From positions 332,860 to 356,859 of the forward strand of contig MTMA02000006.1 in NCBI GenBank assembly GCA_002011075.2: DNA of 24,000 nt. Direction: 5' to 3'. How positions within the stretch are numbered: the stretch's first letter is position 1; every line of letters begins with the position of its first letter. The stretch comes from Candidatus Scotarchaeum otlingeri (GTDB lineage: Archaea > Thermoproteota > Nitrososphaeria > Geothermarchaeales > JDFR-13). Positions 1 to 24,000 of this stretch are shown here, one piece after another. The notes under the pieces were generated by a model. It searched no databases. It saw only the letters and a program-made list of their open reading frames with translations, and had not been told where the DNA came from. Made by a program: the position numbers and the translations under genes.

Positions 1-1
1 C

Positions 2-373
2 AAGGGTGAATCGGGAACATATATTATGTATAGTTATGCGCGTGCATCAGGTGTTATGAGGAAGATCGATAAATACAGTGTTAGAGAATTATATCTTGAT
101 GGTATGGATCCGGTAGAGGACAGGTTTCTTATGGAGCTATCTAGATTCAGACTAAGGCTAGTTGATGTAGCGAGAGATTTAGAGGTCAAGAGATTAACCC
201 GATACATATATAACTTATCCTTAATATTTAACGAGTTTTATGAGAAATGTCCCATTATAAAGGCCGATAGTTCTGAGGTTAGGAATAGAAGAATATTGTT
301 GACAAAGGCGTATATGTCTGTGATGGAGGTGTTGAGTGGATTATTAGGTTTTAAGTTAGTAGGGAGAATGTAA
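2..373 (+). CDS. argS: Arginyl-tRNA synthetase, C-terminal fragment (5' end lies outside the window)
   Basis: The frame is open from the window edge (KGESGTYIMYSYARASGV...). The tail resembles a DALR anticodon-binding domain (...YIYNLSLIFNEFYEKCPI...NRRILLTKAYMSVMEVLSGLLGFKLVGRM) and ends in Met, as is typical of ArgRS. Confidence 0.8.
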   Translation, partial: KGESGTYIMYSYARASGVMRKIDKYSVRELYLDGMDPVEDRFLMELSRFRLRLVDVARDLEVKRLTRYIYNLSLIFNEFYEKCPIIKADSSEVRNRRILLTKAYMSVMEVLSGLLGFKLVGRM

Positions 374-1345
374 ACTATATTTCTTGAGGAAACGTATGAT
401 AAAGCTCCCTATGTATTTGGAGAGTATGGGGGGCACTGCTTCACCCACCTGATTATACATATTCTCAACGGGTCCTTTGAAGATATGGTTATCCGGGAAT
501 GACATTAGTCTAGCCTGTTCCCTAACAGTCAATATCCTATTTTCAAATGGATGAATAAATCTCGATCTCCCCATTACAGTCGGGGAAATCCTATGGGGAT
601 GTAGCCTTATAAACTGTTTATACACCTTATTTCCCCTTCCCAAGAAGAACTGTGTCGCCTCGCCCCATCTCAATCTAACGATCCTATTGTATAATTTATC
701 CGAGATATGGACATAATCATGGTTGGGGATATTAGTAGGGTATCGGGGATCGCCTAAGTCTCCAATGGCATCCCATACCGAACTATATTTCTCGATTCCA
801 TCCCTATGAATGGGTATATTGGATATAAACACTCTCTTCCTATGGCTTGGACAGCCATATCTCTCGGCTAATAATATATTGAAATATATCTTTCTATACC
901 CCCCTCTTCCAAACTCCCTAATAATACTTTTCTTGATTATTGGCTGTAGAATCCCAGGCACATTTTCGATAATAAATATCTTCGGCTTCAGATCTAGGAT
1001 TATTCTAATAGCCTCAAGTGTAAGCCTACCCCTAGGATCAGTATATAATCTATCCAAAGGATCATCCATCAATCTCTGGCTAACGGATGTGAAGGATTCA
1101 CATGGAGGCGAAGCAACGACGATATCCACCTTATCAACCTGATGTAATATATCAAGTGAATGTATATTCCTAATATCATCAATATGGGTCTCAACCCAAC
1201 CTAAGTTGCTTCTATAAGTTTCAATGACATAAGGATCTATATCTACAGCATATACTGGTTCTAGACCGGCTTCAATGAGGCCCCTAGTAAATCCCCCTCC
1301 ACCACAAAATAGATCTATGAAGCATGGACCCGTGTTGCTGGCCAT
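356..1345 (-). CDS. DNA (cytosine-5) methyltransferase, Dcm family
   Basis: C5-MTase motifs occur in the canonical order: I FIDLFCGGGGFTRG, IV ASPPCESFT (catalytic Cys), VI ENVPG, VIII-like SHRKRVFI, IX TVREQARLMSFPD, X QVGEAVPP. The gene overlaps the argS 3' end convergently by 18 nt. Confidence 0.85.
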   Translation of the reverse strand: MASNTGPCFIDLFCGGGGFTRGLIEAGLEPVYAVDIDPYVIETYRSNLGWVETHIDDIRNIHSLDILHQVDKVDIVVASPPCESFTSVSQRLMDDPLDRLYTDPRGRLTLEAIRIILDLKPKIFIIENVPGILQPIIKKSIIREFGRGGYRKIYFNILLAERYGCPSHRKRVFISNIPIHRDGIEKYSSVWDAIGDLGDPRYPTNIPNHDYVHISDKLYNRIVRLRWGEATQFFLGRGNKVYKQFIRLHPHRISPTVMGRSRFIHPFENRILTVREQARLMSFPDNHIFKGPVENMYNQVGEAVPPILSKYIGSFIIRFLKKYSLHSPY

Positions 1346-1429
1346 TCGACCCCCCTAGATATAGTGATACAATAAATAGGTAAATAATTAAAAAATTATA
1401 TTATTTCATGGCTAAATGGGTGAAGGATA

Positions 1430-1885
1430 TTGCTGATAACATTAATACATAATTCATATAGTTCAGTTAAGCTCGTCGATGCAGCCAGAGTATGTCTGCT
1501 ATTCGATTCGGATCTTATTGTTATATCTAAAGCTACAAGCTCTGCTGCCCAGACCGGTGTCCCAGAAGTGGAGAAGTTGGCCTTTAAAAGGGGCGGTAAG
1601 GTCTTATATGTACCGGACCTGATAGATGCCATTGAATTATTGGGTCCCGATAAGTTCTATATGGTCGTACCCAAGAGGTTGGGGAAGGAGAAACTGGATT
1701 TTAATTTGTTGAAGGAGGAATTGTCTAGTGATCTAAAGGTTATGATCGGTGTTTCAGGCGGTCACACCAGTTTTTCACTAAAAGAATTGGAAAATGGCTA
1801 TCCAGTATACATTGATGATATTGATGAGAACTTATCTCCTTCGGCTGTATTTGCAATAATTCTCTATAGTTTAAAGGTTACATAG
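1430..1885 (+). CDS. Conserved archaeal protein, DUF531/COG4080-like (SPOUT-fold; formerly annotated 'RecB-family nuclease')
   Basis: A 151-aa ORF with a TTG start (a stop lies 3 codons upstream in frame). The pattern ...SKATSSAAQTGVPEVEKLAFKRGGKVLYVPDLIDAIELL... matches my recollection of this archaeal family. The assignment is from memory only. Confidence 0.45.
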   Translation: MLITLIHNSYSSVKLVDAARVCLLFDSDLIVISKATSSAAQTGVPEVEKLAFKRGGKVLYVPDLIDAIELLGPDKFYMVVPKRLGKEKLDFNLLKEELSSDLKVMIGVSGGHTSFSLKELENGYPVYIDDIDENLSPSAVFAIILYSLKVT

Positions 1886-1899
1886 AAATAGTTTACTTG

Positions 1900-2610
1900 A
1901 TGTCTATAACTATATTGCGGTATACAATATTTACTATACTAATGATTATTCCAGCATATCAAGATATCAAAAGTAGATTTATCGATGATAGAATCTGGCT
2001 AGTTCAAGGTGTGATAGGATATCCGCTATTATTGATGGACCAATCCGTTTTATCAGTTGGAATCTATAGATATCTAGCTAACATGATAATGTATACACTT
2101 ATTTTCATAATTATCCACAGATTTTCTATGATTGGCGAGGCGGATATAATAGCATTAATGATGGTTTTCACATTGTTTCCTCTGTCTCCAGTAGGACCTA
2201 AGAGTCTTCACTATGTTCCTTTTAATTATCCACTAAGAATTTTTCTTATGACATTGATATCGGCTCTAATTTATAATATCATGTATAATCTATTGAGCAA
2301 TTATCGTTATTGGGTTCTTAATAACCAGCTCTTTAAAGATGAACTATCCTTTTGCATGAAAGTGATATTATGCTTGATTGCTAGAAAGGAAGTGGCTGCT
2401 AGAATCGATAATATAAAAATCTACTCATTAGAAGTTATAGACTCGGATGGACTTAGACGTATAAGACTTATGCCCTCCATAAAAGATATCAATGATGCAA
2501 TTAAGCCATATAATAATGATGAATATATGTGGACTACCTCAGGTATTCCACTAATCTCATGGCTAACATTAATATTAATATTATATCCCATCATGGAGGT
2601 AATGTTATAA
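1900..2610 (+). CDS. Type IV prepilin / preflagellin peptidase (A24 family, PibD/FlaK-like)
   Basis: Polytopic membrane protein carrying the two aspartyl motifs of TFPP peptidases: PAYQDIKSRFIDD (Asp at about residue 23) and SMIGEADIIALMM (a GxGD-type motif, Asp at about residue 83). ATG is at 1900, and TTG at 1897 is the alternative used in the ORF track. Confidence 0.7.
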   Translation: MSITILRYTIFTILMIIPAYQDIKSRFIDDRIWLVQGVIGYPLLLMDQSVLSVGIYRYLANMIMYTLIFIIIHRFSMIGEADIIALMMVFTLFPLSPVGPKSLHYVPFNYPLRIFLMTLISALIYNIMYNLLSNYRYWVLNNQLFKDELSFCMKVILCLIARKEVAARIDNIKIYSLEVIDSDGLRRIRLMPSIKDINDAIKPYNNDEYMWTTSGIPLISWLTLILILYPIMEVML

Positions 2611-2708
2611 TATTATAGACACGAGTCAGATAAGCATTCATCCATCATTCGACACATTCGTTATATAATGAAATGCTTTAATATGAGACAAGTTATTGTT
2701 AGCTATGG

Positions 2709-2762
2709 ATGATGAGGCTGTCCCAGTATGAATTTTGATGATTAAAGAACTGGGGTATCTGA
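2709..2762 (+). ncRNA. Candidate C/D-box sRNA (2'-O-methylation guide)
   Basis: It lies in the 229-nt intergenic gap. Layout: C box ATGATGA (2709-2715), 12-nt spacer, D'-like ATGA (2728-2731), 3-nt loop, C' TTGATGA (2735-2741), 17-nt spacer, D box CTGA (2759-2762). The total of 54 nt is typical for archaeal sRNAs. The second spacer is longer than the usual ~12 nt and the D' box is degenerate. Confidence 0.35.
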
Positions 2763-2839
2763 CAATAATATTAATGGCATTTTCGAATGAAACAGAATAA
2801 TTAGCATATTTTTCTGGATGTATAATATTATAATTATTA

Positions 2840-4357
2840 ATGATGAATAGAATAATCCTCAAAAATTGTAATATATATACAATGAGTAGCGAGAGACCTA
2901 ATGCAAAGGTATTATGTATAGAGAATGGAGTAATATCATATGTAGGAGAACAGATCCCTTCTAAATTCTCAGGTAAAATCATAGATTTAGGAGGTAGAAC
3001 AGTTCTTCCAGGGTTTATAGATTCACATATGCATTTATCATCTTATGCTCTGATGCAGGTTACTACCGATCTCTCAGGAACCAAATCTATTGAGGAGTTA
3101 AAATACAGACTAAAAGCGGCGAAAAATCAAGATGTACCCTGGATATATGGTAGAGGTTGGGATCATGAAGAATTTAGTGATAAAAGACTGCCTTCTAGAA
3201 AGGATTTAGATGAAGTATCTGTTGATATGCCAATCTTAATAGTACGTAAATGTGGACATGTTGGCATAGTTAATTCGTTAGGTATAAGGAAAATAATCGA
3301 TTTAGGATTGGCAAGAAATAGTAGTAATCAAGCAGAATTAAGTCAGGGGGTTCTATACGAAGAAACCTTATATAGAGTCATAAAACATGTGCATTCTCAA
3401 TTATTGTCACCATCAACATTAAGGAGCGCCATCGAAAATATAGTCAAGAAAGGGATAACCTCTATTCATTGGATGAGTGCCGATACATTTTCGATAAAAA
3501 AATTAGTAGAGGCCTTTAAAGGAAATCTCCCTATTAGGATATTTATCTACCTTAGTTCTGAGCATCTCAGTAAATTTCGTGATATAAAAGCTTCTTATGA
3601 AAATGGAAAGATAAAGATCATTGGAATCAAACTATTTATGGATGGATCCTTTGGTGCAAGAACAGCTGCGCTTAGATCAGGCTATGATGATGAGCCTCAT
3701 AATATGGGCATTCTAAATATGAATGCCGCTGAGCTGATATCTTCAATATTGAGGTGCATCAAATTAGGAGCAAAAATAGCCATTCATATTATTGGAGATA
3801 GAGCATTGGAAATAATGTTAGATGCATTAGAAAGGCTCGATAGATCTATTATAAAGCATATTAGAATAGAGCATTTATCTCTATTACCAGATGACTTATT
3901 TACAAAGATAAAACGCTATTTACCATTAAAGGTTTCTATTCAGCCTAGATTTGTAACATCTGATTTTTGGATAAGAGATCGTCTAGGTAAGAGAGCCAAA
4001 TATACATATAGATTTAACTCTATGAAAAAAATAGGCTTTATAATGGGAATAGGTTCAGATGCACCGGTTGAAGAAATAGATCCTTGGATACATATAATAT
4101 CCGCCATAAACGGCCCATACGTCAATCCTCTTGAAGCAATCGACATTAAGACGGCCATAGAGTTATACACCATTGGAAGTTCAAATCTAATAAACTCTAT
4201 AGGGCTTGGAACCTTAAGAAAGGGATACTATGCGGATTTGATAGTCTTAGATAAAGATCCATTTAGATGCACGCTAGAAGAACTTAGAGATATAAAAGTA
4301 TTAATGACTATGGTTGATGGAGTAATATTATTTGATAGGATTAATGTAAAGAAGTAA
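2840..4357 (+). CDS. Metal-dependent amidohydrolase, YtcJ-like (Amidohydro_3 family)
   Basis: Family motifs are present: VLPGFIDSHMHL, KLFMDGSFGARTAAL, AIHIIGDRA, RIEHLS, GSDAPVEEIDP. The length of 505 aa is typical of the family. Confidence 0.85.
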   Translation: MMNRIILKNCNIYTMSSERPNAKVLCIENGVISYVGEQIPSKFSGKIIDLGGRTVLPGFIDSHMHLSSYALMQVTTDLSGTKSIEELKYRLKAAKNQDVPWIYGRGWDHEEFSDKRLPSRKDLDEVSVDMPILIVRKCGHVGIVNSLGIRKIIDLGLARNSSNQAELSQGVLYEETLYRVIKHVHSQLLSPSTLRSAIENIVKKGITSIHWMSADTFSIKKLVEAFKGNLPIRIFIYLSSEHLSKFRDIKASYENGKIKIIGIKLFMDGSFGARTAALRSGYDDEPHNMGILNMNAAELISSILRCIKLGAKIAIHIIGDRALEIMLDALERLDRSIIKHIRIEHLSLLPDDLFTKIKRYLPLKVSIQPRFVTSDFWIRDRLGKRAKYTYRFNSMKKIGFIMGIGSDAPVEEIDPWIHIISAINGPYVNPLEAIDIKTAIELYTIGSSNLINSIGLGTLRKGYYADLIVLDKDPFRCTLEELRDIKVLMTMVDGVILFDRINVKK

Positions 4358-5434
4358 CTTCGATAAACGATTAATTATTCTCTTTCTCTCGAGATTCGCC
4401 TTTGAGGCTAGTTCATCAAAATAGCTAATCACTTCATCATATACATCTTTATCTATAGGAAATGGTACGCCATCCTTACCTCCTACTGCAAAAGTATACC
4501 TAACAGGATCCCTCTTTGAAGGCTCTACACCATATATTACCTCAGATATTAGGGATAAAGCCCTTATCGTTGACGGACCTATTCCCCGTATACTAATTAA
4601 TTCTTCTAGATTAGAAGGCTGCGTCTCATATGCTTTTTTAATTGCTTTCCAATTAATTCTTGTTGGCATAGCCAAGGTTTTAATCCGGCTACCTGTTTTC
4701 TTCTCAATCCAAAAATTAAGGCCAATATGAGAGTAATACTTCATATTGTCTAGATCCTTTTTGAATCGATCCTTCTCTTTAACAATATCTATTATTACTC
4801 TATTTGTCTCAGAGCTTTCTCTCGATGTCAAATCTATTACCTCCCTATGAGCTAGATCTCCGATCATTCCTGAATGTGGTTCTATAACATAGCTACTTAA
4901 ACTGGATGACGCCCAGTGATACCTCCGTGCATATTTTATGGTCGGGTTCATTCCCTGCTGTATTATGCTCCAATTATTATGTTCATCAAAGAAGATTGTG
5001 TGGTGATAAAGATAATACCCATCTAATAATAGGGTATTATCTACCTTTGCCGCTATCCTACTTGTATAAATAATTTTTTCTTTATCTATAGCATCAATCC
5101 GATGCGAAATCCCCTCGATCTCATCTATCGTGTTACGTGCATGAATTCCCTTTCCCCCTGCTATAAAAATTCCTATATCCTCGTTTCTGCATGCATCCTT
5201 TAAGGCGGATGTAACTACAGTCGTTAGCCCCGATGAATGCCAATCAAACCCTAAAACACACCCTAATGCTTGAAACCATATGGGATCAGCTAATCTATTA
5301 AGTAACTCCTTGACCCCAAAATCCTCTATTATTATATATAAAATTTTCTCTCCAAGGTCCACCATCCTATTATATAACCATTTAGGTACATATCCTGTAT
5401 GCAAAGGCAAATATGCATAACCTGTTCGTCTCAT
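4328..5434 (-). CDS. DUF763 family protein with C-terminal helix-hairpin-helix
   Basis: MRRTGYAYLPLHTGYVPKWLYNRMVDLG matches the conserved DUF763 N-terminus. An HhH-like segment, LISIRGIGPSTIRALSLISEVIYG, lies near the C-terminus. The longest ORF extends to 5557 but would overlap the divergent pilin start, so I prefer the ATG at 5434. Confidence 0.65.
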   Translation of the reverse strand: MRRTGYAYLPLHTGYVPKWLYNRMVDLGEKILYIIIEDFGVKELLNRLADPIWFQALGCVLGFDWHSSGLTTVVTSALKDACRNEDIGIFIAGGKGIHARNTIDEIEGISHRIDAIDKEKIIYTSRIAAKVDNTLLLDGYYLYHHTIFFDEHNNWSIIQQGMNPTIKYARRYHWASSSLSSYVIEPHSGMIGDLAHREVIDLTSRESSETNRVIIDIVKEKDRFKKDLDNMKYYSHIGLNFWIEKKTGSRIKTLAMPTRINWKAIKKAYETQPSNLEELISIRGIGPSTIRALSLISEVIYGVEPSKRDPVRYTFAVGGKDGVPFPIDKDVYDEVISYFDELASKANLERKRIINRLSKLLLYINPIK

Positions 5435-5518
5435 CACTCCATATAGAGTAAAAACCTTGGCATTATAAGTATTAAATAATTCCTCTGGCGGTCGCTTCTC
5501 TATTCTTTTAAACAGCTG

Positions 5519-5527
5519 AAATATAAA
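5519..5527 (+). promoter_or_regulatory. Putative TATA box of the pilus operon (leaderless or short-leader transcript)
   Basis: AAATATAAA is centred about 25 nt upstream of the ATG at 5548. This matches crenarchaeal TATA-to-TSS spacing. Confidence 0.3.
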
Positions 5528-5547
5528 GGAGGGTTGAGGCGTAAAAT

Positions 5548-5985
5548 ATGAGTCCATATATCAATAGATATTTTAATAAAAGAAAAGGCGTATCAGTATT
5601 TTTGCAAATCGTTATTCTGGTGATAATCGTTTTAGCCTTAGGTGTCATGGTATATAGCGGAGCCTCCGGGCTGATGAATAACTGGTTTACCAATAGACAA
5701 ATCAATGTATTAGGAGCGTTCACGATCGGCTCTAACATAATAGTAAATGCCAAAAACGCAGGTAACATACCGGTTACAATAGAATCAATTGAAATACTTG
5801 ATATGAATGGAGTAATTATAGCAAACACCTCGGCAGACTTGCCACTAACATTACAACCCGGTGATGCAGCTAAAATTACCCTAACCATAGACCCTGCAGC
5901 CACAATATCCCAAGGCGACATAGTAGACATCTATATCTACATTGAGAATGGAGAAATATTCAAAGTAAGGCTCTCTCTTCAATGA
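5548..5985 (+). CDS. Archaeal type IV pilin-like protein (class III signal peptide)
   Basis: The N-terminus MSPYINRYFNKRKG|VSVFLQIVILVIIVLALGVMVY has a basic region, Lys-Gly at -2/-1, and then a hydrophobic helix. This is the PibD/FlaK cleavage-site pattern. A small beta-rich C-terminal domain follows. Confidence 0.75.
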   Translation: MSPYINRYFNKRKGVSVFLQIVILVIIVLALGVMVYSGASGLMNNWFTNRQINVLGAFTIGSNIIVNAKNAGNIPVTIESIEILDMNGVIIANTSADLPLTLQPGDAAKITLTIDPAATISQGDIVDIYIYIENGEIFKVRLSLQ

Positions 5986-6001
5986 AGGGTGATAGACTAA
6001 G

Positions 6002-6436
6002 GTGAAAGCTGTCACCCCACTAATAGCCACATCAATACTAATACTCATAGTTATATCTCTAATCTCACTATTAATGTACCAAACCCCATCATTAGTAAAT
6101 ACCGAAGTTAGCAGCTTATCAAGTCAATACCTAGAGTTATCCACAAACAACGGAGTACATATAGAATTCATAGCACATGCGATCAATGGATCCTCTCACT
6201 ATATATATTTATATAATTACGGCTGGACACCAGCGATTATAAGCAACATATATATAAACGATTCACTTGAGATAAATGATTTCACCATCTTTGTTGATAC
6301 CATAGAAAATGAGGCCTCTACATTAGAACCAAAGAAAATTTCAATTATAAAAATCAATTATACTGGAAGCATGAACTCTATAACCCTAATTCTAAACCAT
6401 ATAATTAAACTCAGGTGGATTATTAATGAATCGTAG
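6002..6436 (+). CDS. Archaeal type IV pilin-like protein (class III signal peptide)
   Basis: GTG start. The N-terminus MKA|VTPLIATSILILIVISLISLL resembles the conserved archaeal pilin/archaellin N-terminal motif (xSPVIATVLLIAI-like). A beta-rich domain follows (YIYLYNYGWTPAIISNIYIND). Confidence 0.7.
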   Translation: MKAVTPLIATSILILIVISLISLLMYQTPSLVNTEVSSLSSQYLELSTNNGVHIEFIAHAINGSSHYIYLYNYGWTPAIISNIYINDSLEINDFTIFVDTIENEASTLEPKKISIIKINYTGSMNSITLILNHIIKLRWIINES

Positions 6437-8543
6437 AAAAGGAGTGTCAAATCTCGTCGCATTTGTATTGATACTAATAATTGCTATCAGCATAATGAGT
6501 AGCTATATATACCTAGACTTTGCTAGAAACAGATATTTCTCCTCTATAGAAAAGTCTGTTGAACTTCTAGGCTCACGAAGTAAAGAAAGTATCGTTCTTA
6601 TAATCGATGAAAATAACCCACAAAGAATTATTATAGAGAGTCGCTGGACAAATAGCTCTACAATAAAATATTTGATCACCCTAGATAGTAATAATAAAAT
6701 AGAAACGATTCCCCTAAATATGGCGTTACCTCCACTAGAAAAGATTAGTGTTAACCTAAAAGAACCTTATAATACTTATAAATCTATATATATCGTAACT
6801 TCTTTGGGAAACGTATATAATCCATCTTTAAATTCATCTGCAATGAGAACTAATAATCTCGTATCAGACAAAAAAATTTTCTCATTAAACTATCTAACTG
6901 GCATCGATGCTAATGAAATTAAGATACTGGGTCATAACACTGCCGCCCTTAAGATAACTGACCTCTCAGGAGCTAAACAATTATTTATTTTCAACATGAT
7001 AGATGGCCAAATAATAAGTATAAATCATTTTTCATCCAGTAACGGCCGTATCCGAATTTATGCCAATTCTATATACTTCGAGAATGAAATAAATTATGTA
7101 GACATTAACGGAGAATTATTTATGCTCGATAATCCTATATCTGCTGTTTGCTATATTGGGAAAAAATATATTATCGTTAGGGGACTTGACTATGCATATA
7201 TAATCCATGACAACACAACAATCAGAAAAATACAGTTTTTGTATCGAAATATCGAGTGTATTTTTAGAGATAAAGATATAATATTATATTCCCGTGGAAC
7301 TGCAAAGTTATCGAGCACGCGACTATATGCATATCATATATATAGGATTTATGACGGTCGTGTTTTATGGAATAAAGTGATAATATACCCATTTGAATCA
7401 TGGGACATCTCATATATCTCATCATTCACCCCTGGATCCAAAATAATAATATCTAATAGATGGACAACACCACTTTCATATCCTATTTTCGGCTCTGCAA
7501 TTATAGATGACTCTGAAGCCGCAGTAAAATCATATTTGGGGATTCCATCTATCATGCCTAATACAGCATGGGGAAATATAAGCGACGATGATCTTACCGA
7601 TTCACTATATTATGGTAATATTACATTTAACGTAAATAATGGTGAATACCCTATCGTAATCAAGCCCTATGGTGGAGGAATAATTCATAATACTACAGAT
7701 GCATTAGAAAAATATCATCTTTACATCGAAATAGATATCGGATACAAGTTTCCTGAACCAATTTATATAATGTTTTATGCAAAGCTCTTCTACGAATATT
7801 ATGCTCTTCGAATAATTAGATTCTATAACTTAACAAACAATTCTTACATGCTAAATGCATCGATCATCAAGTTTTCTAACGGATTCGAGGAAAAAATTAG
7901 CCAAGATATATATCTTACTAGTAAGATTTCATTAACACGCATATGGATAGATGGCGAAGTAATTAATAATAATCTTATTATTAGGGCGATATTGAAAGCC
8001 ACAGACACAAATATCTATAGCTCAATAAATGAACATACCGGCTTTATAACATTATCAGTAGGAGAATTGCCTATCGGAAGAGGTGAGGGTATAAAAGTAG
8101 ATTCGCTATATAAAGGAAAACTTAAAGTCAAGAAGTTCATCAGTTACTGGAATACGGATATTATTTTTATTCCTATCAGCGAAGAAGAAGTAATATTAGT
8201 CAATAATATATTTATATCTTTCAAAGAGCCCTTCCGGGGATTAATCGGCTATGATGAAAGAGCAGTATACCTATTATCTTTCTCTGTGGCTACTATTTTC
8301 GATCCTATTAAGCTAGACCTAAACAGGTGGCTAACTGGTGAAAATCCCATACTTAAAGACGAAAAATCTATTATTTTACGGTTAGGACTATACAGGAGTG
8401 ACGGATTCAATTTGTATTTTGAGAAGAACTTATTCGATAATAACACACTTCTTTTAGGACTACCCACATATGCAGCAATTGACAATAACATTTTCTGGCT
8501 CATTTATCGACTTCCTAATCAGATATATATCGATAATGGGTGA
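6426..8543 (+). CDS. Large (705 aa) pilin-like / pilus-associated secreted protein with class III signal peptide
   Basis: The N-terminus MNRRKG|VSNLVAFVLILIIAISIM shares the RKGVS cleavage context with the first pilin. The rest is Asn/Tyr/Ile-rich with many N-x-S/T sequons, and I recognise no known domain. It overlaps the preceding gene by 11 nt and the next by 4 nt. Confidence 0.65.
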   Translation: MNRRKGVSNLVAFVLILIIAISIMSSYIYLDFARNRYFSSIEKSVELLGSRSKESIVLIIDENNPQRIIIESRWTNSSTIKYLITLDSNNKIETIPLNMALPPLEKISVNLKEPYNTYKSIYIVTSLGNVYNPSLNSSAMRTNNLVSDKKIFSLNYLTGIDANEIKILGHNTAALKITDLSGAKQLFIFNMIDGQIISINHFSSSNGRIRIYANSIYFENEINYVDINGELFMLDNPISAVCYIGKKYIIVRGLDYAYIIHDNTTIRKIQFLYRNIECIFRDKDIILYSRGTAKLSSTRLYAYHIYRIYDGRVLWNKVIIYPFESWDISYISSFTPGSKIIISNRWTTPLSYPIFGSAIIDDSEAAVKSYLGIPSIMPNTAWGNISDDDLTDSLYYGNITFNVNNGEYPIVIKPYGGGIIHNTTDALEKYHLYIEIDIGYKFPEPIYIMFYAKLFYEYYALRIIRFYNLTNNSYMLNASIIKFSNGFEEKISQDIYLTSKISLTRIWIDGEVINNNLIIRAILKATDTNIYSSINEHTGFITLSVGELPIGRGEGIKVDSLYKGKLKVKKFISYWNTDIIFIPISEEEVILVNNIFISFKEPFRGLIGYDERAVYLLSFSVATIFDPIKLDLNRWLTGENPILKDEKSIILRLGLYRSDGFNLYFEKNLFDNNTLLLGLPTYAAIDNNIFWLIYRLPNQIYIDNG

Positions 8544-10012
8544 GTACGGTGAATACCGATAACCTCGAATTGATTGAGAGGTACGAAGTACATAGTAAGT
8601 GGCAAGTTAATAATGGGAATCAATATAATTTAAGAGCAAACATCGAGATATACGATTCATACGATTCCATGTATTATATCGTAAATGAACCCTTTTCATA
8701 TGATATCCAAAATAGAATAAGAGAAATTATATCGAAACTAGAGCGTTATATAGAATATAATAATAGTTATATAGAAGATCCTGTGCGATACCTGCTAAAT
8801 CTCTATAACAAGATGTATAAAGGAAGTGATAATTATGAAGAACTTAGAGAAGCCTTTAAATATTATGTAATTAAAGAAAGGGTGAGCTATGGGATTCTTT
8901 CATTTCCTCTTTCAGATATAAATGTAGAAGATATCTCATGCATAGGACCCGAAAATCGTATTAAGGTATGGCATAAGAAATACAATTACAAAGGATGGTT
9001 ATCGACGAATATCATGTTTAATCAGGAGGAGCTAGATAGAACAATAAGAAAATTGGCATATAGAACTGGAAAGTCAATCAGCATATTAAGGCCTACATTG
9101 GAATCCGTTCTTCCAGAAGGTTTCCGTTTAACAGCTACTTGGAGGAAAGAAATCTCGCCCTTGGGAAGCAGTTTTACTATTAGAAAATTTCGGTCCGAGC
9201 CATATACAATGACAGAATTAATCAACTATGGTACTATCGACACATTTACGGCTGCTTATCTTTGGATGATGACAGAACTCAAAAAATTTATCGTTATCAT
9301 AGGACCTTCAAGTACTGGGAAAACAACTCTTGTAAATGCATTAGCATACCTTGTACCACCAAACTCTAAAATAGTAACCATAGAAGACATTAGAGAACTA
9401 AATTTATCTTATCACAATAATTGGAAGCCTCTAACTACCCGTCCATTACATAACGACGATACTATAAATATATTCGACTTGGTAAAGCTTTCTCTTCGGG
9501 AAAGGGCGGATTTACTCATATTAGGCGAGTCAAGAGGTGAAGAAGCCCGTCTGATATGCCAAGCAGCGGCTACTGGGCACGGATGTCTAACAACATTTCA
9601 CGCTGAAACTATTAGTGGATTATTGGCTAGACTAAGAAGTTACCCCATTAACGTAGATGATAGTATGTTACTCCTAATCGATACGGTTGTAATTATGCAA
9701 AGAGAAAACAATAGAACAAGAAGGATTTATAAAGTGGCTGAGAATCACAATCTGAAGTGGGAAACGATCTCAAAATATATCGGCAATGGAAAATGGATAC
9801 ATTATTCTGATAATATTAAAAACATCTGTGGGTCGAATGATAATATAAATAATATTCACATGCTAATGCACGAGTTAGATAAAAGAAGGAAATTTCTACA
9901 TTATCTCGTGAAACTAAAGATACTTTCACCACTGGAATTTTCTTATAGAATCAAAATGTTCTACGCCGGAGTGTATAAATATGAAAATGGTAGATGGATC
10001 CTTAAAGCATAA
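8540..10012 (+). CDS. Type IV pilus assembly ATPase (FlaI/VirB11/PilB superfamily)
   Basis: Walker A GPSSTGKTTLVNAL, Walker B/Asp-box region ADLLILGESRGEEA, His box LTTFHAE, and the FlaI-like N-terminal motif YYIVNEP. The GTG start overlaps the upstream TGA stop (GTGA). Confidence 0.85.
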   Translation: MSTVNTDNLELIERYEVHSKWQVNNGNQYNLRANIEIYDSYDSMYYIVNEPFSYDIQNRIREIISKLERYIEYNNSYIEDPVRYLLNLYNKMYKGSDNYEELREAFKYYVIKERVSYGILSFPLSDINVEDISCIGPENRIKVWHKKYNYKGWLSTNIMFNQEELDRTIRKLAYRTGKSISILRPTLESVLPEGFRLTATWRKEISPLGSSFTIRKFRSEPYTMTELINYGTIDTFTAAYLWMMTELKKFIVIIGPSSTGKTTLVNALAYLVPPNSKIVTIEDIRELNLSYHNNWKPLTTRPLHNDDTINIFDLVKLSLRERADLLILGESRGEEARLICQAAATGHGCLTTFHAETISGLLARLRSYPINVDDSMLLLIDTVVIMQRENNRTRRIYKVAENHNLKWETISKYIGNGKWIHYSDNIKNICGSNDNINNIHMLMHELDKRRKFLHYLVKLKILSPLEFSYRIKMFYAGVYKYENGRWILKA

Positions 10013-11690
10013 ACTCTATACATATGGCAATAGGATAACCACCCGTTTCATAAATAAACTTGATGAACTGTATATTAAGCATAGTCAAGGCCCCATAATG
10101 TTCTTAATTAAAGTTCTAGTAAAATTTATCTCAATGGATCCTACTAAAGCGAGACTAAGATATAAGAAGACTCGACTCGCATTTATAATGCTATTGTTCT
10201 ATTTAATAATACCTCCTACGTTTATCTCTTTTTTGTATTTTATTCTAGAAGGCCTGAAATCCCTATACTTCGCAATATCCATAGTTCTGCTGAGCTGCCT
10301 TCTACCGATCCTATTCATAAATCTATTTATAGGAATCAAGATATACGAGAGTAAAAGAGGAATAGAGCGTGAAATATTATTCTTCAATCTCATAGTGTGT
10401 ATATATTCAGGGCTAAATAGGCTAGAAAGTGGTTTTAAGGTTATAGCAAACGAATTGAATGATATTCTAAAATTTATATCAAAAGAGATAAAGGGATGGT
10501 TAATCTATTCTCGTATACATAATGAGGATATTGATTATTCAGCTTCTAAGATGATAAAAACTGCTCCATCCGAAAAATTCTCCGCACTAATCAATCAATA
10601 TATCGAGTTCAAATATACCGGCGGCGATGTTAATAGGCTCTTCAATGATAAATTATACCAAATCATAAACGAAATTAAAGCCACATGGAGATATAGGCTA
10701 AATAACATATCTTCTTACATTGAAATACTTCTTATAATATATGGCTTAGTGCCGATATTATTCTCAATGTTATCTTTTATATTTGATATTAGTGTTTTGC
10801 ATAAATTTGTTTATATAATGGCGATTCTATTCATCTCTATCGGTCTAATAATCTATATTATATTGGACAACTACCAGTTTTTTATACCCGACCTCTCTTT
10901 ATATGTAACTCCTAAACATGTTACTTATATTCTAATTATGGAGCTAGTATTGGTTATATTCCTAATATTCACTACCAAGATTAACATATATGCTTTCTAT
11001 TCTGCGGTTCCACTAACTGTTTTTATTCCTCTCTCGATAATCGGTTACGTCACAAAAAAGGGGGTTAGTGAGGAAGAATCGGATCTATCAATATTTATGG
11101 ACTCAGCAGAGGAATGGCTTAGGCATGGATATACAATAGAAGATATAATTAATCGAGTTGATGTGACTAATTATAAATATCGGTTTAGAACAATAATACT
11201 GAAATTAAAAGAACTTCTAAACTTAGGATTTGATCCACGCGAAGCTATAAAGCAGCTGCCGATCTTATCGGGTGTGGTATATCTCTCATTTAGAATTATA
11301 GGGGAGATTATGGAAGTGGGCGGTGGACTAAATGAAGTAACTAAGCTAAGAACGGTCCTAGATGAATATATCTTCCTGAAAAAGAAAAGTTATGAAGCAT
11401 CCATGCTTCCACTAATAGTATCCGGGTTCCTACCTATCGTTGGATTATTTGGAATATCAGTTAACAGCGGACTTATATCGATGATTGCAACAGCTTCAAT
11501 ATATACACTAGGATTAAGCCCTGTAGCACTAAGATTCATAATTGATAGCAGCATATTTCTTCTAATAATGGGTGCATTAATATCATCTATACTTGTAGCT
11601 AAAATGGTAAATGGTACCGTACGATATCCTCAATATGCATTAGTACCACTAATATCAACAGTTATTGGAACACTAATAATACCTCTGTAG
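9981..11690 (+). CDS. Type IV pilus platform membrane protein (FlaJ/TadC family)
   Basis: A 569-aa polytopic membrane protein placed immediately after the ATPase and overlapping it by 32 nt. It has two blocks of TM helices separated by soluble helical domains, as in FlaJ/TadC/UpsF-type proteins. Confidence 0.7.
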   Translation: MKMVDGSLKHKLYTYGNRITTRFINKLDELYIKHSQGPIMFLIKVLVKFISMDPTKARLRYKKTRLAFIMLLFYLIIPPTFISFLYFILEGLKSLYFAISIVLLSCLLPILFINLFIGIKIYESKRGIEREILFFNLIVCIYSGLNRLESGFKVIANELNDILKFISKEIKGWLIYSRIHNEDIDYSASKMIKTAPSEKFSALINQYIEFKYTGGDVNRLFNDKLYQIINEIKATWRYRLNNISSYIEILLIIYGLVPILFSMLSFIFDISVLHKFVYIMAILFISIGLIIYIILDNYQFFIPDLSLYVTPKHVTYILIMELVLVIFLIFTTKINIYAFYSAVPLTVFIPLSIIGYVTKKGVSEEESDLSIFMDSAEEWLRHGYTIEDIINRVDVTNYKYRFRTIILKLKELLNLGFDPREAIKQLPILSGVVYLSFRIIGEIMEVGGGLNEVTKLRTVLDEYIFLKKKSYEASMLPLIVSGFLPIVGLFGISVNSGLISMIATASIYTLGLSPVALRFIIDSSIFLLIMGALISSILVAKMVNGTVRYPQYALVPLISTVIGTLIIPL

Positions 11691-11705
11691 TCCAATAATA
11701 TTAAT

Positions 11706-12164
11706 GTGAAGGGAAGTTACGTCCTATTATTATGGATAGATAAAGACAGAAAAATTAAGTTCGGAAAAAACCACAATGCATATTTCAAAGAAGGAATATA
11801 TGCATATGTAGGGTCAGCATTAAATAACTTATATAAACGTCTAAATAGACATTTTACCTATAGAAAAAAACTGAGGTGGCATATAGACTACATTATTCCA
11901 TATTCAAAAATACTGGGAGCCATAGTAATTGAATCCCCTGAAAAACTAGAGAGCATAATAGCCAATCACCTGGCCCTATACTATGAATATATACCTAAAT
12001 TCGGCGCAACAGATACCAACGATCCAAGTCACCTATTTTATATAGGTAAATCATATGATGCATTATTTGATTATATATACGAATTGAAGGACAAACATTC
12101 CATCATGAAAATTTTCTGGATCGTTAATCCAAAAAATAATCTTGGTGCGGCCGGGGGGATTTGA
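11706..12164 (+). CDS. DUF123 / GIY-YIG (Uri) superfamily endonuclease-like protein
   Basis: GIYAYVGSALNNLYKRLNRHFTYRKKLRWHIDYI matches the DUF123 signature (GxYxYVGSA...RxxRH...WHIDY). GTG start. The last ~19 nt of the ORF read through the 3' end of the opposite-strand tRNA. Confidence 0.75.
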   Translation: MKGSYVLLLWIDKDRKIKFGKNHNAYFKEGIYAYVGSALNNLYKRLNRHFTYRKKLRWHIDYIIPYSKILGAIVIESPEKLESIIANHLALYYEYIPKFGATDTNDPSHLFYIGKSYDALFDYIYELKDKHSIMKIFWIVNPKNNLGAAGGI

Positions 12165-12253
12165 ACCCCCGATCCCCGGCTCTCCACTCAGTGAATCCGC
12201 AGGCCGGTGCCTATAGGAAACCCTCTTTTTTATCCTGGCTGGGCCACGGCCGC
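12146..12253 (-). tRNA. tRNA-Arg (anticodon GCG) with a 15-nt canonical intron and a probable ~19-nt second insertion in the D-arm. Genomically encoded CCA at 12143-12145.
   Basis: The reverse complement reads GCGGCCG-TG-GCCC-AGCCAGGAT[AAAAAAGAGGGTTTCCTAT]AGGC-A-CCGGC-CTGCGG[ATTCACTGAGTGGAG]A-GCCGG-GGATC-GGGGG-TTCAAAT-CCCCC-CGGCCGC-A-CCA. Acceptor stem (7 bp), anticodon stem (5 bp) and T arm are all perfect. Removing 15 + 19 nt from the 108-nt gene gives a 74-nt mature tRNA. Confidence 0.8.
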
Positions 12254-12314
12254 ACTCCTAAATTAATAATTTCATAATAATTTATAATTTAAGTTTCAGG
12301 TTTCACGTAGAAAT

Positions 12315-13910
12315 TTATTTACGTAGAACTTTTCTAATTTTCGATATTACATTATCAACTCCTATATCCTCGATTAGTGGACCTAACCTTGGACCTTTGT
12401 CTTGGCCGAGAATTATTTGATATAGTATCATAAAGAACCTTCTAGGTGAGATATTATATTTTCGAGATACTCTAAATATTTCTGTTTGGATCTCCTCACC
12501 TTTATCTAATCCAGATATTCTACTTATCAGCTCATCCAATGCCTTTTTCTCTATGTCACTGATGTCTATATCAATCCTCGCTGCTGGGGGCTTACCGATG
12601 TCACGAATCCAGTTAACGGCATATTCTATAACTTTTTCTATATCTCCATTGCCAGAATAACCATATTTAATTAATCTTTTTGATACAAACTCTTTTTCAA
12701 TGCCTTCTGGAGCTACTGAGGCTAGTGAAAGAACCAATGTATATGGAACTTTAACTTTCGGAATTTCCCTTAATAGATGGCTATATTCTAACAAACCCTT
12801 TATTCTAGCCTCCTTAAGGGGATTCCCTAACTTTATTTTTCCATAATAAACTTCCCTATAGATATCCAACTCTCTCATCATATGTACAACTGTTTCATAT
12901 GATATCCTTCTTGTTCCCACAAATCTTTTCAGTAGATATAGTATTAGGCTTTCAGGCGCTCCATATTTTAACCACATTTGTGGTGTAAAAGTTCTACCAC
13001 GAGACTTAGAGATTTTTCGTCCAGAAACATCAAGAAACAATTCATATCTGACGTGTAGCGGATGTGGAAAACTAAGTATCTCCTCTGATATTCTATCATT
13101 TATTTTCACAGAATCAGCTATATCTTTCCCATATGCTTCAAATCGAATATCAAGATATTTCCATCTCGCGGCGAACTCTGCCTTCCAAGCCAGCTTACCA
13201 TCGGCCTTATCTATTTTTGCATATCCTTCATATCCACATCCGGAAAACCATTCTCCTTTGATCTCGGATCCAATACATCTGTATTTCACAGTTTCCTCCT
13301 TGGGATCAAAATATAGAGATACAGTCGTATATATCCTGCCACAATTTTTACATATGGCAAAATATGGGAGATATCTTAGAAACTTCTCTTGACCGGTCTC
13401 CTCATAAATTATCTCTCCAACCTTTTTAGCATTAATCAGTATCTCTTTAATGATATCCTTCATTAACCCCTTACTATAAACATGATATGCAGAATAATGC
13501 TTGTATTCTATTCCCACACTATCCAATGCTTCAAGAAGCAGCCCACTAGTATGTTTTCCAAATGACTCGTGACAACCGAATGGATCCGGTATTAATGAGA
13601 CAGGCTGTAATAAATATTGATTTAGTGTAGAAGGTAAGTCTACAGGTACACTTCGCAAGCCATCCATATCATCAGTAAACGCTATAGTTTCAGAATTATA
13701 CCCCATATCTCTGAGCCCTAATGTAACAGCATAAGCCCTGACAGCATCAGCCATACTTCCTACATGTGGAATTCCCGAGGCACCCAACCCACTTTCGGTC
13801 CTTATCAAAGACAGATCTCTACCAAGCGACTTTTCTCTTTTGATTAGCTCATCAGCTATCTTATCGATCCACGTCCCTCTCCCAATTATTTTAGTATTCT
13901 TTTCCCTCAT
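12315..13910 (-). CDS. lysS: Lysyl-tRNA synthetase, class I (archaeal type)
   Basis: HIGH-like motif SGIPHVGSMADAVRA, KMSKS-like motif GRKISKSRG, and a Cys-containing insertion (CKNCGRIY...RCIGSE...SGCGYEG). The length of 531 aa is typical of class I LysRS. Confidence 0.9.
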   Translation of the reverse strand: MREKNTKIIGRGTWIDKIADELIKREKSLGRDLSLIRTESGLGASGIPHVGSMADAVRAYAVTLGLRDMGYNSETIAFTDDMDGLRSVPVDLPSTLNQYLLQPVSLIPDPFGCHESFGKHTSGLLLEALDSVGIEYKHYSAYHVYSKGLMKDIIKEILINAKKVGEIIYEETGQEKFLRYLPYFAICKNCGRIYTTVSLYFDPKEETVKYRCIGSEIKGEWFSGCGYEGYAKIDKADGKLAWKAEFAARWKYLDIRFEAYGKDIADSVKINDRISEEILSFPHPLHVRYELFLDVSGRKISKSRGRTFTPQMWLKYGAPESLILYLLKRFVGTRRISYETVVHMMRELDIYREVYYGKIKLGNPLKEARIKGLLEYSHLLREIPKVKVPYTLVLSLASVAPEGIEKEFVSKRLIKYGYSGNGDIEKVIEYAVNWIRDIGKPPAARIDIDISDIEKKALDELISRISGLDKGEEIQTEIFRVSRKYNISPRRFFMILYQIILGQDKGPRLGPLIEDIGVDNVISKIRKVLRK

Positions 13911-13952
13911 ATTGATCAGCTACCTATCAAGATATCCATAAATGAAATATAT

Positions 13953-14564
13953 CTATATTAAACTTAGCAATATGGCATATGCGCCTCTTCTCGCTTTAAC
14001 ATAGTTTTCGGCGCCAACTATAGTGAGTATATCACCCTCGATAAAGCTTAACTTATTTATCAGAATTTTATTAAATTCCGGATTTCTCTTAGACAATTCT
14101 TCCTTGGAATCCGGGAAAATCAAACGATTATCCACAAACTGCAATATTACTGCTGCACGCGCACCGGCCAATAAAGCGGTATCTCTGTACTCAACTCCGC
14201 TACCAACATCATGAACGCCCCCCCTAATATGGATAAAATATTCATACTCTCCCAATCTAAAGGGAGTAGTAATATCTCCTTCTTCAACTATTTTACTAAT
14301 TAAGTACTCAAAAATCATATAACCCTCCTTAGTCAACCTATGTCCCCTTTCCCCTCGAGAGAGAACATTTGAATTTCGCAGATGCCTCAATATTGTCCTA
14401 GTTGTCGCTTCACCCAATCCAACTTCCTTAGTTAATCTATACCTTCCCACTTCGTCCTTATCAATTATCTTAATTAAAGCAACAATATCCCCTAAGTTTA
14501 TATTAAGATGTAGACATATTTCCCTAAATTTATCTAAATACTTAATGAAAACTTTTCTGTCCAT
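13953..14564 (-). CDS. Putative winged-HTH transcriptional regulator (DUF4443-like C-terminal domain)
   Basis: wHTH-like segment RYRLTKEVGLGEATTRTILRHLRNSNVLSRGERGHRLTKEG. It lies 42 nt upstream of lysS on the same strand. The family name is from memory only. Confidence 0.4.
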   Translation of the reverse strand: MDRKVFIKYLDKFREICLHLNINLGDIVALIKIIDKDEVGRYRLTKEVGLGEATTRTILRHLRNSNVLSRGERGHRLTKEGYMIFEYLISKIVEEGDITTPFRLGEYEYFIHIRGGVHDVGSGVEYRDTALLAGARAAVILQFVDNRLIFPDSKEELSKRNPEFNKILINKLSFIEGDILTIVGAENYVKARRGAYAILLSLI

Positions 14565-14767
14565 TCCAGCCCTCTTTTCGCGACATTAATTCTACTTTAA
14601 ACAGATATATAAATAGATACGGTATTTTATTTAATCTTAACGCTCAAATTACCTATTATAGTTATATGTAGAGTACATTATGTTAGATATAAAGTATATC
14701 GACTGTGATATATCGGATGCTAACCACATACATAAATCTCATCTTATATCAAATCCATTCTGAATAT

Positions 14768-16222
14768 TTAATATGCCTTCGCTAGATAAGTAATATGGTC
14801 TGCCTCTTGTCCACAAACTACACAATATCTCGCATTTTCCCTTTCCATGAGAGAATATCCACGGGTTTCGTACCCTAAAGTCTCGCTTTTCAATTCATCT
14901 GCACATGCTTTTCGACCGCAGAAGCCAACCTTTATAATTGGCTTACCCTCATCAACATACCTTAATACTTCTCCTAGACTCTCTGCATAGACAATAGATT
15001 TGTTTAGGCCGTCAACAGCTCTCGCCCTCAATGTTTTTATGATATCTTTCCTGAACTCCTCTATAGTCTCCATAATTTCATCGGAACTAATAACATATTT
15101 TTTTCTTAGATCTCTTCTAAATATGGTTATCTGATTATTATTAACTTCCCTAGGACCTATCTCTATACGTAAAGGCACGCCCTTCATATCATAATAGTAA
15201 TATTTTTCCCCGGGTGATTTTTCGCTGTAATCCACTATTACACGGTAGTCATTCTCCATTAGTTTTTCCTTTACCTTATCTATATATTTACGTAATTTAT
15301 CATCTGGATATTCCTTTTTGGGAATGGGTATTATGACTATCTGGATAGGGGCTATATCAAAAGGCAATATAAGGCCAAATTCATCCCCATGTATCAGTAT
15401 AAGAGCAGCCAATATCCTTGAGATGCCTATCCCAAAACAAGTCTGATGAGCATACTTAAAACTTTCATCTTCATCTTGATATTTAATTTCAAATGCTTTA
15501 GCGAAGTTTGTGCCTAGATAATGGGTTGTCCCTATCTGGAGAACTCTACCGTCTGGAAGTAGGCAGTCGAAAGCAAATGAATAATCGGCACCAGCAAATT
15601 TGTCATAATCCTCTCTCTTTAAATGTAAGAAAGGTATACCCAAGGAATCCTTAACAACCTTATTGAATATCGCTACATCCTCTTCTATCTGTCTCTCGGC
15701 ACCGGATATATCTCTAAATACGTCATGAGTCTCTATCCATAAAAACTCTCTTCCTCTTAGGAGTGGCCTTGTAGCTTTAGTTTCATATCTATAAACAGTT
15801 ACAGACTGATAAAGCTTGAATGGTAGATCTTTATAGCTTTTTATCCATAAGCTATACAACGGATATATCGCAGTCTCACTAGTGGGCCTTAAAGCTAGCT
15901 TCTCTTCTAGGGGATTAAATCCTGAATGGGTCACCCAGAAAACTTGGCCCTCAAATCCCTTAATATGTCGCGCCTCTTTTCTTAACATTTTCTCAGGAAT
16001 TACCAATGGGAATAAAGCAGGTCTATGTCCATTATCTTCAAGCTCCTTTTTGAACATGTCTAAGAAATTATTTATTATTTCCATAGCATAAGGTCTATAC
16101 ACAATAAATCCTTTTACACCATATCTAATATCTATAAGCTCTGCTCTCGCTAATACTTCATCATACCATTTACTCATATTAGTGGTCTTTTCAGGTAAAC
16201 TAGGCTCTACCTCCATGACCAT
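14768..16222 (-). CDS. proS: Prolyl-tRNA synthetase (archaeal/eukaryotic type)
   Basis: N-terminus ...NMSKWYDEVLARAELIDIRYGVKGFIVYRPYA, class II motifs (LRPTSET, FLWIETH, GIGISRILAA), and a C-terminal zinc-binding-like domain ending ...YLAKAY (conserved terminal Tyr). ATG at 16222 is preferred over TTG at 16228, because a TATA-like TTTAGAAATA lies ~24 nt upstream. Confidence 0.9.
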   Translation of the reverse strand: MVMEVEPSLPEKTTNMSKWYDEVLARAELIDIRYGVKGFIVYRPYAMEIINNFLDMFKKELEDNGHRPALFPLVIPEKMLRKEARHIKGFEGQVFWVTHSGFNPLEEKLALRPTSETAIYPLYSLWIKSYKDLPFKLYQSVTVYRYETKATRPLLRGREFLWIETHDVFRDISGAERQIEEDVAIFNKVVKDSLGIPFLHLKREDYDKFAGADYSFAFDCLLPDGRVLQIGTTHYLGTNFAKAFEIKYQDEDESFKYAHQTCFGIGISRILAALILIHGDEFGLILPFDIAPIQIVIIPIPKKEYPDDKLRKYIDKVKEKLMENDYRVIVDYSEKSPGEKYYYYDMKGVPLRIEIGPREVNNNQITIFRRDLRKKYVISSDEIMETIEEFRKDIIKTLRARAVDGLNKSIVYAESLGEVLRYVDEGKPIIKVGFCGRKACADELKSETLGYETRGYSLMERENARYCVVCGQEADHITYLAKAY

Positions 16223-16290
16223 CCCCAACCCGTCTAACTATTTCTAAATATGAGTTGTTATATATATTCATTGGTGTAATGGTGGAACCT

Positions 16291-17163
16291 ATGAGAATTA
16301 TTGAGGTAACCGAAGATTTAATCAAAAAAACCATACCCCCTCGTAAGTCAACATCACACAAAGGCGAAAACGGAAGAGCATTGGTTGTCGGAGGAAGCTA
16401 TATGTATCATGGAGCTCCACTATTATCCTCACTTGCGGCGTTTAGAACAGGAATCGACTTGGTATATATAGCAGTGCCGAAGCCTCTGAGTATACCAATT
16501 AGAGCATACTCGCCTGACTTAATTGTAATACCCTTACCAGACTTAAAGATAACATCTGGAGTGTCAACAAAAATATTGAAGATCATAGATAGAGGAAAGA
16601 TAGCTGTTGATGCTGTGCTTCTGGGACCTGGATTGACAGGTATTAAGAAGGAAATAGGAATATTAGCATACAAGCTACACACTAAAGGGATTAAACTGGT
16701 ACTAGATGCTGGCGCTTTATACCCAGATATTATAGATAAAGTTAAAGGCACGGGGTCTATAATCACACCTCATGCAGGGGAATTTTATAGAATATTCGGC
16801 GAAAAAATAGAGAATTATGATAAGTCTAGGCTTGAGACTGTATATAATTATGCTAAGGAATATGGAGTGACAATATTATTAAAAGGAAAAATAGATGTGA
16901 TATCCGATGGCGGCGCCATATATATTAATAAGACTGGAAATGCAGGTATGACTGTGGGTGGAACTGGCGACATACTTGCAGGCATCGCACTGGGTTTTCT
17001 AGCTAAGGGGCTATCGCCTATTGAGGCTGCTTTTGTGGCGGCATATATTAACGGTAAATGCGGTGAAAAACTATTTGTAAATAAGGGTTTACATTATACA
17101 GCAAGTGACTTTATAAGCGAATTACCCTCTATATTGAGACAATTTGACAAGATTATTGATTGA
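16291..17163 (+). CDS. nnrD: NAD(P)H-hydrate dehydratase (YjeF C-terminal / carbohydrate kinase family)
   Basis: HKGENGRALVVGGSYMYHGAPLLSSLAAFRTGIDLVYIAVP, TPHAGEF, and GGTGDILAGI are the hallmark motifs. Start chosen at MRIIEV (16291), ~28 nt downstream of TTATATATAT. The longest ORF starts at 16255 (TTG). Confidence 0.8.
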   Translation: MRIIEVTEDLIKKTIPPRKSTSHKGENGRALVVGGSYMYHGAPLLSSLAAFRTGIDLVYIAVPKPLSIPIRAYSPDLIVIPLPDLKITSGVSTKILKIIDRGKIAVDAVLLGPGLTGIKKEIGILAYKLHTKGIKLVLDAGALYPDIIDKVKGTGSIITPHAGEFYRIFGEKIENYDKSRLETVYNYAKEYGVTILLKGKIDVISDGGAIYINKTGNAGMTVGGTGDILAGIALGFLAKGLSPIEAAFVAAYINGKCGEKLFVNKGLHYTASDFISELPSILRQFDKIID

Positions 17164-17165
17164 TT

Positions 17166-17897
17166 TCAATCGTTTATTATATTTTTAAATCTTAATGCAT
17201 CCTCAAACATATATTTATTGTTAAACATAACATAAGTTGCTTTTTTCGGTCTAAGTTTAGAGATAAATTCAGAAAGCTTAAGCAAATCATCATCTGTATA
17301 TTTGTATCCATAATTATATCCGTTAATTCCATGAAGCCTTAAATAATAAAAGCCTCCCGTTCGCCAGGGTCTCCCTTTGAATGGATCCACACAATGAACG
17401 ATATCTAATTCTTCGAATAAGCGCTTTACCATTGAATGTTCCCATGAATCATGCCTAGGTTCTAATATTAAATGTACATCCCCTCTTCCAATTTCTAATA
17501 GGAATCGTCTTATTTCATCTATATTTTTGTTAGAAATAGAGAGTTTAGGTGGCAATTGTATCAATACCTTATCTGTATTAAGTGCTTTGCGAACTTCATC
17601 TATCCGTCTCCAAGCGTCTATATTTTCAACTGTATATCTTAAATAGCCATAGTTATCTAATTCACCTGGTGGAGGAGTCTTACCATATCTTCTCCAGGTT
17701 GGCATTCCCCAAGGATGCGTAATCGCTTGCCATGCCTTTACTATAAATTCTATATTGGGAGGCGCTTCCTCCCTCCATCGAATGGCTGTTTTTACCATGG
17801 GAAGCTTATAAAAGGTTGATTGTATCTCTATAACATCGAAGAAATTATAATACTTATTTCTAGATACTGGATAGCCGCAACATCCGACCTTTATCAT
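17166..17897 (-). CDS. DUF72 (UPF0759) family protein
   Basis: MIKVGCCGYP...YYNFFDVIEIQSTFYKLP...YLRLHG is the characteristic DUF72 pattern. ATG at 17897 is preferred over TTG at 17909. Confidence 0.75.
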   Translation of the reverse strand: MIKVGCCGYPVSRNKYYNFFDVIEIQSTFYKLPMVKTAIRWREEAPPNIEFIVKAWQAITHPWGMPTWRRYGKTPPPGELDNYGYLRYTVENIDAWRRIDEVRKALNTDKVLIQLPPKLSISNKNIDEIRRFLLEIGRGDVHLILEPRHDSWEHSMVKRLFEELDIVHCVDPFKGRPWRTGGFYYLRLHGINGYNYGYKYTDDDLLKLSEFISKLRPKKATYVMFNNKYMFEDALRFKNIIND

Positions 17898-17930
17898 CAA
17901 AATAAGCAAATTAATTGATTTATTAATATT

Positions 17931-17960
17931 TATATAGGATAGGATATCCTATCCTATATA
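17931..17960. promoter_or_regulatory. Perfect 30-nt palindrome (TATATAGGATAGGAT|ATCCTATCCTATATA) in a divergent promoter region
   Basis: Checked by hand: the reverse complement of 17931-17945 equals 17946-17960. It ends 3 nt before the ATG at 17964. The outer TATATA arms could double as TATA boxes. Confidence 0.6.
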
Positions 17961-17963
17961 GAG

Positions 17964-18497
17964 ATGAACACAAAGCAGCTATCAGCTATCATTGTATTTA
18001 CATCATTAGCAGTTGCAGGTAGGCTTTCCCTTCTAATATTACCTAATATCTCATTGATCATTCCCTTAACTATAATGGCAGGGCTTCTAATGGGTCCTCT
18101 AGTGGGGGGTACAGTAGGATTTCTTTCATTTCTAATTAGTGATCTTTACATAGGTATGGGGATATGGACGTTTATAGATGGAGCTGTAGCAGCGATAATC
18201 GGAATACTGGCTTCCTTTATAACATTACACCATTACTTCGGCAGAACACTTGTTTTCATATACTCCGTTCTACTCACTTTAATATATGATATATTGACTT
18301 CAATTCTCAATATGAGTCTCTTCGGTATCCCTCCACACATTGCTATAATAAATCTCTTTGTACCTGTATTTGTATTCGGAATACCTTATCCAATGGGTCC
18401 TCTTCATGAACTGACTAATGGTATACTAGTCTCCCTAATTTATGAGGGATTAAACAGACATGAATGGATTAAGGAGGTGATATTAAATGCAAAATAG
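17964..18497 (+). CDS. ECF-transporter S-component-like integral membrane protein
   Basis: 177 aa with about 5-6 TM helices. The Gly-rich pattern (MAGLLMGPLVGGTVGFLSFLISDLYIGMGIW) resembles substrate-capture (S) components. It overlaps the downstream DUF4430 gene by 11 nt. Confidence 0.45.
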   Translation: MNTKQLSAIIVFTSLAVAGRLSLLILPNISLIIPLTIMAGLLMGPLVGGTVGFLSFLISDLYIGMGIWTFIDGAVAAIIGILASFITLHHYFGRTLVFIYSVLLTLIYDILTSILNMSLFGIPPHIAIINLFVPVFVFGIPYPMGPLHELTNGILVSLIYEGLNRHEWIKEVILNAK

Positions 18498-18939
18498 AAA
18501 TTTAATCATATTACTTACAATTATGTTAATATGGGCTATATCCGCCAGTGTTGTATCTGCCTATCTCTACAACCAAAATATAACGATGCAAAGAAAGCTA
18601 GTTAGCCTAGAAAGCAAATTTGAGAAGCTAGAGACTTATTATACCGTATACCTAATAATAAACTATTCCAATGGTACGGTTGATAAATTTAAATTATACG
18701 TTCAAGATGGAGTGAACAATACAGTATTCGACATACTCCAAGCCGTTGCAAAGATTGATTATACTTATTATGAATCATTCGGTGATGTGATGATTGATGC
18801 TATTAATGGATTACAAAATAACCCGTCAGAGAGTTATTATTGGCTTTTCTATGTCAATGGGGAATTCTCTACAACAGGCGCGATGAACACTCTTCTCTTT
18901 GATGGAGATAAAGTATTATGGGTATACACAAAAATATAG
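18487..18939 (+). CDS. Membrane-anchored DUF4430 domain protein (transcobalamin C-terminal-like, putative corrinoid binding)
   Basis: It has an N-terminal TM anchor (LIILLTIMLIWAISASVVSAYL). The C-terminal TVFDILQAV...FGDVMIDAINGLQNN...YYWLFYVNGEFSTTGAMNTLLFDGDKVLWVY fits the DUF4430 pattern (xInG...WxYxVNG...GDxIxWxY). Confidence 0.65.
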   Translation: MQNRNLIILLTIMLIWAISASVVSAYLYNQNITMQRKLVSLESKFEKLETYYTVYLIINYSNGTVDKFKLYVQDGVNNTVFDILQAVAKIDYTYYESFGDVMIDAINGLQNNPSESYYWLFYVNGEFSTTGAMNTLLFDGDKVLWVYTKI

Positions 18940-19069
18940 CTCTGTATTAAAGTTAATCCAATACTTTTTATTAATAGAAACTTTCAAGAGAAATTGTAAT
19001 GTGTGTTTCTTTCCTCTAAGTAAAATCACATATACTCAAAATAATAATATTTAGTTCTGGTGATAAAGA

Positions 19070-20275
19070 ATGGACTTTTCACTTGATAAAGAACATGAAT
19101 TATTCAAGAAAACAGTGAGAGAATTCTTACAACGAGAGCTAGAACCCATATCCAAAGATATAGACTCGAAAAAAGAGATACCTAGAGAGTTTATTAAAAA
19201 AATGGCAGAATTTGGTCTTCTTGGGCTCACTCTATCATCTGAATATGGAGGTATCGAGGCAGATAATATATCTGCTGTTATCGCAGCCGAGGAAATCGGC
19301 AGAGCAGACATTAGTGTTGCCACAGCAGTGTACTATTTACTATTAGCTAGCTGGAGTAAGATTCTTGAAAAATATGGAACTGAAGAGGCGAAACAAGAGT
19401 TCCTACCTAAAATAACCAAAGGAGAGTGGTTTATGGGAATTGCTTCCACAGAACCCCATGGAGGATCTGATGTACTAAATATAAACACTACAATGAAAGT
19501 CGAACATAATAATCTAATCGTCAATGGGGAAAAGATTTTTATAAGCGGTGTAAAAGAAGCAAGTTTATATGGCGGTGGATTTGTAACTATCGTAAAACAC
19601 GATCCATCTAAAGGACATAGAGGAATAGCAGCGGTGTTAACTACAATAAAAGATAATGAGCATGTTGAGACTGGTATCATAGAAAATATGGGTAGAGGAG
19701 GAATATCAACAGGTTATATTAAGTATAATGATACACCATACCCCCAGGAATATTTAATCGGAGATATGGAGAGAGGATTTTACTATGCTATGGAGGGCTT
19801 TAATTTGGCTAGGCCGCTAGTGGCTGCTGCCTGTATCGGAGCAGCTGAAAAAGCCCTCGATATAGGACTAGATTTTATAAAAAATAGAATTATGTTTGGA
19901 CGGCCACTAGCTAAATATGAAGCAATCCAATTTGAAGCTGTAGAAGATTATATTAAATTAGAGATGGCTAAAGATCTCGTCTATAAAACTGCATGGATGC
20001 TTGATGAGTACTATCGAAACAAAAGGTTCGCCTTAAGCGATATAAATAAGATGGTAGCCGCCTCGAAATGGATAGCTACGGAGACTGCATATAATATATT
20101 GACGCATGTTATGATGTGGCACGGCGCCCTAGGATACTCAAAAGAATTACCAATAGAACGTGGCTTAAGAGGAATACTGTCATATTTAGTAGGCGCGGAA
20201 GGCGCTATCAATATTATGAAGTTAATAATAGGTAGGGAGCTGTTTGGGAGAGACTTCATGCCAACGAAACCATAG
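19070..20275 (+). CDS. Acyl-CoA dehydrogenase
   Basis: ACAD N-terminus MDFSLDKEHELFKKTVREFLQRE, a middle beta-domain (GIASTEPHGGSDV), and a C-terminal region with a candidate catalytic Glu (YLVGAEGAINIMKLIIGREL). Confidence 0.9.
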   Translation: MDFSLDKEHELFKKTVREFLQRELEPISKDIDSKKEIPREFIKKMAEFGLLGLTLSSEYGGIEADNISAVIAAEEIGRADISVATAVYYLLLASWSKILEKYGTEEAKQEFLPKITKGEWFMGIASTEPHGGSDVLNINTTMKVEHNNLIVNGEKIFISGVKEASLYGGGFVTIVKHDPSKGHRGIAAVLTTIKDNEHVETGIIENMGRGGISTGYIKYNDTPYPQEYLIGDMERGFYYAMEGFNLARPLVAAACIGAAEKALDIGLDFIKNRIMFGRPLAKYEAIQFEAVEDYIKLEMAKDLVYKTAWMLDEYYRNKRFALSDINKMVAASKWIATETAYNILTHVMMWHGALGYSKELPIERGLRGILSYLVGAEGAINIMKLIIGRELFGRDFMPTKP

Positions 20276-20291
20276 CATATAACATGTCCAT

Positions 20292-21206
20292 CTATGATCT
20301 AGTGACACCTTGTTCCTTTAACTTTCTTATCAACAGAGGCAGTATATCATATAGATCTGCAACTACACAGTAGTCTGAATGTTGAAAGATAGGGGCCTCG
20401 GGATCAATGTTTATAGCAAGAATCTTCTTTGCTCTCCTAATACCAGCCAAATGTTGTGGTTGACCAGAGATCCCTATGGCTATATACAATCTCGGTTCAA
20501 CTTTTTTTCCGGATAATCCTATCCATCTTTCTTCGGGGAGCCATTTAAGATCCGTAGCTATAGGTCTGCTGCATCCAACAACGCCACCAACTATATTGGA
20601 TAATTCTTCTGCTAATTCCAAGTCCTTTATGTTCTTGAAGCCTCTCCCGACGGAAACTATTACATCTGCATATTGTATATCTATCTTATCTTTCTCTTTC
20701 TCTTTCTCTGTTAATATTTTATAGAATGGACTTGATTCACTCAGATATATAGCTTCCTTTGCCTCCTTATTTAAATTACCTTCAACCTTTGAAGGATTAA
20801 TGGTTAGAAAAATGGGTGTTTCTCTAACACGATACTTGACGATTAATTCCCCGGTAAATATCGTCTTCTTTATCACAAATCCTTGTTCATCCCTATATAT
20901 ATCATCTATAAAACCTATATATTCTCCGCTTAACAACCCCGCTAGATAGGGTATGTATGAGGTAACCCAGCTACTTGTATCCCCAACAATAATAGATACG
21001 TCATGAATCCTCAGAATATCTATCATGGAAGTTAATGTAGCTGTACCCATGACCTCAGGAATTATATATACCTTATCTATAGTCTGTGGATAAGTTTTCA
21101 TCTCGATATTGCTAAATAGTACATTGTTGTTAATTCCTAGTCTATCCAGTAAGCTAGTTAAATAATCTATACTATTAGGATCGCCTATAAAGAGAGCTCC
21201 CCTCAT
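20292..21206 (-). CDS. etfA: Electron transfer flavoprotein, alpha subunit
   Basis: C-terminal FAD-binding signature VGCSRPIATDLKWLPEERWIGLSGKKVEPRLYIAIGISGQPQHLAGIRRAKKILAINIDPEAPIF..ADLYDILP. The start overlaps the etfB stop by 4 nt. Confidence 0.9.
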   Translation of the reverse strand: MRGALFIGDPNSIDYLTSLLDRLGINNNVLFSNIEMKTYPQTIDKVYIIPEVMGTATLTSMIDILRIHDVSIIVGDTSSWVTSYIPYLAGLLSGEYIGFIDDIYRDEQGFVIKKTIFTGELIVKYRVRETPIFLTINPSKVEGNLNKEAKEAIYLSESSPFYKILTEKEKEKDKIDIQYADVIVSVGRGFKNIKDLELAEELSNIVGGVVGCSRPIATDLKWLPEERWIGLSGKKVEPRLYIAIGISGQPQHLAGIRRAKKILAINIDPEAPIFQHSDYCVVADLYDILPLLIRKLKEQGVTRS

Positions 21207-21943
21207 AAAATCCTCTCCTCCCTAAAAATATCTAATATAAAATTCACCGAGTCCTCAATACTACCAGTTGATATTCTTCTTTCCCTTTTGACTTCAAATC
21301 TATCTAATCCAATCACTTCTAATGGAGCTGCATAACTCTTCTTACCTATGAGCTTCTCTATGTGAACTTGATGAATTATCTTCTTTGATGCCCGAAGAAG
21401 TTGAAGTATGGTGACTATCTTTGGTTTGCCGAATTCTCTAGTTATCTCCAGGACAAATGGATATTCCACAGAAACTTTATATTCCTTGTCAAGGTCTAAG
21501 GTACAAATAATATTACCATTATTTTCCTCCAGAACTTTACATCTAGGTATGAATGGCAATCCTAGTCTTGAAGCGACCAATGCACCTATCCTCGAGTCAT
21601 ATAAGTCAGATGAAGCTTCGCCTGATAATATGATATTATATTCAATTTCTCTAAGTATACTCTCGATCGCAGCGGATATAACTGTCCCACTAAAAATATA
21701 TTCATTTGTTACTATGTGATAAGCCATATCTCCACCATAAGCTAAAGCTTCTCTTATAACATCAGTGATATCTTCGGGTCCAACTGATATAACAGTAATA
21801 TTTCCATCAAATGTTTTCTTTAGTAATAATGCAGCTTCCAAAACATTTCTATCTATGTCATTCAGTTTCCACTTAGTAACATTGAGCTTATTATCAATCT
21901 TGTAAACCGCTGGAATAGCCTTTATAAGACTTACAATCTCCAT
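21203..21943 (-). CDS. etfB: Electron transfer flavoprotein, beta subunit
   Basis: MEIVSLIKAIP... is the typical EtfB N-terminus, and the gene sits directly upstream of etfA. ATG at 21943 is preceded by GGTGA about 8 nt upstream. The longest ORF starts at 21973. Confidence 0.85.
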   Translation of the reverse strand: MEIVSLIKAIPAVYKIDNKLNVTKWKLNDIDRNVLEAALLLKKTFDGNITVISVGPEDITDVIREALAYGGDMAYHIVTNEYIFSGTVISAAIESILREIEYNIILSGEASSDLYDSRIGALVASRLGLPFIPRCKVLEENNGNIICTLDLDKEYKVSVEYPFVLEITREFGKPKIVTILQLLRASKKIIHQVHIEKLIGKKSYAAPLEVIGLDRFEVKRERRISTGSIEDSVNFILDIFREERIL

Positions 21944-22076
21944 ATTGTTCACCTTTGATGATATATTACCCATATTATAGAGATAACTCGACCGTGTTCT
22001 ATATACAAAGTTTAAATAGTGTTCTATAACTAAAATATAAGTCGACGCATATTTATTATAACGGTTGTGATGCTAT

Positions 22077-22364
22077 ATGGTTAAAAAAAGAAAAAATAGG
22101 GGGCGTCATAAAGGAAGAGGTAAAAAGGGTAGATCTGGATATATATCATGTAGTAACTGTGGTGCTAGAATACCCCGGGATAAGGCTATTAGAAGAGTAG
22201 TATGGAGATCCTATGTTGATCCTCAGCTGAGTCAAGAACTAAAAAAACAAGGAGCCATTATCTTAAAGCAACCCTTAGTTAAATATTACTGTGTGTCATG
22301 TGCAATACATTTTGGTGTTGTACGTATAGGAATGTCAGCTGAGAGAAAAGCTAGAGAAGGCTAA
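22077..22364 (+). CDS. rps26e: 30S ribosomal protein eS26
   Basis: MVKKRKNRGRHKGRGKKGRSGYISCSNCGARIPRDKAIRR... with a second Cys pair (YYCVSCAIH), which is the eS26 zinc-ribbon pattern. Confidence 0.9.
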   Translation: MVKKRKNRGRHKGRGKKGRSGYISCSNCGARIPRDKAIRRVVWRSYVDPQLSQELKKQGAIILKQPLVKYYCVSCAIHFGVVRIGMSAERKAREG

Positions 22365-23383
22365 ATCTGCCTTAGCCCTTCTCTTATAGTTAGGATTAAT
22401 TTCTCAATCTCTTCTTCAGTATGCCTATAATGAACAGATATAATCAGATTTCTATTTTCTCTTGATATAATTATCTTCTTTTTTGTCAAATATTTCTGAA
22501 GTTTACTGGCGTCGAATTCTCCAGAGAACGCCACTATTCCCGCTCTTCTCCTCTTCGAAGAAGGAGTTAATATTTTTATTTTGGGATTTATTCCTAAATC
22601 GTCGATAATCCATTGTGTCAAACTTAATACCCTCTTCTCTATATTATCAATTCCCTCTTCCAAAATACTGCTTAGAGATTTATTCAACGCATCATACATC
22701 GCTAAGTATGGATGTAGCCATGTAAAATAACTTGGCGTAGGATTTCTGTCAATATATAATTTAATAAATTTAGGTGTCATTTGTTTAATAATTTTATCGC
22801 TAACATAGATGACACCTGCTGCAGGAGGAGACATCAACCAATGATTTGATTCTGCGCAGAGTACATCTAAGCGGTTAGTATTTATTTTTATAGCGCCTAT
22901 TGAATATGTAGCATCTACAATAAGAATATTGTTATATGCTTTACAAACATCATAGACTAAACCTAGATCTGATTTAAATCCATTTTCAGGATATACATGA
23001 GGCATGAATGAAATGTTATTTCCTTTTCTAATTTCTTCAAGAGATTCTTCTTCAGCAGCATGAGACCCGTATCCTAATTTGATTCTGACATTATAACCTA
23101 AAGCACTGAAATTCTCGAAAAAACTGACAGTATTGTCATACTTACCTCTACATATAAATATAGACTGGTCAAAATGTGTATACGCTGAAAGTATTAGTTC
23201 GAATATAGAATAGTAGGGGCAAGGGGTCAAAATTATGTTTCTTTGTTTAACTTTCAGTAATTTGGCATATAGTTCACATGCTTTAGACAAGATAGTTTCG
23301 AGGTTTAATTGTACATATTTGTTTTCTTTTTGTATTCTCAGCGGATATGATGTAACTATATCGAAATATAAATAGCTCTTCAT
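22361..23383 (-). CDS. Fold-type I PLP-dependent enzyme homologue (aminotransferase class V / cysteine desulfurase-like), apparently lacking the PLP lysine
   Basis: ILIVDATYSIGAIKIN aligns with the (V)DA(v)qS(v)G Asp motif. DVLCAESNHWLMSPPAAGVIYVS aligns with the class V pattern D..s.s.HKW(L).gP.G.G.ly, but H-K is replaced by H-W. At 340 aa it is shorter than typical family members. Confidence 0.55.
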   Translation of the reverse strand: MKSYLYFDIVTSYPLRIQKENKYVQLNLETILSKACELYAKLLKVKQRNIILTPCPYYSIFELILSAYTHFDQSIFICRGKYDNTVSFFENFSALGYNVRIKLGYGSHAAEEESLEEIRKGNNISFMPHVYPENGFKSDLGLVYDVCKAYNNILIVDATYSIGAIKINTNRLDVLCAESNHWLMSPPAAGVIYVSDKIIKQMTPKFIKLYIDRNPTPSYFTWLHPYLAMYDALNKSLSSILEEGIDNIEKRVLSLTQWIIDDLGINPKIKILTPSSKRRRAGIVAFSGEFDASKLQKYLTKKKIIISRENRNLIISVHYRHTEEEIEKLILTIREGLRQI

Positions 23384-23531
23384 CTAGGCCCTCCACTATA
23401 AATTTCGAAATAGTTTGTTAATATTAAATAAGTGACCCTCAAATTCGAAATCATCATTATCAACAGAATTTTTTTAAATAGATAACTGACTATTATTGAT
23501 TTAATAAACCGTCGAAATATTTCTTTAATTG

Positions 23532-24000
23532 ATGAGCAATTATTTAGATGTTAAGAAAAAAATCTATGGGGACATAATGACTTCTATGGATTTAAATGAG
23601 GCACTACGAAAATGGCGGAAGATATTTAATATCTCACAAGTCGATCTAGCACGTCGAATGAGGGTCTCACCATCTGTAGTCTCGGAATATGAAAATAATA
23701 AAGAACGTGTGCCTGGAACCCGGTTTATAAGAAAATATGTAAATTCACTCATAGATATCGACATATCTCGAGGAAGCAAAATAATAAATCTAATATCTAA
23801 GGAACCATCGGAGTCCTCGTCTTCGGGAATACTATCTATTAAGGACTTTGTTGATCCGATCTCGGCAGCTAAGTATATAGAGGCAACGGAAAGCGAGATA
23901 ATCGTCGGAAGACGACTGATAGAAAATACAAAGTTGTATGGACATACAATAATAGATGGTATTGTCGCTATCTTATCTCTTAGTGGAGAAGGGTTCTACA
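23532..24000 (+). CDS. XRE-family HTH transcriptional regulator (COG1395-like archaeal regulator), 3' end outside the window
   Basis: My own translation is open to the window end: MSNYLDVKKKIYGDIMTSMDLNEALRKWRKIFNISQVDLARRMRVSPSVVSEYENNKERVPGTRFIRKYVNSLIDID... This has the Cro/C1-type HTH signature (ISQxxLAxxxxVSxSxVSxYE). The alternative start is ATG at 23577. It is absent from the ORF track because no stop occurs within the window. Confidence 0.7.
   Translation, partial: MSNYLDVKKKIYGDIMTSMDLNEALRKWRKIFNISQVDLARRMRVSPSVVSEYENNKERVPGTRFIRKYVNSLIDIDISRGSKIINLISKEPSESSSSGILSIKDFVDPISAAKYIEATESEIIVGRRLIENTKLYGHTIIDGIVAILSLSGEGFY

What the first reader, a model, noticed from the sequence alone, without database searches (positions are those of the whole stretch)
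5548..11690. Compact, unclassified archaeal type IV pilus-like operon (2 pilins, giant pilin-like protein, ATPase, platform)
Five co-directional genes are tightly packed: an 11-nt overlap at 6426/6436, a GTGA start/stop overlap at 8540-8543, and a 32-nt overlap at 9981/10012. Three products begin with a class III (prepilin-type) signal: ...NKRKG|VSVFLQIVILVIIVLAL, MKA|VTPLIATSILILIV and MNRRKG|VSNLVAFVLILIIAI. A FlaI/VirB11-type ATPase follows (GPSSTGKTT, LILGESRGEEA, TTFHAE), then a 569-aa FlaJ/TadC-like membrane protein. No FlaH/KaiC-like or FlaX/FlaCDE genes are present, so it is not an archaellum. No substrate-binding proteins are nearby, which argues against a bindosome. The order large protein, ATPase, platform recalls UpsX-UpsE-UpsF of the Sulfolobales UV-inducible DNA-exchange pilus, but here the pilins lie upstream rather than downstream and I cannot establish orthology by eye. 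The operon also looks more AT-rich than the flanking aaRS genes, though this was judged by eye and not computed. It is the best candidate in the window for an uncharacterised surface-filament system (adhesion, aggregation or DNA exchange).
Basis: partly seen in the sequence, partly recalled or inferred. Interest (0 to 1): 0.7.

Follow-up and report, generated by a model that had tools for sequence, protein, structure and literature searches.

The report
Ups/Bas-related archaeal type IV pilus operon
This is a real gene cluster for a type IV pilus in an uncultured subsurface archaeon, a distant relative of the Sulfolobus Ups and bindosome systems, so it is a new member of a known kind and not a new machine.

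Summary
Five tightly packed co-directional genes (5548-11690) encode two small prepilins, a 705-aa prepilin-like protein, a FlaI/VirB11-type ATPase and a polytopic platform protein. They are the only three ORFs in the window with a class III signal.

A prepilin peptidase (PibD) gene lies 3 kb upstream. A sixth co-directional gene (DUF123, GIY-YIG-like) starts 15 nt after the platform gene.

The system can be classified. Curated HMMs give UpsA, UpsB and UpsF as best hits for pilin 1, pilin 2 and the platform. The family of the large protein's N-terminal domain matches the bindosome pilin BasB. All scores are far below the orthologue cut-offs.

The same gene order sits in a conserved block of about 20 kb in 8 or more related lineages (Geothermarchaeota / Nitrososphaeria MAGs). 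The ATPase groups with related loci of Nitrososphaerales (NJ bootstrap 100/100). [quoted passage not shown]

The large protein is a pilin fused to a fast-evolving, orphan, all-beta domain of about 570 aa. It is most likely a filament-displayed adhesin and shows no sign of being a UpsX equivalent. The AT-richness is 2.3 points, absent at third codon positions, and gives no sign of horizontal transfer.

Most likely function: an adhesion or aggregation pilus. Interest is modest.

The parts
1897..2610 (+). Prepilin (class III signal) peptidase, PibD/FlaK type. It is the predicted processing enzyme for the three prepilins.
   Evidence: Pfam Peptidase_A24 4.2e-08, 34 bits against a cut-off of 26.5. 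It is also called in the public contig. The same position is kept in L002 and L005, but not in more distant relatives.
5498..5547 (+). Putative operon promoter and leader. A/T-rich TATA-like elements lie at about 5506-5512 and 5519-5527, and an SD-like GGAGG/GAGG lies at 5528-5539. The region sits in the 113-nt divergent intergenic space between DUF763 and pilin 1.
   Evidence: Read directly from the sequence. Orthologous loci show a TATA-like element about 35-50 nt and a GGAGG/GGTG about 7-12 nt upstream of the pilin-1 start. This is inferred, not demonstrated.
5548..5985 (+). Prepilin 1 (145 aa), UpsA/BasC-like. Predicted major pilin.
   Evidence: Class III signal KRKG|VSVF. NCBIfam UpsA 5.8e-11 across the whole model, and 11/11 homologues hit UpsA. 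PDB 8fk7 pilin scores 6.8e-4 by sequence. The AF2 model (pLDDT 70) is a helix plus a 7-strand sandwich, and its Foldseek top hits are solved archaeal T4 pilins (8q30, 8fk7, 6w8x, 6nav).
6002..6436 (+). Prepilin 2 (144 aa, GTG start with an SD-like GGGTGA upstream), UpsB/BasA-like. Predicted second pilin.
   Evidence: Class III signal MKA|VTPLIATS. NCBIfam UpsB 6.4e-08 and BasA 7.6e-4. Of 10 homologues, 7 hit UpsB and 3 hit BasA. The YLYNYG motif is conserved.
6426..8543 (+). Giant prepilin-like protein (705 aa). It has an N-terminal BasB-like pilin domain (about 1-135) and a lineage-specific, all-beta extension of about 570 aa. Predicted filament-displayed adhesin or minor pilin.
   Evidence: Class III signal RRKG|VSNL. 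Orthologues of 679-767 aa occupy the same position in 8 or more lineages at only 15-30% identity. The profile matches the 398-aa X protein of L088 (hhalign 95.8%, E 7.8e-9), which itself hits BasB at 1.9e-9. Of 22 N-domain family members, 13 hit BasB. Only 17 hits were found in 1.84 billion representative proteins, and none covers the C-terminal half outside the lineage. The AF2 model is poor (pLDDT 41): a helix plus sandwich, then beta strands.
8540..10012 (+). Assembly ATPase of the FlaI/VirB11/TadA superfamily (490 aa).
   Evidence: Pfam T2SSE 1.8e-26. NCBIfam FlaI 253 bits (cut-off 550) matches the core only. BasE scores 204 bits (cut-off 1000) and the match includes the N-domain. PDB 2oap scores 250 bits and S. 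acidocaldarius FlaI 190 bits. Walker A, Walker B and the His box are read from the sequence. NJ tree.
9981..11690 (+). Polytopic membrane platform protein (569 aa), UpsF/TadC/FlaJ type.
   Evidence: Eight hydrophobic peaks. NCBIfam UpsF 1.2e-15 over model positions 16-413 of 484 is the only hit. All 13 homologues hit UpsF (best 3.6e-82), 4 hit BasF and 2 hit FlaJ. Pfam T2SSF is only 0.042.
11706..12164 (+). DUF123 protein (152 aa), a GIY-YIG-like predicted nuclease. It is possibly a co-transcribed sixth gene, and its membership in the system is uncertain.
   Evidence: Pfam DUF123 4.2e-22 and GIY-YIG 0.0027. It starts 15 nt after the platform stop here and overlaps the platform stop by 4 nt in L007 and L008. 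It is present in L002, L005, L007, L008 and L096, and absent in L013, L014 and L098.

Best explanation
The locus encodes a complete, chromosomally inherited archaeal type IV pilus (type IV filament) system. It belongs to the lineage that also gave rise to the Sulfolobales Ups pilus and bindosome (Makarova subclade 4I-like). Its host is an uncultured Geothermarchaeota / Nitrososphaeria-related archaeon.

Proposed mechanism:
- The nearby PibD peptidase cleaves the class III signal peptides of three substrates after the G/A at position -1.
- The hexameric ATPase, docked on the polytopic platform protein, extracts the mature pilins from the membrane. It polymerises pilin 1 (UpsA-like) and pilin 2 (UpsB-like) into a filament through their N-terminal hydrophobic helices.
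- The 705-aa protein enters the same filament through its BasB-like pilin domain, most likely at the tip or as a minor subunit. It displays a rapidly diverging all-beta domain of about 570 aa that mediates attachment to surfaces or to other cells.

Shown here: gene content, signal motifs, family relationships, the pilin fold of pilin 1, conservation and synteny. Inferred: filament formation, the placement of the large protein in the filament, and adhesion or aggregation as the function.
For: - All four core components of an archaeal type IV filament system are present.
- Pilin 1 has the archaeal T4 pilin fold, and its best structural matches are solved pili.
- Curated-HMM best hits are consistent. 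They are UpsA, UpsB and UpsF for the window proteins and for 11/11, 7/10 and 13/13 homologues. BasB matches 13/22 members of the large protein's N-domain family.
- The five-gene order pilin-pilin-large prepilin-ATPase-platform is conserved in 8 or more lineages. It lies inside a syntenic block of about 20 kb that runs from ArgRS through LysRS and ProRS to ribosomal protein S26e.
- In the NJ tree, the family is monophyletic in 100/100 bootstraps. It is sister to Nitrososphaerales loci in 100/100. Together with Desulfurococcales loci, whose platforms are the most UpsF-like, it is split from all other ATPases sampled in 97/100.
- There is a gradient of divergence against L002 / L007: LysRS 71/69%, ATPase 52/47%, pilin 1 47/37%, platform 36/21%, large protein 28%/undetectable, pilin 2 25%/undetectable. 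This fits exposed, fast-evolving surface parts.
- Other proteins that share the same N-terminal pilin module carry the adhesin-type domains DUF2341 and Flg_new_2.
Against: - There is no experimental or expression evidence.
- Every curated Ups, Bas and FlaI cut-off is missed by a wide margin, so a function cannot be transferred by orthology.
- The structure model of the large protein is unreliable (pLDDT 41). The beta-propeller-like matches have TM-scores of only 0.1-0.2, so the 'adhesin' label rests on architecture and evolutionary rate.
- The window's own large protein does not reach the BasB model. The link is transitive, through its family.
- No Sulfolobales UpsE, UpsX, BasE or AapE sequences could be obtained, so placement relative to those references is indirect.
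Confidence: 0.6

Rival explanations
1. Bindosome-like system. The three pilin-like proteins form a short envelope-embedded pseudopilus. It anchors class-III-signal solute-binding proteins, or the 705-aa protein itself as a binding module, for nutrient scavenging, as BasABC-EF does in Saccharolobus.
For: The system has three pilin-like proteins, as in BasABC. Pilin 2 hits BasA at 7.6e-4, and 3/10 homologues hit BasA. The large protein's N-domain family hits BasB in 13/22 members. One pilin-1 homologue hits BasC. The BasE model aligns over nearly the whole ATPase, including the N-domain. Bindosome binding proteins are normally encoded elsewhere in the genome, so their absence from the window is uninformative.
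Against: The Ups models score better than the Bas models for pilin 1, pilin 2 and the platform. The window's platform does not hit BasF at all. The C-terminal 570 aa matches no solute-binding family. No ABC transporter or SBP is present in 24 kb.
Confidence: 0.17
2. A true functional equivalent of the Ups system: a stress-induced pilus that drives species-specific aggregation followed by DNA exchange, with neighbouring nucleases processing the DNA.
For: UpsA, UpsB and UpsF are the best curated matches. The gene order A-B-X-E-F is a circular permutation of upsX-E-F-A-B. A GIY-YIG-like DUF123 gene is probably co-transcribed. A RecB-family DUF2122 gene, a C5 DNA methylase gene and a DUF763 gene (sub-threshold HhH match, E 0.043) are conserved neighbours. 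A related Desulfurococcales locus abuts an Lhr-type helicase gene. Ups loci are reported to neighbour a helicase, an endonuclease and a glycosyltransferase. The fast-evolving surface parts would fit species-specific recognition.
Against: Scores are far below the Ups equivalog cut-offs. The protein at the 'X' position is a prepilin, unlike UpsX as described in 2013. DUF123 is missing in some lineages that keep the operon. The neighbours belong to a long housekeeping synteny block, so adjacency may mean nothing. No Ced genes were seen in the window. UV is irrelevant in a subseafloor aquifer.
Confidence: 0.1
3. A horizontally acquired or mobile AT-rich surface-structure island.
For: GC is slightly lower, 33.4% against 35.7%.
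Against: GC3 equals that of the flanking genes. The locus sits in the same place between DUF763 and LysRS in 8 or more lineages, with divergence that tracks the housekeeping genes. No integrase, repeats or tRNA-flanked borders were seen.
Confidence: 0.02
4. A degenerate archaellum.
For: FlaI is the top NCBIfam hit for the ATPase, at 253 bits.
Against: The score is below the cut-off of 550 and covers only the conserved core. No archaellin, FlaH, FlaG/F or FlaX was found, and there is no FlaJ hit for the platform. The pilins are 145 aa and UpsA/UpsB-like.
Confidence: 0.01

Closest known systems
Ups (UV-inducible pilus) system of Sulfolobales, upsX-E-F-A-B; Makarova subclade 4I
   Same: It has two small pilins that are the best curated matches for pilin 1 (UpsA) and pilin 2 (UpsB), and a platform whose only curated match is UpsF. 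It also has five genes, with a protein of about 700 aa directly upstream of the ATPase.
   Different: All scores are far below the equivalog cut-offs: 42.7/130, 32.7/70 and 57/400. The pilin pair lies upstream here, not downstream. The large protein here is a PibD-type prepilin, whereas UpsX was described as cytoplasmic. The host is not a Sulfolobales member. Nothing is known about regulation.
Bindosome assembly system BasABC-BasE-BasF of Saccharolobus solfataricus (subclade 4I)
   Same: It has three pilin-like proteins plus an ATPase and a platform. Matches to BasA (pilin 2), BasB (the N-domain family of the large protein) and BasC (a pilin-1 homologue) are seen. BasE aligns over the ATPase, including its N-domain.
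   Different: The third pilin carries an orphan extension of about 570 aa. The window's platform gives no BasF hit. BasE scores 204 against a cut-off of 1000. No class-III-signal binding proteins or ABC transporter lie in the window.
[quoted passage not shown] 2020), and the thaumarchaeal clade 4A/4I loci with an extra adhesin or S-layer-like protein (Makarova et al. 2016)
   Same: The ATPase is sister to Nitrososphaerales loci (bootstrap 100/100). Those loci carry the same parts list: platform, UpsA-like and UpsB-like pilins, sometimes a large prepilin (829 aa in L016), and PibD nearby. This is the kind to which the finding belongs.
   Different: The gene order differs. Nitrososphaerales have platform-pilins-ATPase, and the window has pilins-large prepilin-ATPase-platform. 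ATPase identity is only about 39%. The host is a thermophilic, non-ammonia-oxidising subsurface lineage. It is uncharacterised either way.
Pilin-anchored adhesins of type IV filaments (bacterial PilY1/minor-pilin tip complexes; archaeal DUF2341 proteins)
   Same: It has an N-terminal pilin module followed by a large beta-rich domain. Relatives of the module are fused to DUF2341 and Flg_new_2. Low-confidence beta-propeller-like fold matches were found.
   Different: There is no detectable sequence homology to PilY1 or DUF2341 in the window protein. The structure model is too poor to assign a fold.

Membership tests
Archaeal type IV filament (T4P-like) system | Filament subunits with a class III signal peptide ([KR][GA] cleavage site followed by a hydrophobic helix) | tested here: met
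   Three ORFs pass the filter, and they are the only ones in the window to do so. The motif is conserved in orthologues. Pilin 1 has the pilin fold. FlaFind itself was not run.
Archaeal type IV filament (T4P-like) system | FlaI/VirB11-family secretion ATPase | tested here: met
   Pfam T2SSE 1.8e-26, 93 bits against a cut-off of 24.9. PDB 2oap scores 4.6e-73.
Archaeal type IV filament (T4P-like) system | Polytopic TadC/FlaJ-type platform protein encoded next to the ATPase | tested here: met
   UpsF HMM 1.2e-15 over 400 positions, with 13/13 homologues hitting it. There are 8 hydrophobic peaks. Pfam T2SSF is sub-threshold at 0.042.
Archaeal type IV filament (T4P-like) system | Class III signal peptidase (PibD/FlaK) | tested here: met
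   Peptidase_A24 scores 34 bits against a cut-off of 26.5 at 1897-2610.
Ups system (Sulfolobales) | UpsA, UpsB and UpsF orthologues (NCBIfam equivalog cut-offs) | tested here: not met
   These are the best hits but far below cut-off: UpsA 42.7/130, UpsB 32.7/70, UpsF 57.3/400.
Ups system (Sulfolobales) | UpsX (arCOG05986), a protein of about 79 kDa without a class III signal, encoded upstream of upsE | tested here: inconclusive
   A 705-aa protein sits upstream of the ATPase, but it is a prepilin with a BasB-like N-domain family. UpsX has been described as cytoplasmic, as a membrane protein and as multi-Ig-fold. No UpsX sequence could be obtained for a direct comparison.
Ups system (Sulfolobales) | Operon order upsX-E-F-A-B | tested here: not met
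   The order here is A-like, B-like, large protein, ATPase, platform. The reference order is given.
Ups system (Sulfolobales) | Induction by UV or DNA damage, and a role in aggregation and DNA exchange | not testable with these tools
   No expression or genetic data exist for this uncultured organism.
Bindosome (Bas) system | BasE and BasF orthologues | tested here: not met
   BasE scores 203.8 bits against a cut-off of 1000. The window's platform gives no BasF hit. Only 4/13 homologues hit BasF.
Bindosome (Bas) system | Three small pilins BasA, BasB and BasC | tested here: inconclusive
   Pilin 2 hits BasA at 7.6e-4. The large protein's N-domain family hits BasB in 13/22 members, but the window's copy does not. 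All hits are below cut-off. The third 'pilin' is 705 aa, not about 130 aa.
Bindosome (Bas) system | Solute-binding proteins with class III signals that depend on the system | not testable with these tools
   None lies in the 24-kb window.
Archaellum | Archaellins, FlaH (KaiC-like), FlaG/F, FlaJ, and FlaI at equivalog level | tested here: not met
   No such Pfam or NCBIfam hits were found in the window. FlaI scores 253 against a cut-off of 550 and matches the core only. The platform gives no FlaJ hit.
Thaumarchaeal Ups/Bas-related pilus (Abby 2020; Makarova 2016 thaumarchaeal 4A/4I loci) | The ATPase clusters with Nitrososphaeria non-archaellum ATPases, and the locus holds a UpsF-like platform, PilA-type pilins and an extra large secreted protein | tested here: met
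   NJ bootstrap is 100/100 for the window family plus the Nitrososphaerales loci. The component sets are shared. The published trees themselves could not be reproduced with reference sequences.

The most novel reading that the evidence does not exclude
The locus is a surviving 'ancestral-type' Ups/Bas system. It would have two UpsA/UpsB-like pilins, a BasB-like pilin fused to a recognition domain, and a co-transcribed GIY-YIG-like nuclease. It would mediate species-specific cell-cell aggregation and DNA exchange in a deep-subsurface Geothermarchaeota-related archaeon. Pilus-mediated DNA exchange would then predate, and extend well beyond, the Sulfolobales.
Probability: 0.1. Interest if true: 0.65.

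Novelty: new member of a known kind. Interest (0 to 1): 0.3.

Why it matters
Archaeal type IV filaments are numerous, and few have been characterised. This locus is a clean, compact and strongly conserved example from a lineage with no cultured members. That lineage is related to Geothermarchaeota, and the exact proteins also occur in a Juan de Fuca crustal-fluid metagenome.

The locus links the two pilins of Ups and the three pilins of the bindosome in one gene set. It therefore bears on how subclade 4I systems diversified. Its giant, fast-evolving prepilin is also a candidate for how cells in this habitat recognise surfaces or partners.

It does not reveal a new kind of machine, so its value is mainly comparative.

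Tried and rejected
(1) Reference Sulfolobales sequences (UpsE, UpsX, BasE, AapE) for a direct phylogeny and a UpsX comparison.
- An exact search for a published S. acidocaldarius upsE qPCR primer in metagenome contigs found nothing.
- A platform-alignment scan of metagenomes gave 8 loci, none recognisable as Sulfolobales.
- The UpsX alignment in the 2013 paper's supplement is an image.

(2) Structure of the 705-aa protein.
- The 2-sequence model has pLDDT 41.
- The afdb50 library was unavailable.
- Foldseek against the PDB gave only beta-propeller matches with TM-scores of 0.1-0.2, plus the pilin 8fk7 for the N-domain. I treat this as a hint only.

(3) Naming the organism. Cluster look-ups returned no organism names. 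Taxonomy is inferred from synteny and from 59-71% LysRS identity to Geothermarchaeota / Nitrososphaeria MAGs.

(4) The horizontal-transfer or AT-island idea was rejected.

(5) The archaellum reading was rejected.

(6) The sigma-70 promoter and intrinsic terminator scan gave no more sites than shuffled sequence, and it does not apply to archaea.

(7) PDB sequence searches for DUF123 and DUF763 gave nothing, and a literature search for DUF123 with GIY-YIG found no paper.

Full report
**Observation**

The 11-nt, GTGA and 32-nt overlaps are real.

I ran a simple class III signal filter on every six-frame ORF of 50 aa or more in the 24-kb window. The filter asks for [KR][GA], a permitted +1/+2 residue, and then 20 or more uncharged, mostly hydrophobic residues. 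It returned exactly the three reported proteins and nothing else.

Two relevant genes were missed:
- A Peptidase_A24 prepilin peptidase (PibD type) lies at 1897-2610 (34 bits, cut-off 26.5).
- A sixth co-directional gene lies at 11706-12164, 15 nt after the platform stop. It is DUF123 with a weak GIY-YIG match.

The ORF listing extends the divergent DUF763 gene to 5557. The public gene calls use a 368-aa product, which leaves a 113-nt divergent intergenic region. That region has A/T-rich TATA-like elements and an SD-like GGAGG before pilin 1. Comparable elements occur in the orthologous loci.

**Composition**

The operon is 33.4% GC against 35.7% for the rest of the window. Third-codon-position GC is the same as in the neighbours (0.29-0.36 against 0.27-0.40), so the small difference reflects the Ile/Asn/Tyr/Phe-rich proteins and not foreign DNA.

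**What the parts are**

- The ATPase is a FlaI/VirB11/TadA-family secretion ATPase. Pfam T2SSE scores 1.8e-26. PDB A. fulgidus GspE 2oap scores 250 bits and S. acidocaldarius FlaI 190 bits.
- Among curated NCBIfam models, FlaI (253 bits, cut-off 550) matches only the conserved core of the ATPase (residues 100-404).
- The bindosome ATPase BasE model (204 bits, cut-off 1000) aligns from residue 29 and so includes the N-terminal domain.
- The platform has eight hydrophobic peaks and two large loops. Its only curated hit is UpsF (1.2e-15, 57 bits, cut-off 400).
- Pilin 1 hits UpsA over the whole model (5.8e-11).
- Pilin 2 hits UpsB (6.4e-8) and BasA (7.6e-4).
- Pilin 1 also matches by sequence the solved Pyrobaculum calidifontis T4 pilin 8fk7.
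- A single-sequence AlphaFold model of pilin 1 (pLDDT 70) shows a long N-terminal helix and a seven-stranded sandwich.
- The best Foldseek matches of that model are the S. acidocaldarius Aap, P. calidifontis, S. solfataricus and S. islandicus pili.

**Relatives and context**

- The exact proteins occur on a Juan de Fuca crustal-fluid assembly (SRR3732688) and on a 1.68-Mb NCBI contig.
- The nearest ATPases are only 52-53% identical.
- In those contigs the whole neighbourhood is conserved. The gene order is: ArgRS, C5 DNA methylase, DUF2122 (RecB-family nuclease), [PibD], DUF763 (- strand), pilin 1, pilin 2, a large prepilin (679-767 aa), ATPase, platform, [DUF123], LysRS, DUF4443, ProRS, Carb_kinase, DUF72, an ECF S-component, DUF4430 and ribosomal protein S26e.
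- The same block is found in MAGs labelled Candidatus Geothermarchaeota or Nitrososphaeria (L007, L008, L013, L015), in L014 (labelled Thermoprotei), and in the unlabelled contigs L096-L099.
- LysRS is 59-71% identical to these relatives.
- The host is therefore a member of that lineage, and the operon is vertically inherited core chromosome.

The operon's proteins diverge much faster than the housekeeping genes. Identities to L002 / L007 are:

| Protein | L002 | L007 |
|---|---|---|
| LysRS | 71% | 69% |
| ATPase | 52% | 47% |
| Pilin 1 | 47% | 37% |
| Platform | 36% | 21% |
| Large protein | 28% | undetectable |
| Pilin 2 | 25% | undetectable |

**Classification**

I ran the NCBIfam library over sets of homologues:
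- All 13 platforms have UpsF as best hit. The highest scores, 243-277 bits, are in Thermoprotei/Desulfurococcales MAGs. Four also hit BasF, and only two hit FlaJ.
- All 11 pilin-1 homologues hit UpsA.
- Seven of 10 pilin-2 homologues hit UpsB, and three hit BasA.

I built an NJ tree of 89 ATPases over 385 columns:
- The window's family is monophyletic (100/100).
- It is sister to a group of Nitrososphaerales loci (100/100). Those loci carry a platform, UpsA-like and UpsB-like pilins, sometimes a large prepilin (829 aa in L016), and PibD nearby.
- Together with the Desulfurococcales group, it is split from all other sampled ATPases (Archaeoglobi, DPANN, other Nitrososphaera ATPases) in 97/100 replicates.

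This fits the literature:
- Makarova et al. 2016 place Ups and the bindosome in subclade 4I. [quoted passage not shown]
- Abby et al. [quoted passage not shown]
- A 2026 preprint restricts its MacSyFinder subsystem 4I to Sulfolobales. The relatives described here are evidently too divergent for strict models.

I could not obtain Sulfolobales reference sequences. Placement relative to UpsE, BasE and AapE is therefore indirect.

**The 705-aa protein**

- A profile search of 1.84 billion representative proteins found only 17 hits. Three are full length, from the same three lineages. Two or three cover residues 1-390. The rest match only the N-terminal 130-145 residues.
- One exception among the 17 (P0151, 3822 aa) matches in repeated short stretches and looks like a compositional artefact.
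- The seven orthologues align well only over the signal peptide and the first 130 or so residues, at 15-27% identity overall.
- The family profile matches the 398-aa prepilin in the same position of a Desulfurococcales-like locus (L088; hhalign 95.8%, E 7.8e-9). That protein hits the bindosome pilin BasB (1.9e-9).
- Overall, 13 of 22 members of this N-domain family hit BasB, although the window's own copy does not.
- Two other members of the family carry the adhesin-type domains DUF2341 and Flg_new_2.
- The AlphaFold model is poor (pLDDT 41). It shows a helix plus sandwich at the N-terminus and then beta strands.
- Foldseek returns the pilin 8fk7 for the N-domain. For the rest it returns only beta-propeller matches with TM-scores of 0.1-0.2.
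- UpsX was described as a predicted cytoplasmic protein without recognisable domains. Later descriptions call it a membrane protein and a protein of several Ig folds.
- The large protein here is a prepilin, so I find no support for the UpsX analogy. It cannot be excluded without the UpsX sequence.
- The gene order here (A-like, B-like, large protein, ATPase, platform) is a circular permutation of upsX-E-F-A-B.

**Mechanism**

The best-supported model has three steps:
- PibD processes the three prepilins.
- The ATPase and platform polymerise the UpsA-like and UpsB-like pilins into a filament.
- The large protein joins through its pilin module, at the tip or as a minor subunit, and displays a rapidly evolving beta-rich domain for attachment or cell-cell recognition.

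The parts list, signal motifs, pilin fold, homologies and conservation are shown. Filament formation, the location of the large protein and the function are inferred.

The main rival is a bindosome-like role. It is supported by the Bas-like pilin triad, and the absence of nearby binding-protein genes does not exclude it.

A Ups-like role in DNA exchange is the most interesting reading. The evidence for it is circumstantial:
- A probably co-transcribed GIY-YIG-like DUF123 gene lies downstream. It overlaps the platform stop by 4 nt in L007 and L008 but is missing in L013, L014 and L098.
- Nuclease and methylase genes are conserved neighbours.
- A helicase gene lies next to the related L088 locus.

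Against this, the neighbours belong to a long housekeeping synteny block.

**Verdict**

This is a genuine, complete and well-conserved type IV pilus operon from an uncultured lineage. It is best filed as a divergent member of the Ups/Bas-related pili already noted in Thaumarchaeota. It is not an orthologue of any characterised system. It is useful for comparative work on 4I-type systems and pilin-fused adhesins, and it is not a new kind of machine.

Noticed in passing
window 1430-2610: The PibD-type prepilin peptidase gene (1897-2610) starts 11 nt after a DUF2122 'RecB-family nuclease' gene (1430-1885). PibD is only about 24% identical to its counterparts in L002 and L005. It is absent from this position in the more distant syntenic loci (L007, L008, L013, L015, L096, L098).
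   Followed up: partly
window 11706-12164: A DUF123 (GIY-YIG-like) gene starts 15 nt after the platform gene. In L007 and L008 it overlaps the platform stop codon by 4 nt, which suggests co-transcription. It is missing in L013, L014 and L098. Its function is unknown, and PDB and literature searches gave nothing.
   Followed up: partly
window 12146-12253 (- strand): Rfam finds a tRNA (45.3 bits) that spans 108 nt, so it probably contains an intron. ARAGORN missed it. It overlaps the last 19 nt or so of the DUF123 ORF on the opposite strand.
   Followed up: no
window 2840-4357: The Amidohydro_3 gene between PibD and DUF763 is absent from the otherwise syntenic loci L002, L005, L096 and L098. It looks like a lineage-specific insertion into the conserved block.
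   Followed up: no
window 1-24000; L002, L007, L013, L096, L098: A gene order of about 20 kb is conserved across lineages whose LysRS is only 59-71% identical. It runs ArgRS, C5 methylase, DUF2122, DUF763, pilus operon, LysRS, DUF4443, ProRS, Carb_kinase, DUF72, ECF S-component, DUF4430, S26e. This is unusually stable synteny for archaea at that distance.
   Followed up: partly
window 4328-5557 and 5508-5930 (- strand): the ORF listing extends DUF763 to a 409-aa ORF that overlaps the pilin-1 start. Public gene calls use 368 aa (start near 5434). The 140-aa antisense ORF at 5508-5930 lies inside pilin 1 and is probably spurious.
   Followed up: partly
L088 8697-12929 (- strand): In a Desulfurococcales-like metagenome contig, the related pilus locus has the most UpsF-like platform (277 bits). 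It abuts a 1410-aa Lhr-type ATP-dependent helicase that contains an intein. This recalls the helicase reported next to Sulfolobales ups operons.
   Followed up: no
P0151 (hit to big705 profile positions 367-407): A 3822-aa protein with 25 chitin-binding Peritrophin-A repeats matched a short stretch of the 705-aa protein's profile in 22 places (E 1.4e-15). This is probably a compositional or repeat artefact and not homology.
   Followed up: no

Follow-up and report, generated by a model that had tools for sequence, protein, structure and literature searches.

A modular prepilin with a large beta-rich body in the type IV pilus operon of an uncultured family of Nitrososphaeria: a candidate pilus adhesin

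Introduction

CofB of ETEC and TcpB of Vibrio cholerae are type IVb minor pilins in which beta-rich and lectin-like domains come after the pilin domain; each operon encodes one such large minor pilin, which starts pilus assembly and is located at the tip. To our knowledge, these two bacterial proteins are not homologues of the archaeal protein described here, which we call X. Bacterial type IVa pili have the large tip-associated proteins PilY1/PilC, which contain a beta-propeller domain; PilY1 is not a pilin and reaches the tip via minor pilins, whereas X bears its own pilin module. These proteins serve as the functional analogy for archaeal adhesins in the literature. The modular pilins of Streptococcus sanguinis, namely PilB with a vWA module and PilC with Ig and ConA-like lectin modules, are located at the tip (PMC9934059). 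Like X, they have a class III signal and a pilin moiety onto which a bulky module is grafted, an architecture that can sterically be accommodated only at the tip, and X may, like PilC, carry a lectin-type sandwich. However, the S. sanguinis pilins have no sequence similarity to X, their modules can be recognised by sequence and experiments have demonstrated that they bind glycans, whereas the body of X is larger, is not recognised by sequence and is modelled as propeller-like.

In archaea, earlier studies predicted that large signal-peptide proteins encoded in type IV pilus (T4P) loci act as minor pilins or adhesins (PMC4858521, PMC13705601), and extra adhesin or S-layer-like components have been described for Thaumarchaea (Makarova et al. 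2016, PMC4858521; Sivabalasarma & Albers 2026, PMC13705601). Like X, these predicted proteins have a class III or pilin-like N-terminus and lie beside a clade-4 T4P ATPase and a platform gene, and their function, again like that of X, has been inferred from context only (PMC4858521, PMC13705601). Three further systems invite comparison. The substrate-binding proteins of the Sulfolobus bindosome, GlcS and AraS among them, resemble X in being large, in carrying prepilin-type signals and in needing a T4P-like ATPase and platform. The ArlF/ArlG stator proteins of the archaellum have an N-terminal membrane helix and a beta-sandwich resembling 5tug. UpsX of the Sulfolobales (NF046072, arCOG05986), predicted to be cytoplasmic and of ~79 kDa (PMC3892339), is similar to X in length and, like X, has no known domain and is beta-rich.

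Here, we describe gene X in a 24,000-nucleotide stretch of DNA from Candidatus Scotarchaeum otlingeri (the window; all positions refer to it, and all features given with coordinates lie on the + strand). X is a new example of an already predicted class of components, not a new system. Our analysis goes beyond the earlier predictions in relating its pilin module by homology to the pilins of its own operon and in mapping the conserved and variable parts of the protein.

Results

Gene X (6426..8543; P0001 in the ORF list) encodes a 705-aa modular prepilin. A Shine-Dalgarno-like GGTGG, seen directly in the sequence, lies at 6414..6418, 7 nt 5' of the ATG at 6426. The neighbouring gene pilB, which starts at 6002, has a similar GGTGA in front of it, and the start of X overlaps the pilB stop codon by 11 nt. 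The leader peptide MNRRKG (6426..6443) is followed by VSNLVAFVLILIIAISI, and conservation of the motif predicts class III cleavage after G6. The N-terminal region of the first pilin of the operon, pilA, likewise runs through NKRKG into VSVFLQIVILVIIV, so that the processing context shared by the two proteins, RKG before and VS after the predicted site, is evident from both translations, as the sequence-only reading of this DNA had stated. The motif [K/R]-G followed by [V/L/I/F]-S is present in 15 of 15 orthologues, with G6 invariant, and the only hydrophobic segment of X spans residues 3-33. The N-terminus thus has the features of an archaeal class III signal, in which a short basic leader with [K/R]-[G/A] at its end is followed by ~20 hydrophobic residues at the extreme N-terminus. 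One database gene call of 682 aa (P0002) places the start at M24 (6495) instead, which removes the signal. A true start downstream of the signal would have undermined the earlier description of a 705-aa prepilin ORF; with the GGTGG, the pilB overlap and a leader conserved in 15 orthologues, however, the start at 6426 is genuine and the M24 call is the less likely one. Calls of this kind strip the signal peptide, and such proteins are consequently missed by surveys of class III signals.

The pilin module of X comprises residues 7-135 (6444..6830), in which a hydrophobic alpha-1 helix is followed by a beta-sandwich ending in T125-x-L-G128-N-V/I-F/Y. Residues 1-131 are homologous to the pilins of the same operon: profile comparison by hhalign covered the full pilin length (121-124 columns) with both the pilB family (95.3%, E 2.2e-8) and the pilA family (92.2%, E 5.7e-7). 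The same residues fold as an archaeal type IV pilin, in which a long N-terminal helix packs against a beta-sandwich. X therefore has the architecture of a modular type IV pilin, consisting of a pilin module (residues 1-135) followed by a 570-aa body, and the earlier suggestion is borne out as far as a pilin fusion is concerned, by this homology, by the fold and by the conservation of the gene within the operon.

X has a fixed place in a pilus operon of this uncultured archaeal family. Upstream lie pilA (5548..5985; translated as a 145-aa prepilin), which is the best conserved pilin (family median identity 40%), is likely the major subunit and matches UpsA weakly (NF046073, 42.7 bits, under the cut-off), and pilB (6002..6436; translated as a 144-aa prepilin), which evolves fast (median identity 27%) and matches UpsB and BasA weakly. 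Downstream, a secretion ATPase of the T2SSE/FlaI/BasE-like type (8540..10012; PF00437, E 1.8e-26) starts within the stop region of X, with an overlap of 4 nt (8540-8543); the FlaI and BasE models match it under their cut-offs (BasE, E 4.5e-60). It is followed by a polytopic TadC/FlaJ/UpsF-like platform protein (9981..11690; weak UpsF match, NF046075, E 1.2e-15, under the cut-off), the gene for which is syntenic across the archaeal family. The presumed processing enzyme, a prepilin (class III signal) peptidase (1897..2610; PF01478 Peptidase_A24, E 4.2e-8, 34 bits against a cut-off of 26.5), is encoded 3.8 kb upstream of X.

Of the 13 genomes sampled from this family of Nitrososphaeria, 10 were confirmed to have the gene order pilA-pilB-X-ATPase-platform-DUF123, with DUF763 on the other side of pilA, and overlapping start and stop codons characterise the pilA-to-platform layout in 10 genomes of the family. 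The X profile matched an ORF in 12 of 13 genomes (680-783 aa in 11 of these 12), and orthologues of 671-783 aa hold the same operon slot in 10 other genomes of the family. Exactly one copy of X is present per operon, between the pilins and the motor genes. Median identity is 23.5% for X against 44.5% for the ATPase; in its rate of evolution, X equals pilB and the platform protein. Its sequence is conserved up to about residue 320 and hypervariable beyond it, and a conserved proximal and variable distal part combined with a fast rate is typical of exposed recognition proteins; since the platform protein evolves as fast as X, the rate by itself is no proof of exposure.

The same N-terminal pilin module is joined to Laminin_G_3 (a ConA-like lectin) or InlB B-repeat (Flg_new_2) modules in five proteins from other Nitrososphaeria, and for three of the five (L077, L025 and L013) a T4P ATPase or platform gene lies no more than a few kb away. 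In ammonia-oxidising relatives, sister proteins have lectin or Ig-like modules that can be recognised, joined to the pilin module that X possesses.

The sequence-only reading had offered a tip adhesin, a minor-pilin fusion or an anchoring or assembly factor; the first two together give the best reading, and the last is a live rival, although one that we consider unlikely. According to this rival, X would be a scaffold anchored in the membrane by its N-terminal helix, processed or not, with the beta-rich body forming a collar, stator or S-layer anchor around the pilus base, comparable to ArlF/ArlG in the archaellum. The single copy of X between pilins and motor genes, the co-variation of its rate with that of the platform protein and the possibility that a lectin-like module binds a glycosylated S-layer are consistent with such a role, and no alignment or secretin complex is known in archaea. 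Against it, the invariant glycine at position -1 and the conserved basic leader in 15 of 15 orthologues suggest that cleavage of X matters; the top fold and profile matches of X are to pilins and archaellins that form filaments, not to ArlF/G; a hypervariable distal half is unexpected in a structural collar that touches conserved machinery; and relatives of X bear adhesin-type modules. The identification of X as an S-layer protein was rejected, as it has a pilin N-terminus and no C-terminal anchor.

The body of X can be divided into two parts. The proximal part (residues ~150-320; 6873..7385) is beta-rich and blade-like and contains the motifs SS-x-(D/N)G-R-I, Y-I-G-x-x-Y and S-N-G-x-I. Subgroups of the family are homologous over columns ~2-320 of X (hhalign 98.4-99.3%), so that within the body demonstrable homology between them is confined to the proximal part. 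No homology between subgroups was detectable in the distal part (residues ~321-705; 7386..8540), within which residues ~410-537 (7653-8036) may form a lectin-like beta-sandwich. For this reason, the MAFFT columns of alignment A4 past about residue 320 are unreliable, and AF2 effectively worked with five sequences there. Structure prediction, which the sequence-only reading had proposed, recovered the pilin fold of residues 1-131 and modelled the body weakly. The model built with 15 sequences reached a mean pLDDT of 57.8, with values of 62-92 in the proximal body and below 50 across most of residues 322-653; relative to a first model with 7 sequences (mean pLDDT 49.8), it was better for residues 1-320 only. 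The proximal body matched beta-propeller blades at middling Z, and the body gave propeller and lectin-like sandwich matches with middling scores; a propeller-like fold with a lectin-like sandwich is thus a lead only, drawn from a poorly modelled region. An hhalign self-comparison of X found no internal repeats of the kind expected for propeller blades (probability 0.1%). Among the 15 orthologues, the body contains no invariant residue and no conserved acidic residue, and the lack of invariant residues means that no binding site can be named.

The earlier statement that X has no recognisable domain holds for Pfam and NCBIfam. Pfam returned no family for X at E <= 0.01, and with the limit at E <= 0.1 none of the 15 orthologues matched one either, PilY1-type propellers included; NCBIfam returned no match to X or to its orthologues; PilY1 was likewise absent from the listed fold matches of X. 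In the PDB, a single-sequence search gave matches at chance level only, and a profile search gave a weak match to 8fk7 only. Word-indexed homologue searches with the single X protein and with alignment A2 returned X itself and P0006 only, probably because the biased composition of X saturates the index; HMMER, run exhaustively against 1.8 billion representatives, yielded 9 proteins. The best score of an ESM Atlas feature search was 0.76, below the usable level.

X contains 10 N-x-S/T sequons against 7.9 +/- 2.5 expected from 2000 shuffles (p = 0.25), and enrichment beyond composition was rejected. The sequon density of 1.42 per 100 aa is ~3 times the pooled 0.44 of the other proteins in the window because X is rich in Asn, Ser and Thr; among its orthologues, the density ranges from 0.75 to 2.5 per 100 aa. 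Since the count follows from composition, the proposal that X is heavily N-glycosylated finds no support here; its sequon density fits a surface protein and is not evidence of heavy glycosylation.

Weak matches of X to GH43/GH32-type propeller-plus-sandwich enzymes and to ConA-like folds recurred, and they raise a different prospect, in which a short pseudopilus would hold a binding or glycan-active X near the membrane or in the S-layer for nutrient capture, a bindosome-like display comparable to the Sulfolobus sugar-binding proteins with class III signals. The BasE match of the ATPase and the weak BasA match of pilB fit such a display, and functionalised type IV filament machineries with class III signal binding proteins have been proposed to be widespread (PMC13705601). 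We regard it as distinctly improbable, as the BasE and BasA scores are far under the cut-offs, neither Pfam nor NCBIfam detected a solute-binding-protein domain in X or its 15 orthologues, no orthologue contains a glycoside-hydrolase family, and the acidic residues of the body are unconserved. Moreover, GlcS and AraS are binding proteins of ABC transporters encoded in transporter loci, whereas X lies inside a pilus operon, beside which no ABC transporter was found in the family genomes. A conserved class III motif is, for its part, also compatible with a protein that is processed and stays close to the membrane, as in the bindosome.

Gene X had also been said to sit in the position held by UpsX-like genes. 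The positional part of this statement is correct: across the X family, as for upsX, the gene is followed directly by the pilus ATPase gene. This placement, the similarity in size to UpsX, the weak matches of pilA, pilB and the platform protein to the UpsA, UpsB and UpsF models, and a GIY-YIG-like DUF123 gene that is coupled, in different genera, to the operon at its 3' end might suggest that X is related to UpsX, a reading that we nevertheless consider highly improbable. The gene order is X-E-F-A-B in the Ups locus of Sulfolobales and A-B-X-E-F in the operon described here. The UpsX model NF046072 matched nothing in the whole genome at E <= 10. In the alignment to UpsX homologues that had been proposed, the UpsX profile (A3) was built from eight genomes of the UpsX-bearing family, which we take to be Sulfolobaceae; hhalign gave 0.35% (A2 vs A3) and 2.7% (A4 vs A3), that is, no detectable homology. 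None of 10 UpsX proteins examined has the N-terminal hydrophobic segment that is present in X. UpsX occurs in 15 of 15 sampled genomes of that one family, again presumably Sulfolobaceae, and in 0 of 200 of the class to which X belongs. The ATPase of the X operon is 33-41% identical to the product of the gene following upsX in these presumed Sulfolobaceae and 32-37% identical to T4P ATPases from elsewhere in its own class, and the upsX-adjacent enzyme is thus no closer. On the basis of the missing model match, hhalign values of <=3% and the lack of a signal peptide in UpsX, homology was rejected. The UpsF model NF046075 was also rejected as a marker of Ups systems, as it exceeds its cut-off in two genomes of this class, the sample of which contains no UpsX.

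Discussion

We somewhat favour the view that X is a modular minor pilin that the pilus displays, probably at its tip, as an adhesin. The PibD/FlaK-type peptidase, the gene for which lies 3.8 kb upstream, would cleave off the MNRRKG leader, leaving a mature protein predicted to consist of the alpha-1 helix and a small beta-sandwich, both homologous to the two ordinary pilins of the operon, and a beta-rich body of ~570 residues. The adjacent ATPase and platform protein would then pull the helix of X out of the membrane and into the core of the pilus. As the body appears too bulky to pack along the shaft, X would be a low-copy subunit; it would most likely be the first subunit inserted, which would place it at the tip, and it may also help to prime pilus assembly. 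There, the proximal body, up to about residue 320, would hold out the hypervariable and possibly lectin-like distal part for binding to a surface or a partner cell.

A bolder interpretation of the whole operon, to which we give little credence, is that it encodes an Ups-like pilus for cell-cell recognition and DNA exchange outside the Sulfolobales. If this were true, X would unite a pilin and a PilY1-like propeller in one self-anchoring protein, with its hypervariable, lectin-like distal half reading the glycosylated surface of partner cells and setting species specificity, and the DUF123 protein, translationally coupled to the platform gene, would together with the divergent DUF763 protein process the transferred DNA.

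Large pilin-like adhesins in archaeal T4P loci have already been predicted by comparative studies. Archaeal type IV pili are widespread, and their low-copy subunits are almost unstudied. We know of no archaeal pilus tip protein that has been characterised. The X family offers a clean candidate: each operon has one large modular pilin, in which the pilin module is mapped, the stalk is conserved and the head varies.

Results

X, a 705-residue protein encoded at 6426-8543 (+), lies within a compact type IV pilus operon whose genes were assigned through matches to Pfam and NCBIfam models. The operon begins with two small prepilin genes, pilA (5548-5985; weak UpsA match) and pilB (6002-6436; weak UpsB and BasA matches), and continues after X with a secretion ATPase (8540-10012; PF00437, with the FlaI and BasE models under cut-off), a platform protein (9981-11690; weak UpsF match) and a GIY-YIG-like DUF123 gene (11706-12164, +; PF01986). 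The genome (1.69 Mb in 6 contigs, 88% complete) belongs to an uncultured family of the class Nitrososphaeria. No Pfam or NCBIfam family recognises X, in keeping with the sequence-only reading that it has no recognisable domain.

The start of X at 6426 is well supported. GGTGG is present at 6414-6418, 7 nt 5' of this start. The 5' end of X shares 11 nt with the end of pilB, and its 3' end shares 4 nt with the ATPase gene, which starts at GTG. The N-terminus translates as MNRRKG|VSNLVAFVLILIIAISI and that of the first small pilin as ...NKRKG|VSVFLQIVILVIIV; the processing context that the two were said to share is therefore real. The earlier observation on X is confirmed. All 15 orthologues have a glycine directly before the predicted cleavage site, in a motif that reads [K/R]-G|[V/L/I/F]-S without exception. 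One public gene call (P0002, 682 aa) begins at the internal Met24 (6495), losing the class III signal along with half the helix; the full 705-residue form is present in the ESM Atlas.

The N-terminal 135 residues of X are a pilin. In profile-profile comparisons, the X family matched the pilB family at 95.3% (E 2e-8) and the pilA family at 92.2% (E 6e-7), with both alignments covering leader, helix and beta domain. In two AF2 models, residues 5-53 form a helix and residues 56-125 a beta-sandwich (pLDDT 58-90). The ESM Atlas model of residues 1-142 resembles a 143-residue Nitrososphaerota protein cluster (TM 0.83), and the best PDB sequence-profile match, 8fk7, is weak (E 0.057). A hydropathy scan identified residues 3-33 as the only hydrophobic segment of X.

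For the body of X, the second AF2 model (mean pLDDT 57.8) is reasonable at residues 150-320 (62-92), fair at 440-520 and 680-705, and poor elsewhere. The top Foldseek matches are all beta-propeller proteins, with E values of ~1e-5 but low TM. A putative propeller with an inserted lectin-like sandwich is a lead and not a result. Self-comparison revealed no sequence repeats, and the body contains no invariant residue across the 15 orthologues. The heavy N-glycosylation previously proposed is unsupported: X carries 10 sequons, which is not above composition (7.9 +/- 2.5 in shuffles, p = 0.25), and its higher density (1.42 per 100 aa versus 0.44 in the other window proteins pooled) reflects its high content of Asn, Ser and Thr. 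Densities among orthologues are 0.75-2.5 per 100 aa.

Searched exhaustively with HMMER, 1.8 billion representative proteins yielded only 9 relatives, 4 of them full length. More was learned from six-frame searches of related genomes, which gave an X profile match in 12 of the 13 other sampled family genomes, 11 of these in an ORF of 680-783 aa. The layout DUF763(-), pilA, pilB, X, ATPase, platform and DUF123 is the same in the 10 genomes read, several of whose loci stop at a contig end. Median pairwise identity across the family is 47% for DUF763, 44.5% for the ATPase, 40% for pilA, 39% for DUF123, 27% for pilB, 25% for the platform protein and 23.5% for X. Profile comparison between three subgroups of X shows them to be clearly homologous only over the first ~270-320 residues (probability 98.4-99.3%), with nothing significant beyond. 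X is therefore conserved in its pilin module and the proximal part of its body, and hypervariable in its distal half.

Across the class, the X profile matches 62 of 200 sampled genomes, almost always through the first ~130 residues alone, in ORFs of 115-1937 aa. Five of the larger proteins bearing the module were scanned with Pfam; two contain Laminin_G_3 (ConA-like lectin) domains and three InlB B-repeat (Flg_new_2) arrays, and three have a type IV pilus ATPase or platform gene within a few kb. The module is reused across the class, and these architectures have the pattern of a pilin module that carries surface-binding modules.

Several further loci were recorded. One of the three proteins near an ATPase or platform gene is encoded at locus L077 (with L022), in a class genome consisting of a single contig of 2,833,868 bp (2.83 Mb). 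This 1710-aa protein (1584-6716, -) has the same pilin module, and InlB B-repeat and Ig-like domains come after it; its gene adjoins those of a 534-aa type IV pilus ATPase and a 717-aa platform protein. In another family of the class, an X-like gene (~510 aa) is preceded by a ~400-aa gene (locus L010, 3671-4855, +; locus L014, 8837-10057, -) that is weakly similar to pilus ATPase residues 101-283 (24-26% identity) and could represent a degenerate ATPase paralogue; the neighbourhood also includes a full ATPase gene and a gene for a platform protein. The window genome itself contains another type IV pilus-like locus (contig 6, 926000-940000; L074 of G000), which encodes class III signal proteins of 474 and 295 aa, a 149-aa pilin and a 387-aa ATPase 37% identical to that of the window. 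The N-terminal module of the 295-aa protein is X-like (E 4e-14).

DUF123 is the final pilus operon gene in every family genome in which the operon's 3' end was read (L072, 9495-9932; L073, 139-585; L071, 2249-2671; L069, 4370-4789; L009, 3707-4183). It starts 16 nt past the platform stop in the window; in three further genomes the two genes either share 4 nt or are separated by a few nt at most. Such spacing suggests co-translation with the pilus machinery. The arrangement recalls the nuclease and helicase genes adjoining the Sulfolobales ups operon. Outside the family, no DUF123 gene was seen next to an X-like gene. Upstream, the DUF763 gene (4328-5557, -) is divergent from pilA in 10 of 10 family genomes read; because the longest ORF reaches across the start of pilA, a later start at 5434 is more likely. 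A gene for a DUF2122 RecB-family nuclease-like protein (1430-1885, +) is located 12 nt 5' of the gene for a prepilin peptidase (Peptidase_A24; 1897-2610, +). The sister genomes that were read keep a DUF2122-like gene close to the operon but have no peptidase-sized ORF there.

Discussion

X occupies the position held by UpsX-like genes, as had been pointed out, and we rejected its identification as UpsX. The UpsX model NF046072 had no match in the window genome at E <= 10 and none in 200 genomes of the class; in a phylum-wide sample, it matched 15 of 15 genomes of one family, which we take to be Sulfolobaceae. Alignment of the X and UpsX families with hhalign gave 0.35% and 2.7%. The window ATPase shares 33-41% identity with the enzyme encoded beside upsX and 32-37% with other type IV pilus ATPases of its own class, so the upsX-side enzyme is no closer. 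Unlike X, ten UpsX proteins read from the UpsX-bearing family have no hydrophobic N-terminus, in line with an earlier published prediction of a cytoplasmic location for UpsX (PMC3892339). The likeness is therefore limited to position and size. Separately, the "UpsF" equivalog model NF046075 exceeds its curated cut-off (512-552 bits versus 400) in two genomes of the class (G183 and G021; loci L022, L023 and L024), and since the class sample has no UpsX, this model is not specific to Ups systems.

The best-supported interpretation is that X is a modular minor pilin. Of the readings offered earlier, the best is that of a minor-pilin fusion or tip adhesin. A class III peptidase would process X, and the adjacent ATPase and platform protein would insert it through its alpha-1 helix, presumably at low copy number. 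For steric reasons, X would most likely be located at the tip, where its variable distal body could bind a substrate or partner; X may also prime assembly. Streptococcus sanguinis offers a bacterial parallel in its modular pilins PilB and PilC, which are placed in this way (PMC9934059), and comparative studies have proposed the same role for large signal-peptide proteins in archaeal type IV pilus loci (PMC4858521, PMC13705601). Among the alternatives, a membrane-anchored collar or S-layer anchor appears unlikely, a bindosome-like displayed binding protein less likely still, and a divergent UpsX-like factor highly improbable. X is a new, unannotated member of a class of proteins already predicted. 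A gene call of the Met24 type would cause X to be missed by surveys that screen N-termini for prepilin signals, and X is an example of a gene call concealing a class III signal. We consider the interest of X moderate; it lies chiefly in this example and in offering a clean candidate for what would be the first tip subunit of an archaeal pilus.
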